This document shows, in pieces, positions 1-64,000 of a stretch of 64,000 nucleotides of DNA (the stretch's first letter is position 1; every line of letters begins with the position of its first letter). The notes under the pieces are model-generated. The model was not told the DNA's origin. It did no database searches and saw only the letters and a list, made by a program, of their open reading frames with translations. A program made the translations under genes and the position numbers. The DNA comes from Negativicutes bacterium. Lineage in GTDB: Bacteria; Bacillota; Negativicutes; UBA1444. The DNA lies in assembly GCA_963665275.2 (NCBI GenBank), contig CAXXIN010000018.1:18300-82299 (forward strand), written 5' to 3'.

Positions 1-1
1 T

Positions 2-244
2 CCCATCGCTTCGTTTGGCAACTCCGACGGAGATTTACAAATGCTCCAGTGGACAACCGGAGGCAGCGGCTTGCGACTGGGACTCCTCGTTCATCATACC
101 GATGCCGTGCGTGAGTGGGCCTATGATCGTCAATCCGCCGTTGGACAGCTGGATAAGGCGCTCGATGCGGCGAAGGCAAAAGGCTGGACCGTTGTAGACA
201 TGAAGAAGGACTGGAAAATCATTCACCCCTTCGAGAAGCAATAA
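2..244 (+). CDS. HAD-superfamily hydrolase/phosphatase, C-terminal fragment (5' end outside window)
   Basis: The frame is open from the window edge. The translation ...PIASFGNSDGDLQMLQWT...GWTVVDMKKDWKIIHPFEKQ* carries a HAD-type GNSDGD motif and a typical C-terminal tail. Confidence 0.55.
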   Translation, partial: PIASFGNSDGDLQMLQWTTGGSGLRLGLLVHHTDAVREWAYDRQSAVGQLDKALDAAKAKGWTVVDMKKDWKIIHPFEKQ

Positions 245-286
245 TAATTGGCTTGGGTCGGAGATGCAAATGGAGGGAACGAGAAA

Positions 287-1282
287 ATGAAGGCAACAAG
301 AATCCTGATGACTGTCTTGGCTCTGCTCTTCAGTGTGACGCTTTTCGCAGTCGGGCAGAATCGTTTGCATGCCGCGCCCATAGCCTCAGATTATTCGAAT
401 CCGTCGCATTGGATCTCTGTGCCGGTTGTGGTCGATAAAAAAGTCGATGTTTTTTATCTTGCGCCGACGGCATGGGTGAAGTTTGACGCGAATGTGCCAA
501 ACATTTGCGAAATTGATAATCCGACTCTGCTCGTCGGGGCGAAAGCAGCGTTTGGACGACAGGCAACGGCGTTTACACCGGTAGGGAATCTGTACGCACC
601 TTACTACAGGCAAGCGGATTTGTCGCCGGTCGAACGCGAAAAAGTGATCGGCGGCATTCCCACGCTGGACGCGGTGGCTGCGTTTGATTACTATCTTCAG
701 CATTTCAACAACGGCCGTCCGTTTATTTTAGCCGGGCATTCGCAGGGTTCCAACGTGCTCAGCAATCTCTTGGGTGGGTATATGAAGGAACATCCCGAGG
801 TGCAGGCCAGAATGGTAGCTGCCTATGTGATCGGATATTCGGTGACGAGTGAGTATTTGGCGAAAAATCCTCATTTGAAATTCGCCGAGGGACCTGATGA
901 CACGGGCGTGATCGTTTCATACAACACGGAGTCGCCAAATGTCGTGCCGGGGACGAATGTGGTCACCACACCCGGTGGTATTGCCATTAATCCGATTACC
1001 TGGACTCGCGCTGAAACGCTGGCGCCAGCTTCGAAAAACATGGGGTCCATCATGCCGGCAGGTGGGGTGTTTGTGCCGGTAGAACATTATGCCGATGCTA
1101 GGGTCGACCAGGCTAAAGGCGTGGTGATTTGCAGTACGGCGGATGCCGATAAACTGTACCGACCCGGCTCCTTCGTCAAAGGCGTTTATCATAGCTATGA
1201 TTACCTTTTTTATTACTACAACCTGCGGCAGAATGCTGCCAACCGCGTTGAAAAGTATTTCGATAAGGGGAAAGGAGAATAG
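287..1282 (+). CDS. secreted alpha/beta hydrolase, DUF3089-like lipase/esterase
   Basis: Signal peptide MKATRILMTVLALLFSVTLFAVG and nucleophile elbow ILAGHSQGS. RBS GGAGGGAA lies upstream of the ATG at 287; the ORF-track start at 248 is probably too long. Confidence 0.7.
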   Translation: MKATRILMTVLALLFSVTLFAVGQNRLHAAPIASDYSNPSHWISVPVVVDKKVDVFYLAPTAWVKFDANVPNICEIDNPTLLVGAKAAFGRQATAFTPVGNLYAPYYRQADLSPVEREKVIGGIPTLDAVAAFDYYLQHFNNGRPFILAGHSQGSNVLSNLLGGYMKEHPEVQARMVAAYVIGYSVTSEYLAKNPHLKFAEGPDDTGVIVSYNTESPNVVPGTNVVTTPGGIAINPITWTRAETLAPASKNMGSIMPAGGVFVPVEHYADARVDQAKGVVICSTADADKLYRPGSFVKGVYHSYDYLFYYYNLRQNAANRVEKYFDKGKGE

Positions 1283-2998
1283 ATGGCGAAACTATCTCGG
1301 CGTACTTTTATCAAAACCGGACTGGCAGGTGGCGCGGCATTGGCAGGTATCGGTGCGCTCCCTGTCAAATGGCTGAATGCGGCAGAAGCTTCGGTAGATG
1401 CGCAAACGACTTTGGGACAAACCGTAATGCCGGTTCCCGTACCTGTCACTTCGCCGAAACTCCGCCCTACCGCGGCGCCAAAATTTGCCCAGTTTGGTTA
1501 TGGCGTCTGGAAGTCAGGCGATGGGATTGGCTACGAAAAACGTCTGGACCTGATGCCGGGAAACTATACCGATGCGGCAGTAACCCAATCGGCGAGACTA
1601 GTGCGGTTTTTTACAATCAGCGACATCCACATCACGGACAAGGAATCGCCCGCGCAGGCGATTTATCTCGGACTGAAAGATGGAATAAATTCGGCTTATT
1701 CGCCGGTTATGCCTTTTACCACCCATGTTCTCAATGCGGCTGTCCAGACCATCAACGCTTTGCACAAAAAATCTCCGATTGATTTCGGTATTGCGCTCGG
1801 TGATGCCTGCAACAGTTCCCAGTATAACGAACTGCGCTGGTATGTCGATGTTCTGGACGGCAAGGCTATCATCCCCAGCTCCGGAGCGCATGTGGGCGCT
1901 GACACCATCGACTACCAAAAACCGTATAGGGCAGCAGGGCTCGACAAGGCAATCCCCTGGTATCAGACCTTGGGTAATCATGATCATTTCTGGATGGGAA
2001 CCGCCCCCTTGACCGATTACCTCCGAGCAGCCTACATCGGCGAGGAAATTCTTAACTTGGGAGATGTGTTCGCCGATCCTCGCGGCCTTGATAGTCGTGG
2101 TTTCTATATGGGATCCATTGATGGGCGGACGCCGTACGGTGATGTCATCGGCCTCGGACCCGTCACTGCTTACGCGGCTCCTCCCAAAGTCGCCGCCGAT
2201 CCGGACCGGCGTTCTCTGTCCCGCCAAGAATGGATTGGCGAATTTTTTAAAACGTCATCCCATCCTGTCGGTCACGGTTTCAACCGGGCCAATGTTGAGG
2301 CGGATTTTGCCTGCTATAGCTTCGCACCGAAGTCGAACCTGCCGATCAAGGTAATCGTTCTTGACGATACCCAACGGGAAGACGACGCCAATACGGAAGG
2401 CTATAAATGGCATGGCGCGGTTGATCAAAAACGATATGAGTGGCTGGTCGATGAACTTGATCAGGGTCAGGCCCAGGGCCAACTAATGATTATTGCCGCC
2501 CATATTCCGATCGGCGTCGAAAAACCGGGAGCTTTCATGAGTTGGTGGGACCATGCCTATATATCTGAGAAGGCGCTGTTCGCCAAGCTGCATGAATACC
2601 CAAATCTGTTGATGTGGATTGCGGGACACCGTCATTTCAACACCGTTACCGCTTTCAAGTCGCCGGATGCGGATCGGCCGGAACTCGGATTTTGGCAGGT
2701 CGAAACCGCGTCATTGCGAGATTTTCCTCAACAGTTCCGCACGTTTGAAATTGTTCGCAACAGCGATAATACCATTTCAATCTTTACGACGAATGTGGAT
2801 TATTCTGCTAAAGAAGGATCGCCGGCTGCGAAATCCCGTTCGTATGCTATCGCGGCAAATCAATTGGTTTCAAATCCTGCGATCTCTTCAAACCCGGGGC
2901 TTATGCTGCCAACCGGTGCATATAATGCTGAGCTGGTCAAGCCGTTGAGCCCTGAAATGCAGGCAAAAATGCAGAACTATGGAGATATGATCCGCTAG
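1283..2998 (+). CDS. Tat-secreted metallophosphoesterase (TIGR03768-like family)
   Basis: Twin-arginine signal LSRRTFIKTGLAGGAALAG. Calcineurin-like phosphoesterase motifs are present: ISDIHITD, LGDACN, LGNHDHF and IAGHRHFN. Confidence 0.75.
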   Translation: MAKLSRRTFIKTGLAGGAALAGIGALPVKWLNAAEASVDAQTTLGQTVMPVPVPVTSPKLRPTAAPKFAQFGYGVWKSGDGIGYEKRLDLMPGNYTDAAVTQSARLVRFFTISDIHITDKESPAQAIYLGLKDGINSAYSPVMPFTTHVLNAAVQTINALHKKSPIDFGIALGDACNSSQYNELRWYVDVLDGKAIIPSSGAHVGADTIDYQKPYRAAGLDKAIPWYQTLGNHDHFWMGTAPLTDYLRAAYIGEEILNLGDVFADPRGLDSRGFYMGSIDGRTPYGDVIGLGPVTAYAAPPKVAADPDRRSLSRQEWIGEFFKTSSHPVGHGFNRANVEADFACYSFAPKSNLPIKVIVLDDTQREDDANTEGYKWHGAVDQKRYEWLVDELDQGQAQGQLMIIAAHIPIGVEKPGAFMSWWDHAYISEKALFAKLHEYPNLLMWIAGHRHFNTVTAFKSPDADRPELGFWQVETASLRDFPQQFRTFEIVRNSDNTISIFTTNVDYSAKEGSPAAKSRSYAIAANQLVSNPAISSNPGLMLPTGAYNAELVKPLSPEMQAKMQNYGDMIR

Positions 2999-3022
2999 AG
3001 AAATTATTGGGAGGCGCTAACG

Positions 3023-4774
3023 ATGATGCATGGGAAAAAATCGCTATCGATACTCATTCTGGTGCTCTATCTGAGTAGCATCGCTCTACCGGTCTATGCC
3101 TGCACCACGACGATCGTAGGCAAAGATGCCTCGGTCGATGGGTCGGTCATGGTCTCTCACTCCGATGACGGTTTGAACGATGGCAGCATGATTTATATTC
3201 CGGCGCAGGATCACAAGCCCGGCTCGCTCCGGGCGGTGTATTATTCCCATGCGTCGCTGGACTTCAAACCGCAGTGGGGAGCTACGATCAGTCACCGTAT
3301 CGTGACCAAGGATCGCGGACCCAATTACGACATCAAGGATGTACCGCCCAGTGTGCCGCTCGGGTTTATCCCGCAGGTGGAACACACGTATGCTTATTTT
3401 GACGCCAATTACGGCATCATGAACGAGCATCAGCTTTCTATCGGCGAGTGTACCGACAAAGCGAAAGTGCACCCGGAACCGGAACCCGGCAAACGAATTT
3501 TTTATTCGTCCGAGCTATCCCGTGTCGCATTGGAGCGAACCAAAACCGCCCGCGAGGCGATCAAACTCATGGGCGAACTGATTGAAAAATACGGCTACTA
3601 CGGCACAGGGGAAACTCTGCTGGTGGCAGATCCGAACGAAGGCTGGGTCATGGAAATGGCCGGCTATGACATGAACGGCACCGGCGGCGTCTGGATCGCC
3701 CAACGTGTGCCTGATGATGGATTCTTCGTCGCAGCCAATCAGTTTCGCATTCGCGATGTACGCCCCAATGCCGATGATATGATGTTTTCGGCCAACATCT
3801 TTGAAATTGCGCAGGCCAAAGGCTGGTGGAAACCCGAAAGCGGACCGCTCGATTTCGCCAGTGTCTACGGCGATGGTGAGTTCCACCATCCGTACTATTC
3901 TTTGCGCCGCGTCTGGCGCGCCCAGTCGCTGGTCGCCCCGTCCCTCGAGCTATCTCCCTGGGCGGAAGGTCCCTTTACCCGGGCCTATCCCTTCGCCGTC
4001 ACCCCCGACAAGAAACTGTCTGTCGGCGATGTCTTCGCTATTCATCGGGACAATTACGAAGGTACGGAATTTGACCTGACCAAGGGATTGGCGGCCGGAC
4101 CGTTTGGTGATCCCAACCGCTTTGAAGGCAATGCGGAAGGAATGGCGGATAAGGAAGGCAGGCTTACGCCGGTGATCGGAGAGTTCGAACGTCCCCTGAA
4201 TGTTTATCGCTGCGTCTATGCGCATGTAAACCAGTCCCGCAAATGGCTGCCGGATGCCATCGGCGGCGTAGTGTGGTTTGGCCCGGACCGCCCGGCGACA
4301 GCGGTGCTGATGCCCTTCTATGCCGGAGCTACAGATTTGCCGACGCCTATCCAGAAAGCGGATATTCTCAAGTTCGACCGCAACAGCCTGTGGATGGCGT
4401 TTAACTATGTGGCGAACTATTCCATGCTCAAATATTCGTACATGATCAAAGATATTCACGCCGTACGCGACCAATTCGAAAATAACGCATTCGAGCGGCA
4501 ACCCAAGTTGGAAGCGGAAGCTCTCGCACTCTGGAACAAGGGCGATCAGAAGGGCGTCCGCGAGATGTTGACCCGCTACAGTGACAAAAACGCCAACGCC
4601 GTGCGGGCTGACTGGTGGAAATTGGCGGCCAATCTCTATCTCAAGTACAACGATGGCTACCTCAACACACAGAAAACCATTGCCGATCCAGTGTTTTATC
4701 CGGCCTGGTGGCTCAAACAAGTAGGCTATGAAAACGGCCCTACCAGCTACGAGAAGAAACCTGCCGGCAAATAA
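3023..4774 (+). CDS. C69-family dipeptidase (secreted)
   Basis: A signal peptide is followed by the N-terminal nucleophile Cys context YACTTTIVGKDASVDGSVMVSHSDD. The 583-aa length is typical of peptidase family C69. Confidence 0.85.
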   Translation: MMHGKKSLSILILVLYLSSIALPVYACTTTIVGKDASVDGSVMVSHSDDGLNDGSMIYIPAQDHKPGSLRAVYYSHASLDFKPQWGATISHRIVTKDRGPNYDIKDVPPSVPLGFIPQVEHTYAYFDANYGIMNEHQLSIGECTDKAKVHPEPEPGKRIFYSSELSRVALERTKTAREAIKLMGELIEKYGYYGTGETLLVADPNEGWVMEMAGYDMNGTGGVWIAQRVPDDGFFVAANQFRIRDVRPNADDMMFSANIFEIAQAKGWWKPESGPLDFASVYGDGEFHHPYYSLRRVWRAQSLVAPSLELSPWAEGPFTRAYPFAVTPDKKLSVGDVFAIHRDNYEGTEFDLTKGLAAGPFGDPNRFEGNAEGMADKEGRLTPVIGEFERPLNVYRCVYAHVNQSRKWLPDAIGGVVWFGPDRPATAVLMPFYAGATDLPTPIQKADILKFDRNSLWMAFNYVANYSMLKYSYMIKDIHAVRDQFENNAFERQPKLEAEALALWNKGDQKGVREMLTRYSDKNANAVRADWWKLAANLYLKYNDGYLNTQKTIADPVFYPAWWLKQVGYENGPTSYEKKPAGK

Positions 4775-4787
4775 AACAAAGCATACA

Positions 4788-4826
4788 AAGCCCTCCGGTG
4801 TGATAGTCAGACCGGGGGGCTTTTTT
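4788..4826 (+). terminator. intrinsic terminator after the dipeptidase gene
   Basis: 12-bp stem AAGCCCTCCGGT/ACCGGGGGGCTT followed by a T-run. Confidence 0.7.
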
Positions 4827-4943
4827 GCCGCCAACGGGAGAAAACTGCAGTGGGGCAGGAAAATACGACGCCGCTATAGAATAGTTGCAAGAGTATTTTC
4901 TCTCACGAAGAAAGTTCAATAATAAGGATAGGAGACGTGGCAT

Positions 4944-5804
4944 ATGAACGTAATTCGGGTCATGGTGGTGGATGATTCGCCTTTTTCCCGCACCTTGCTG
5001 GCGGATGTCCTGATACAGGGGGGCTGTGAAGTAGTCGGGGAAGCCGAGTCGATTGAAACGCTGATTCAGGTATACGATGAATGCAAGCCGGACCTTGTAA
5101 CGATGGATATTGCCATGCCGGGCGCTGATGGATTTGAATGCACCAAAACCTTGCGTTTGCACGATCCGGCGGCGAAGGTGATTCTGGTCAGCTCCATGAA
5201 AGATGAAGAGACGGAAGCGGACGCACGCCACGCAGGGGCAGTAGGATATGTCCAAAAACCTGTGGACGAGGATGTGCTGCTCCGGGTGCTTCGGAACGTC
5301 ATGTCGCCTGATGAAATGTATGCCAATCTGCAGACCTGGAGTCGTGAAATTTTTGCTGAAGTGCTGTCGCAAAATATCACCCGCATGACGAAAAGTACAG
5401 CGACTATCAACGAACAAGCGGATCTGAAAAAAAGCATTTCGCAGGGAATCACAGTAGTGATCGGAATTATCGGTCGTTACCCGGGCTCCATCGTTTTTGA
5501 TCTCACCATGGAAGCTGCGGAAAAAATGGCTGAGATCATGTTGCGCCGACCGGCGAAAAGCCAGGCGGAAGTGGTGTCGGTTGCGGCGGAATTCGCCAAT
5601 GTGGTGGGCGGCGTAGCCTGCTCCATGTTGAATCGCAAGGAAAAATCCTTTGGCCTGCGGGTGGCGCCGCCGAGTGTATTTCAGGGCGCAACGAACGAAA
5701 TTAGCAGCCCCATGCTCCAGATGCATGGCGTGGAAGCCGACACCGATTTTGGGCGACTGAGCCTGAGCTTCGGGTTTAAGAAGGGGACGGTATTGTGGAT
5801 GTAA
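4944..5804 (+). CDS. response-regulator receiver fused to a CheX/CheC-like phosphatase domain
   Basis: The N-terminus VMVVDDSPFSR...DLVTMDIAMPGADG...VGYVQKP is CheY-like REC. The C-terminal ~150 aa (ITVVIGIIGRYPGSIVFDL...) resembles CheX. Confidence 0.75.
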   Translation: MNVIRVMVVDDSPFSRTLLADVLIQGGCEVVGEAESIETLIQVYDECKPDLVTMDIAMPGADGFECTKTLRLHDPAAKVILVSSMKDEETEADARHAGAVGYVQKPVDEDVLLRVLRNVMSPDEMYANLQTWSREIFAEVLSQNITRMTKSTATINEQADLKKSISQGITVVIGIIGRYPGSIVFDLTMEAAEKMAEIMLRRPAKSQAEVVSVAAEFANVVGGVACSMLNRKEKSFGLRVAPPSVFQGATNEISSPMLQMHGVEADTDFGRLSLSFGFKKGTVLWM

Positions 5805-6259
5805 ACAAGATAAATCCGATTCTCGAGGCGGTTGCCGGCACGCTGCCGCTGATCGGGTTCCAATCGGTGGAACGCAAAGCAGTTGTGTTAGGCGGACCGG
5901 TCATCAGTTGGAAAGGCGTGATCATCAACATTGGCATGCTCGGAAGCGTGAAAGGCTCTGTCGCCATTGGCATGGAAAAAGAGGCGGCATGCCGCTTTGC
6001 GTCGACGATGATGATGGGGATGGAAGTAAAGGAACTGGACGAACTGTCACAAAGCGCGATCTCCGAAATGACGAACATGGTTTGCGCCAATGCCTGTACC
6101 CTCTTTATCCGGGATGGGCTGGAGGGCGTTGACATTTCCCCGCCGGTTCTGTTCGTGGGGGAGGGCGGCAAGATCACTCTCCCGGTGCCGAAAGTGATTT
6201 CCGTGGCTTTTATGGTGGATGACATTCCGATGAACGTTCATGTGGGACTGCATACATAA
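5795..6259 (+). CDS. cheX: chemotaxis phosphatase CheX
   Basis: The N-terminus VDVNKINPILEAVAGTLP and the 154-aa length are CheX-like. The GTG start overlaps the upstream stop by 10 nt, suggesting translational coupling. Confidence 0.7.
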   Translation: MDVNKINPILEAVAGTLPLIGFQSVERKAVVLGGPVISWKGVIINIGMLGSVKGSVAIGMEKEAACRFASTMMMGMEVKELDELSQSAISEMTNMVCANACTLFIRDGLEGVDISPPVLFVGEGGKITLPVPKVISVAFMVDDIPMNVHVGLHT

Positions 6260-6323
6260 GGATATAAGGTTGTTGCCTATTCGGGGTAAACGCATTATTT
6301 TCCTCCTGTCAAAAAAAAGAGTA

Positions 6324-6359
6324 AACCTGAGGGATAACGAAAGTTCCTCAGGTTTTTTT
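6324..6359 (+). terminator. intrinsic terminator after cheX
   Basis: Stem AACCTGAGG/CCTCAGGTT followed by a T-run. Confidence 0.75.
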
Positions 6360-6554
6360 ATACGGTTATTATAAAAACATCGTGCATATCTCATCAAAAG
6401 TTAGACGCGCAAGTGAAAGATTTAAAAGGGATCGTGGGTTATTATTAAAGTGGGATCTGTTTAGTCTGAACGATTGGGCACTTGGTCTGTTGCAGATGAA
6501 ATCAGTGAAAGTTTTCTAAATCGATAAAACACAAGAAGAGGGAGGCGCGTTTTT

Positions 6555-7466
6555 ATGTCGAACCCGCAAAAAATTCTCGTGGCGTATGATGGATCACCTC
6601 ACAGTAAAGTGGCGCTGGATTGGGCCATGCGACTTGGCGGCAATAATAATGCCGAGTTAGAGGTGATCAAAGTATTTGAGCCGATCATTCGGCGATATAA
6701 TAGGGGTGACTATGATATTAGCGAGCAAATAACCGAACGGTATGCCGAAATGGAGAAGGCTGATCGCCAGATCATGCAAGATGTAAAAACTTTCTGTGAC
6801 GCGGGGTGCAAACTGAAAGTTAATGTAGATTTACTCAAGGGTCCTGTGGCTTCAACGCTTCTTGAATATGCCCGCCAGAACGGGTTTGGCTTGATCGCGG
6901 TCGGGACCAAGGGCCATGGTATACTCGAAGAGATGCTCGTGGGAAGCGTAACAAGCAGTTTGGTGAGCCTGTCCAAAGTGCCGGTATTGGTCGTGAAGGA
7001 GCAAGCGGCGCCCGATAAGTTGCAAAAAATCCTTGTGGCCTATGACGGGTCGGAATTTGCCAAGGCCGCGTTGGATCTTGCCATCGAAATTGGCAAGAGT
7101 GCTGGCGCCCAGATTATGGCCGTGAAAGTGTATGACACTCTGACGCTCACGATGATTTACAGCATGGCCGAATCCGGATCAGGGTTGAGACTGGCCGAGA
7201 AGCTGGCCGAGCTGGATGAGTCAGAGAAGAAAATCCTTGATGATGCAAAGAGTACTGCGGCACTCAAGGGAATGGAAATTGGCACGGAACTACTGTCAGG
7301 CGGCAATATTGCAGATACAATCATTAAGTACGCAAAAGAAAACAACGCAGACATGATTGTCGCCGGTACGCTTGGTCACGGGTTGCTTGGAGAGCTTTTG
7401 ATGGGAAGTGTCACCAGAAATCTGATTAGTCTGTCGCAAATCCCTGTATTGGTTGTTAAAAAGTAA
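6555..7466 (+). CDS. tandem universal stress protein (two UspA domains)
   Basis: Two repeats each begin KILVAYDGS and end G(T)xGHG.L.E.L.GSVT..L.SLS..PVLVVK. Confidence 0.85.
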   Translation: MSNPQKILVAYDGSPHSKVALDWAMRLGGNNNAELEVIKVFEPIIRRYNRGDYDISEQITERYAEMEKADRQIMQDVKTFCDAGCKLKVNVDLLKGPVASTLLEYARQNGFGLIAVGTKGHGILEEMLVGSVTSSLVSLSKVPVLVVKEQAAPDKLQKILVAYDGSEFAKAALDLAIEIGKSAGAQIMAVKVYDTLTLTMIYSMAESGSGLRLAEKLAELDESEKKILDDAKSTAALKGMEIGTELLSGGNIADTIIKYAKENNADMIVAGTLGHGLLGELLMGSVTRNLISLSQIPVLVVKK

Positions 7467-7493
7467 AAAACTTCACCTCGGGATACGACTCAA

Positions 7494-7530
7494 CAACCCC
7501 GGTCGCTGTTTTTACAGTCGATCGGGGTTG
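7494..7530. terminator. hairpin between convergent genes
   Basis: Stem CAACCCCGGTCG/CGATCGGGGTTG with a T-rich loop. It lies between the + strand usp gene and the - strand KTSC gene. Confidence 0.5.
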
Positions 7531-7558
7531 TCATTTGAACCTAAGGATGTATGAGCGA

Positions 7559-7810
7559 TTAGGGAATATTCCAGAGGCAGGTGTCTTCCTCGTTCTTATC
7601 TGTAACCTTTATGCAGGGGAAATAGTTTTTGATATTATTGTTGAAATGCAATCCTTTTGCCGGGGCCATCATCAGAGCCAAGTGAGCGATTTTGGGAACA
7701 TTTTGAAACTGATAGACGCTTGAATCCAGAAACTCAATTTCCAGAAGACGGGAATCTTCTTCATAGCCAATGGATCTTATATCTGTCGACATCACGTACG
7801 TTCGTTTCAT
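7559..7810 (-). CDS. KTSC domain-containing protein
   Basis: The translation IGYEEDSRLLEIEFLDSSVYQFQNVPKIAHLALMMAPAKGLHFNNNIKNYF is typical of the KTSC domain. RBS GGGAGGAA lies 8 nt upstream of the ATG at 7810. Confidence 0.7.
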   Translation of the reverse strand: MKRTYVMSTDIRSIGYEEDSRLLEIEFLDSSVYQFQNVPKIAHLALMMAPAKGLHFNNNIKNYFPCIKVTDKNEEDTCLWNIP

Positions 7811-8149
7811 GTTCGAGTTTCCTCCCGAAATCAAAATTATAAAGGCTTCTAAACATCATGGGCCAAATTGTCATCACAAGGAAGAGTATCCAGAACATTT
7901 GGCTGAAATCGAAAATCACAGAAAAGTCCTTTTTTTATTCTGGATTTTACGAAACAGCCATAGATTAATATTTCACCCAACTTGACGAATTTCCTTTACT
8001 TCTGTATTTTTAGGCAAACATATTATTCGAATAACCTAGAGCGTAAAGGGCTACGGGATGCAGGAAAAAGAGAAAGCATGCAGAATTCTATATGAATTGA
8101 ATTTTGCGCGAACGATAAGATCGGATGGAATGGCGATGAAAAAAGGCAG

Positions 8150-9442
8150 GTGGGAAAAGCGTTGTTAAAAGAACAAGGCAGGAACGCAAAATCTGTGGTT
8201 CTTCGGAACGGCTGGATCATTGATCCTGCTCAGGGAATCAACCGAACTGCGGACGTTTTATTAACAGATGGGATCGTGAAGGAGATTGGACCGGATCTTT
8301 CCGCGGTGGATGCCGAAGTGATCGACTGCGCCGGAAACTGGGTGATCCCCGGCCTGGTTGATGCGCACTGTCATTTGCGTGAACCGGGCTTTGAGCGCAA
8401 GGAAACGATTGAAACCGGAACGATGGCAGCCGCGCGCGGCGGCTTTACTACAGTGGTTGCCATGGCCAACCTTAATCCGGTTCCGGATAATGCCAATGTA
8501 TATCGTCGTATCCAGGAAATCATCGGACAGAAAGCGGTCGTGCGGGTAGTACAGGCAGCGGGTGTAACACAGGATTTGAAGGGACGCGACCTCAGCGACA
8601 TGGCTTCGCTGGCAGCTGAGGGAGTACGGATATTTTCAGATGATGGCTATCCTATAGAGCGCGCTTCCATTCTTTATCAGGCACTGCAGATGAGTCGCAA
8701 ACTGAACCTGATCATTTCGGTCCATGAAGAAGATGCGGCGTTGAAAGGGTATTGGCCGACAGCATACGAACCAATGAATGAGTATATCCTGCTGAACCGT
8801 GATTTGGAAGTTTTGCGGGCCGCTGGCGGACATTTGCATGTGCAGCATTTGAGTGCAGCGCGCAGCGTGGAGCTGGTCCGGGCTGCTAAAAAAGAAGGCC
8901 TCAAGGTTACCGCTGAAGTTTGTCCCCATCACCTGACGCTGACTCGCGACGATGTAGCAATCCGGGGGGCGAATGCCAAGATGGCGCCGCCGCTCAGAGA
9001 CAAGGAAGATATTGAAGCGTTGCTGCAGGGGCTCAACGATGGTACAATCGATTTCATCGCTACGGATCATGCGCCGCACACTACTGATGACAAGGGGGGG
9101 CCTTTTGATCAGGCGGCCAACGGAATTGTCGGATTTGAAACAGCATTCTCGGTGCTATTGACAAAGCTTGTGCATGAAAGAGGGATGTCCCCTTCCTGGC
9201 TTATAGAAAAAATGACGATAAAACCTGCCAATGCCCTGGGGTTGCCAGGAGGGACGCTAGCCATCGGATCCCCGGCTGATGTCTGCGTGGTCGATCCCCA
9301 TCGGGAGTGGATTGTGGATAGCGCCAAATTTGCTTCCATGGGTCGTAATACTCCTTATCAGGGTATGAAAATGAAAGGCTGCGTATTGTTGACCTTTGTC
9401 GGCGGCAATAAGGTTTTTGACGGAAGAAAGGAGGCGATCTGA
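8150..9442 (+). CDS. pyrC: dihydroorotase
   Basis: Metal-binding motifs VDAHCHLREPG and FIATDHAPH; 430 aa. The exact start is uncertain, with an alternative TTG at 8162 placed after AGGTGGG. Confidence 0.9.
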   Translation: MGKALLKEQGRNAKSVVLRNGWIIDPAQGINRTADVLLTDGIVKEIGPDLSAVDAEVIDCAGNWVIPGLVDAHCHLREPGFERKETIETGTMAAARGGFTTVVAMANLNPVPDNANVYRRIQEIIGQKAVVRVVQAAGVTQDLKGRDLSDMASLAAEGVRIFSDDGYPIERASILYQALQMSRKLNLIISVHEEDAALKGYWPTAYEPMNEYILLNRDLEVLRAAGGHLHVQHLSAARSVELVRAAKKEGLKVTAEVCPHHLTLTRDDVAIRGANAKMAPPLRDKEDIEALLQGLNDGTIDFIATDHAPHTTDDKGGPFDQAANGIVGFETAFSVLLTKLVHERGMSPSWLIEKMTIKPANALGLPGGTLAIGSPADVCVVDPHREWIVDSAKFASMGRNTPYQGMKMKGCVLLTFVGGNKVFDGRKEAI

Positions 9443-9497
9443 GTTCACGCACGCAGGTCAGGCTTGAATGAGAAACAAAATGGAAAGGAGATATTTT

Positions 9498-10808
9498 ATG
9501 ACTGAGTTGCCGGTAAAACAAGAATTGTATGTGGGGGATGATCCGGTAACCTGGGGTCGCCGCTGGAAGATGCTGTTCGCGTCAGTGTCCGGTTATGCGA
9601 TGGATGGTCTCGACATGCTCATCCTGTCCTTCGTGATGACGGCTATTCTAAAAGAGTTCAACCTCTCATTCGCCCAAGGCGGTCTTATTGCAACTTATAC
9701 TTTGATCGGAGCCGTAATCGGCGGTTATATTTTTGGTATCATGGCAGACTATTATGGCCGCGTGAAGATATTTTCGGCCACGATTATTCTCTTTTCGATT
9801 TTCACAGGCTTGTGCGCATTTGCCACCTCGGTCAATGAACTGAATATTTACCGTTTTCTCGCAGGACTGGGACTCGGCGGTGAATTCGGCATCGGCATGA
9901 CGCTAGTGGCGGAAACCTGGCCGGCTGAAAAACGGGCCCGCGCCACTGCCGGAGTGGCAATGGGCTGGCAGTTCGGCGTTGTGCTGGCTGCCTTGGTCGC
10001 GGCATTTGTGTTGCCCCTGTGGGGCTGGCGCGGCGCCTTCCTGGTCGGCGTTTTGCCGGCGCTGTTCGCTGTATGGTCACGTGTCGGCATCGCCGAATCG
10101 GACATCTGGGTCAACCGTAACGCATTCAAAAAATGCATGAAAGCGAAAATTGACGCCTGTGAAGTGCTGACACCCGAAGAACGCGCTGATTATGAAGAAT
10201 CGGCCAAGTTTCCGCTGTCACATCTTTTTACGGATAAGCGCAAAATTGTAACGACTATCGGACTGACGATCATGACCAGCGTCCAGAATTTTGGCTATTA
10301 TGGCATTATGATTTGGCTGCCGACGATTTTGATGCAAAAACACAATCTTACGCTGAATAAAACAACCGGCTGGATGGTGGCGACGGTTATCGGTATGATT
10401 ATCGGCATATATGTGTTCGGCTATTTTGCTGACCGCATGGGCCGCCGTCCTGCCTATATCACTTTTTACATCTGCTCGGCTGCGATGGTATGGTTCTACT
10501 CCACTCTTAACGGCGAGATCGCATTGTTGATCGGCGGCGCGGTGCTTGGTTTCTTCTGCAACGGCATGATGGCCGGCTATGGAGCGCTGCTTTCGGAGCA
10601 TTACACTACGGATGCCCGTTCCACTGCACAAAACTTCATCTTCAATTCCGGACGTGCAGTAGGCGGTTTTGCGCCTGTGATTATCGGGATGCTGGCCACC
10701 CAGTATACGCTGAATGGGGCCCTGGCTATGTTGGCCTTTGTTTATCTGGCAGCTGCGGTGAATGTGTTCCTGTTGATCCCGGAAACAAAGGGATCGAAAT
10801 TAACCTGA
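9498..10808 (+). CDS. MFS transporter embedded in the pyr cluster
   Basis: 12-TM profile and MFS loop motif GRVKIF...GLGLGGEFG. AAGGAG lies 8 nt upstream of the ATG at 9498. Confidence 0.85.
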   Translation: MTELPVKQELYVGDDPVTWGRRWKMLFASVSGYAMDGLDMLILSFVMTAILKEFNLSFAQGGLIATYTLIGAVIGGYIFGIMADYYGRVKIFSATIILFSIFTGLCAFATSVNELNIYRFLAGLGLGGEFGIGMTLVAETWPAEKRARATAGVAMGWQFGVVLAALVAAFVLPLWGWRGAFLVGVLPALFAVWSRVGIAESDIWVNRNAFKKCMKAKIDACEVLTPEERADYEESAKFPLSHLFTDKRKIVTTIGLTIMTSVQNFGYYGIMIWLPTILMQKHNLTLNKTTGWMVATVIGMIIGIYVFGYFADRMGRRPAYITFYICSAAMVWFYSTLNGEIALLIGGAVLGFFCNGMMAGYGALLSEHYTTDARSTAQNFIFNSGRAVGGFAPVIIGMLATQYTLNGALAMLAFVYLAAAVNVFLLIPETKGSKLT

Positions 10809-10883
10809 TTGTTGATTGCAACAGATTGGGACAGTTTATGGATTGACAAGTTTGATACAGGTTGTTATTATAAGAGAAAATAT

Positions 10884-10982
10884 CCTTTAAACTGGTCCCG
10901 TGAGGCTGGTAAGGGGCGGCTTGAGTTCTATAGTTGGTTTGCGCCTTTTCTGCGTGCCTCACACGCGGGAAAGGCGTTTTTT
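10884..10982 (+). promoter_or_regulatory. PyrR-type transcription attenuator upstream of pyrK
   Basis: The hairpin CCTTTAAACTGGTCCCGTGAGGCTGGTAAGGGG resembles the PyrR binding loop (GUCCaGAGAGGCU). GTGAGGC (10900-10906) can alternatively pair with GCCTCAC (10956-10962). That second site lies inside a 15-bp terminator stem (10942-10976) followed by T6. Confidence 0.55.
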
Positions 10983-11029
10983 GTTGTCGATATGAGAAAT
11001 AGGAGAAGAAAGGAGCAACGCTTGAAAAT

Positions 11030-11800
11030 ATGGTAAAGATCATTGAACAGGCGGCGGTTGTCGAAAATACCTTGCTCGCACCCGGCGTATTCCGATTGGT
11101 GGTGAAGGCGCCAAAAATTGCAGAGCAGTGCGCTCCTGGACAATTCGTGATGCTGAGGGTGACCCCTCTCGCAGATCCTTTGCTCAGGCGGCCCATCAGT
11201 ATCGCAGGCGCCGATGCGCAGGAAGGAACTCTCACGTTGATTTGCCGGATCGTCGGGCACGGCACCGACCTCCTGTCTACGGTCAAAGTGGGTGAAATGC
11301 TGGATATCATGGGGCCCTTGGGACGGGGGTTCGACCTGAACTGCAAGCGACCACTGCTGGTAGGCGGAGGCATCGGCCTGGCGCCTTTGCTGTACGTGGC
11401 TGAGGCCTGTTGCCCCAATCCAGTTGAAGTATTGGCAGGCGGGCGCACTGACAGTGAGTTGTTTTGGACGAAGCTTTTTCAGGAGAGTTGTCAGGCGGTC
11501 CATGTGACAACTGATGATGGAAGTTTGGGAGTTTGCGGCACCTGTGTCGATGCGTTGCCGGAAGTGTTGAAGGCGGGCAACTTTGACAGGGTTATGACCT
11601 GCGGGCCGCGCCCCATGATGCAGAGGGTGGCTGCGGAGGCAGCAAAATTCGGCATTCAGACGCAGGTTTCCCTCGAAGAACACATGGCTTGCGGGTTGGG
11701 CGCCTGTCTTTCCTGCACCTGCGCCGCATCAGACGGCGGAGCACGTCAGGTGTGCAAAGATGGTCCCGTTTTCTGGTCGGAGGAGGTGGCGTGGGCATGA
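11030..11800 (+). CDS. pyrK: dihydroorotate dehydrogenase B electron-transfer subunit
   Basis: Flavoprotein reductase fold plus the C-terminal 2Fe-2S motif CGLGACLSCTC...VCKDGPVF. An ATGA overlap joins it to pyrD. Confidence 0.9.
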   Translation: MVKIIEQAAVVENTLLAPGVFRLVVKAPKIAEQCAPGQFVMLRVTPLADPLLRRPISIAGADAQEGTLTLICRIVGHGTDLLSTVKVGEMLDIMGPLGRGFDLNCKRPLLVGGGIGLAPLLYVAEACCPNPVEVLAGGRTDSELFWTKLFQESCQAVHVTTDDGSLGVCGTCVDALPEVLKAGNFDRVMTCGPRPMMQRVAAEAAKFGIQTQVSLEEHMACGLGACLSCTCAASDGGARQVCKDGPVFWSEEVAWA

Positions 11801-12714
11801 GTGATGCGTTAGGAATCAATCTGGCTGGCATCAAAATGCGGACGCCGCTGCTGTCCGCTTCAGGAACTTTTGGTTTTGGCGAAGATTTTGCGGACTTCCT
11901 TGATTTTGAACAAGTCGGCGCCTTTGTGGTAAAGGGGTTGACGCGAGAACCTCGCCGCGGAAATGCAGGTCGGCGTATCGCTGAAACTCCGGCCGGAATG
12001 TTGAATTGCATCGGACTGCAGAACCCTGGAATTGAGAAGTTCCTGCAGGAAATTTTACCCCGGATCAAGCAATATGATGTTCCGGTCATTGCGAATATCA
12101 ATGGTAATGTGGTTGAGGACTACGCTTATCTGGCGGAAGCTCTAGACCAAAGCGGTGTTGCCGGTATCGAAGTGAATATCTCCTGCCCCAATACCAAGCA
12201 CGGCTGCATGGCTTTCGGCGTTGTGCCGGAAACCGCAGCGGCCGTGACTGAGGCGGTTAAAGCCAAAACCAGTCTACCTGTGATCGTTAAACTCTCGCCC
12301 AATGTCACGGATATTACTGTGATTGCCAAAGCAGTAGAAGCGGCAGGCGCCGATGCGGTTTCCCTCATCAATACACTCGTCGGCATGGCAATTGATACCA
12401 AAACCTGGCGTCCGGTGCTGGGGAACGTGGTGGGCGGATTATCCGGTCCGGCTGTAAAACCGGTTGCTCTGCGCATGGTGTGGCAAACAGCGCAGGCGGT
12501 CCAAATTCCCGTTATCGGCATGGGCGGCATTGCCAGCGCGCTGGATGCCGTAGAGTTTTTCCTCGCAGGAGCCCAGGCGGTGGCAATTGGAACGACTAAT
12601 TTTGTCAATCCGAGCGCGATGAACGACATCGCAACAGACTTGGCAGCCTATCTGGAGTCCAGGGGACTGAACCATGTTAGCCAACTCATCGGTCAAATCA
12701 GGAAGGAAGGGTGA
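11797..12714 (+). CDS. pyrD: dihydroorotate dehydrogenase B catalytic subunit
   Basis: Translation MSDALGINLAGIKMRTPLLSASGTFGFG with NISCPNTKHG. The start ATG at 11797 overlaps the pyrK stop; the ORF-track start at 11689 is too long. Confidence 0.9.
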   Translation: MSDALGINLAGIKMRTPLLSASGTFGFGEDFADFLDFEQVGAFVVKGLTREPRRGNAGRRIAETPAGMLNCIGLQNPGIEKFLQEILPRIKQYDVPVIANINGNVVEDYAYLAEALDQSGVAGIEVNISCPNTKHGCMAFGVVPETAAAVTEAVKAKTSLPVIVKLSPNVTDITVIAKAVEAAGADAVSLINTLVGMAIDTKTWRPVLGNVVGGLSGPAVKPVALRMVWQTAQAVQIPVIGMGGIASALDAVEFFLAGAQAVAIGTTNFVNPSAMNDIATDLAAYLESRGLNHVSQLIGQIRKEG

Positions 12715-12720
12715 TATCTC

Positions 12721-13434
12721 ATGAACAATGCGGAACGATTGATTGTAGCACTGGACATGCCCACAACGGAACAGGTGATGAAAGCGGTCGACACATTGGG
12801 GGATGCCGTCAGCTATTACAAAATCGGCATGGAGTCGTTCTATGGAATGGGGCATACAGTGCTGGCCCAAATGGCTAGCCGCAACAAACGGATTTTTCTC
12901 GATCTGAAACTGCACGACATCCCTAATACAGTAGCGCGCAGTGTCAAAGCCCTGTGTCAGTTTTCACCGGCTATGACGACTCTGCATGCCGCCGGTGGGC
13001 CGGCGATGTTGAAAGCGGCCGTTGAAGCAGCGAATGAGTGGTCTGCGCAGGCCAACCGCCCCCGTCCCAAACTGGTCGCGATCACGGTGCTTACCAGTCT
13101 GGGTGAACAGGATTGGGCCTCTATGGGGCATCAGAAAAATATCCGGGAGTCTGTGTTGCGATTGTCGATGATGTGTCGTGAGGCCGGAATCGACGGCGTT
13201 GTGGCTTCGCCGCAGGAGGCCGCATCCATTAGGGCTTTATGTGGCAGCGATTTTCTCATTGTGACACCGGGCATCCGACCACTGAACCAAGAGCATGGTG
13301 ATCAGACCCGCACCGCGACGCCGGCTGAGGCGCTGAAGGCTGGATCTGATTATTTGGTTGTGGGTCGTCCGATTCTGGCCGCCGCCAATCCCAAGGCCGC
13401 CGTCCAGGCGATATTGCAAGAGATGGGAAGTTGA
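12721..13434 (+). CDS. pyrF: orotidine-5'-phosphate decarboxylase
   Basis: Motifs LIVALDMP and FLDLKLHDIPNT; 237 aa. Confidence 0.9.
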   Translation: MNNAERLIVALDMPTTEQVMKAVDTLGDAVSYYKIGMESFYGMGHTVLAQMASRNKRIFLDLKLHDIPNTVARSVKALCQFSPAMTTLHAAGGPAMLKAAVEAANEWSAQANRPRPKLVAITVLTSLGEQDWASMGHQKNIRESVLRLSMMCREAGIDGVVASPQEAASIRALCGSDFLIVTPGIRPLNQEHGDQTRTATPAEALKAGSDYLVVGRPILAAANPKAAVQAILQEMGS

Positions 13435-13460
13435 CACCCTGACAACCGTTAGTGACATGA

Positions 13461-13515
13461 CAAGAGCCTCCTGGGTAGAAGTTTGCTTTCTACATAAGAG
13501 GCTCTTGCGCTTTTT
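13461..13515 (+). terminator. intrinsic terminator after pyrF
   Basis: Outer stem CAAGAGCCTC/GAGGCTCTTG with inner stem GTAGAA/TTCTAC, followed by CGCTTTTT. Confidence 0.65.
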
Positions 13516-13532
13516 AAAGAGTTGTTAAAGGA

Positions 13533-13868
13533 TTACCATTTGCCCTTTTTCATGTGGTTCTCCAACTCGGCTTTTGAATTTTGTTTCATAGCATAGGCTT
13601 CACCGATCGCTTTTGTGAATCCCAAAACACAGTTAGGGTCGAGATTCAGCACGTTGCCTTCTTTGGCCAGTTTGACAATCTGCTCTGCCAACTCAATGAT
13701 TTCCATATGGATGTCATTGGTTCTTTCAGATTTGTAAACCAAAGCCGCAGCTTCCGCACTCAATTCAACGAAATTTTCCTGCGCCTGTCCGCATTTGGGA
13801 CATTTTTCCGGAGCCTGTTCCCCTTCGTAAACTAGGTTACAAACACTGCATTTAAATAGTTTTTTCAT
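13533..13868 (-). CDS. small rubredoxin-type zinc-ribbon protein with a helical C-terminal domain
   Basis: The N-terminus carries CSVC...x12...CPKCG, followed by a helical 80-aa tail. An RBS-like GGAGATGGG lies upstream. Confidence 0.5.
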   Translation of the reverse strand: MKKLFKCSVCNLVYEGEQAPEKCPKCGQAQENFVELSAEAAALVYKSERTNDIHMEIIELAEQIVKLAKEGNVLNLDPNCVLGFTKAIGEAYAMKQNSKAELENHMKKGKW

Positions 13869-14442
13869 TGTTCACCCATCTCCTTTAAACAACTATATTT
13901 CTCTATTAATAAATTCGCGCTGAAATATAAAAATCCTTTTGAATTATGAAAAATATGTTACCGATCACGAATTGTCTGCAACAAAGCGCGGGTAGCGCAT
14001 TATGTCCCGGATCACGGGTGTTTGGCCAAGAATTTCATATCCGGACGGTAATTTGCTTTCCCGTCGATCGGTGATGGCGACGACTCCGGTTCCGGCAGCA
14101 ATCTGCCTGTAAATATTGGGATGGTGGCGGCATGCATGCAGCTGGACATCGCGATAGGTTCGGCTCGGGGAACATATCCAGCAGTCGGGATTGGCGACGG
14201 CCCAGATTGCTGAGAACATGATGAAATATGCGTACGAAGAGTTCGCTGACCAAGAGTTCTTCTGGCGTTTCGCACACACGGTCCTTTAATCGAATAATGA
14301 CCTTGTGATCAACAATTTTGCTCGAAATTATATTCATTCTAGTTGCACCTCTCTTTTAATGGTGATGCTATCCGACAAGAATGATAATTAGACACAATAT
14401 TATGGATACCTGTCTGGTTGATATGTATATTTTTGAAAATTA

Positions 14443-14501
14443 TTGCTAGACAACAAACAGCACTCCCAATTAAAACGGGAGTGCTGTTTGTTGTCTAGCA
14501 A
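14443..14501. repeat. perfect 25-bp inverted repeat (hairpin/terminator)
   Basis: TTGCTAGACAACAAACAGCACTCCC - 9-nt loop - GGGAGTGCTGTTTGTTGTCTAGCAA, located just downstream of the - strand operon that ends at 14523. Confidence 0.8.
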
Positions 14502-14522
14502 TTCTGATGTCTGCTTTACCTT

Positions 14523-15002
14523 TTAGATGACACCTTCGAACTTGAGCAAAAACTGTGCAACAATCGCGGCGCAGATGAAAGTGCCTGTGTAAACCGAAAG
14601 GGCTACGACGACGATGCGCCACGACATCATTTTGAATTTATCGAGGTCTTTGCCGAAAGACAGACCGGCGAAGGCCAAAATCGGAGTCGCCAGAGCCAAA
14701 AAGTCAACTTTTCCTGTATAATAGCCGATTTCTTTGGCCCAGGGAGAAACTTGCGGCACGGTTGACAGGGTGGCCAAAATGGAGACCCAGAATACCATGG
14801 GAAATTTGCCTGGGATATATTTGGAGCAAGCGATGCCGAGCAGCGCGATGGCGAACATGATCCCGTATCCAGTTGCGGCTTCCGCGATGAACTGACCATA
14901 GCTCATGTTTTTTCCCAGGGCTTCTTTGTAACCGACCGTATTGCCAATCACTGCGATTACGCCCATGACGAGGAGTATGGCAATTGCTTCAGACCATTTC
15001 AT
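14523..15002 (-). CDS. small integral membrane protein, partner of the DUF3100 protein
   Basis: 159 aa with 4-5 predicted TM helices. It starts 2 nt after the stop of the upstream gene. Confidence 0.6.
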   Translation of the reverse strand: MKWSEAIAILLVMGVIAVIGNTVGYKEALGKNMSYGQFIAEAATGYGIMFAIALLGIACSKYIPGKFPMVFWVSILATLSTVPQVSPWAKEIGYYTGKVDFLALATPILAFAGLSFGKDLDKFKMMSWRIVVVALSVYTGTFICAAIVAQFLLKFEGVI

Positions 15003-15004
15003 GC

Positions 15005-15817
15005 TTACTTACCCCCTTCAAGACGTTTGCGCTGGGCAACGCCGATAATTGGCGATAACTTGTTATAGAGGAATACGGTGACCGGCAGCGAGATAAACAA
15101 GGCGAAATAGACGCCAATGATGGAAGTCAGCAGGTTGCTGGCGCCCGCATACATCAGAATGTCTTTGGCCATGCTTGGCACGGCGGCGGCGATAGCGCCT
15201 GAAGAAGCGGCCATCATGCTGCCGGAGCCTACCCCGGCGCCCATGGCTAGGGCGTAGGGATGGATAATGTTCAGCGAAGCGACGAATCCGGCGACAAAGC
15301 CGAGCCAGATTGCGCCGAAGAGGGTACCGCAGATATAGACCGCCATGACGCCGCGGCCCTCGGGCGAATCGAGGCCATATTTTTCAGCAATGATCGCAAT
15401 GTTGGGCTCGCGGTCGATGGAATAAGTTGCGCCGATGGTTTCACGGCCCAGTCCCAGCATTAGAGCGATCGGCAATCCGAAGAGTATGGTACCAATAAAG
15501 TGACCGAGTTCTTGAAAGCAAAGGGCCAACCCGGACTGCATCAATTTGACCAGGTTGGGGCCCATGAGAACACCCAGCTTGGCGATCAGCATCAACGTGG
15601 CGAGACCAAGGCATTTGGCCGAGATGTTCATTTCCGGAATGGTCAATGCTTTTAGTTTAGGCAAGCTGATAACAGCGCCGATGATCATGGCGTAAAGCAT
15701 CGGCAGGAACAAGAGAACGCCAGGACCGAGTGTCAATTTTTTCGTACCGATCATTTCACAGACGACAACAATGATGAGAGCAAGTGTGTGAACTTTCCAG
15801 GACTTCAGAATTTCCAA
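15005..15817 (-). CDS. DUF3100-family integral membrane protein (putative transporter)
   Basis: 270 aa, polytopic. The N-terminus KVHTLALIIVVVCEMIGTKKLTLGPGVLLFLPMLYAMIIG is typical of DUF3100. Confidence 0.65.
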   Translation of the reverse strand: MEILKSWKVHTLALIIVVVCEMIGTKKLTLGPGVLLFLPMLYAMIIGAVISLPKLKALTIPEMNISAKCLGLATLMLIAKLGVLMGPNLVKLMQSGLALCFQELGHFIGTILFGLPIALMLGLGRETIGATYSIDREPNIAIIAEKYGLDSPEGRGVMAVYICGTLFGAIWLGFVAGFVASLNIIHPYALAMGAGVGSGSMMAASSGAIAAAVPSMAKDILMYAGASNLLTSIIGVYFALFISLPVTVFLYNKLSPIIGVAQRKRLEGGK

Positions 15818-15872
15818 GAATAATTGCCTCCTTTTTTATGGGATTATATGCACTAATTTGGGAGCAAGATGA

Positions 15873-17180
15873 TCAACTGAAGTATTTGTCGAGCAGGGCC
15901 AGATACTCGGTCTTGGACAGGATCGGTTTGAAGTTTGCTTTGATTTCTTTGGCTTTGGCTGCCTGGTCTGCAAGCAAATCAATGACAGTCATGGCTAGCA
16001 ATTTGGCGGGGACGACACAGGCTGCAACATAGTCGGAGGCTTTGAACTCCTTGGTGTGGTGATTGCCGCAGGTGCCGCCGGTAAAGGGGTGCAGAGAGGG
16101 GATGATGTGCGAAATATCGCCCATGTCTGTTGAACCGCCAAAATGTCCCGATTTGATAATCTTATCAGCCGGCATTAATTGAGCGGCGTTGGCGCCGAAC
16201 AGCTCACTTAAATCTTGACAGGCGGTAATTGGCAGATATCCGGGGATCGTATGAATGATTGTTTCGGCGCCTACAGCATCGCCGCCCGCCCGAATCGCCC
16301 GTGTCACCTTGGCATAGGTGGCGTCGATGGCAGCCATTGTTTTGGCTCTCACGTATGTCTCCATCCGAACATCCGCCGGAACGATGTTGACCAGATCGCC
16401 CCCTTTGGTGATAATCGGGTGGACGCGAACAATGTCCTGTTCACGGAAAGTTTCTCGCAAGGCATGTACGCCCATCATTCCCAGCATGGCTGCATTCAGT
16501 GCGTTGATCCCCTGATCCGGCGCACCCGCGGCATGCGCTTCCTTGCCGACGTACTGAATCGTCATACCCACGAAACCATTACTGGATTCTGATAAGTTAA
16601 CCGAGGGTTCGGGCGAATCTTTGTCGGCGTGAACCATCATGGCTATGTCCACATCGTCGAATTCGCCGCGATAGACAAGTTCCTGTTTACCGCCGAGATA
16701 ACGGATTTTTCCCTGATCGCGCAGTTGCTGACGGAACGCGATTTCTACGTATTCTTCCGCCGGAACTGCCATGAAACTGACATTACCGCCCAGCTCGTCG
16801 GCGACTCCGGCGAGTTTCAGCCCCAGCGCTGCACCGAGCATCGCGCCGATTTGCAGATTATGACCACAGGCATGAGCTGCTCCTGTCTGCGGATCGGCAT
16901 TCGGACTATCGGGGCAGGTAACGGCGTCAAGTTCACCGAGGATTGCCACATTTGGCCCCACGGCGCCGTGTTTGAGTGAAGTTTTGATGCCGGTGACGGC
17001 TAGCCCTTCACGACAGGAATACCCTAAGTCCGACAGGAACTTTGCTACGGCAGCCGCAGTTTTAAATTCCTTGTAGCCTAATTCCGGGTATTTTTCGGCT
17101 TCGCGGACGAAATCCACGATTTGCGCCGAGTGTTCGTCAATACTTTGACAAACGCGATTTTTAATTTCTTGCACGTCCAA
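15873..17180 (-). CDS. M20-family amidohydrolase/peptidase
   Basis: Metal-binding motif AHACGHNLQIG and an M20 dimerisation-domain pattern. The probable TTG start at 17180 follows AAGGAGG; the ORF track extends to 17276. Confidence 0.8.
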   Translation of the reverse strand: MDVQEIKNRVCQSIDEHSAQIVDFVREAEKYPELGYKEFKTAAAVAKFLSDLGYSCREGLAVTGIKTSLKHGAVGPNVAILGELDAVTCPDSPNADPQTGAAHACGHNLQIGAMLGAALGLKLAGVADELGGNVSFMAVPAEEYVEIAFRQQLRDQGKIRYLGGKQELVYRGEFDDVDIAMMVHADKDSPEPSVNLSESSNGFVGMTIQYVGKEAHAAGAPDQGINALNAAMLGMMGVHALRETFREQDIVRVHPIITKGGDLVNIVPADVRMETYVRAKTMAAIDATYAKVTRAIRAGGDAVGAETIIHTIPGYLPITACQDLSELFGANAAQLMPADKIIKSGHFGGSTDMGDISHIIPSLHPFTGGTCGNHHTKEFKASDYVAACVVPAKLLAMTVIDLLADQAAKAKEIKANFKPILSKTEYLALLDKYFS

Positions 17181-17361
17181 CAGGCATCGACCTCCTTCTT
17201 TGTCTTCCAAAGTGACTAAATTCGTGCAAACGTTGGCGAAATCCTCTTTGACAGGTAAAAAAATAGAGCGTAACATAGTATTAGATGCAAATTAATCATT
17301 ACCTGTCCAAAAGCTTAAGATAGACCGCTTCGATACAATCTAAAGTCGGGAGGGGGATACT

Positions 17362-17595
17362 ATGCTTTGGTTTTTGATGATCGGTATTATTGCAGGTTGG
17401 TTGGCCGGGAAAATTACCGGGGGCGGCGGATTTGGCCTGATCGGTGATCTGGTTGTAGGGGTTATAGGTTCTTTTATAGGAGGTACCTTGTTCGGATACT
17501 TTGGGCTGAGCAATACCTACGGAACTGTTGGCGAAATTGGTGTGGCAACTGTCGGCGCGATTTTATTGCTTTGGATTGTGAGGCTTATCAGGTAG
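17362..17595 (+). CDS. GlsB/YeaQ/YmgE-family stress-response membrane protein
   Basis: 77 aa, IGIIAGWLAGKITGGGGFGLIGDLVVGVIGSFIGG (transglycosylase-associated family). Confidence 0.8.
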   Translation: MLWFLMIGIIAGWLAGKITGGGGFGLIGDLVVGVIGSFIGGTLFGYFGLSNTYGTVGEIGVATVGAILLLWIVRLIR

Positions 17596-17612
17596 CTTGG
17601 GGGGGATGACGT

Positions 17613-18182
17613 ATGAGAGTTAAAATAATTTCTAAGGTGCTGTGTTTTGTGTTGGCACTGACGATTTTGTGCATTCCGAGCGTCAGCGCGGCGACTTTTA
17701 TGGAAAAACGCCAGCATATTCGGGATATTTCCGAGACTACCCTGTTGAAACTATATAGTTTGCAGCCCAAAGCGAGAAGCTATGTGGAAAATGCGGCGGG
17801 ATACGCCGTTTTCGGCAACTGGGGCGTGAAGATTATTTTACTGGGTGGCGGTACAGGCAAAGGCATGGCTGTGAACAATCGCAACAACCATGAAACCTTC
17901 ATGGATATGATCGAAGGCACAGTAGGGTTCGGCCTCGGCGCCAAAACTTATAACGTTGTGTTTATCTTCGAAAATGAAAAAGCGCTGAATGATTTTACGG
18001 AAAATGGTTGGCAGATTGGTGGTCAGGTGACTGCGGCGGCCACGGACAGTGTCTCTGGCAGTTCTTATCAAGGAGCTTTTTCTGTTTCTCCGGGGGTATG
18101 GATGTATGAGATGACTGATAAGGGGCTCGCGCTTGAAATTACTCTTAAGGGAACCAAGTTTTCCAAGAATGACTTGAATTAA
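17613..18182 (+). CDS. secreted SYLF (Ysc84-like, DUF500) lipid-binding domain protein
   Basis: Signal peptide followed by AAGYAVFGNWGVKIILLGGGTGKGMAV...GWQIGGQVTAAA. Confidence 0.65.
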   Translation: MRVKIISKVLCFVLALTILCIPSVSAATFMEKRQHIRDISETTLLKLYSLQPKARSYVENAAGYAVFGNWGVKIILLGGGTGKGMAVNNRNNHETFMDMIEGTVGFGLGAKTYNVVFIFENEKALNDFTENGWQIGGQVTAAATDSVSGSSYQGAFSVSPGVWMYEMTDKGLALEITLKGTKFSKNDLN

Positions 18183-18383
18183 AAACTTCATGGCATATTA
18201 ACACTGCCCGCAATATCACTGGACTTGCAATATCTGCAGGAACAGTGATGTTTTTTGTTTGGCGCAGTCACATTCTCAAGGCTATTTCTGCAGGAACTAT
18301 TATGCGTTACGGCGAATTTGACAGAATATATTATCAATGTTTTGGAGTAGGGTCATCGCAAGAGGAATGGAGATGATTTCTGC

Positions 18384-21300
18384 ATGAAGGCTCGAGACAA
18401 GATCGTTCATGACACCGCCAGGAAGGCCCGCCCGCTGAAACTGGCGGACATCATTGATGTTCAAACGGTTCAGAGCCTGATGGATGCTTTTTTTGAGCTG
18501 ACCCATATCGGAATCGGCATCATTGATATGGAAGGAAAAGTGTTGGTGGCGACTGGGTGGCAGGAGATCTGTATGCAGTTTCATCGGTGCAACCAGGAAA
18601 CACGCCGGCATTGCATTGAAAGCGACACCTTGTTATCGGTTGGTGTTGAACCCGGTACCTTTAAACCCTATCGATGCAAAAATGGCATGTGGGATATTTC
18701 GACGCCCATCGTAATCAGGGGCATACATCTGGGGAATATCTTTTTGGGGCAATTTTTATTTGAGGATGAACAGCCAAACTACGCTACTTTTCGCGAGCAG
18801 GCCCAACGATATGGTTTTAATGAAACGCAATATATTGAAGCCCTCGAACGGGTGCCACGATGGGAGCGAGCTACCGTGAGAAATGTGCTGGAATTTTACA
18901 CCCAACTTGCGAATCTGATCGCGGTGCAAGGAGTAAGGAATGCTGAACTTGCCGAGTCGGTGGATGTGCGCCAACGGGCGGAAGCGGCACTGATAGAGGC
19001 AAACAATTGGCTGGAGGCCGAGGTGGCCGTTAGAACCCGGGCCTTGACCGTTTCCAATGAAGAACTGACATTAATGAATGAAGAAGTAAAAGCGATCAAT
19101 GACGAGGTTACTTCGCTAAACCTGGAGCTGCAAAATATTAAAGGTACACTGGAGCAGCGTATTGCGGAACGAACTGCGGAGCTGACGGCAACACATAATG
19201 CGCTTGCTGCGCAATATCTGGAATTTCGACAGACACAGGAAAAATTGCATGAACAGGAAACTAGCTATTTTGCCGTAGTTCAAAATCTGGCAGACGGAGT
19301 TGCCTTGCGTGATCAATCGGACCGCATTCTGTATGCAAATCAGGCTTTTGCCGAGATGGTCCAGGCGGATGATCCTGACAGCTTACGCGGAAAATATTAT
19401 TCGGAGTTCGTTCCAATGGAGGAGCGTGAAGAAACTTATCGTCGTACGGACAGTATTTTCAAAGGCGCCAAAATTCCGTGGAGGGAACATCGCCTGATCG
19501 GTTTGCGTCGCCAGACTACCTTTGTCGTTTCCATAGGACTTTTGGTTGAGCAGGGTGGGGATCCTTGTATCATGTCAGTATTCCATGACGTCACCGACGT
19601 GAAAAGCAAGGAGGCTATGTTGCAACGCAATGCTGCAGTACAGACGGTGCTGCGGGGCATTGCCGATGCTGCGTTGTTGAACGATTCACTGGATAATGTT
19701 TATGTGACGATGCATTGTCTTATAAAAAGAATTCTGCCTGCGCAGAATTTTTATATTACCTTGCTTGATGAAACGACCGGAGAGATCAAGGTTCCTTACT
19801 GCGTGGATGAGACACGGACCGTTCCGGCGAGCAGGCCAATCAGCAAAGGCTTGACAGAATATATCATAAGTGAGGGGAAGACTGTCCTGCTGAGTGCTGC
19901 AGACCTTTCCCGCTTGCAGTCAGCTGGCGAAATAGTGTATTTTTTCCCCCAAGAGCAGGATTGGTTGGGAGCGCCCTTGGTGGACGTGCACGGAAAAATT
20001 TTTGGGGTTCTTGCTATTTTTGCTAATAATAGCACAGAAAGTTTTCAAAATGACGCAGTCGAGGTCATGTCGATTATAGCTGCACAGATTTCTTTGCTAA
20101 TCCAACGTAAACACGTGGAACACGAATTGATGCAGAATGAGGCGCGCTATCGGGCGGTTATGGAACAGGGAGCCGACGCGGTGATACTCTGTGATCCCGT
20201 TAGTGGAAAACTTCTTGAAGCCAACACCCGCTTCACGCAGATGTCCGGATACGATTTATTGCGCGATGGGCCTTTGACGCTATCTGATCTCCTTGCCGAT
20301 ACACGTGACAATATTCAGGCGTATCAGGATGAGTTGAAACGGACCGGTTTTCTGCCACCCGAACGACGCTCTGGCTACCATAAGAGTGGGAGGATAGTGA
20401 CGGTCGAGCGGACCTGCACCTTTATCCGCTACCGGGATCGCAGTTTGATCGCAGTGAATATGAGAGATGTGAGCGAAGAGGTTCGTCGCGAGCAGGAAAT
20501 CAACCGGGATGCCAAAATGGCCAATAAAGTCCAGCATGCATTGCTATCCAAACTAAATCCCTCCCCGTATCTTGAGGTTTCCACAATTTATGCGCCCCTC
20601 AGCTACGTGGGCGGGGATCTTTATTTCATGGATTGGCGTTATGATGCTCAAGTACTGCGGGGGTTTCTCATCGATACAACGGGACATGGACTGGCCACTG
20701 CTCTACATACGTCGGCCATGCATGTATTATTGCGCGAAATCAACGAAATGGATCTACCACTCCTTGAACAGATACAGACCCTCAATGAGCGGCTGTTGCA
20801 GTATTTCGATGCAGGCACTTTCGCTGGAGCGCTAGCTTTCGAGCTGGACCTACAGACCCGCGAGCTGCGCTGGGTGAGCGCCGGGATCCCCAAAATATGG
20901 GCAGCGACCCAACAGATACAGGGAACCATCATAACGCCGGGGATGTTTCTAGGGGTACAGTCCGATGAATCGTTTGAAATGAAAAATTTGTCAGTGAATA
21001 TTGGAGACTGCTTCTACTTCATGACGGATGGCATTACCGATCAGTTAAGTGATGATACGATTCTGCCCCTGGGGCGCTACCATGAGATGGTCGACTATTT
21101 GCACGCGTCCGTTCATTCAGAAAATTGCCGGGACGATTCGACCGCCATCTGTATCAGAGTGGCCGCATTGCCGCAAACGTCGGCGACCCGCGTGGGATGG
21201 CCCCGAATTATCCGCTTCAATGGCTATGGTGATTATCAACGACTCAAGGGGGAAGTGGCCGGTGTATTGACAGAGATTATTGGCTGGCCGCATTCTCTGG

Positions 21301-21629
21301 TGGAAGTGGCCGTGAATGAAGCCATCGCCAATGCCATGGAGTGTAGAGACGGGGTGCCGCGACCCCATCAGGCCAGGCTACGGTTCAATCATTTTGGCAG
21401 CAGGCTTGTTGTACGGGTCAGGAGTTCCCGCATGGGATTTGCCGGGAACGCGATGTTGCGACGGTTACGGGCCAATCCTCAGGATATATTTGCGTTTGGT
21501 GAAGATGCCGGAATGGGCCGCGGAATTCCCATCATGTTGACCGTCGCAGATCAGATGCTTTACAATAGTGAAGGCAATGAAGTGCTGCTGGCATGGAAAC
21601 TTGGTTCGAATCGTCTCAGAGTGATGTGA
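18384..21629 (+). CDS. multidomain sensor: PocR - coiled coil - PAS - GAF - PAS - PP2C (SpoIIE) phosphatase - RsbW-like HATPase
   Basis: PocR-type N-terminus (GIGIIDMEGKVLVATGWQEICMQFHRCNQETRRHCIESD). SpoIIE motifs VGGDLYFMDW...FLIDTTGHGLATAL...FYFMTDGITD. The C-terminus EVAVNEAIANAMEC...GMGRGIPIM is HATPase_c_2-like. Confidence 0.8.
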   Translation: MKARDKIVHDTARKARPLKLADIIDVQTVQSLMDAFFELTHIGIGIIDMEGKVLVATGWQEICMQFHRCNQETRRHCIESDTLLSVGVEPGTFKPYRCKNGMWDISTPIVIRGIHLGNIFLGQFLFEDEQPNYATFREQAQRYGFNETQYIEALERVPRWERATVRNVLEFYTQLANLIAVQGVRNAELAESVDVRQRAEAALIEANNWLEAEVAVRTRALTVSNEELTLMNEEVKAINDEVTSLNLELQNIKGTLEQRIAERTAELTATHNALAAQYLEFRQTQEKLHEQETSYFAVVQNLADGVALRDQSDRILYANQAFAEMVQADDPDSLRGKYYSEFVPMEEREETYRRTDSIFKGAKIPWREHRLIGLRRQTTFVVSIGLLVEQGGDPCIMSVFHDVTDVKSKEAMLQRNAAVQTVLRGIADAALLNDSLDNVYVTMHCLIKRILPAQNFYITLLDETTGEIKVPYCVDETRTVPASRPISKGLTEYIISEGKTVLLSAADLSRLQSAGEIVYFFPQEQDWLGAPLVDVHGKIFGVLAIFANNSTESFQNDAVEVMSIIAAQISLLIQRKHVEHELMQNEARYRAVMEQGADAVILCDPVSGKLLEANTRFTQMSGYDLLRDGPLTLSDLLADTRDNIQAYQDELKRTGFLPPERRSGYHKSGRIVTVERTCTFIRYRDRSLIAVNMRDVSEEVRREQEINRDAKMANKVQHALLSKLNPSPYLEVSTIYAPLSYVGGDLYFMDWRYDAQVLRGFLIDTTGHGLATALHTSAMHVLLREINEMDLPLLEQIQTLNERLLQYFDAGTFAGALAFELDLQTRELRWVSAGIPKIWAATQQIQGTIITPGMFLGVQSDESFEMKNLSVNIGDCFYFMTDGITDQLSDDTILPLGRYHEMVDYLHASVHSENCRDDSTAICIRVAALPQTSATRVGWPRIIRFNGYGDYQRLKGEVAGVLTEIIGWPHSLVEVAVNEAIANAMECRDGVPRPHQARLRFNHFGSRLVVRVRSSRMGFAGNAMLRRLRANPQDIFAFGEDAGMGRGIPIMLTVADQMLYNSEGNEVLLAWKLGSNRLRVM

Positions 21630-21673
21630 TATAATATACTCAGAACATTAAAAATTTCGGGAGGTGCATCACC

Positions 21674-22132
21674 GTGACACGAATACGGAAAATATTGGTG
21701 GCGTATGATGGGTCTGCCCAAAGCAAAGAGGCGCTTGATTGGGCCATCGACCTAAGTTTGATGACCAAAGCACAGGTTATGGTGGTAAAGGTTATTGAAA
21801 TGATGTCTCTGCGCGAGATGACCGATTTGTATGAAGGCGGAGCACACGCTGATCTCTTGGTTGCTAAAATTGAGGAAATCCAAAAAGCTGATCAGAAATT
21901 GCTGGAAGACGCGATCAACGCAGTGGGTCAAAGAAAGGGAGTCGCTATAACAACAGCACTGCTTCATGGCAATGTGGCGGCGGCAATCATTGAGTTCTCC
22001 AAAGAAAATGACGTAGATTTAATTGTCGTCGGGACCAAAGGACATGGTGTTCTGGAAGAGTTGCTGATGGGCAGCGTGACCCGTAATTTGGTCAGCTTGT
22101 CGCGCATCCCGGTTCTGGTGGTTAAAGATTAA
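21674..22132 (+). CDS. universal stress protein
   Basis: KILVAYDGS...GTKGHGVLEELLMGSVTRNLVSLSRIPVLVVKD, a paralogue of the domains at 6555-7466. Confidence 0.85.
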   Translation: MTRIRKILVAYDGSAQSKEALDWAIDLSLMTKAQVMVVKVIEMMSLREMTDLYEGGAHADLLVAKIEEIQKADQKLLEDAINAVGQRKGVAITTALLHGNVAAAIIEFSKENDVDLIVVGTKGHGVLEELLMGSVTRNLVSLSRIPVLVVKD

Positions 22133-22171
22133 CTCCAATGGGATCAGTTCCGCTCCGGGTAATCGGCGAAA

Positions 22172-22208
22172 AGCTCCAGACCACTAAAATGGTCGGGGGC
22201 TTTTGTTT
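22172..22208 (+). terminator. intrinsic terminator after usp
   Basis: Stem AGCTCCAGACC/GGTCGGGGGCT followed by TTTTGTTT. Confidence 0.6.
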
Positions 22209-22241
22209 GAATCAGTGAAAGCAGAGGGAGGAAAGCGATTC

Positions 22242-22418
22242 ATGAGAAATATTGAAATGACTACCGAAGGCAACATTCTGACAATCAAGGTGGACCTGAG
22301 CCAACGTTTTGGCAAGTCCAGCAGTGGCAAGTCTACTATTATCGCCAGTACAGAAGGCAATGTATCGGTTCCGGGAAATGAAGAAATCAAAATTGGCTTG
22401 AACATATATACGAAGTAA
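22242..22418 (+). CDS. small hypothetical protein (58 aa)
   Basis: GAGGGAGG RBS lies 9 nt upstream of the ATG at 22242. Translation MRNIEMTTEGNILTIKVDLSQRFGKSSSGKSTIIASTEGNVSV..., sitting directly upstream of the thrC-like gene. Confidence 0.45.
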   Translation: MRNIEMTTEGNILTIKVDLSQRFGKSSSGKSTIIASTEGNVSVPGNEEIKIGLNIYTK

Positions 22419-22432
22419 AGGAACGGGATAGG

Positions 22433-23422
22433 ATGCATTTTTATTGTTCAGATTGCGGCAAGGTTTATCCAATTGAGGGGTTGGCATATCAGTGCGAGTG
22501 CGGCGGCCTGTTCAAACTTTATAAGGACAAGGACGCGCACGTTTCTGCAGCCGTGTCCCTGGGCGAAATGACTACACCTATGGTGAAGCGGACCCTGCAG
22601 GGACGGCAAGTTTGGCTAAAAGTTGATTATATGCAACCAACGGGGTCGTTCAAGGACCGTGGCGCATTGGTTATGATGAATAAGCTGAAAGAATTGGGCA
22701 TAACGGAAGTGGTGGAAGATTCCTCCGGCAATGCCGGGGCCGCGATTGCCGGTTATTGCGCAGCGGCAGGCATCAAATGCAGCATCTATCTGCCGGAAGA
22801 TACTTCGTCAGGAAAAATAAAGCAGATCAATGCATATAAGGCCACTGTGGTAAAGATTCCAGGCGCGCGCGATGATGTAGCGAAAGCAATACAAATAGCG
22901 GCTGAAACTACTTATTATGCGTCGCATGTTTATAATCCGCTGTTTTTTGAAGGGACCAAGTCGTTGGCTTACGAGATTAATGAGCAGGTAGGGATTCCCG
23001 ACTATGTGGTAGTACCTGTCGGAAATGGAACCATGCTGCTCGGCGTGTTCCAAGGCTTCAAAGAAATAGGCAGGATTCCTCGTATTATTGCAGTACAGAG
23101 TGAAAACTGCGCCCCGGTTTACTGCAAGTTCCAGCATTGTCCGGCGAGCGAGATTAAAAAAACAGTCGCTGAAGGGATCGCGGTCGGAACACCGAAAAGA
23201 ATTGATGAGTTGATCGCGGCGGTGGAAGAAAGCCGGGGCGATTTTATCACAGTGGATGATGCGAGTGTAACGAGTGCGCAACAACTGCTGGGCTCAATGG
23301 GGTTTTATATTGAAGCGACTTCGGGCGCGGCTGTCGCCGGAATGCTGCAATACTTTGAAACAGCGGCAACAGAACGGTTCAAAATAGTAGTCCCGTTAAC
23401 CGGGATGGGGCTAAAAAAGTAA
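22433..23422 (+). CDS. threonine synthase-like PLP-dependent enzyme (short form with N-terminal zinc ribbon)
   Basis: CSDCG...CECGG N-terminus and PLP-lysine motif PTGSFKDRGA; 329 aa. Confidence 0.75.
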   Translation: MHFYCSDCGKVYPIEGLAYQCECGGLFKLYKDKDAHVSAAVSLGEMTTPMVKRTLQGRQVWLKVDYMQPTGSFKDRGALVMMNKLKELGITEVVEDSSGNAGAAIAGYCAAAGIKCSIYLPEDTSSGKIKQINAYKATVVKIPGARDDVAKAIQIAAETTYYASHVYNPLFFEGTKSLAYEINEQVGIPDYVVVPVGNGTMLLGVFQGFKEIGRIPRIIAVQSENCAPVYCKFQHCPASEIKKTVAEGIAVGTPKRIDELIAAVEESRGDFITVDDASVTSAQQLLGSMGFYIEATSGAAVAGMLQYFETAATERFKIVVPLTGMGLKK

Positions 23423-23456
23423 GTCTGCCAATGAAATCGGTATGAGCGAAAATTAA

Positions 23457-23500
23457 GAGAAAAGCCGTCTAACCTAACCGAAGGTCCGACGGCTTTTCTC
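23457..23500. terminator. bidirectional terminator hairpin
   Basis: 13-bp stem GAGAAAAGCCGTC/GACGGCTTTTCTC between the convergent thrC-like and cheV genes. Confidence 0.7.
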
Positions 23501-23530
23501 TTACAAGTTCGATATTAGATGGTATAAGTT

Positions 23531-24436
23531 TCACTGCGTGGCAATCTTTTGATCCACAATTCCGATGAGTTGTTCAATTTCCGGTTTGGTAATCTGAGCA
23601 AAAGCGCCGAGAGTTTGCCCTTTTAGTCGCATTTCCTCATTGATCAGGGAAGAGAAGATCACGACCGGCAAATCCTTTAATCTTGGGTGGCTTTTGATGC
23701 GTTTTGTCAGGTGATGACCATCCATTTGAGGCATTTCGATATCAGTGATGATGAGCTGAATCTGGTCGGTAACGGGCTTTTCCGAATCAGCGATAGCTTC
23801 GAGCTTGGTCCAAGCTTCCAAACCATTTTCATTGCTGATGGTGTTATATCCGGCAGTATGAAGGGTGCCGAGCAACAAGTCGCGCAACATACGGGAATCT
23901 TCCGCGATCAGAATCGTTTTCTTCTGACGGAGTTGGACGAGTTCCGGAGTAGAAAGAGGGACCGCTGTCATTTTTTTATTCATTTCGGGGTTCACATCTG
24001 CCAGGATTTTTTCGAAGTCAAGCAAGATGATCATCCGATCCTGCATCTTCACAATTCCGACGACCAGATCCGAACCGGCGAGTTGCGGTGCTGGTTCCAT
24101 CTGGGTCCATGAGATGCGGTGAATTCGATACACGGCATCGACTTTGAATCCAACATGATAGTTGTTGATTTCGCATACGATAATTTTAAAGTCGTCGGAT
24201 GTCGCCGGTGCGTTTAAACTGCGGGCGAGATTGACCAAAGGCATAACCCGGGAGCGTAACGTAAAGACTCCATCCAGATTCGGATGGGACCTGGCGATGA
24301 ACGTGACAGGAACGGCGTTGATAACTTCCCGGACTTTCGCCACATTCAGACCATAGTAGACATCGCCGACTGAAAACTCGATGATTTCAAATTCATTGGT
24401 GCCTGATTCCAGCAAAATTCCTTTATTATCGGCCAT
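23531..24436 (-). CDS. cheV: chemotaxis coupling protein CheV (CheW domain + receiver)
   Basis: N-terminal CheW-like domain (EFEIIEFSVGDVYYGLNVAKVREV) and C-terminal REC (ILIAEDSRMLR...DIEMPQMDG). GGAGG RBS precedes the ATG at 24436. Confidence 0.85.
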   Translation of the reverse strand: MADNKGILLESGTNEFEIIEFSVGDVYYGLNVAKVREVINAVPVTFIARSHPNLDGVFTLRSRVMPLVNLARSLNAPATSDDFKIIVCEINNYHVGFKVDAVYRIHRISWTQMEPAPQLAGSDLVVGIVKMQDRMIILLDFEKILADVNPEMNKKMTAVPLSTPELVQLRQKKTILIAEDSRMLRDLLLGTLHTAGYNTISNENGLEAWTKLEAIADSEKPVTDQIQLIITDIEMPQMDGHHLTKRIKSHPRLKDLPVVIFSSLINEEMRLKGQTLGAFAQITKPEIEQLIGIVDQKIATQ

Positions 24437-24505
24437 GGAAACCTCCAACACTTTTGCAAGTTCTCTTTAGTTATTAATTATTCGCGTTGGGTGTTAAAAA
24501 CCCTT

Positions 24506-27500
24506 TTATTTCTGAGCGGATGTTACAGGAGTATCCGGGTGAATCTTGAACCAGGCAGCGTACATTACCGGCAAAACAAGAAGGGTTAAGACCGTAGCTC
24601 CGAATAACCCCCCAGCGATGGCAATGGCCATTGGTCCCCAGAAGGTGCTCGGCATTAGAGGCATCATGCCCAGTATTGCTGCTGCGGCCGTGAGCATGAT
24701 TGGTCGGAAACGCAACACCGCTGAATTGATGATGGCGTCCCAGGGCGCCTGCCCGTCGGCAATGTGTTTTTCAATCTGATCCAGCAATATAACTGAGTTT
24801 CGGATAATCATGCCGCTCAACGCTAAAATGCCAAGCTCGGCAACAAACCCAATAGGTTTGAATGTAACGAGCATTAATATGGAAACACCAATGATCCCAA
24901 GTGGAGCGGTTAATAACGCAAGCAGCATCAGAGAGACTTTTTGCAACTGCAACATGAGCAGAAATACGATGATCAGAACCATGACAGGGACTGGTTGCAA
25001 GAGGTAGCCGATGGAGTTTTTGCTGTTCTCCAAGGAACCGCCGACATTGATGCTGTAGCCTGGCGGTAAGGATTGCCGCAGGGAAGCAAGCTCTGCGTAT
25101 ATTTTTTTAGTAGCGTCGTTTCCGGTGATGCTGTTTTGCAGTTCGGCCTGTACGGTGATGGTCGGTTTTAGGTTGCGACGCCAGATCAGGCCATCCTCAC
25201 TGTCGTAGCTGATTTTAGCGATCTGACTGAGAGGAACGAATTTTCCGCTGCCAATATGGATGGGCAGATCCTTGATGCGCGACAGATCTTTACGGTCCTG
25301 GGGATTCATTCGAAAAACGATGGCGACGGTTTTATCCTCTTGCCGAAATTCTGCGATAGCCGCGCCGGAGAGTTGCATTTGCAGGCTGGTAGCCAGGGAT
25401 TGGTTATCGATGCCGAGCATTCTGGCCTTGTCTTGATCTATGGCGAGATGCATGATTTTATTTTTTTCGTTCCAATCGAAGTTGACATCTTTCAGATAAG
25501 GTTTGGCGTTCATTACAGCTCCGACTTTTTGTGCGATTTCCTTCGTTTTGTCATGATCGATGCCGCTGACTCGCAGCATTACTGGATAAGCGGAGGGGGG
25601 ACCGGTTTGCAACAGTTTGACATGACTGCGAACCTCTGAAAACTTTTCCGCCAAAATCCCATTTGCCTTTTCGTTTATCCTGTTTCTCGCCGCCAGATCT
25701 TTTGCAACAAAAATGAACTGTGCATAGGTATTGTTTGGAAGAGTAGGTTCGCTGGTCAATACAAAACGTGGGGCGCCTTCGCCGACATGGTAGCTATAAC
25801 CAACTAAGTCGGGGTCGTTCTCAAATTCTTTGGCGAAACGAGCGGCCTCGGCCTCTGTCGCCCGGATGGCCGAACCTTCCGGCATGTTCATTTCCACAAT
25901 GATTTCTTTGCGCAGTGAGGGCGGGAAAAATTCCTGCCGAATTAATTGGAAGAGGAAAATGGAACCAACAAAGCAGGCGAGAGTGAGGACAAGAACAAGT
26001 TTGCGTCGCTCCAAACACCAAGTCAAGGTACTACGAAATTTGCGGTAAAATCTCGAATCATAAACATTTATAGACGGATCATGATGTTCCTGGGGTTTGA
26101 TTAATTTATAGCCCAACAGGGGAGTGACGATGACAGATACAAACCAGGACAGCACTAGTGCAATGGTGATGACCGTGAATAGGCTGCTGGAAAATTCTGC
26201 GGCGTTTCCTTTGGCAAAACCGATGGGGATGAACCCGGCGCAGGTAATTAGTGTACCTGTCAACATGGGGAGGGCAGTTGCGGTATACGCATAGCAGGCG
26301 GCATCGTACCGACTCCAGCCTTGTTCGAGCTTTACCGACATCATTTCAATCGCGATGATAGCGTCATCGACCAATAATCCGAGTGAGATGATCAGTGCGC
26401 CCAGAGAAACTTTGTGGAGGTCGATACCTGCAACTTTCATGCAGGCAAAGACCCCGGCCAGCACCAACGGGATGCATAAAGCAACTACGATGCCTGAGCG
26501 TAGTCCCAGGCTGATGAAACTAACAATCAGCACGATGACTACGGCTTCAAGTAACGATTTGATAAATTCACCAATTGAATCATCCACGATATCAGGTTGA
26601 TTGGATACTTGTCCAATTTCCAGACCGAGAGGCAGATCAATTTTGATCTGCTCAATAGCCTTATCCAGATCATCGCCGAGTTTGAGGATGTTACCACCTT
26701 TATCCATGGACAAGGCAATACCGACGGCGGGTTTTCCGTTGTAGAACATTTTGGGGTCTGGTGGATCAACGAAACCGCTTGTCACGGTGGCAATATCGCC
26801 AAGCCGAAAAGTGCGGCCGCCAGCTCTTACAGGGATTTTTCGGACGTTTTCAATATCTTCGAACATGCCGCTGACCCGAAGGTACACATTATCTGAAGAG
26901 GTTTCGACCATGCCGGAGGCCGTCATGGAATTTTGTGTTTTGATTGCCGCAATCAGCAGATTGGGATCAATCCCCATTTGGGAAAGTTTACTGCTCTCCA
27001 TCTCAATGAAGATTTTCTCAGCCTGGACGCCGACCAATTGGACTTTTTTTACATTGGGTACGCCAAGCAAGATGCGTCGAATCGTTTCGGCCTGTGAGCG
27101 TAGTTCCTCGTAATTAAACCCGTCTCCAGTCAAGGCGTATATGGACCCGAATACATCGTCGAAACGATCGTTGAAGAAGGGCCCGACGACTCCGCTGGGA
27201 AAGCTTGTCTTCACGTCGTTAACCATGTTACGGACTTCCAGCCAAGTCGGACGAATATCTTTTTCTGGCGTTGTTTCCTTTAGAACTACATAAATGATAG
27301 CTTGACCTGGTCGTGAGAAACTTTTAAGGTAATCGATCCCAGGAGTATCCTGGAGCTTTTTTTCGATTTTGTCGGTAACCTGTTCTTCAACTTCCCTGGC
27401 ACTGGCGCCTGGCCATGCAACAGAAACGACCATTTGGCGGATGACAAAATCCGGGTCTTCCATGCGGCCTAATTGTCGATAGGAGAAAATTCCGGCGATG

Positions 27501-27574
27501 AAGATCATGGCAATGGTAAAATACACAAACTCCTTGTGGCGAAACGCCAATTCGGTCAGGTTGAAATTTTTCAC
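24506..27574 (-). CDS. RND efflux transporter permease (AcrB family)
   Basis: 1022 aa with 12-TM/2-loop architecture and typical AcrB N-terminus FRHKEFVYFTIAMIFIAGIFSY. Confidence 0.9.
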   Translation of the reverse strand: MKNFNLTELAFRHKEFVYFTIAMIFIAGIFSYRQLGRMEDPDFVIRQMVVSVAWPGASAREVEEQVTDKIEKKLQDTPGIDYLKSFSRPGQAIIYVVLKETTPEKDIRPTWLEVRNMVNDVKTSFPSGVVGPFFNDRFDDVFGSIYALTGDGFNYEELRSQAETIRRILLGVPNVKKVQLVGVQAEKIFIEMESSKLSQMGIDPNLLIAAIKTQNSMTASGMVETSSDNVYLRVSGMFEDIENVRKIPVRAGGRTFRLGDIATVTSGFVDPPDPKMFYNGKPAVGIALSMDKGGNILKLGDDLDKAIEQIKIDLPLGLEIGQVSNQPDIVDDSIGEFIKSLLEAVVIVLIVSFISLGLRSGIVVALCIPLVLAGVFACMKVAGIDLHKVSLGALIISLGLLVDDAIIAIEMMSVKLEQGWSRYDAACYAYTATALPMLTGTLITCAGFIPIGFAKGNAAEFSSSLFTVITIALVLSWFVSVIVTPLLGYKLIKPQEHHDPSINVYDSRFYRKFRSTLTWCLERRKLVLVLTLACFVGSIFLFQLIRQEFFPPSLRKEIIVEMNMPEGSAIRATEAEAARFAKEFENDPDLVGYSYHVGEGAPRFVLTSEPTLPNNTYAQFIFVAKDLAARNRINEKANGILAEKFSEVRSHVKLLQTGPPSAYPVMLRVSGIDHDKTKEIAQKVGAVMNAKPYLKDVNFDWNEKNKIMHLAIDQDKARMLGIDNQSLATSLQMQLSGAAIAEFRQEDKTVAIVFRMNPQDRKDLSRIKDLPIHIGSGKFVPLSQIAKISYDSEDGLIWRRNLKPTITVQAELQNSITGNDATKKIYAELASLRQSLPPGYSINVGGSLENSKNSIGYLLQPVPVMVLIIVFLLMLQLQKVSLMLLALLTAPLGIIGVSILMLVTFKPIGFVAELGILALSGMIIRNSVILLDQIEKHIADGQAPWDAIINSAVLRFRPIMLTAAAAILGMMPLMPSTFWGPMAIAIAGGLFGATVLTLLVLPVMYAAWFKIHPDTPVTSAQK

Positions 27575-28683
27575 TTTTCGTCACCGTCCAACCGAACTTT
27601 TTGACCTTCTTTTAATTTATGCACGCCTGCGGTGATGACAATCTCATCATTTTTTAGGCCGTCGAGTATTTGGACGCTTCCATCGCCAAACGCTCCGATC
27701 TTTACAGGCCGGAGCGAGGCCTCTCCACTAGTGACAACCCATACGGATGGATTGGCGCCAGTCTGATAAATGGCGGAGATCGGTACATAAGCAGCTTTAT
27801 GATTGGCTGCAACGGACGTACTGACACTAGCGGTCATGCCAAGTTTCATTTCTGGCGGTGGGTTGTTGAGATGAATACGCACTTTGTAGGTACGAGAAGT
27901 TTTATCGGCGATGGGGGAAATTTCACGTACCGTACCATCAACGATTCGATCCGGCAAGGCCCAGAAAGTAACTTTGATTTCCCGTGCGTTACGAATATCT
28001 TCGTATCGATTTTCCGGCACTTCCATTTCGATTTCGCGTTCGCCATCTTGCACCACTGTCAGTACAGCTTGACCGGCAGCGACTACTTGGCCAGCCTCCA
28101 CATTAATGCTGGAAATGACACCGGCGTTAGTGGCTCGAAGCGCAGTGTACCCAAGTTGGTTCGAACCTTGCGCATACTGGGCTGAAGCCTGACGGGCAGA
28201 GGCCGCGGCGGCGGCATAAGCGTTTTCATACTGATCGTAGATTGCGCGACTGACAGCGCCTTGTTCGTATAGAGTTTGATATCGTTTTAGGTTGGTTTCA
28301 GCCCAAGTCAACTGGGATTGGGCTGCAGCTACCTGAGCTGAAGTAATGTTCACAGTCTGCTGGACATCTTTGGGGTCGATTTCCATCAATACATCACCAA
28401 CCGACACCTTGCTGCCCAGTTCCACGTTGCGTTGAATTATTTTGCCACCGACTTGAAATGCCAGCGAGCTTTCATAACGACCGCGAACCTCACCGGAGTA
28501 GATGGCATTCTGATCGCCGCCGTTTACCTTTACCCGGATTGACCGGACTAAGGGTGGTAATTCTGCTTTGGTTTTTTTAACGGATAAATTGGCGACGAGT
28601 GAAGCGGATAATACAATCAATATGACCACAAGTGCTGTAATTATGCTTTTCTTATGCGAGTGTAGAAGTTCTTTTGTTATCAT
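27571..28683 (-). CDS. RND efflux periplasmic adaptor (membrane fusion protein)
   Basis: HlyD/AcrA-like lipoyl and coiled-coil segments. A 4-nt overlap joins it to the permease gene. Confidence 0.9.
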   Translation of the reverse strand: MITKELLHSHKKSIITALVVILIVLSASLVANLSVKKTKAELPPLVRSIRVKVNGGDQNAIYSGEVRGRYESSLAFQVGGKIIQRNVELGSKVSVGDVLMEIDPKDVQQTVNITSAQVAAAQSQLTWAETNLKRYQTLYEQGAVSRAIYDQYENAYAAAAASARQASAQYAQGSNQLGYTALRATNAGVISSINVEAGQVVAAGQAVLTVVQDGEREIEMEVPENRYEDIRNAREIKVTFWALPDRIVDGTVREISPIADKTSRTYKVRIHLNNPPPEMKLGMTASVSTSVAANHKAAYVPISAIYQTGANPSVWVVTSGEASLRPVKIGAFGDGSVQILDGLKNDEIVITAGVHKLKEGQKVRLDGDEK

Positions 28684-28701
28684 TATGAATCGTTCCCTTC
28701 A

Positions 28702-29286
28702 CTATTTGTTGACGAGTGCGTTATAGAAAAAATCTACTAATGCCTCAGTGTAGAAACCTTGTTGCTCTTTTTTCATATCAAACTGAATCGTTCGCATATA
28801 GCTGAAGGCCTGAAACAGTCTGAGCCCGATATAGGCAGTAACCTGATCGTCAACGTCTGCCCGGATTCGTCCGTGCTCTTTTCCTTCAGCAATGATTCCG
28901 GCAATGATTTTGATTAGTTGTTCAGTGATCAAAAGGTGCGATTGACATTTCATCATGGTGGAGAATAAAGCCTCGTCATTATTTAACAAGCGAGTCAAAA
29001 AGATATCTTCACTAAAGTAGGCGATAGCGGTACGTAATAATTGCATCAAACGATCCAGAGGGTCAGGTACTTCTCCCATGCGGGAAAAAATGATTTCCAG
29101 ATCTTTAAGCCCTTCACGTTCTATCAAACAGTCAAAAAGGTTCTGTTTGTCCTTAAAGTTCTCATACAGGGTTCGTTTGGACATTTTGCAGTCCCGGCTG
29201 ATTTCATCCATCGTTGTTTTTTGGTAACCAAAGCGGTCGAAACGACTCTGAGCTCGGTCCAAAATGAAGTTTTTCACATTGTCCAT
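28702..29286 (-). CDS. TetR/AcrR-family transcriptional regulator
   Basis: HTH motif TTMDEISRDCKMSKRTLYENF. ATG at 29286; the ORF-track start at 29445 is too long. Confidence 0.85.
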   Translation of the reverse strand: MDNVKNFILDRAQSRFDRFGYQKTTMDEISRDCKMSKRTLYENFKDKQNLFDCLIEREGLKDLEIIFSRMGEVPDPLDRLMQLLRTAIAYFSEDIFLTRLLNNDEALFSTMMKCQSHLLITEQLIKIIAGIIAEGKEHGRIRADVDDQVTAYIGLRLFQAFSYMRTIQFDMKKEQQGFYTEALVDFFYNALVNK

Positions 29287-29470
29287 GACCTGCTCCTTCC
29301 AAATTGTAATTACATGATTACACTCAAAAACTATTATAGTGTTTTGGTTTTCATTAGGCAATAGAATATGGAAAGTGATGGAGCGGTATAAAAAAGAACC
29401 TTGCTTCGGCCTACGGAAGCAAAGTTCTTTCAACGTTAGTGACAAAAATTAGTGTGGCCTTGGGTGTTGT

Positions 29471-29611
29471 CTATCGGTACGAAAAATAGATCCGGGCAAT
29501 CGCGTGCGCCGTGTCATTGACTTGGTCATACCTAACAGTTTGCGGAGCTTGAATGTACTCGCTGACTCGTTCCAGAAAGCCGCCGACCTTGAGATAGTGT
29601 GTGCATTTCAT
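29471..29611 (-). CDS. small hypothetical protein (46 aa)
   Basis: Strong RBS AAGGAGG lies 9 nt upstream of the ATG at 29611. Translation MKCTHYLKVGGFLERVSEYIQAPQTVRYDQVNDTAHAIARIYFSYR; no family recognised. Confidence 0.35.
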   Translation of the reverse strand: MKCTHYLKVGGFLERVSEYIQAPQTVRYDQVNDTAHAIARIYFSYR

Positions 29612-29630
29612 AATAAAAAGCCTCCTTATT

Positions 29631-29658
29631 GTTTGTATCGATATAATTTGCATACAAA
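29631..29658. promoter_or_regulatory. candidate MarR operator (inverted repeat)
   Basis: TTTGTAT-N13-ATACAAA. The 12-mer TTTGCATACAAA (29647-29658) recurs as its reverse complement TTTGTATGCAAA at 30311-30322. Confidence 0.35.
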
Positions 29659-29842
29659 CTATTTGCATAGTTGAATTATAATTGATATAATACAGTTGTC
29701 AAGAGGTACTAAAAACATCACTCTCGAAAAATTATTTCAGACGTAGCCTTTGCAGTTGCAATCTATGTAGATAATTAGATAGAATAGCTACGATAGAGAA
29801 TATAAGTTGGATAAGTAGTAATTTGTGAAAGCAGGACGAATT

Positions 29843-30268
29843 ATGTTGGAGATTTTCGATAGCGTATGTATTTTGCTGGCAAAGGCAGAACAGAAACATT
29901 TTCAGTTTACCAAGAGGATGCTTGATGAAAAAGGTCTGGGGATCACGCCGGGCCAACTGATCGTATTGTACACTTTATATAAAAAGGATGGGGTGTCCAT
30001 CACAGATTTGGGCAAACGGAGCTTTTTGGATAATTCAACTCTAACTGGATTAATCGACCGCCTCGAGCGCCTCCAATTGCTTTCCCGTGTTGATGTACCA
30101 GGGGATCGCAGGTCGTTTTCCATCTATCTGACGCCAGCGGCGCTGCTGATTCGTGATGACGTCACAGAAATTATGAATGCAGTCGCGAAAACCATGTTGT
30201 CCGGGTGTAGCGCGGCAGAAGTGAAAACTTTTCAGAAAGTACTCCATAATATCTTCAACAAATTATGA
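29843..30268 (+). CDS. MarR-family transcriptional regulator
   Basis: Winged-HTH GITPGQLIVLYTLYKKDGVSITDLGKRSFLDNSTLTGLIDRLERLQLLSRVDVPGDRR. Confidence 0.85.
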   Translation: MLEIFDSVCILLAKAEQKHFQFTKRMLDEKGLGITPGQLIVLYTLYKKDGVSITDLGKRSFLDNSTLTGLIDRLERLQLLSRVDVPGDRRSFSIYLTPAALLIRDDVTEIMNAVAKTMLSGCSAAEVKTFQKVLHNIFNKL

Positions 30269-30475
30269 CGCTGTGACAAGAGTTCCTCGTCACTTTTTTT
30301 ACAGATAAACTTTGTATGCAAAAAGACTCAATACAAAAATACAACATGCGGTATTTATGTTATCGGACCATATTCTTGGGCGAATCAATTTTGAGTTTTG
30401 CACTTGCTGCGTCCCTGAATTCTTGAAAGGGGATAAAACAGGTGGTTAACGAAATAAAAAAATGGAGGGAAAATC

Positions 30476-31615
30476 ATGGATTTTGTAATGACGACTGAAC
30501 AGGAAAGTATTCGCAAGGTGGTCCGGGACTTTGCCGAAAAATCAGTGGCGCCAACTGCTGCGGAAAGAGACGAGAAGGAATTGTTTCCTCGCGACATTTT
30601 CGATGCTATGGGTGAATTGGGATTCCTGGGGTTGCCCTATCCGGAGGAATACGGCGGAGCCGGCAGTGATTTCGTCAGTTACGCGATCGCAGTGGAAGAA
30701 ATTTCGCGCGTCTGTGGTTCAACCGGCATTGGACTGTCAGTGCACACGTCCCTCTGTTCCTGGCCAATTTTCAAATATGGCACTGAAGAACAAAAACAAA
30801 AATTTCTCCGACCACTGGCCGAAGGGACAAAACTAGGTGCGTTCGGTCTCACTGAACCCAATGCAGGAACTGATGTCGCCAATGCTGCCACGTCAGCGGT
30901 ACGAGATGGAAATGAATATGTTTTGAATGGAACCAAAGTATTCAATACTAATGGCGGCGAAGCGGAAATCGAAGTGATATTTGCTGCTACAGACAAATCC
31001 GCCGGCATGAAAGGCATGAGCGCTTTCATTGTTGAAAAGGGAACGCCGGGACTGACATTTGGCAAGAAAGAAATCAAAATGGGCATCCGTTCTTCGGTTC
31101 AACGTGAAGTGATCATGGAAAACTGTCGGATTCCGGCGGAAAATCTGTTGGGAAAAGAAGGCGAAGGATTCAAAATCGCCATGACCACGCTAGATGGTGG
31201 ACGTATCGGAGTGGCGGCTCAATCGGTTGGAATTGCACAAGGGGCACTGGATGAGGCAATCAAATATGCGAAGGCACGGGTTCAATTTGGCAAGCCGATT
31301 GCTGCCAATCAAGCCATCAGTTTCATGCTGGCAGAAATGGCGACCAAGATTGAAGCCGCAAGATTGCTGACTTATAAGGCAGCGTTTCACAAATCGCATC
31401 ATCTTCCGTATTCTAAGGAAGCGGCTATGGCCAAAATGTTTGCGTCCGATACTGCCATGCAGGTTACCACAGACGCGGTTCAAATCTTTGGCGGTTATGG
31501 CTTCAGCCGTGAATATCCGGTGGAGCGAATGATGCGGGATGCTAAAATCACCCAGATTTACGAAGGTACGAACCAGGCCCAAAGAATGGTCATTGCCGGG
31601 AATATTCTGCGGTAG
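30476..31615 (+). CDS. acyl-CoA dehydrogenase (short/butyryl-CoA type)
   Basis: 379 aa with [10 protein letters not shown], the catalytic C-terminal motif [15 protein letters not shown], and a typical N-terminus [21 protein letters not shown]. Confidence 0.9.
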
Positions 31616-31783
31616 GCAAATAGTTGAAGCGACCTATAGACCTGAATGCGAGGTTTTGGTAATATAAATATACTTACCAACAGCGCCTAGTGCGTGGCAA
31701 TGGAGCCGGTGGGATTAAATTCCTGCCGGCTTCGTTACGCGAGTGAACCTAATTGATTGGGTAATGGGGAAAGGACTGAACCG

Positions 31784-32650
31784 ATGAGCAAGTATCTGGG
31801 ACCGATATATCTGACGCTGGCTGCGAGTATATGGGGCGGGGTTTATGTGGTCAGCAAGGTTGTGCTGGAAGTTCTGCCAGCCTTGGAACTGGTCTGGATT
31901 CGATACTTGATTGCGCTGGTTGCATTGGCTGGGTTTGGCTGGTGGAAGGGCGAATCGTGGGACATACCGCGCAAATCACTTCCTGTGGTTGCCTTGATTG
32001 GTTTTGTCGGATATTACATTTCGATTTGGGCACAATTTGCCGGCACACATTTGTCGTCAGCCCAGATGGGATCGGTTATTACTGCGGCAACTCCAGCCTT
32101 TATGGTTATTTTCGCCCGCATTTTGCTGAACGAGCCCGTGACCTTAAAAAAAGCCATTTCACTTTGTTTGGCTACAGCTGGAGTCCTCTGTATTGTCGGA
32201 ACTGCAGATTTTGGGGATGCTTCTAGGCTAGGTGGGATCATTTTGGCTGGAGCAGCCGTTTCCTGGGCTCTGATGTCAGTGCTCGTAAAGAAAATCCCAC
32301 CCGGTACATCTTTGGTTGCAGTTACAACGTATGCGATCCTGTTGGCAACCATTGTGATAACACCCATGGCAGTTTCAGAGATGCGGACTGCACAACTTTC
32401 TATCTTCACTCAACCTATTATTCTTGGCGGCATCTTTTATATGGGGACGATATCAACGGCTGGCGCGTTCTATTTTTGGAACAAGGGGCTACAATTGATG
32501 GATGCGGGGAACGGGGGGCTGTATTTTTTCTTTCAGCCGCTGGTTGGGAGTTTGTTGGGCTGGTTGCTACTAGGTGAACAGGTCGGCTTTCCTTTTTGGA
32601 TTGGGAGCGCCTTAATTTTCAGCGGAGTGTTGCTTGTGATTCGTGAATAA
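31784..32650 (+). CDS. EamA/DMT-family transporter
   Basis: 10-TM profile with two EamA repeats. The ATG at 31784 follows GGGGAAAGGA. Confidence 0.8.
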   Translation: MSKYLGPIYLTLAASIWGGVYVVSKVVLEVLPALELVWIRYLIALVALAGFGWWKGESWDIPRKSLPVVALIGFVGYYISIWAQFAGTHLSSAQMGSVITAATPAFMVIFARILLNEPVTLKKAISLCLATAGVLCIVGTADFGDASRLGGIILAGAAVSWALMSVLVKKIPPGTSLVAVTTYAILLATIVITPMAVSEMRTAQLSIFTQPIILGGIFYMGTISTAGAFYFWNKGLQLMDAGNGGLYFFFQPLVGSLLGWLLLGEQVGFPFWIGSALIFSGVLLVIRE

Positions 32651-32701
32651 TTGCAATGAGTACAGTTGAAGGTTGTTATCAATAGTGAATGGATGTGTAG
32701 A

Positions 32702-32751
32702 ATTTGCAAAAAGAACCCGCGCCGTTAAAGGTGCGGGTTCTTTTTGCAAAT
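32702..32751. terminator. long hairpin terminator
   Basis: 19-bp stem ATTTGCAAAAAGAACCCGC/GCGGGTTCTTTTTGCAAAT. Confidence 0.7.
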
Positions 32752-32836
32752 TCGAGTGAATGAATATACTTGAATTAAAAACCGGTATGCCTTTGAGCGA
32801 AATATTAATGTAAATGAGAAATAGTTTCAAAATACA

Positions 32837-32889
32837 TTGACATAACAACTAATTTAGCTTACCATGGTTACAAATGAATAATATTATCA
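32837..32889 (+). promoter_or_regulatory. candidate feoAB promoter with Fur box
   Basis: TTGACA (32837-32842), a 17-nt spacer, then TACCAT (32860-32865). It is followed by TGAATAATATTATCA (32875-32889), which resembles the 7-1-7 Fur box TGATAATnATTATCA. Confidence 0.5.
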
Positions 32890-32916
32890 ATAACGGAAAG
32901 GGACGGAGGGTATAAA

Positions 32917-33162
32917 ATGAAGAAAACGCTGGACGCTCTGCTTGCTGGTGATACGGGGGTAATCAACCGGGTGATTGGAACCGGGCCTGTGAAAAGGCGG
33001 ATTGTGGATATGGGATTGGTGGCTGGAACTGTTGTGACGGTTCAGAAGTTCGCGCCGCTGGGTGATCCAATGGAAATTAAGGCGAAACATTTCAATCTGT
33101 CGTTACGGAAATCGGAAGCGGCAATGATCGAAGTAGAATGGACAGGGGGGACCCAATCATGA
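32917..33162 (+). CDS. feoA: ferrous iron transport protein A
   Basis: 81 aa, SH3-like FeoA sequence GDTGVINRVIGTGPVKRRIVDMGLVAGTVVTV. Confidence 0.85.
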   Translation: MKKTLDALLAGDTGVINRVIGTGPVKRRIVDMGLVAGTVVTVQKFAPLGDPMEIKAKHFNLSLRKSEAAMIEVEWTGGTQS

Positions 33163-35288
33163 CGGCAGGATGCGTAACCGTTGCGTTGGCAGGAAATCCA
33201 AACTCCGGCAAGACGACGATTTTTAATAATATAACAGGTGCGAGACAACATGTAGGAAATTATGCGGGAGTTACGGTGGAACGCAGGGAAGGATATCGGC
33301 GGTTTCAAGGCAAAGACCTGATGGTGATTGATCTGCCGGGGACCTACAGTTTGACTGCCAATTCTCTGGATGAAGTCGTAGCGCGTAATGTGATTATCGA
33401 TGAAAAACCAGATTTAATTGTCAATGTTTTGGATGCCTCCAACCTAGAACGAAATTTATATCTGGCGGTACAACTGCTGGAATTGGAGCGTCCCGTTGTG
33501 TTGGCGCTTAACATGAAGGATGTTGCGGAGCAGGCCGGCGTCAAGTTGGACGAAGCGGCATTGCAAAAGAAGTTCGGCATCCCAGTGGTAGGGTTGGTCG
33601 GAAATCGGAACCAGGGCACAGATGAACTGTTGCAGGCAGTCATTGATTTAGTGCCGAATCTATCACATAAGCCCTTCTCAATTGACTACGGACCGAAGAT
33701 TGAATCGGCCCTTACGAAGGTGATAGAAGCGCTGGAAACACTTACTGATATCAAGTACCCGAGGCGCTGGCTGGCAATCAAACTGATGGAAAAGGACAGC
33801 GATGTTCAGGACGCTTTGGCCCAAATCAAAGGTGGGTCTGCAGTCTTGGCGATCGTCGAGGCGGCGCGCACCATCTTGATGACTGATGTTGGTGAAGAAC
33901 TAGAAATTGCAATGGCTGAGAGACGATATCAATTCGTAGATGAAATTTATCGCGAATTCGTTGACTCAAAGGCACAAAGCGAACAAAGCCCTTCGGACCG
34001 AATTGACCGTATTTTGACGCACCGAATTTTTGGAATACCCTTGTTTTTTGGCATCATGTGGGTTTTATTCAATGTTGTGTTCACGGTTGGTGAGATTCCC
34101 AAAGGCTGGCTTGAAGAAGGGGTAAAATGGTTCAGTAGCACTTTGTCTGCTAATATGGCTGATGGCGAATTGCGGTCTCTATTGGTTGATGGAGTAGTCG
34201 GAGGGGTAGGAAGCGTAATAACGTTCCTGCCTAGCATTTTGCTACTGTTCTTGGGAATTTCTTTGTTGGAAGATACCGGTTATATGGCTCGCGCTGCCTT
34301 CGTAATGGATCGAGTGATGCGGGCGGTAGGGTTGCATGGAAAGTCATTCATCCCTTTACTTCTTGGCTTTGGTTGCAGCGTACCGGCGATTATGGGTACC
34401 CGGACGCTGGAAAATCGGGGCGACAGGATGGTGACGATTCTGGTGTCTCCTCTGATGAGCTGCAGCGCTCGCTTGCCTGTCTATACATTGCTGATTGCAG
34501 CCTTCTTTCCCGAAAGTATGGCCGGAAGCGTACTGTTTTCGATTTATTTTCTGGGGATTGCCTTGGCCATTGGAATGGCGCTAGTATTTCGCAAGTGGCT
34601 GTTCCCTGGAACAACGGAAGCTTTCATCATGGAGATGCCTCCCTATCATATGCCGACAATGCGCAGCATCATGATTCACATGTGGGAACGAAGTGTTCTA
34701 TATTTGAAAAAAGCCGGTACTTTGATATTGACGGCTTCCATCTTGATCTGGTTTATGACGAACTATCCTGTCAATGTGGAATACAGTAAAGACTTTGATG
34801 CGGCCAAGGAAGCAGTAACTGCGGAGTTTGATGTAATTGCTGCGGCTCCAATGCTTGCTCAATTGGATCAGGAACAAGCTTCGGAAAAACTCGCGCTTAG
34901 CTATGCCGGCCAATTTGGGCATTTTGTCGAACCGGCGATTAAGCCACTCGGATTCGATTGGAAAATGGGAGTGGGCTTGGTTTCCGCAGTAGCCGCAAAG
35001 GAGGTTTTGGTCAGTACGTTGGCGACTATTTACAGTGTGGCTGATACAGAGGGCGATTCCCAATCACTGCAAGAGGCGCTTGCGGCGGATCCAACATTCA
35101 ATCCCTTGGTGGCGGTGAGCCTGATGGTGTTTACACTTCTTTACTCACCGTGTCTGGCTGTACTGGCAGTGATTCGCAGGGAAACGAATTCGTGGAAATG
35201 GCCGGCATTCAGTTTTGCCTATTCGACGGGGTTGGCTTGGATTATGGCGTTTCTGGTTTACCAGGGAGGAACGGCACTAGGATTCTAG
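33159..35288 (+). CDS. feoB: ferrous iron transporter FeoB
   Basis: G-domain motifs GNPNSGKTTIFN, DLPGTYSL and NMKD, plus a polytopic C-terminal domain. An ATGA overlap joins it to feoA. Confidence 0.92.
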   Translation: MTAGCVTVALAGNPNSGKTTIFNNITGARQHVGNYAGVTVERREGYRRFQGKDLMVIDLPGTYSLTANSLDEVVARNVIIDEKPDLIVNVLDASNLERNLYLAVQLLELERPVVLALNMKDVAEQAGVKLDEAALQKKFGIPVVGLVGNRNQGTDELLQAVIDLVPNLSHKPFSIDYGPKIESALTKVIEALETLTDIKYPRRWLAIKLMEKDSDVQDALAQIKGGSAVLAIVEAARTILMTDVGEELEIAMAERRYQFVDEIYREFVDSKAQSEQSPSDRIDRILTHRIFGIPLFFGIMWVLFNVVFTVGEIPKGWLEEGVKWFSSTLSANMADGELRSLLVDGVVGGVGSVITFLPSILLLFLGISLLEDTGYMARAAFVMDRVMRAVGLHGKSFIPLLLGFGCSVPAIMGTRTLENRGDRMVTILVSPLMSCSARLPVYTLLIAAFFPESMAGSVLFSIYFLGIALAIGMALVFRKWLFPGTTEAFIMEMPPYHMPTMRSIMIHMWERSVLYLKKAGTLILTASILIWFMTNYPVNVEYSKDFDAAKEAVTAEFDVIAAAPMLAQLDQEQASEKLALSYAGQFGHFVEPAIKPLGFDWKMGVGLVSAVAAKEVLVSTLATIYSVADTEGDSQSLQEALAADPTFNPLVAVSLMVFTLLYSPCLAVLAVIRRETNSWKWPAFSFAYSTGLAWIMAFLVYQGGTALGF

Positions 35289-35573
35289 ATATAAAAATTG
35301 CGGGCATGGTTACGTATAATATTATTGCACAAAAGGGTTTATTGGGCATTTGTCGACGACCTGTCCATAGCGGCGATCAGGTGGAGGATTTTGGCGAAAT
35401 GATTGTAATGATTATTATGAAGACAGTGCTTAGCGGCAGGTGTTTTTGATCCGAAAATAAGGTATAATAAGCCAACAAGGCAATGAAGATTGCCATAGGT
35501 ACAGAGAAGTATCAATTGACCGTGTAAATGCGGTAATTGGTACTTTTTTGTACATAAAGCGAGGAGTGGAGCA

Positions 35574-36008
35574 ATGATGATGGCTATCACGCGCAATGAG
35601 ACTTATTTGGAACTGTATCGCAACGATTACCAGTCGGCACAGGGATACCATCGTCGAGCAGAAAAGTTTGCACAGACAGGACATCCGGCCAATTTGGTGT
35701 TCCATATCGCCACCATGGCTCTCGAACGGTATTTGGTCGCGCTGTGCGATCTATACGGCGTATCGCCGCAAAACCATAATTATGCCTGCTTGATGGAGGC
35801 TGCTGAAACAGTGGTCGACTTCCCCGACGAATTGAATCAGGAAATTCGATCATTGGATGAAATCTTTGGCATTTGTTCGCTTGAAATCAATCCTCACGGC
35901 GACCCGGAAGCTTCGGATGCGGGCAGGGTGCTGGTCCTATGCGGGGAAGTGCGGAAAATTTTGGACACGACGGGGCAATCGGTTCCAGTGGTCAAACGCC
36001 CGGCATAA
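35574..36008 (+). CDS. hypothetical all-helical protein (possibly HEPN-like)
   Basis: 144-aa ORF with RBS GAGGAGTGGAG. No confident family was recognised by eye. Confidence 0.4.
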   Translation: MMMAITRNETYLELYRNDYQSAQGYHRRAEKFAQTGHPANLVFHIATMALERYLVALCDLYGVSPQNHNYACLMEAAETVVDFPDELNQEIRSLDEIFGICSLEINPHGDPEASDAGRVLVLCGEVRKILDTTGQSVPVVKRPA

Positions 36009-36079
36009 TGAGTCGAAGGTAACACTTTTGAACGCTTGCACCGCGAACAACACGGGTGGGAAAACGGGAGGACGTTATA

Positions 36080-37786
36080 GTGAATAGTAAATCTTTGCGT
36101 ACCAAGATTCTGTTGGCATTTCTGTTAGTATGCTTGGTATTCGTTTCTGGTTCGGTGGTGATATATTACCAGGTTGGTATTGCGCGGGATGCGATGGAGG
36201 ACTCTTCAGTACGGGCTGCGGATATGGAAACAGTTATGACTCTGAAGTCCCTGATCGGGGTTATGTATGGCTATCAGGCGGATTTGATTATTAATGGCAG
36301 TATGGATTCGATTAAAGAGTATAAGGAGAAAATCGCACTTTTTAGCGGCCTCGTTGCGAAGGTGACCAAGTCGGCTGACACGGAGGAAGAGAAAAATGTC
36401 GCAGCCAAGATGGGCAAGGCGGCAACCGAGTTTTTGGCAAGTTTCGAAAAAATTTCGGGCGTATTCAATCGCCGCGGCGTGATGACGTCGGAACAATTGA
36501 CGTTGGAAATGAAGCAAGTCGACGCAGAGACCGACATCCCCAAAGAAATACTCTACAAATCACTTGATTTTATGGAGGCATCTTTGGCGAAGGAAGCCGG
36601 ACACTCGGCTATTGAGGGAAAAACCGCATTGAACAAGGTCGTTGCCGCATCCGTGACGATTCCACTTGTTGCCGCCGTATTGGCGATCGGTATCGCTTTC
36701 GTTATGGCTCGGCGCATTACGAAGCCCATCCAGGCAATGGCCGGCGTAACACGGGTTGTGGCCAATGGTGATTTAAGCGTAAGGCTGGAGGTAACTTCCC
36801 AAGACGAGATTGGTATCTTGCAAACCAATTTTGTTACGATGATCAATAATTTACGCGGCCTTGTACAAGGGTCGGCGAAAATCAGCCAACAACTTGCCGC
36901 CTCCTCCGAAGAACTGACAGCTGGCGCGCATCAGTCAGCTGATGCTTCCGGCAATATCGCCGAATCCATCGCGACGGTGGCTCGCGGCAGTCAGCAGCAG
37001 GTGGCTGCGGTTAACGAAGCTGCGGCTATCGTGCAGGAAATTGCCGCAACGATGGAGGAAGTGTCAGCTACAGCCGGCGAGATGGCCGTGATGTCCGAAC
37101 AGACAGCCAAAGCGGCGATTGCCGGAAAGGCATCCGTGGACAGGGCTGTTTCGCAGATGGGCGAAGTCAGTGTGGGGGCGAAACAGGCGCAGGTGGCTGC
37201 GGAAGAGCTCAAGGCGAGTTCGACGCAGATCGGTGAAATCGTGGGTCTGATCTCGAGCATCGCCGGACAGACGAATTTACTGGCTCTGAATGCAGCGATC
37301 GAAGCGGCGCGGGCCGGTGAACAGGGCCGCGGGTTCGCGGTCGTGGCCGAAGAGGTGCGCAAACTGGCCGAGCAGTCGGAAGCGGCGGCGCATGAAATCA
37401 AAACTCTTGTCGGCGGCAACCACACCAGTATTGGCAATGTAGTCGGCGCCATCGATGTCGCCATCGGCAAAATATCACAGGGCGTGGAGCTGGTCAATGT
37501 GGCGGGGACAAACTTCGGGGAGATCAACGGACAAATTGGTCAAATGACGGATCAAGTCCACATTATCGCGAAGGCGGTCAACGAAGCGGCTGCCGACAGT
37601 CAGCGCATCGTCAGCTCCATCAGGGGTGTCGGGAACCTGAGCCGTGATGCGGCGGCTGAATCACAGAACGTGTCGGCGGCCACCGAAGAACAATCCGCAT
37701 CCATGGAAGAAATCGCCGCTTCCAGCCAGGCGCTGGCCAAATTGGCCCAGGAACTGCAGGATGCCGTAGCCAAATTCCATATATAA
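36080..37786 (+). CDS. methyl-accepting chemotaxis protein
   Basis: TM-sensor-TM-HAMP architecture and the highly conserved signalling hairpin [38 protein letters not shown] start at 36080 follows GGGAGGA. Confidence 0.88.
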
Positions 37787-38018
37787 GAGATATTGCAGAA
37801 CGGCAGATATTCATAAGGGGTTTGCGGAAACGCAGATCCCTTGCTTTTGCCCAAACAACTAACTCAACATGGTTGGCAGCAATCTAGGATTTTCGTCACA
37901 GCCTTCCCGGTAGTCTCATAGGTCTTTTGGTTCATCTTCAACACATTCCGGGAGCGGCAGGGAAAACGGGGCGAAACTGTGCTATAATCAAAAATGATTA
38001 TGGGGAAAGGGGCAATCC

Positions 38019-39092
38019 ATGTTGCGGTTTCGAGTTTGGGCAGCAATGCTGCTGTTGTTGGGGCTGAGTTTTTTTGCAGTGGCAGTTTCAGCGGCGCCTG
38101 CCGATACTGATGTCAAAATCAGCGGCATTCGATGGAGCCGCACGACGGATGCGATAACCGGGTTGATCAATGTCCGTCTGATACTCGAGACCAGTGGACC
38201 GGTGGAAGTGGACCAGTTCCTTACCAAAGTTCCGAATTGGCGGCTTGTTCTTACGTTAGCCGGCGTGAAGGCTGGCAACCTTGCGGTTCCTCCTTCACCG
38301 GACGTCGCCGTTGTAACGAAAATGAGCGTGGTCAGTTCAGTAAAGAATTTTACGCATGTTATCATTGATTTCCCCGGGGAATTGAAAAATGACCAGTATA
38401 AGATCAGCACGGTTCCGGCTGATTCGAAAAATAAAAAGCCATTCCAGATTGTCATTGACATGCAGAAAACCGTGAAACCCGGTGAACTGAATTTTCTCCC
38501 CGGCCTGAAGGGCAAGGTAGTCGTAGTTGATCCGGGACATGGCGGTTCGGACCCCGGGGCTATTGGCCCGATGGGGACTCGTGAAAAATTGTTGAATTTG
38601 AATTTGGCGATGCAGGTCAAAACGGATCTGGAAAAAGCGGGCGCCAAAGTCTTGATGACGCGCGAAACCGATATTGATGTATTCGGTCCCAGGGCAACTG
38701 ACCGCGAGGAGCTGTGGGCCAGGGTGAAGGTCGCCAATTTTTGTCAGGCTGATATTTTCATCAGCATCCACCATAATGCGTCCGCCAATCGAGAGGCCAG
38801 AGGAACTTCGACATATTATTACCAGAAGACAACCCACGACGTGATATTGGCCCAGGATATCCAACGGGAGATGCTGCAGGCGGGTGGGTTGCCCAATGTC
38901 GGGGTGAAGCAGGCCAATTTCTTCGTGGTAAAAAATGCCACGATGCCGGCGGCTCTGCTGGAAGTCGGTTTCATTTCCAACCCGCAGGAAGAACAGCTTC
39001 TGGGGGATGTTTCTTTTCGGCGAAAAATGTCGCAGGCGATCGTAGTCGGGATCAATCAGTTTTTTGACCAAGTGGGAAAACTGGGGGAATAA
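38019..39092 (+). CDS. N-acetylmuramoyl-L-alanine amidase (AMIN-like N-terminus + Amidase_3)
   Basis: Signal peptide, with VVVVDPGHGGSDPGAIG and FISIHHNA motifs. Confidence 0.85.
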   Translation: MLRFRVWAAMLLLLGLSFFAVAVSAAPADTDVKISGIRWSRTTDAITGLINVRLILETSGPVEVDQFLTKVPNWRLVLTLAGVKAGNLAVPPSPDVAVVTKMSVVSSVKNFTHVIIDFPGELKNDQYKISTVPADSKNKKPFQIVIDMQKTVKPGELNFLPGLKGKVVVVDPGHGGSDPGAIGPMGTREKLLNLNLAMQVKTDLEKAGAKVLMTRETDIDVFGPRATDREELWARVKVANFCQADIFISIHHNASANREARGTSTYYYQKTTHDVILAQDIQREMLQAGGLPNVGVKQANFFVVKNATMPAALLEVGFISNPQEEQLLGDVSFRRKMSQAIVVGINQFFDQVGKLGE

Positions 39093-39130
39093 TCGTCCAC
39101 AATCCAATATCCTTAGTCAAGCAAAATCTT

Positions 39131-39155
39131 CGTGCGAATGCACGGAGGTTTTTTT
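39131..39155 (+). terminator. weak intrinsic terminator after the amidase gene
   Basis: CGTGC-GAAT-GCACG followed by GAGGTTTTTTT. Confidence 0.4.
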
Positions 39156-39263
39156 GACACAATTTTTACGTTGCGACAACAATCTTTGACGATTTTTTTA
39201 CTATTGCAGGTGCTAGTATCATGATGGATCAGGAATCGATTTGAATATGCGGAGGCGAAGCAC

Positions 39264-41162
39264 TTGTCATCAACCATTGTCCACCCCGCACCGGAAAGTT
39301 TGTGGGGTAAGTTATCCCGGCTGCTGTTGGGCAGGGCCCTGCGGAATGATCAACTGGCGGAAGAGAAATTCACCACATTCTGGGGATTGCCTATCCTGTC
39401 CAGTGACCCGATTTCTTCGGTCGCTTACGCCAGCGAAGAAATTTTGTATGTGTTGATTCCTGTAATCGGACTTTTGGCATACACGCAGATGTTCCATATC
39501 GCATTGGCAATCGTTGCGCTATTGTTCATACTCGTATTTTCTTACCGACAGACCATTGATGCGTATCCGTGCGGCGGCGGTTCCTATATAGTGGCCCATG
39601 ACAATCTCGGCGAGATCCCAGGGCTTACCGCTGCGGCAACCTTATCCATCGACTATATTCTGACCGTTGCCGTCAGTGTGGCTGCCGGAACTGCAGCCAT
39701 TACTTCCGCCATTCCCGAATTGCTTGTCCATCGTGTGCCTATTGCGCTGTTCTTCATATTGATCCTGACTATGGGCAATCTGCGGGGAATCAAGGACTCA
39801 TCCCGCATGTTCGGCTTACCGACGTATGCGTTCATTGTTTCCATGCTGATCATGATCGTTTATGGGATTTACAAGGTTCATGTCGGCGGGTTCATTCCGC
39901 AAGCAGTGCCACAGATGCCGGTTGTGGCGGGTGAGATTACGCTTTTCCTAATTTTACGGGCCTTTGCTGCCGGTTGTACCGCGCTGACAGGTGTGGAAGC
40001 GGTTAGCAATGCGATTCCCAATTTCAAACAACCGTGCCAGGCTAAAGCGAAAAGTGTACTGGCTTGGTTATCATTGATCGTTCTGATAATTTTTGGCGGT
40101 ACTTCATATCTGGCGACACTCTACCATGCGTTGCCCAATCCAGACTCCACTGTGGTTGCACAGATTGCCGGGCAAGTCTTCGGCGACAGTCCCATGTACT
40201 ACATCGTTCAGTTCACGACGGCCCTCATCCTGGTCATGGCTGCCAACACGGCTTATACCGACTTTCCCCTGCTGATGTCGCTACTGGCGAAAGACAGCTA
40301 TGTGCCGCGCCAGTTCGCACATCGCGGCGGCCGGCTGAATTTTTCCAACGGCATTGATTTTCTCGGATTAGCCGCTGCGGTTCTGGTCATTGTTTTTGAC
40401 GGGGAAACCCACCTTTTGCTGCCTTTGTATGCTGTGGGAGTGTTTGCCTCTTTCACATTATCCCAGTCCGGCATGTGGTGGCGATGGGTGAAAAACAAAA
40501 CCCCGGGATGGAAACATAAGGCTGCGATCAACGGTTTCGGCGCCGTGGTCACCTTTGTTACGGTACTGATTATCGGCGCAACGAAATTTATGTCAGGTGC
40601 CTGGATCGTATGTCTGCTGGTACCCATATTCATTTATGGCATGCTGAAGGTGAAATCTCATTATGCCATGGTTGCCGAACAACTCAGCCTGCCTCTCAGC
40701 GAAAAGGCTGCCGAGCTCGCCGGCAACGAGAAGCAAGAAAAACACATTATTATTCCCTTGGCCTCCCTCAATCGGGCCTCGTTCAAAGCATTGTGGTATG
40801 CCAAGCGGCTGGCGGGTTATAGTAGCATTCGCGCGTTCCATGTGGCCGTGGACGAGGAAGCAGCCGTAAAATTGCGTCAAAAATGGACGGATTTCAATCT
40901 GGAGATCCCGCTGATTATCAGAGTGTCACCTTATCGGGACACGATCGCGCCGCTACTTGACTATGTTCGCGATGAAGAGCGGACATTTGGGCAAGGCGAC
41001 TTGATTGCCGTTGTAATTCCGCAATTTGTCGTGCAGAAATGGTGGCATAACTTGCTGCACAACCAGACCAGTTATTTCATACGCAGCCGATTGATGAAGG
41101 ATCCCCGGATTGCGATCGTCACCGTGCCGTACCCCTTACGCGAGAATAAATCAACCCAATAA
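39264..41162 (+). CDS. kimA: KimA-family K+/H+ symporter (APC superfamily with cytoplasmic C-terminal domain)
   Basis: By recollection, collinear similarity to B. subtilis KimA. Shared segments include LSSDPISSVAYASEEIL, SYRQTIDAYPCGGGSYIV, IDYILTVAVSVAAGT, ALTGVEAVSNAIPNFK, PLYAVGVF and the C-terminal PQFVVQKWWHNLLHNQ. Confidence 0.75.
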   Translation: MSSTIVHPAPESLWGKLSRLLLGRALRNDQLAEEKFTTFWGLPILSSDPISSVAYASEEILYVLIPVIGLLAYTQMFHIALAIVALLFILVFSYRQTIDAYPCGGGSYIVAHDNLGEIPGLTAAATLSIDYILTVAVSVAAGTAAITSAIPELLVHRVPIALFFILILTMGNLRGIKDSSRMFGLPTYAFIVSMLIMIVYGIYKVHVGGFIPQAVPQMPVVAGEITLFLILRAFAAGCTALTGVEAVSNAIPNFKQPCQAKAKSVLAWLSLIVLIIFGGTSYLATLYHALPNPDSTVVAQIAGQVFGDSPMYYIVQFTTALILVMAANTAYTDFPLLMSLLAKDSYVPRQFAHRGGRLNFSNGIDFLGLAAAVLVIVFDGETHLLLPLYAVGVFASFTLSQSGMWWRWVKNKTPGWKHKAAINGFGAVVTFVTVLIIGATKFMSGAWIVCLLVPIFIYGMLKVKSHYAMVAEQLSLPLSEKAAELAGNEKQEKHIIIPLASLNRASFKALWYAKRLAGYSSIRAFHVAVDEEAAVKLRQKWTDFNLEIPLIIRVSPYRDTIAPLLDYVRDEERTFGQGDLIAVVIPQFVVQKWWHNLLHNQTSYFIRSRLMKDPRIAIVTVPYPLRENKSTQ

Positions 41163-41172
41163 TCATTGCCCC

Positions 41173-41199
41173 AAAAGGCCGCCTTCGGGTGGCTTTTTT
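41173..41199 (+). terminator. intrinsic terminator after the kimA-like gene
   Basis: Stem AAGGCCGCC/GGTGGCTT with a TTCG loop, followed by a T-run. Confidence 0.7.
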
Positions 41200-41215
41200 G
41201 CTTCTTCCAAGAATC

Positions 41216-41264
41216 TTTACAATTTATTGACGTCTATGGGAAATACTTTTACGCTATATTGACG
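41216..41264 (+). promoter_or_regulatory. tandem direct-repeat modules, candidate KdpE operator/kdp promoter
   Basis: TTTACA-ATTTA-TTGACG (41216-41232) and TTTACG-CTATA-TTGACG (41248-41264). Each has 6-bp half-sites with 11-bp periodicity, and the two modules are 32 bp apart. Confidence 0.4.
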
Positions 41265-41321
41265 CGCAAGCATGTTACCATCAATTTGTAAGAAAACCTT
41301 TCAAGGAAGTAGGTGGGAATC

Positions 41322-41420
41322 ATGACAAACTCGGATATTGTTAATTTGGCGGTAGTGATGTTGTTCATTGGCCTTTGCGCCGGATTGTTTTTTTGGCCGT
41401 ACCTGATGCGGTTCAAGTAG
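41322..41420 (+). CDS. 32-aa hydrophobic peptide upstream of kdpF (below the ORF-track threshold)
   Basis: ATG at 41322 lies 5 nt after AGGTGGG. Translation MTNSDIVNLAVVMLFIGLCAGLFFWPYLMRFK*, a single TM helix. Confidence 0.4.
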   Translation: MTNSDIVNLAVVMLFIGLCAGLFFWPYLMRFK

Positions 41421-41465
41421 AAATAAATTATGCTGATTTGCCTAAATAATGAGGGGGTAGTAACC

Positions 41466-41552
41466 GTGATTGACTTTTGGGTGGCCGGAATTGTTTTTGG
41501 GTTGCTGTTGATCTATCTTGTGTACGCATTACTGAAACCGGAGGAGTTTTAA
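41466..41552 (+). CDS. kdpF: K+-transporting ATPase subunit F
   Basis: 28-aa VIDFWVAGIVFGLLLIYLVYALLKPEEF*, compared with E. coli KdpF ...LLLGYLVYALINAEAF. RBS GAGGGGG; the gene ends 1 nt before kdpA. Confidence 0.75.
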   Translation: MIDFWVAGIVFGLLLIYLVYALLKPEEF

Positions 41553-41553
41553 G

Positions 41554-43260
41554 ATGATAATGGACATAACGGTATTTGCCTTATTTCTGGCGATACTGAT
41601 TTTATTGGCCTTGCCATTGGGCAGATACATGGCCAAAGTTTTCACTTTCGAAAAAACGCTGTTCGACCCCGTGTTTTGCCCTATCGAAAAGTTGATTTAT
41701 CGGTTGTCTGGGATAAACCCGGACCAAGAAATGAACTGGAAGCAGTATGCAGGCGCCTTGTTACTGTTTAACGCAATCGGAGCCGTTGTGGTATATACCA
41801 TTCAGCTGCAGCAGGGTTGGCTGCCGTTCAATCCCGAAGGGTTGTCCGGCGTGCCTACCTGGCACTCGGCGCTCAATACCGCGGTCAGCTTCATGACCAA
41901 TACCAATTGGCAGTCCTATTCACCCGAATCAACCATGAGCTATTTTACCCAAATGACCGCGTTGACGGTGCAAAATTTCAAATCGGCGGCCACCGGGATT
42001 GTAGTGGCAATTGCGCTGGTTCGCGGACTTACCCGCAAGACGGCCAGTACCATCGGCAACTTTTGGGCTGATTTGGTCCGGTGCGTCGTTTGGATCTTGA
42101 TCCCGCTATCCATCGTATTTTCCCTCGTTCTGGTTCAGCAGGGCGTCATTCAAAATCTGTCTTCTTATCTGAGCATCAATACACTGGAAGGGGTGGAGCA
42201 AAAGCTGGCCATGGGTCCTGTCGCCTCGCAGGAAGCGATCAAGATGATTGGCACCAACGGCGGCGGTTTCTTCAACGCCAACTCATCCCATCCCTTTGAA
42301 AACCCAACGCCGTTAACCAATTTTCTGCAAGTTTTGAGCATTTTTCTGATTCCCGGCGCGCTGGTGTTCGCTTTCGGCCATATGTCCCGCGACAAGCGTC
42401 AGGGGTATGCTATCTTTGCAACCATGGCCATCCTGTTTATTATGATGCTGGCGGGAACTTATTTCAGTGAAATGTATGGCAACCCGATATTGGCTGGCAT
42501 GGGCGTCAATAGCCCTACGGCCATGGAAGGCAAGGAGGTTCGTTTCGGCATCGGCGGCTCGGCCCTCTTTGCCACGGTAACGACAGCCGCTTCTTGCGGC
42601 GCGGTCAATTCCATGCATGACAGCTTCACTCCGTTCGGCGGTTTCTTTCCGCTACTGCAGATGAAACTGGGTGAAATCATTTTTGGCGGCGTCGGCGCCG
42701 GGTTTTACGGCATGATGATGTTCGTCGTTCTTACGGTGTTCATCGTCGGATTGATGGTAGGCAGAACGCCGGAATACCTGGGCAAGAAGGTGGAGGCCTG
42801 GGAAACGAAAATGGCGACTTTGGCCATTTTGGCCCCATCGGTTGTCATGCTTACCGGTAGTGCCATAGCCGCCGTGATTGAGCCGGGCACTTCAGCCCTG
42901 GCAAACGCAGGTCCGCATGGCCTGACAGAAATCGTTTACGCCTTTGACTCCGCCGCCGCCAATAATGGCAGCGCTTTTGCCGGACTCGGCGCCAACACTC
43001 TTTTCTATAATGTTGCCTTGGCTATCAATATGGTCGTTGGCAGGTTCGGCGTGATCATTCCGGTACTGGCCATTGCCGGCAGTATGGCGGAAAAGAAAAC
43101 TTCTCCTCCCGGCCTCGGAACTTTTCCGACCACCGGCGGGCTGTTTGTAGTGATTCTTGCGGGTGTGGTAATCATCGTTGGCGCGCTGACCTTCCTGCCG
43201 ATACTTACATTGGGACCTGTGGTGGAGCACTTGCTTATGCTGCAGGGACAAATGTTTTAA
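41554..43260 (+). CDS. kdpA: K+-transporting ATPase subunit A
   Basis: 568 aa with conserved KdpA segments [31 protein letters not shown] and [24 protein letters not shown]. Confidence 0.95.
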
Positions 43261-43270
43261 AAAGGAGCGA

Positions 43271-45310
43271 GTGATTATAATGAATGCCCGAAGCAGTTTT
43301 AACAAGGAGATTCTCATGGGGGCAATCCTCGACTCCTGCAAAAAATTACATCCCCGTACCCAGTGGCGTAACCCGGTGATGTTCATCGTGTATATCGGCG
43401 CCATGCTGACAACCTGGTTTATGATTCGGGATATCGCGGTAGGTGATACCCACTCCGTATTCTTTTCGCTACAGATTGCATTGTGGCTCTGGTTCACGGT
43501 TCTTTTCGCCAACTTTGCCGAGGCTGTGGCCGAAGGCAGGGGCAAAGCCCAGGCCAACTCCCTGCGTAACGCGCGCAGCCAGACCAAGGCGAAAAAGATT
43601 GTCGGCGACGGGACCAAGCTGGTTGATGCCGCCGAACTGCGCAAAGGCGATGTAGTGTTGGTGGCGGCGGGCGACTTTATCCCCAGCGATGGGGAAATCA
43701 TAGAGGGCATGGCATCGGTGGATGAAAGCGCCGTAACGGGTGAGTCGGCCCCGGTTATCCGCGAATCCGGCGGCGACAGGTCCTCGGTTACCGGCGGCAC
43801 CAGGGTGCTGTCCGACTGGATCAAAATCCGCATCATGTCCAATCCGGGCGAGACTTTTCTGGATCGGATGATCTCCTTGGTTGAGGGCGCCAAACGGCAG
43901 AAAACGCCGAACGAAATCGCGTTGACCATTTTGTTGGTCGGGTTGACTATTATCTTTATGTTCGCGGTGGCAACGATCGAACCTTTCGCCATCTATTCGG
44001 GGATGGAAGTGTCCATAACGGTTCTGGTTGCATTATTGGTTTGCCTGATTCCAACTACGATCGGCGGGTTGCTCAGCGCCATTGGAATCGCCGGTATGGA
44101 TCGGCTCCTGAAGCGCAATGTGCTGGCTATGTCGGGGCGGGCAGTGGAAGCCGCCGGCGATGTCGACGTTCTTTTGCTCGACAAAACAGGAACAATCACC
44201 CTTGGCAATAGGATGGCGACGGATTTTATTCCGGCGCCGGGCGTCAGCGAAGAGCAATTGGCAGACTTGGCCCAGCTTTCTTCCTTTGCCGACGAGACGC
44301 CGGAAGGGCGAAGCATTGTTATCCTTGCGAAGGCTAAGTTTAACCTGCGCGAAAGAGAGCTGGAGACGCTGGAAGCCGAGTTCGTCCCCTTTACCGCCAA
44401 AACCCGCATGAGCGGAGTGAACTTCAAAGGACGGGAGATCCGCAAAGGCTCGATTGATGCGATTAAAAAATATATCCACGAGCAGAGCGGTGAGTTTCCC
44501 GATTTTATAAACAAAGCCTGCGAAACCATCGCCAAGAGCGGCGGCACTCCGCTGGTAGTGGCCGAGGGAAACCGCGTCATCGGCGCAATCCATCTGAAAG
44601 ATATTGTCAAAGGCGGAATCAAGGAACGGTTCCGGGATCTGCGGCAGATGGGAATCAGAACGGTGATGATCACCGGCGACAATCCTCTTACCGCGGCATC
44701 CATCGCCGCAGAGGCGGGAGTCGATGATTTCCTGGCCGAAGCGACGCCGGAGCAAAAACTGCATTTAATCAAGGAATATCAGGAAAGCGGAATGTTGGTG
44801 GCCATGACCGGTGACGGCACCAACGACGCGCCGGCGCTCGCCCAGGCCGATGTCGGCGTGGCGATGAACAGCGGCACTCAGGCGGCGAAAGAGGCCGGCA
44901 ATATGGTCGACCTTGACAGCAATCCAACCAAGCTGCTTGAAATAGTGGAAATCGGCAAACAACTTTTGATTACCCGGGGATCGTTGACGACTTTCAGTGT
45001 GGCGAATGACGTGGCCAAATATTTTGCCATCATTCCGGCCATGTTTGCAGGGACTTTCCCGGTATTGAACGCCTTCAATATTATGAAGCTGGCTACGCCG
45101 GAGAGCGCCATCCTAAGCGCGGTGATCTTCAACGCGCTGATCATTATCGCTCTTGTCCCACTGGCGCTGCGGGGAGTGCAGTACCGGCCGGTAGGAGCGG
45201 AGACTCTCCTGCGACGCAACATACTGATCTATGGCCTCGGCGGAATCATCGCCCCCTTCATCGGCATCAAAATTATTGACCTTGCTTTGGTGGCGTTGAA
45301 GCTGGTCTGA
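43271..45310 (+). CDS. kdpB: K+-transporting P-type ATPase subunit B
   Basis: Phosphorylation motif DKTGTIT, hinge [18 protein letters not shown] and TGES-like TGESAPV. An alternative start is the ATG at 43280. Confidence 0.95.
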
Positions 45311-45355
45311 ACCCCATAGGACAAACAGGATAGAACGAAAGGAAGTCGATTACTA

Positions 45356-45940
45356 ATGTTGCGGCAGATAATGAATACAGTGCGAATATTCGTCGTTCTG
45401 ACGGTTATTTGCGGATTAATATACCCTTTGTTGATGACCGGACTGGCTCAGACGGTGTTTCCGTTCCAGGCCAACGGGTCAATCGTAATTCGTAATAATG
45501 AGCCGGTAGGTTCTAGGCTCATTGGACAAAGCTTTTCCAGCGCCGGTTATTTCCATGGACGACCGTCGGCGGCGGGAGAAAAAGGCTATGATGCAACCAG
45601 TTCGAGCGGTTCGAACCTTGGGCCGACCAGCAAGAAACTGATGGATACGGTAGCAGGCAATTTGAAACAGGTTCGCGAAGACAATAATCTTAACGAAACT
45701 GCTCAAATACCATCCGATCTGGTTTTGGCCTCCGCGAGTGGCCTTGACCCGGATATAACCCCAGCCGCGGCTTACATTCAGGCAGAGCGGGTCGCCAGGG
45801 AGCGCAAGATCGAAGCCGGGGAAGTCCGCCGCCTGGTGGCCGTGCATATCCAAGAGCGACAATGGGGATTGTTTGGTGAGCCACGGGTAAATGTACTGGC
45901 ACTCAATCTGGCGCTTGATGACCTCCAGACGAAACCGTAA
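45356..45940 (+). CDS. kdpC: K+-transporting ATPase subunit C
   Basis: 194 aa with an N-terminal TM helix, plus SSGSNLGPTS and ASASGLDPDITPAAA motifs. Confidence 0.9.
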   Translation: MLRQIMNTVRIFVVLTVICGLIYPLLMTGLAQTVFPFQANGSIVIRNNEPVGSRLIGQSFSSAGYFHGRPSAAGEKGYDATSSSGSNLGPTSKKLMDTVAGNLKQVREDNNLNETAQIPSDLVLASASGLDPDITPAAAYIQAERVARERKIEAGEVRRLVAVHIQERQWGLFGEPRVNVLALNLALDDLQTKP

Positions 45941-45962
45941 TGCAAGTGGGTGAATAGCAAAA

Positions 45963-48698
45963 ATGCCAAAAGAAAGACAAGATAGACGTCCCAATCCAGA
46001 GGAACTGTTGCAGAAAATCAATAAGGAAGCCAGCGGTAAACTGACGGTGTTTTTGGGCGCAGCGGCGGGCGTCGGAAAGACCTTTACCATGCTGGAGGCT
46101 GCGCATGACCGCCTGGCTGAAGGTGTAAACGTCGTTGTTGGCTGGGTTGAAACCCATGGTCGGGCCGAAACGGAAAATTTGGCGGCCGGCCTGCCGCGTA
46201 TCGCTCCCAAAACAATAATTTACCGGAACAAGCCGTTGCAGGAAATGGATATCGACGCCATTCTGGAAAATAAACCGGCGATAGTGCTGGTCGACGAACT
46301 GGCTCATACCAATGTTCCGGGTTCCCGGCATGTGCGGCGTTTCCAGGACGTTGAGGAGCTGCTCGACAATGGCATTGATGTCTATACAACCGTCAACATT
46401 CAGCATATCGAGAGCTTGAACGACATTGTGACGCAAATTACGGGAGTAATTGTCCGAGAAACCGTGCCGGATCATATTCTGGAGCGGGCCAATAGCATAC
46501 AGTTGATCGATATTCCGCCTGAAGAACTTATCAAGCGCTTGAAAGAAGGAAAAGTATATATTCCCGGCCAGGTGGAACAGGCTTTGAAGAAGTTTTTTCG
46601 GCCTGGAAACATCAACGCATTGCGGGAACTTTCCTTGCGGTTTACAGCGAAACGTGTTGATCAGGACTTGGCGGAATATATGAAACAGGAAAACATTGAA
46701 GGACCGTGGCCTGCTTCCGGCAAGGTCATGGTCTGCGTCAGCGCCAGTCCGTTCTCGGCGCAGCTTGTCCGGGCCGCCCGACGCCTTTCGGGCGGGTTGC
46801 ACGCCGAATTGCTGGCCGTGCATGTTGAAACGCCCCAGCGCCGCTTCCCGCTGAGCGATAAGGAACGAAACCGGGTGACCCATAACTTGCGTTTGGCGGA
46901 AGAACTTGGCGGCAAGACGATTACTGTAACAGGCGAGAACTTGGCGGCGGAAATACTGGAAGTGGCCCGTTCCCACAATGTAACGGCCATTGTTGTCGGA
47001 AAGCCGCTTCACAGCCGGATGTGGGAACTTTTTCATGGGTCGGTTGTGGACACATTGATACGGGACAGTAGCGGCATTCACGTATATGTCATCCAGGTCG
47101 CCAAAGACAAAGATGCCGAAGCAGGAATTGTTACAGGTATTAAGACGGCCCTGCCCTCGCCGCCGCCGGTTCCATGGACGCAATACGCCGGCGGCCTGAG
47201 CATGGTGGCGGTTATCACGGCTATAAGCTGGATGTTTAAAAGTCAGCTGGAGATTGTCAATATTGCCCTGCTATATTTGTTGCCTGTTTTTTTTACCGCT
47301 CTTTGGTGGGGGCGTTGGCCGTCATATATATCGGCACTGTCCGGCGTATTAGCGTACGACTTTTTATTCGTTCCGCCTATTTTCACCTTTTCTGTCTATG
47401 ATATACACTATATCTGGAGTTTTGTTATTTTCCTGGTATTTTCTTATTTCATTGGCGGACGGACGGAACTGCTACGATCGGAAGCGAGGGGCGCCAGGCA
47501 GCGTGAGAAAAACATCCGCACTCTGTATGATTTTAGCCGGGAAATAGCGGCGGTTGTGAATTTGGATCGAATTGTCCAGGAATTGGCCACTCAGATGGGT
47601 GAAAACCTGGGCCGGTCCACCCGGGTGCTATTGCCGGATAGTGGAGATGTATTGGTTGTCTGCGGGCATTATGACGCCCCGGGCAAAATCGAAAGCCCGG
47701 ATGCGCAGGCATTGTCAGAGGCTGAGTATGCCGTGGCGGTCTGGGCCTATCAGCACGGCCAAGTGGTTGGACGATCCACCGAAACTCTGCCTGGAGGGCA
47801 ATACCTGTATGTTCCGCTGATAACCGGAAACAAAGTGGTCGGTGTCTTTGGCATAAAATTGGACAGGAATAACATGACTCCGGAAGAAAGGCAGTTGATT
47901 AATGCCTGGGTAGGGTTTGCGGCAATAGCGGTGGAACGGGTGAAATTGACCGAACAGGCTAATCAGGCATCTTTGTTGGTGGAAACGGACAAACTTCGTT
48001 CCGCTTTGTTAAACTCTATTTCGCATGAATTGCGCACTCCACTGTCGGCGATAGTGGGTGCGACTTCAATGCTTCTGGAGACAGGAGTCGCTTATAGCGA
48101 AGCGAATCGCCGTGAACTGCTGGAAAGCATTCAGGATGGATCGAGCCGGATGGAACGGGTGGTTGTCAACCTGCTTGACACCGCCAGGATGGAAAACGGC
48201 ATGCTGCACTTGAAAAACGACTGGTGCGATATTGAAGATACCGTGGGTGTCGCCTTGCGGCGAATCGGCGAAACACTTCGAAAATACGTCGTCAAAACCG
48301 AGTTGCCCGCAAAAATGTCCCTGATTCGAGCGGATGGTGTTCTTTTGGAGCAAGTGCTGGTGAATCTGATTGACAATGCCATGAAGTATTCTTCTCTTGG
48401 TAGTACCATCATCGTCACGGCGGCGCAGGAGGAGGATAATATGCGAATAACAGTCATGGACAGTGGGCCTGGGATACCTCAGGAGGACTTGCCGTTTATT
48501 TTTGATAAGTTTTATCGGGCCAAGCATCCGCAGAAAATCGCGGGGACCGGGCTGGGTTTATCCATTTGTAAAAGCATTGTTGAGGCTCATAACGGGAAAA
48601 TATGGGCGAAAAATCGACCCGGCGGGGGCGCGGAGGTAGGGTTTAGCGTTCCAATCCGAGGCGATGGAGTGGCGATCCCGGACGAGGTAGGCGACTGA
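45963..48698 (+). CDS. kdpD: sensor histidine kinase KdpD
   Basis: N-terminal KdpD P-loop domain (FLGAAAGVGKTFTML), a Usp-like domain, 4 TM helices, GAF, H-box ISHELRTPL and an HATPase domain. Confidence 0.92.
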   Translation: MPKERQDRRPNPEELLQKINKEASGKLTVFLGAAAGVGKTFTMLEAAHDRLAEGVNVVVGWVETHGRAETENLAAGLPRIAPKTIIYRNKPLQEMDIDAILENKPAIVLVDELAHTNVPGSRHVRRFQDVEELLDNGIDVYTTVNIQHIESLNDIVTQITGVIVRETVPDHILERANSIQLIDIPPEELIKRLKEGKVYIPGQVEQALKKFFRPGNINALRELSLRFTAKRVDQDLAEYMKQENIEGPWPASGKVMVCVSASPFSAQLVRAARRLSGGLHAELLAVHVETPQRRFPLSDKERNRVTHNLRLAEELGGKTITVTGENLAAEILEVARSHNVTAIVVGKPLHSRMWELFHGSVVDTLIRDSSGIHVYVIQVAKDKDAEAGIVTGIKTALPSPPPVPWTQYAGGLSMVAVITAISWMFKSQLEIVNIALLYLLPVFFTALWWGRWPSYISALSGVLAYDFLFVPPIFTFSVYDIHYIWSFVIFLVFSYFIGGRTELLRSEARGARQREKNIRTLYDFSREIAAVVNLDRIVQELATQMGENLGRSTRVLLPDSGDVLVVCGHYDAPGKIESPDAQALSEAEYAVAVWAYQHGQVVGRSTETLPGGQYLYVPLITGNKVVGVFGIKLDRNNMTPEERQLINAWVGFAAIAVERVKLTEQANQASLLVETDKLRSALLNSISHELRTPLSAIVGATSMLLETGVAYSEANRRELLESIQDGSSRMERVVVNLLDTARMENGMLHLKNDWCDIEDTVGVALRRIGETLRKYVVKTELPAKMSLIRADGVLLEQVLVNLIDNAMKYSSLGSTIIVTAAQEEDNMRITVMDSGPGIPQEDLPFIFDKFYRAKHPQKIAGTGLGLSICKSIVEAHNGKIWAKNRPGGGAEVGFSVPIRGDGVAIPDEVGD

Positions 48699-48699
48699 T

Positions 48700-49386
48700 A
48701 TGGAAACAAAGGCGAGAATCCTGATCATCGATGATGAACCGCAAATTCGCAAATTGCTGAATGTTTCATTGAAAGCCCAGGGGTTTCTGGCGGAGGAGGC
48801 GGCTTCCGGACAGGATGGCATCAATCAGGCGGCCATTTTTAAACCGGATTTGATGATTGTTGATCTGGGATTGCCGGATATCGATGGAAAGGAAGTTGTC
48901 CGGCAAATCAGGGAGTGGTCCAATGCGCCAATTATCATATTGACGGCCCGCGATCAGGAGCAGGAGAAAATAGACGCTTTGGATGCCGGTGCGGATGACT
49001 ATGTCGCGAAGCCTTTCGGGATGGGAGAACTCATGGCCAGGGTGCGGGTCTGCCTGCGGCGGATGGCGACAGGTGACAACGATCCTTTGCTGATCTGCGG
49101 TGGATTGACTGTGGATCTTTCACAACGGCGTGTGACCGTGGACGGGCAAGAGATAAAATTGACTCCGACTGAATATGAAATCATTAAACTGCTGGCCCAA
49201 AACGCCGGACGGGTATTGACCCACAAGCAATTGTTGAAAGCGGTCTGGGGGAATTCAAATTACAGCGATACTCACTATGTTCGCGTTTATGTCGGAATGT
49301 TGCGGCGAAAGATAGAGAGCGATCCTGCTCAACCCAAATATATAATTACGGAATCCGGGATCGGTTATCGCCTTATGGGACGCTAA
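48700..49386 (+). CDS. kdpE: OmpR-family response regulator KdpE
   Basis: REC (ILIIDDEPQIRK...MIVDLGLPDIDG) plus a winged-helix C-terminus (LTPTEYEIIKLL...GIGYRL). Confidence 0.9.
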   Translation: METKARILIIDDEPQIRKLLNVSLKAQGFLAEEAASGQDGINQAAIFKPDLMIVDLGLPDIDGKEVVRQIREWSNAPIIILTARDQEQEKIDALDAGADDYVAKPFGMGELMARVRVCLRRMATGDNDPLLICGGLTVDLSQRRVTVDGQEIKLTPTEYEIIKLLAQNAGRVLTHKQLLKAVWGNSNYSDTHYVRVYVGMLRRKIESDPAQPKYIITESGIGYRLMGR

Positions 49387-49414
49387 TCGCTATTGTGGGT
49401 TCTGAATAAATAGT

Positions 49415-49461
49415 AAAAACGCAACCAGGCGCCGACTTTGTGCGGTGCGGGTTGCGTTTTT
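49415..49461 (+). terminator. intrinsic terminator after kdpE
   Basis: AAAAACGCAACC...GGTTGCGTTTTT. Confidence 0.7.
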
Positions 49462-49738
49462 ATGATATCTTGACCCTTTTAGCCTAAGTCTTGTCAGCTT
49501 TTTTACGTTTACTGGAGATACAATTGGCGGTGGGTATGCTTCTAGTGGATTTGTGAACGCCGGGATGTAGGCGCATTGAACTTTGGCATCGCATACAACT
49601 TTACTCCAGCAGCCGCTATGCTTGGATATCTACAATAATAAAAACTTCAAGAATACTATCACTGTCCAACTAGATATCAATTTTTGATCCTGCGATCAGT
49701 GAGTTGTATGAGAATAAATAGTGGGAGGCATCTGCAGT

Positions 49739-51568
49739 ATGTGGCGGAAGAGCAGCCTGCGGCAGAAGATATTGATTGGGTATTTCATCCTCGTGGCGGT
49801 CATTGCCACTGTTGGAGCATGGTCGATTTACAACGTTCAACAACTTAACAAAGTGCTTACCGATATCACCAAAGAAAACTATATCAGTGTGCTGGCCGCC
49901 GAAAATATGATTGGAGCCTTGGAGAGACAGGACAGCGGAGCACTCTTTTTGCTGCTGGGTGAAAAGCAACAGGGATTGGAGATTTATCAGGCTGGCCGCG
50001 AGGAGTTTCAATACTGGTTTGACCAGGAGGAACGAAATATCACCTTGCCCAATGAAGGAGAACTTGTCGTCCGTATCAAGGATAACTACAGTAAATACAG
50101 TCAATTGCTCGATGCCCTTACTCGCCTGAATGCATCCGGCGATGGCGGGGGCGTGCGCAGGATGTATCTGGTCGAGATCTATCCGTTGTTCAATACCATT
50201 CGGGCTGATCTGCAGAATGTACTGGCAATAAATCATCAGGAATTTATTGCTGGAAATGCACGGTCAGGCGACACTGCCAGGCAGGCGGCGGTATCGGTGG
50301 CTGCGGTCGGCGGCAGTGCGGTGATTTTTGGGATTATCTTCGCACTTGCCCTTTCAACGGCCGTTGTTCAGCCTGTTATTCGCTTGACGGAGACGATTAA
50401 ACGCATTCGGGAAGGCAACCTGAGCGAGACGGTGGCAGTATCCGCTTTGGACGAAATGGGCAACCTTGCCTCGGAATTTAACAGCATGCTCCAGCGTTTA
50501 CGCGCTTATGAGAACGTTATCTATGGAAAGCTGGCGGTTGAGCAGCAAAAGGCTCTGGCTATTATTCAGGCCATGGCGGATGGGATTGTACTACTTGGGC
50601 AAAATCAGCAGGTCGTGATGCTGAACCCGGCGGCGGAGCAAATTCTCGGAATAAAATCCGCTGATGCGGCAGGGAAATATGCAGGGCAGGTTTTTCTCCA
50701 ACCCGATATAGTCCGTTGGTTGGAGCAGACGGGTAATTCCGATCAAATGCTTGTTGAGAGAGCCGTGGCGATTAAGGCTGGAAGGCAGGAACATTTCTAT
50801 GAAATAGAGGTTACACCCTTTAAGACGTGGGAAGAGACTGGAAATGTAATAATTCTTAAGGATGTTACCAACTTCAAGCTGCTGGACAAGAAAAAAGCGG
50901 AGTTTTTGTCCGGCATTGCACATGAGATTCGAACCCCGCTCACATCTATCACCATGGGGCTTGGAATTTTAAACGAGAGCAGTATATTGAAAGAAAATCG
51001 AAGTGCAATCGAAATATTGGCCGTAATACAGGAAGAAACAGCCAGACTGACGACGTTGATGGATGAATTCCTCGAATTATCACGATTTGAGTCAGGCGGT
51101 GCCGAACTAAAAACTCAGCAGTTGGAAGTTGCAGCTCTATTGGAACGAACCATCGCAGCGTTTCGAATGCAAGCGGAAAAAGTGCATATTCGGCTTGAAC
51201 TAAGTATGTCGGAACCGATCCCCCCCGTAGTATGGGATGCAGGCAAAATTCAGTCGGTTATTTCCAATTTGATTACCAATGCGTTGCGCTATACCCCGAC
51301 TGGGGGAAGGATAGTCGTTACGGCAGGAAATGCGGCGGATGCCGTTTTGATTTCGGTTACCGATACAGGGCCCGGGATACCGGGGAAGCTGCAAAAAAAA
51401 ATATTCGATAAATTTTTTCAAATGGACGCAAGGCCTACCGGCAAAGTGGGTCTTGGGCTGGCAATTTGCAAGGCGATTGTCAAGAAGCACGGCGGGAAGA
51501 TCTGGGTGGAGAGCAGGGAAGGTCAAGGAGCGACGTTTTTCGTTGAACTGCCTATTCAAGCAACCTGA
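49739..51568 (+). CDS. sensor histidine kinase (helical periplasmic sensor, HAMP, PAS, HisKA, HATPase)
   Basis: H-box IAHEIRTPLTSI, with N/G boxes NLITNALRYT, DTGPGIP and GLGLAICK. ATG at 49739 follows GGGAGG. Confidence 0.85.
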   Translation: MWRKSSLRQKILIGYFILVAVIATVGAWSIYNVQQLNKVLTDITKENYISVLAAENMIGALERQDSGALFLLLGEKQQGLEIYQAGREEFQYWFDQEERNITLPNEGELVVRIKDNYSKYSQLLDALTRLNASGDGGGVRRMYLVEIYPLFNTIRADLQNVLAINHQEFIAGNARSGDTARQAAVSVAAVGGSAVIFGIIFALALSTAVVQPVIRLTETIKRIREGNLSETVAVSALDEMGNLASEFNSMLQRLRAYENVIYGKLAVEQQKALAIIQAMADGIVLLGQNQQVVMLNPAAEQILGIKSADAAGKYAGQVFLQPDIVRWLEQTGNSDQMLVERAVAIKAGRQEHFYEIEVTPFKTWEETGNVIILKDVTNFKLLDKKKAEFLSGIAHEIRTPLTSITMGLGILNESSILKENRSAIEILAVIQEETARLTTLMDEFLELSRFESGGAELKTQQLEVAALLERTIAAFRMQAEKVHIRLELSMSEPIPPVVWDAGKIQSVISNLITNALRYTPTGGRIVVTAGNAADAVLISVTDTGPGIPGKLQKKIFDKFFQMDARPTGKVGLGLAICKAIVKKHGGKIWVESREGQGATFFVELPIQAT

Positions 51569-51591
51569 AGCAATAATTGGGGGTGTGGAAA

Positions 51592-52299
51592 ATGAACCAT
51601 AATAACAAAATTTTAGTAGTCGACGATGAAAAAAACATCCAGTTTGTAATCACCAAATGCTTGGAAGAAGCGAAGTATTCAGTTGTAAACGCGTCTGACG
51701 GGGAGAGCGCATTGGAAGCCATAGGCACGGAATCTTTTGCGCTCGTTATACTCGATATCAAGCTTCCCGATATGGATGGGCTGCAGGTGCTGCAAAAAAT
51801 AAGAGAACTGCTTCCTGAGCAGAGGGTCATGATGATTACGGCGCATGGAACCATCGAAACAGCGGTGGAAGCCATGAAGCGCGGAGCGGTTGATTATCTG
51901 CAGAAACCATCTACACCGGAGGACCTCCGGGCCACAGTCGGCCATAATATAAGCAAGTTAGTGACAGTTCAGATGGAACCGAACGAAACCTTTGACAGCT
52001 ATATTTCCCAGGGAAGACGCCTCTTGGAGCAAAAGCAACTTGATAAAGCAATGTTGGTTATTCGTAAGGCACTCCAACTTGAATCCGAACGTCCGGAACC
52101 CTTCAATTTGCTCGGCGTCTTGGGTGAGTTACGCGGTGATTTTAAGGCCGCTAGCAGAATGTACCGTGTGGCTTTGGCGCTCGATAGCGCTTACAAACCG
52201 GCAATTTTAAATTTACAGCGAATTAGCCAATGGAAACATGACTCGGAGCATATTAATTTTGGCGATGTTCCTGAAGAAAAAGTTCCTTTCCCGTTGTAG
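51592..52299 (+). CDS. response regulator, receiver domain + TPR-like C-terminal domain (no DNA-binding domain seen)
   Basis: REC ILVVDDEKNI...VILDIKLPDMDG...AVDYLQKP. The C-terminal helical repeats LDKAMLVIRKALQLESERPEPFNLLGVLGELRGDFKAASRMYRVALALD are TPR-like. Confidence 0.8.
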   Translation: MNHNNKILVVDDEKNIQFVITKCLEEAKYSVVNASDGESALEAIGTESFALVILDIKLPDMDGLQVLQKIRELLPEQRVMMITAHGTIETAVEAMKRGAVDYLQKPSTPEDLRATVGHNISKLVTVQMEPNETFDSYISQGRRLLEQKQLDKAMLVIRKALQLESERPEPFNLLGVLGELRGDFKAASRMYRVALALDSAYKPAILNLQRISQWKHDSEHINFGDVPEEKVPFPL

Positions 52300-52302
52300 T
52301 GT

Positions 52303-52440
52303 GGGGCTTGAAAACAGGCATGGAGGGCGGATATGTGCCCTGAGGGGATTAATAGGGAAGTCCGGTGTAATGCCGGCGTGGGCCCGCCATTGTATAGAGG
52401 CCGGCTACTCAAATAGTGGGTAGTCGACCTCTCGATTTTA
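52303..52440 (+). promoter_or_regulatory. cobalamin (B12) riboswitch-like element with no downstream + strand gene
   Basis: The core AATAGGGAAGTCCGGTGTAATGCCGGCGTGGGCCCGCCATTGT (52351-52393) matches the conserved AAnAGGGAA..GGTG..AA..CC..G.CCCGCCACTGT core. AGTGGGTAGTC resembles the CCACTG..GGGAAG element. A hairpin AGAGG...CCTCT (52396-52432) is followed by CGATTTT. A canonical B12 box is not evident. Confidence 0.55.
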
Positions 52441-52448
52441 ATGATTGA

Positions 52449-54029
52449 TTACAGGTAAATTTTCGCTCCGGGACCGAGTGGCCAATTGAACAGCATGAAG
52501 GTAACCAGCCAACCGCCCCAGGTAATAGCGAACCAGAATGCAAACGGGAGTTGGGCGGCAATGATCGTTCCATAGCCAATCTTCTTTTCATCAGATTTGA
52601 CATAGTGGTTGATAATGCCGAGCATAACCGGGATATAGTAATTGAGAGGGCTGATGGGGTTGGTGATGCTTTCCCCTACTCGATACGCAGCCTGCACGAG
52701 GGCGGGTTCATATCCGAGCAGACCAAACATGGGGACGAAAATCGGGGCGAAGAAAACCCATTTGGCCGAACCGCTGATCAAAAGGAAGTCGGCCAGACCA
52801 GACAACATCATAAAACCGATGACCAAAGGGATGCCGGTGAAATGGATAGATTGCAGGAAGTGAGCGCCCTGAACGGCGATAACGGTTGCCAGGTTGCTTT
52901 TGGTGAACCAGGCAATAAATTGGGAGGCGGCCATGGCGAGGACGATGAAGCTGACTGAACCGCTAACGCCATTGGCCATCAGTTTGGGAATATCCGCTTC
53001 ACTCTTTATGACGCCTTTGCCAATGCCAAACGCCATTCCGACGGCAACAAAGAAGATGAAAATCAGTGGAATAATTCCGGATAACAGCGGGGACTTGGGA
53101 ACCAACTCATGAGTTTTTGGATCGCGGAGCCAGCCAAATTCCGGCACCGTCATTGCGAGAAGAAGAAGTATATAAATGACAGTTGTCCACCCTGCGTACT
53201 TCAGTCCTCGTTTTTCTTCCGGGGTCAACTCATGTGATTGCGTTACGGCATCCAGCTGCATATAAGGCATAAATTTGTCGAGACGCGGCGCCACCACTTT
53301 TTCGGCGACGATGGTGCCGACAACGGTCAGAATAATAACTGAGGAAGACATGAAATAATAATTGATCAGAACGTGCACCGGAGAATGCATGGTTTGAGGT
53401 AATATCTGGGTGGCGGTGGCTGTGATACCGGCTATGAGAGCATCCGTTCCTGCCGGAAGAAAATTGGCGCTGAATCCAGCTTGTGTTCCGGCGAAGGCAA
53501 CAGACATGCCAACCAGAGGGTTTCGTCCCATGCCGGCGAAGACGGCTGCGGCGACAGCCGGCATAAATACGGTGGCTGCATCGGAAGCCAGATTACCGTT
53601 GATGCCAAGACACATAATGGCCGCAGTGACTCCCCAGGACGGAACATTCAGCAAAACTCGGCGTACCAAGGCGGTAACCAAGCCGGTGCTTTCGGCAATT
53701 CCCATGGCCATCATCATGACCACTACCAGGCCAAGCGGAGGAAAGGCCACGAAATTCTTCACCATGTCCGCCAAAAATGACTGGAAGGAAGGGACGTTGA
53801 TCAAGTTAAGGACCTTGACAGTGATCATTTTGTTGCCTGCACCCATGTAGGTGGCTGAGGCCCCTTCGAAAACGAATGATAGCGCGAGAACTGCTGCGGC
53901 GAGAGCGATAAACAGGGTAAATGGGGATGGGAATTTGTTTCCGACATACTCTAAAATGTCAAGAAAACGCTGCAGGGCACTTGAAGTTCCATCACCTGCG
54001 ACCGGGACACTGGATTTTGGACTGGTCAA
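52449..54029 (-). CDS. AbgT-family transporter (p-aminobenzoyl-glutamate transporter family)
   Basis: 526 aa, polytopic, with typical AbgT N-terminus LQRFLDILEYVGNKFPSPFTLF. The TTG start lies 7 nt after AAGGAGG and directly abuts the upstream stop. Confidence 0.88.
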   Translation of the reverse strand: MTSPKSSVPVAGDGTSSALQRFLDILEYVGNKFPSPFTLFIALAAAVLALSFVFEGASATYMGAGNKMITVKVLNLINVPSFQSFLADMVKNFVAFPPLGLVVVMMMAMGIAESTGLVTALVRRVLLNVPSWGVTAAIMCLGINGNLASDAATVFMPAVAAAVFAGMGRNPLVGMSVAFAGTQAGFSANFLPAGTDALIAGITATATQILPQTMHSPVHVLINYYFMSSSVIILTVVGTIVAEKVVAPRLDKFMPYMQLDAVTQSHELTPEEKRGLKYAGWTTVIYILLLLAMTVPEFGWLRDPKTHELVPKSPLLSGIIPLIFIFFVAVGMAFGIGKGVIKSEADIPKLMANGVSGSVSFIVLAMAASQFIAWFTKSNLATVIAVQGAHFLQSIHFTGIPLVIGFMMLSGLADFLLISGSAKWVFFAPIFVPMFGLLGYEPALVQAAYRVGESITNPISPLNYYIPVMLGIINHYVKSDEKKIGYGTIIAAQLPFAFWFAITWGGWLVTFMLFNWPLGPGAKIYL

Positions 54030-55241
54030 TTAAATTCCTCCTTCATTCTTGGTTTTTCTTTCCAGGAATGTTAACGCCGCAAGGGCGGTTTCCTCCATTA
54101 CCTGAGCTCCGATAAACAGCGCACGCTCATCAAAGTCGAAGCCGCCGCTGTGGAGTGGGCGAACCGGGAGACCGGGAGTTCCACAGCCAACGAAAAAATA
54201 TGCGGATGGAACTTTTTCTGCGAAAAAGGCGAAGTCTTCGGCGCCCAAAACGGGTTTGTGATCCGAATGAACGTGCTCGGCGCCGAGAAATCGACTGGCA
54301 GTCAATACGACGAAGCTTGTTTCATCCGGCGCATTCTGCAGGCTGGGATAGCCGAATTGGTAGTCCAGCTCATAGTGACCGCCATACCCATCACAAATGC
54401 CCTGGATCATTCGCTTCATCCTCTCGGGAATATCTTTGCGGACGAATTCATTCAATGTACGGACTGTGCCTTCAAGTGTGACTTCTTTGGCAACCACGTT
54501 ATAACGCTCACCACCATGGATTGTGCCGATATTAATGGTCGCAGTTTCTCGAGGGTCAGTTTGTCGATGAATGATGCGGCTCAATGCTGTCAAAACATCG
54601 GAAGTCATCATGATGGAATCGATTCCCTGATGCGGAGCTCCAGCATGCGCACCAGCTCCGAACAACTTGAGCTGGAAACGGTCTGAAGATGCCATCATCG
54701 TGCCCTTGCAAACCCCGATATCACCATAAGGTAAGTCCGGCCACAGATGCATTCCGAACATCATGTCGACTTTTGGGTTTTCCAGAATTCCATCGGCGAT
54801 CATCAAGGGAGAACCGCCTTTGGGCGCTGCTTCTTCTGAGGGTTGGAACACCAGTTTGACGGTACCGCGCCAGGAGTTGCGATTTTCTTTCAGAGCGGTC
54901 GCTGCACCCAGCAACATCGAAGTATGGCCATCGTGTCCGCAGGCGTGCATGATGCCTGTATTGCGCGAGCAATAGGGAACCTGGTTGATTTCCATGATCG
55001 GTAAGGCGTCCATGTCAGCTCGCAAGCCGATGACTCCCCCGGGGCCCTTTCCTTCAATCGTTGCCAATACACCGGCGTGGCTGTCAAAGGTTCGCGTCGG
55101 GATATCCAGCGCGTGAAGTTGCTGGAGTATGAACTCCCGGGTTTTAAATTCGGCGCCGCTCAGTTCGGGGTTCGCATGCAAAGCTCTGCGCCATTCAATC
55201 ATCTGCCCGAGTTCTTTGGGTAAAATTGTTGCCGCCGTCAT
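54030..55241 (-). CDS. M20-family amidohydrolase (AbgB/hippurate-hydrolase-like)
   Basis: IEWRRALHANPELSGAEFKT and MHACGHDGHTSMLLG motifs. ATG at 55241 follows GGAGGAG; the ORF-track start at 55376 is too long. Confidence 0.85.
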   Translation of the reverse strand: MTAATILPKELGQMIEWRRALHANPELSGAEFKTREFILQQLHALDIPTRTFDSHAGVLATIEGKGPGGVIGLRADMDALPIMEINQVPYCSRNTGIMHACGHDGHTSMLLGAATALKENRNSWRGTVKLVFQPSEEAAPKGGSPLMIADGILENPKVDMMFGMHLWPDLPYGDIGVCKGTMMASSDRFQLKLFGAGAHAGAPHQGIDSIMMTSDVLTALSRIIHRQTDPRETATINIGTIHGGERYNVVAKEVTLEGTVRTLNEFVRKDIPERMKRMIQGICDGYGGHYELDYQFGYPSLQNAPDETSFVVLTASRFLGAEHVHSDHKPVLGAEDFAFFAEKVPSAYFFVGCGTPGLPVRPLHSGGFDFDERALFIGAQVMEETALAALTFLERKTKNEGGI

Positions 55242-55488
55242 CGGGTGTCTCCTCCACTTCTTATATACAGTTTGTCCCAAAACCGGTTGTTGTTTTGTGT
55301 CTGTAATGCTATGATTTACTTGAAAAAATACTATCACACATAACGGACAAATAAAAGACATTTCCGTATAATTCATGAATATGCACAGAACCAGGGATAA
55401 TTATAAATTGTCGGTGATGGATGCCGCTTTTGTCATGATTCTGGGGTGTTGAAAAAATGCTATATTTGAAAAACGAGCAGGTGAAAAA

Positions 55489-56811
55489 ATGCGAAAAATT
55501 AAAATTGGCGTTGTAGGACCGGGAGATTCTGTGGCATTAATTGAAGAGGTTGCTACTGAATACAATGATAAAATGAGCGTGAAAGGGTATATATATGAAG
55601 ACGCTTCGGAGGTGCCGTATATAATTGAACGGTTCGATCCGGACGTTGATATGTGGATGTTTTCCGGCAAGGTTCCGTATCGATATGCTATGGCGGTGAA
55701 AAGCAGCATAAAGCCCAAAATGTTTATGCCCCATACGGGAACCAGCATATATCGTGTGCTGTTATACCTAGCCAGAGAGAGGATTCCTGTCGGAAGTATG
55801 AGTTTTGATACATTCAGTCGGCAGGAGATTATTGAAACCTTTGAAGATGCTGAAACGTTTCTGCCTAAAATTTATGTTAATGACTATGACGGAGTTGTTT
55901 CTGCCAGTGAGCTCACTAAGTTTCACCTGGATTTATGGAATTCTGGCAAGACCAAGGTTGCTGTGACGTGTTTTTTTGCAACATACCAGGAGCTAATAAA
56001 GCAAGGGGTTACTGCTTTTCGGATTTGGCCGACCAAAAGCAATATCCGGTCGATGCTTGATTTGGCTTTAAGCCGGGCGGATGCACTGAACTCCAAAGCG
56101 GGCCAGATTGCGATTCTACATGTTGCAATAGATGGATATGACGATTTCAGTCGTGAGGCTGTTTCAGGTTACGCTGTTCTGAAGGTTGAACTGCAATTGC
56201 ATGAAGTTTTGCTGGGGTTCGCGGAACGAGTCAAAGGTGCGATTGTCATGCAAGGAAACGGACGCTTCACGCTCTACTCGACTCGCGGCGCCATGGCAGA
56301 GATTACCGATGGATTCAATCATATGCCTATCATGGAAGAAATCGGCAGACGCTTGTCGATCAGCGTTAGCGGTGGGATTGGATTTGGTGATACTGCATAC
56401 AATGCCAATGAAAATGCGATGATCGCGCTCGGATTGGCGCGACGCAAAGGCAAACGCAAATGGATGGTAGTGCTGGATGATAAGAGTGTTATTGGACCGC
56501 TGGATTCTGAACTGCAGATAAAATACTCTATTCGGAGCCAAACTGCCGATATGCTGGCACTGGCGAAACAATTGAATGTCAGCGGGACAACTTTGAATCG
56601 TCTGCTTTCGGTTTATGCCAAAATTGACGGTGAAATCCTGGGGGCTGAAACCCTGGCCAGTTACCTTTCCATGACAGAACGCAATGCCAGACGTTTACTC
56701 GCTAGGTTGGCTGAACATGGAATGGCAGTGGAAGCCGGGGAAGAAAGCCATGGCGCTGGGCGGCCCCGAAAAATGTTCCGTATCGATGTGCAAAAAATTT
56801 TGCAGCAATAG
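55489..56811 (+). CDS. putative transcriptional regulator: N-terminal alpha/beta domain, degenerate GGDEF-like domain, C-terminal HTH
   Basis: The central segment IAILHVAIDGYDDFSREAVSGY...VMQGNGRFTLY...VSGGIGFGDTAYNANENAMIALGLARRKG has the GGDEF fold pattern, with GGDEF replaced by GNGRF. The C-terminus LSMTERNARRLLARLAEHGM is HTH-like. The gene is divergent from the M20/AbgT operon. Confidence 0.5.
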   Translation: MRKIKIGVVGPGDSVALIEEVATEYNDKMSVKGYIYEDASEVPYIIERFDPDVDMWMFSGKVPYRYAMAVKSSIKPKMFMPHTGTSIYRVLLYLARERIPVGSMSFDTFSRQEIIETFEDAETFLPKIYVNDYDGVVSASELTKFHLDLWNSGKTKVAVTCFFATYQELIKQGVTAFRIWPTKSNIRSMLDLALSRADALNSKAGQIAILHVAIDGYDDFSREAVSGYAVLKVELQLHEVLLGFAERVKGAIVMQGNGRFTLYSTRGAMAEITDGFNHMPIMEEIGRRLSISVSGGIGFGDTAYNANENAMIALGLARRKGKRKWMVVLDDKSVIGPLDSELQIKYSIRSQTADMLALAKQLNVSGTTLNRLLSVYAKIDGEILGAETLASYLSMTERNARRLLARLAEHGMAVEAGEESHGAGRPRKMFRIDVQKILQQ

Positions 56812-56889
56812 CCGAAAAACGATGCGTAAAAGGAAAAATTCCAGCGTTGTCGAACATTATACGAATCAACTATTTATGGAGGTACGCCA

Positions 56890-57342
56890 GTGAATATTCG
56901 CAAAGCTGTGTTGACAGATATCGAAGGAATTTATGAATTGGTCGACTATTACGCCGACCGGGGCCTGATCCTCCCACGGTCCCGTCACTCCATATTCGAA
57001 ACTCTACGTGATTTTACGGTTGCCGAGCAGGACGAATATATTGTTGGAACCGGTGCTTTGACGCTGGCTTGGGATGGATTGGCAGAGGTCAGGGCGTTAA
57101 CGGTATCGCCCCAACATCTCCGGAGTGGTCTGGGGCTGAAAATCATTGAGGCGATCACTGGCGAAGCGCGGCAGCTGGGAATTAACAAATTGTTTGTGCT
57201 GACCTATCATCCGGAGTTCTTTGTGACGGCAGGGTTTGCGGAGATCGGTAAAGAAGCGCTACCCCATAAAGTCTGGCGTGACTGCATCAATTGCAGCAAG
57301 TTCCCTAATTGTGACGAAACTGCAATGACGCTGGAACTGTGA
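56890..57342 (+). CDS. GNAT-family N-acetyltransferase (short ArgA-like amino-acid acetyltransferase)
   Basis: 150 aa with acetyl-CoA site VRALTVSPQHLRSGLGLKIIE. GTG start lies 7 nt after GGAGG. Confidence 0.75.
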   Translation: MNIRKAVLTDIEGIYELVDYYADRGLILPRSRHSIFETLRDFTVAEQDEYIVGTGALTLAWDGLAEVRALTVSPQHLRSGLGLKIIEAITGEARQLGINKLFVLTYHPEFFVTAGFAEIGKEALPHKVWRDCINCSKFPNCDETAMTLEL

Positions 57343-57354
57343 GGAGGGAAATCA

Positions 57355-58723
57355 TTGCTGATCGATAAAAAGACCGATTTTTCGCAATCGGAGCTGTCGT
57401 TTGATGAGATTGACGCGGGGTTGACCACAAAGGAAGCGATTTCCGAAGCCAAGCGTTGCTTAAATTGCAAAACACCGCTTTGTCGTAAAGGCTGTCCGAT
57501 TGGAAACGATATTCCAGGATTTATTCACGCCCTCGCCAACGGCAATATCGGCGAAGCCAGCGCGATCATTGCGCAACGCAGTAATCTGCCGGCTGTGTGT
57601 GGCCGAGTGTGTCCACATGAGCGGCAGTGCGAAGGTTCGTGCGTGCTCAATCGCAAAGAGTGCGGCATTCAGATCGGAAAACTGGAACGATTTATCGCCG
57701 ATTTTGATGCGGAGATGGGGGATTCATATTCACAAGAATGAATTGCCGGTGCAGGGGAAAGTGGCTGTGATCGGATCGGGTCCAGCGGGTCTGACTGTGG
57801 CAGGCGATTTGGCCAAACTCGGATTTGTAGTGACGATTTTTGAGTCGCAGGCTGAGCCTGGCGGGGTTCTGATGTATGGTATTCCGGAATTTCGATTGGG
57901 CAAGGATATTGTGCGTCGCGAAATCCGGCGAATTCAGGAACTCGGCGTAGAAATTCGGACGAATGTACTAGTGGGTCCGGATATCACTGTGGATACCTTG
58001 TTTGAAGAAGGTTTCGACGCAATTTTTATCGGTACGGGAACGGCGCTACCCAAGACTTTGAATCTGCCGGGTGAAGAACTGCCGGGCGTGGTGCAGGCGG
58101 CATATTTTTTGGGGATGGTGGCGCTTACCCGAGCGGGTAGTTTGGATATCAAGGAAGTACCAGTGGCGGCAAGAGACAGGGTCGTTATCGTCGGCGCCGG
58201 CAATGTGGCGATGGATGCGGCACGCACCGCGCTGCGTCTGGGTGCGGCTAAAGTTACGGTCGTTTATCGGCGTACAGAAAAAGAAATTACGGCGGAAAGA
58301 GCCGAATTTGAAGCGGCTCGGAACGAGGGAGTCGAGTTTCATTGGCTTGCCAGTCCTGTTGCCATCAGCGGCAAGAAAAAAGTAACCGGGCTTGAGTGCG
58401 AAATTCAAACCCTATCTCCTGACAACCAATTGCAGTCCACCGGTCAACGGGAAACTCTGCCTGCCGATGTTGTTTTATTGGCGATTGGGCAGCGCCCGGC
58501 GGCTCGCATTGTGTCAACGACTCAGGGCATCGAGGTTGATGGAAACGGATATGTGGTTACAAGGGATCGTCCTTATGGAATGACGACGCGTCGGGGAGTT
58601 TTTGCCGGCGGCGACGTAGTGCATGAACCGGCGACGGTGGTGCTGGCAATGAAGGAAGCGAAGAAAGTTGCCGCTGGGATCGCTCAATATGCTGAGGCAA
58701 AGAAAATTATGGAAAGTTGTTGA
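57355..58723 (+). pseudogene. NADPH-dependent glutamate synthase small-subunit-like (GltD/SudA-type) oxidoreductase, split by a +1 frameshift in a G5 run
   Basis: ORF 57355-57741 encodes the Fe-S N-terminus (CLNCKTPLCRKGCPIGNDIP...CGRVCPHERQCEGSC). ORF 57500-58723 in the next frame continues ...HIHKNELPVQGKVAVIGSGPAGL.... Removing one G from GGGGG (57717-57721) restores EMGIHIHKNELPV. Confidence 0.75.
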
Positions 58724-58822
58724 GGTTCCTTCTGAATTTTCCAACTTTTAGACAAAAGCTTGCGCGCGAAAAACATCTATGCTATATTGTTTACAAATAT
58801 CATACGGCGGGTAAAAGCAAAG

Positions 58823-58865
58823 AAGCTTGCGAAACGGAAACGTTCGCAAGCTTTGATTTGTTTTA
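58823..58865 (+). terminator. strong hairpin with GAAA tetraloop and U-tract
   Basis: AAGCTTGCGAA-A-CG GAAA CG-TTCGCAAGCTT followed by TGATTTGTTTT, 100 nt after the gltD-like stop. Confidence 0.6.
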
Positions 58866-58925
58866 GCCGGGATTTGAGCAAAGAAGCTCGTGGACAATCT
58901 TGATTGTTCCGGGCTTTTTCGTTTT
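58866..58925 (+). terminator. second terminator-like hairpin
   Basis: AGCCGGGA...TTCCGGGCT with inner stem GGACAATC/GATTGTTCC, followed by TTTTTCGTTTT. Confidence 0.4.
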
Positions 58926-59089
58926 GATCGGCAACGTCTATGATCTGATAGGAAGGAGGTGCGAAGTTAAACTGATAAGGAGAAAAACGAAGGCTGAATG
59001 AGTAGTGCAAGTACTCATTCAGCAGGGGTAGCCAAAAAACCCGGGCGGGCTTATTGATCATACCCATTTGTCATTGTAACAGAAAGTGA

Positions 59090-59956
<867 letters not shown>

Positions 59957-64000: not shown

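Follow-up and report, generated by a model that had tools for sequence, protein, structure and literature searches.

The window, i.e., the complete 64,000-nucleotide stretch of DNA analyzed, contains a short spacer between two converging operons, HK-RR on the + strand and M20-AbgT on the − strand. The response regulator (RR) gene spans positions 51577/51592 to 52299 (+) and ends in the stop codon TAG at 52297-52299; according to Pfam, its product consists of REC (PF00072) and TPR domains only, an ANTAR domain being absent. The convergent operon comprises an AbgT-family transporter gene (52449 to 54029, −; PF03806, 484.9 bits), whose stop codon at 52449-52451 marks the boundary of the spacer, and an M20 gene (54030 to 55376, −; Pfam), and may represent a salvage system for p-aminobenzoyl-glutamate, a folate catabolite. 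Exact-protein look-up returned no record of identical RR or AbgT proteins. The initial annotation had described a cobalamin-riboswitch-like element in the spacer that lacked a gene to regulate, and this description holds: no credible + strand open reading frame lies 3′ of the element, a 135-residue frame antisense to abgT (52551-52958) has zero Pfam matches, and the next + strand gene starts at 55489. A scan of positions 51500 to 53000 revealed no sigma-70-like promoter, the counts from promoter and terminator consensus scans being no different from those obtained with shuffled sequences.

A sequence check found every feature of the initial annotation where it had been placed, including the core AATAGGGAAGTCCGGTGTAATGCCGGCGTGGGCCCGCCATTGT at 52351-52393 and AGTGGGTAGTC at 52415-52425. 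The first 26 nucleotides (52297 to 52322), i.e., the RR stop codon and its 3′ flank, are common to the related locus L010 (22 of 26 positions identical, a score reached by none of 300 shuffles). They are followed by the 5′ fragment of a class I cobalamin riboswitch (52323 to 52395, +), corresponding to approximately model positions 1 to 86 of RF00174. The element thus begins 12 to 20 nucleotides past the RR stop without a terminator in between, and it occupies the spacer almost exactly. The parts assigned by homology are the P1 5′ strand GGAUAUGU (52329-52336), a short P2 arm (52336-52348) followed by UUAAU, the P3 5′ strand AGG (52354-52356) with the J3/4 residues GAA next to it, P4/L4 with GUCCGG-UGUAAUG-CCGGC (52360-52377), P5/L5 with GG-GCCCG-CC (52380-52388), and the start of P6, AUUGUAU (52389-52395). 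Specifically, the conserved 5′ core, consisting of UAA-AGGGAA at J3/4, P4 with the GGUG..AA..CC T-loop, and P5/L5 with CCCGC, is complete at 52349-52388, and the 11-mer UUAAUAGGGAA is identical in btuB. The invariant core motif would be expected 0.0017 times per window. Folding of the region is somewhat better than that of shuffled sequences (z = −2.1).

In the covariance-model check suggested for the element, a full-length alignment to RF00174 (model positions 1 to 189, + strand) scored 25.8 bits, with an E value of 9.2e-5 in a 401-nucleotide search and of 0.015 window-wide, and the 5′ part alone scored 28.1 bits (E = 9.3e-6; model positions 1 to 86 of 189, flagged as 3′ truncated). Both scores lie below the Rfam gathering score of 31.5 bits for this family, and a default Rfam scan reports nothing at the element; a lower-scoring match from the clan of RF00174 is also present. 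The validated controls scored 87 bits (btuB) and 106.3 bits (Sporomusa switch). As the comparison of the whole (25.8 bits) with the 5′ part (28.1 bits) shows, the 3′ part contributes no net score. In the full-length alignment, 31 unrelated nucleotides stand in place of 79 model positions, and the positions skipped hold the conserved GCCACUG, CGGGAAGG, and gAGCC blocks.

The likeness to cobalamin riboswitches noted in the initial annotation reflects genuine homology. In a BLAST search of 7.3 Gb, positions 52329-52394 matched plasmid pSPTER of Sporomusa termitida, which, like the organism of the window, belongs to the Negativicutes, with 80.3% identity (53/66), without gaps, and with an E value of 4e-7. 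The matching locus (NZ_CP036260.1, approximately 39529-39711) is a class I riboswitch with its own terminator, located upstream of an OmpH/TonB-dependent-receptor operon. The two sequences align in the same register across parts that vary between lineages, namely, P2, the P4 stem, and L5: the P1 5′ strands are identical at seven of eight positions (GGAUAUGU in the window versus GGAUAGGU in Sporomusa), and the P2 arm, UUAAUAGGGAAG, the P4 stem CCGG/CCGG, L5 with CCCGCC, and the P6 start are shared. In local alignment, the 5′ part reached a score of 80 versus 17.8 ± 2.8 for the null, i.e., 22 standard deviations above shuffles. The homology ends abruptly at about position 52395, the 3′ part scoring 12 against a null of 16.7. 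The Sporomusa switch continues with a P6 extension containing GCCACUG and GGGAAGG, a B12 box (GAGUCAGGAGAACUGCC), the P1 3′ strand, a terminator, and downstream genes of the B12-uptake type, none of which the window has after this position.

Missing parts of the riboswitch were also sought elsewhere. Neither the 3′ half nor the GCCACUG...GGGAAGG pattern was found anywhere in the window, and the P6 extension with its GCCACUG and CGGGAAGG blocks is absent from the element. Since aptamers with a short P6 exist, such as Cbl-II and the Bacillus subtilis yvrC hybrid (PMC7367189), the absence of the P6 extension is not disqualifying by itself. The canonical B12 box (AGYCMGGAGACCKGCC) had not been seen in the initial annotation either, and no match to AGTCAGGAGAACTGCC within three mismatches exists in the whole window; the best candidate, AGUCGACCUCUC, agrees with the 3′ half at six of eight positions and with GCC at one of three, and it carries C in place of A at the first J6/3 position. 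No partner resembling GCCUUAUCC follows that could pair with the P1 5′ strand. Two further hallmarks of cobalamin riboswitches are the kissing loop between L5 and L13 and the expression platform (PMC7367189, PMC11260477); neither was found, and the would-be P1 3′ strand (52443) leaves no sequence for them ahead of the abgT stop codon (52449). The only downstream loop containing CGGG, at 52469-52475 in the antisense strand of abgT, was considered as an L13 candidate and rejected, being fixed by Pro-Gly codons and present also in relatives without the element. The suggestion that a complete aptamer extends into the 3′ coding end of abgT would depend on this same loop. Finally, instead of occupying the 5′ leader of a gene related to B12, the element is located past the RR stop codon, with the abgT 3′ end ahead of it.

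The sequence following the fragment is dominated by a strong hairpin, AGAGG...CCTCT (52396 to 52432, +; −21.2 kcal/mol), with 5 bp, a C·A mismatch, 10 bp, and an AAUAG loop, which appears in both the minimum free energy and the centroid folds. It shows no similarity to the P6 extension, B12 box, or platform of the Sporomusa switch (score 12 versus a null of 16.7) and, in BLAST comparisons, resembles none of the fetched loci, against which the spacer as a whole gave only chance-level matches. The tail CGAUUUUAAUGAUUGA (52433 to 52448, +) contains a U4 tract 3 nucleotides past the hairpin; CGATTTT occupies 52433-52439, and nine nucleotides then remain before the abgT stop codon (−). With four U residues and a 3-nucleotide gap, CGAUUUU falls short of the minimum of five T in eight used as a simple criterion for terminators, so that the terminator scan makes no call. 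A canonical bidirectional terminator at 32706-32745 in the same genome and those of relatives look far stronger. The hairpin is probably a terminator or 3′-end structure between the convergent operons, albeit one with a weak U tract.

The 3′ strand of this hairpin overlaps the segment AGUCGACCUCUCGAUUUUAAUG (52422 to 52443, +), which the covariance model aligned to the 3′ half of the B12 box, P3′, and P1′. The segment matches AGGAGACC at six of eight positions, and its CCU (52428-52430) could pair with AGG at 52354-52356, yet the same CCU closes the −21 kcal/mol hairpin. Pairing of the segment requires a shift of the P1 5′ strand by 5 nucleotides and a 4-nucleotide insertion, whereupon P1 would form 9 of 12 pairs, including three G·U. 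A first test of the 3′ fit yielded a p value of about 0.002; it was biased, as the 5′ strand had been selected by the covariance model for its fit to the actual 3′ sequence. Under a fair null, p was 0.024 for a sliding register and 0.30 for the homology register, i.e., that of Sporomusa, in a test of low power in which the genuine Sporomusa switch itself reached only 0.012. The resemblance of the segment to these parts of a riboswitch is weak and probably fortuitous. Nevertheless, the 3′ segment, with its GACCU, can pair with AGG and with the 5′ strand after the shift more favorably than the majority of random sequences, which speaks against a relic.

A comparative analysis, likewise suggested beforehand, did not find the element in relatives. 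Four relatives (L001, L002, L003, and L117) retain the RR/AbgT synteny at a fourfold-site divergence of 0.17 to 0.21 and carry an unrelated 400-nucleotide spacer in which the element is absent. A visual impression that the spacer of L001 is a decayed copy was not significant under any scoring scheme and was discarded. L010 shares only the first 26 nucleotides of the spacer, its homology stopping at about 52322. The other RR orthologues have different neighbors and no element, and AbgT orthologues with 95, 93, and 75% identity likewise have other neighbors, along with plain terminators. A scan of genome contigs with an RR alignment was dominated by generic receiver domains, with identities of at most 43%. 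Pattern searches for the compact architecture returned nothing from viral contigs or from GTDB genomes, the window's own genome also not being returned, and a bare-core scan of viral contigs produced mostly false positives inside one family of phage coding sequences. A single sequence of this type was available.

We consider it likely that the spacer carries a truncated and orphaned copy of a Sporomusaceae-type class I cobalamin riboswitch that was left behind by a rearrangement and does not work as a sensor. Approximately the 5′ 45% survives, i.e., the P1 5′ strand, P2, the P3 5′ strand, P4, P5, and the first bases of P6, and a rearrangement with its breakpoint at about 52395 would have joined this fragment to an unrelated GC-rich hairpin and a short U tract abutting the abgT stop codon. 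As the P6 extension, the B12 box, and the strands closing P3 and P1 are missing, the fragment should be unable to form the cobalamin-binding four-way junction; judged from its sequence, it most likely does not bind the ligand, and it has neither an expression platform nor a target gene. If transcribed at all, it would be part of the 3′ UTR of the HK-RR operon. The initial annotation had listed a decayed relic among its four readings, and this is the reading favored here, with the modification that truncation rather than slow decay is indicated, given a homology of 80% up to about 52394 and none thereafter. An argument from folding energy, according to which forcing P3, P4, and P5 costs 11 kcal/mol, was dropped, as the validated btuB aptamer costs 10.3 kcal/mol.

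Other explanations were weighed against this one. A chance resemblance without any kinship to cobalamin riboswitches might be suspected from the window-wide Rfam E value of 0.015, which is in the range of spurious matches such as a plant miRNA or Thr_leader on a terminator, and from the occurrence of the bare core motif in a phage protein-coding gene family as well. This explanation is effectively refuted by the Sporomusa homology and its score, since 66 nucleotides with 80% identity to a genuine Negativicutes riboswitch, an identical P4 stem, and a common P2 arm would have to be coincidental, and we regard it as hardly credible. The same low standing must be given to the proposal, made in analogy to EutX and Rli55, that the REC-TPR regulator next to the element is titrated by a stand-alone riboswitch sRNA. 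EutX and Rli55 are riboswitch-containing sRNAs that sequester the ANTAR regulator EutV through ANTAR-binding hairpins. The element resembles them in being of the cobalamin type, in having no open reading frame to regulate, and in its location beside a two-component system, here with a regulator devoid of a DNA-binding domain; this position is the only point in favor of the proposal, which fails on the REC and TPR domains of an RR without ANTAR, on the lack of ANTAR-type dual hairpins, a promoter, and a complete aptamer in the window, and on RR orthologues that lack the element. Somewhat less improbable, if still unlikely, is an exapted structured 3′ UTR without any role for B12, in which P2, P4, P5, and the terminal hairpin would serve to stabilize the HK-RR mRNA at its 3′ end, to define that end, or to stop transcription converging from abgT. 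The start of the element shortly past the RR stop without an intervening terminator, the folding z score, and the lack of a canonical bidirectional terminator of the relatives' kind are consistent with it; however, a z score of about −2 is modest, no conservation indicates selection, and the close relatives have unrelated spacers. Of the original suggestion of a 3′-UTR element, it is the position that is retained.

Similarly unlikely is a compact, functional B12 aptamer at the end of the two-component operon that serves as an ON-type switch antisense to abgT-M20. Without B12, the hairpin at 52396-52432 and its U4 tract would terminate transcription; with B12, P3 (AGG 52354-52356/CCU 52428-52430) and a P1 that sequesters the U tract would open the base of the hairpin and permit read-through. 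The covariance model does thread the full length, model positions 1 to 189; the P3 3′ strand is the closing strand of the hairpin, so that aptamer and hairpin folds are mutually exclusive; the cost of the aptamer fold, approximately 11 kcal/mol, is comparable to that of btuB; and the p value of 0.024 for the 3′ fit and a geometry as in the B12-controlled antisense RNA AspocR (PMC8079631) agree with such a switch. Against it stand a 3′ part that brings neither a gain in score nor homology to the closest full-length relative, a 5-nucleotide register shift demanded of a P1 strand otherwise conserved with Sporomusa, a noncanonical B12 box with C for the first A of J6/3, a codon-constrained CGGG as the sole L13 partner, the lack of a detectable promoter, and absence from same-synteny relatives at approximately 20% neutral divergence. 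To our knowledge, known cobalamin switches, AspocR and Rli55 included, are of the OFF type. The specific version in which a compact 3′-UTR aptamer shares its P3- and P1-closing strands with the operon terminator, and B12 silences M20-AbgT by antisense read-through, appears slightly less probable again. If true, it would be the second B12-controlled antisense system and the first of the ON type, and would link B12 to folate salvage.

In Listeria monocytogenes, pocR is the target of AspocR, an antisense RNA controlled by a B12 riboswitch (Mellin 2013, reviewed in PMC8079631). AspocR has its own transcription start and contains a complete aptamer; a terminator induced by B12 yields forms of 230 and 1400 nucleotides (PMC8079631). 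Similarly, the cobalamin-type element of the window is situated past the 3′ end of a gene, into which it is directed in antisense orientation; however, this aptamer is incomplete, a promoter was not found, the single hairpin falls within the presumed aptamer, and the arrangement is not conserved. Of the B12-gated antisense reading in the initial annotation, the AspocR-like geometry holds, whereas a complete aptamer, a canonical B12 box, a ligand-dependent terminator arrangement, a promoter, and conservation are lacking. If the threading is accepted, the element would have a P2 arm, and a short hairpin would replace the P6 extension, as in Cbl-IIa/IIb and the B. subtilis yvrC hybrid. In those aptamers, the P3-P6 junction is closed, L6 docks with L4, L5 and L13 form a kissing loop, and an expression platform precedes a gene (PMC7367189). 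In contrast, the closure in the window is weak and out of register, the hairpin has 15 bp versus a 5-bp P4, and L13 and platform are lacking. Because the closest relative is a class I riboswitch, truncation explains the shortness of the element more simply.

As read here, the element carries little biological weight, being an incomplete copy from a riboswitch family that is very well known. It cautions that a perfect riboswitch core alone does not make a riboswitch, and it shows that comparison with a close full-length homologue can reveal truncation where a covariance-model alignment conceals it. It also marks the RR/AbgT junction as a site of recent recombination in a rearrangement-prone spacer.

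Some further observations concern details of the locus. The surviving part retains every invariant core nucleotide, which fits a recent event but also selection and, in the latter case, speaks against a relic. The element is oriented toward abgT as AspocR is toward pocR, and the U tract of the hairpin is weak for a terminator, which are likewise points against a relic. Within the flank shared with L010, a small hairpin, GCUUG-AAAA-CAGGC, is located at 52306-52319; two stem changes relative to L010 retain pairing, one from U·G to U-A and the other from G-C to G·U.

The element is most likely the 5′ portion of a Sporomusaceae-type class I cobalamin riboswitch that was orphaned by rearrangement. 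All features listed in the initial annotation were found in the sequence, each at the position given there. On the + strand, genes for KdpD, KdpE, a HAMP-PAS histidine kinase, and a REC+TPR response regulator (RR) precede the spacer (Pfam), and the RR stop codon occupies positions 52297 to 52299. The 43-nt cobalamin-like core follows at 52351 to 52393 (+), then a hairpin AGAGG...CCTCT (52396 to 52432, +), in which AGTGGGTAGTC is located at 52415 to 52425 (+), with CGATTTT behind it. Nine nucleotides past CGATTTT lies the stop codon (52449 to 52451) of the minus-strand M20 peptidase-AbgT operon, which is convergent with the kinase-RR genes (Pfam). No further + strand gene begins before 55489; the sole sizeable + strand open reading frame downstream of the element (52551 to 52958) is antisense to abgT and gave no match in a Pfam search. 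The kinase (4HB_MCP-HAMP-PAS-HisKA) and the RR, which has no DNA-binding domain, form a pair at 49721 to 52299. A homologue search with the RR returned 1480 proteins at E ≤ 1e-20, the named ones mostly from Bacillota; their source labels often read "sigma-54-dependent regulator" or "OmpR family," and the window RR has no such domains.

The decisive evidence for cobalamin relatedness was obtained by BLAST against annotated plasmids (7.3 Gb), in which positions 52329 to 52394 matched plasmid pSPTER of Sporomusa termitida (E 4e-7). The pSPTER site is a complete class I cobalamin riboswitch (106.3 bits) with its own terminator; genes for OmpH and a TonB-dependent receptor lie downstream of it. The alignment is free of gaps, keeps the same register, and spans, besides the universal core, the lineage-variable P1 5′ strand, P2 arm, P4 stem, and L5. 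Chance resemblance, to which we assign a negligible probability, is excluded by this match, i.e., 66 nt at 80.3% identity to a complete riboswitch, with a local score of 80 versus 17.8 ± 2.8 for shuffles. As the closest labelled relative of the window RR is a Negativicutes metagenome-assembled genome, the window organism and Sporomusa belong to the same class.

A whole-window Rfam scan at default settings reported nothing; with permissive filters, RF00174 matched 52311 to 52450 (+) with 25.8 bits versus a gathering score of 31.5. The E value was 9.2e-5 in a 401-nt search and 0.015 window-wide, the latter being comparable to plainly spurious matches (a plant miRNA and "Thr_leader" on both strands). 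The Thr_leader matches (32676 to 32781) are false, the site being a canonical bidirectional intrinsic terminator (aaaaagaacccgcgcc...ggtgcgggttcttttt) that exemplifies terminator appearance in this genome. A PyrR binding site (RF00515; 10880 to 10982, +), missed by the default threshold with 47.3 bits (gathering score, 54), is almost certainly a genuine pyrimidine attenuator; pyrK-like (11030 to 11800), pyrD (11689 to 12714), and pyrF (12721 to 13434) genes lie directly 3′ of it. Since spurious matches and this sub-threshold PyrR site appear in one list, context decides at this score level. The expected count of the invariant cobalamin core motif is 0.0017 per window. The bare motif (GGGAA-N4-GGTG-N-AA-NN-CC...CCCGC) was also encountered, as a chance occurrence, within a single conserved family of phage protein-coding genes (TACCAGGG...GGGAAGACTGGTGGAACGCCGGCGAAACCCGCAACGT) on IMG/VR viral contigs (L101, L103, L104, L106, L107, L111, L112, L114, and L116), so the motif alone is no proof of a riboswitch, and this family represents a recurring false positive for motif-only searches.

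Judged by its sequence, the element is not a complete aptamer, as indicated by the end of homology, the score of the 5′ part, missing blocks, and an unpartnered P1 strand. Similarity to Sporomusa stops at approximately 52394, and positions 52396 to 52450 show none to the Sporomusa P6 extension, B12 box, P1 3′ strand, or expression platform (score, 12; null, 16.7; all shuffles equal or better). RF00174 gave 28.1 bits for the 5′ part alone (52316 to 52395), exceeding the 25.8 bits of full-length threading; this part corresponds to model positions 1 to 86 of 189 and is flagged by Rfam as 3′ truncated. According to the alignment of the validated btuB control riboswitch (87 bits), the 79 model positions skipped by the element carry the conserved gCCACUG, CGGGAAGG, and gAGCC blocks, none of which was found across the whole window. 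The initial annotation had seen no canonical B12 box, and indeed none exists within three mismatches anywhere in the window. The P1 5′ strand is retained (GGAUAUGU versus GGAUAGGU in Sporomusa), nothing similar to its partner was found downstream, and full-length alignment achieves a "P1" only via a 5-nt slide of the 5′ strand plus a 4-nt insertion. When AGUCGACCUCUCGAUUUUAAUG was scored for 3′ fit against the layout B12-box half, P3′, P1′ versus chance, p was 0.024 when the null, too, could slide its register and 0.30 in the homology-defined register; the genuine Sporomusa riboswitch reached only 0.012, so this test has little power. A first version (p ~ 0.002) was biased. An energetic objection to the aptamer fold (11 kcal/mol penalty) was dropped, because validated btuB has the same gap. 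The CCU able to close P3 doubles as the closing strand of a -21.2 kcal/mol hairpin. The P3-P6 junction may not close in the element, no L5-L13 kissing loop is present, and there is no room for an expression platform. Known examples of aptamers with a short P6 are Cbl-II and the yvrC hybrid (PMC7367189); with a class I riboswitch as the nearest relative, however, truncation explains the missing middle more simply.

In relatives, the element accompanies neither of the two neighbor genes. In RR orthologues of 91% (L001 to L003 and L117), 87% (L010 and L011), 77% (L004 to L008), 76% (L009), and 71% (L019) identity, the sequence 3′ of the RR gene is quite unlike that of the window. Locus L001 has an identical gene order and a fourfold-site divergence of only 0.17 to 0.21, at which a drifting orthologous spacer would remain about 80% identical, yet its 400-nt spacer is unalignable to that of the window. 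The L001 spacer has a strong + strand terminator (ctggcgg...ccgccag then T10) at its end and gave no match to the cobalamin models up to E ≤ 10. The spacer was therefore replaced by a discrete event that followed the separation of the two lineages; with divergence so shallow, preservation of the invariant nucleotides would fit a recent event. In L001 (6709 to 7108), this roughly 400-nt spacer differs little from that of three further independent samples (L002, L003, and L117), has a fold z of -2.2, and matches nothing in Rfam; it may represent an unannotated + strand small RNA gene or an insertion remnant. What the outgroup L010 has in common with the window is limited to the 26 nt that directly follow the RR stop. 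A small hairpin in this stretch, GCUUG-AAAA-CAGGC (52306 to 52319; L010 3087 to 3100), is conserved in L010 with two pairing-preserving changes, has no U tract behind it, and is absent from L001. Past the shared flank, L010 continues with a promoter region and a rubrerythrin-like gene. Because this flank ends at about 52322, where the riboswitch-derived block starts, the spacer is a three-piece mosaic of the RR flank shared with L010 (52297 to 52322), the riboswitch 5′ fragment with Sporomusa homology (~52323 to 52395), and an unrelated hairpin plus tail (52396 to 52448). AbgT orthologues (95, 93, and 75% identity) have different convergent partners, from which ordinary bidirectional terminators separate them. 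Searches of GTDB representative genomes, viral contigs, and the fetched loci yielded no further copy of the element.

The rearrangement would have removed the 3′ half of the riboswitch, its platform, and the downstream genes, by analogy probably a B12-uptake operon. The decayed relic considered by the initial annotation is supported and refined to truncation rather than slow decay, the homology breaking off near 52394. A consensus scan found no promoter-like site 5′ of the element, which implies transcription only as the 3′ untranslated region (UTR) of the kinase-RR operon; the hairpin at 52396 to 52432, with its short and weak U tract, is the sole candidate terminator or 3′-end structure in the spacer. 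The main rival, a version of the antisense reading in the initial annotation, is an ON-type switch in which B12-stabilized P3/P1 opens the hairpin base and transcription proceeds antisense into abgT. Its geometry, pointing antisense into abgT, is like that of AspocR (PMC8079631), but we consider it unlikely, as it requires an out-of-register closure, a noncanonical B12 box, and a role with which close relatives dispense. Exaptation as a B12-independent 3′-UTR structure appears similarly doubtful, and an EutX/Rli55-like sponge, also proposed initially, is highly implausible for an RR in which Pfam finds no ANTAR domain. The element is of low biological interest, being a truncated piece of a thoroughly familiar riboswitch family for which nothing points to a function.

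The M20-AbgT pair (52449 to 55376; 93 to 98% amino acid identity to L012, L013, L014, and L001) has at least four different convergent neighbors in close relatives (RR, an HD-domain protein, a FeoB-like protein, and one other), suggesting that the pair or its flank rearranges often.
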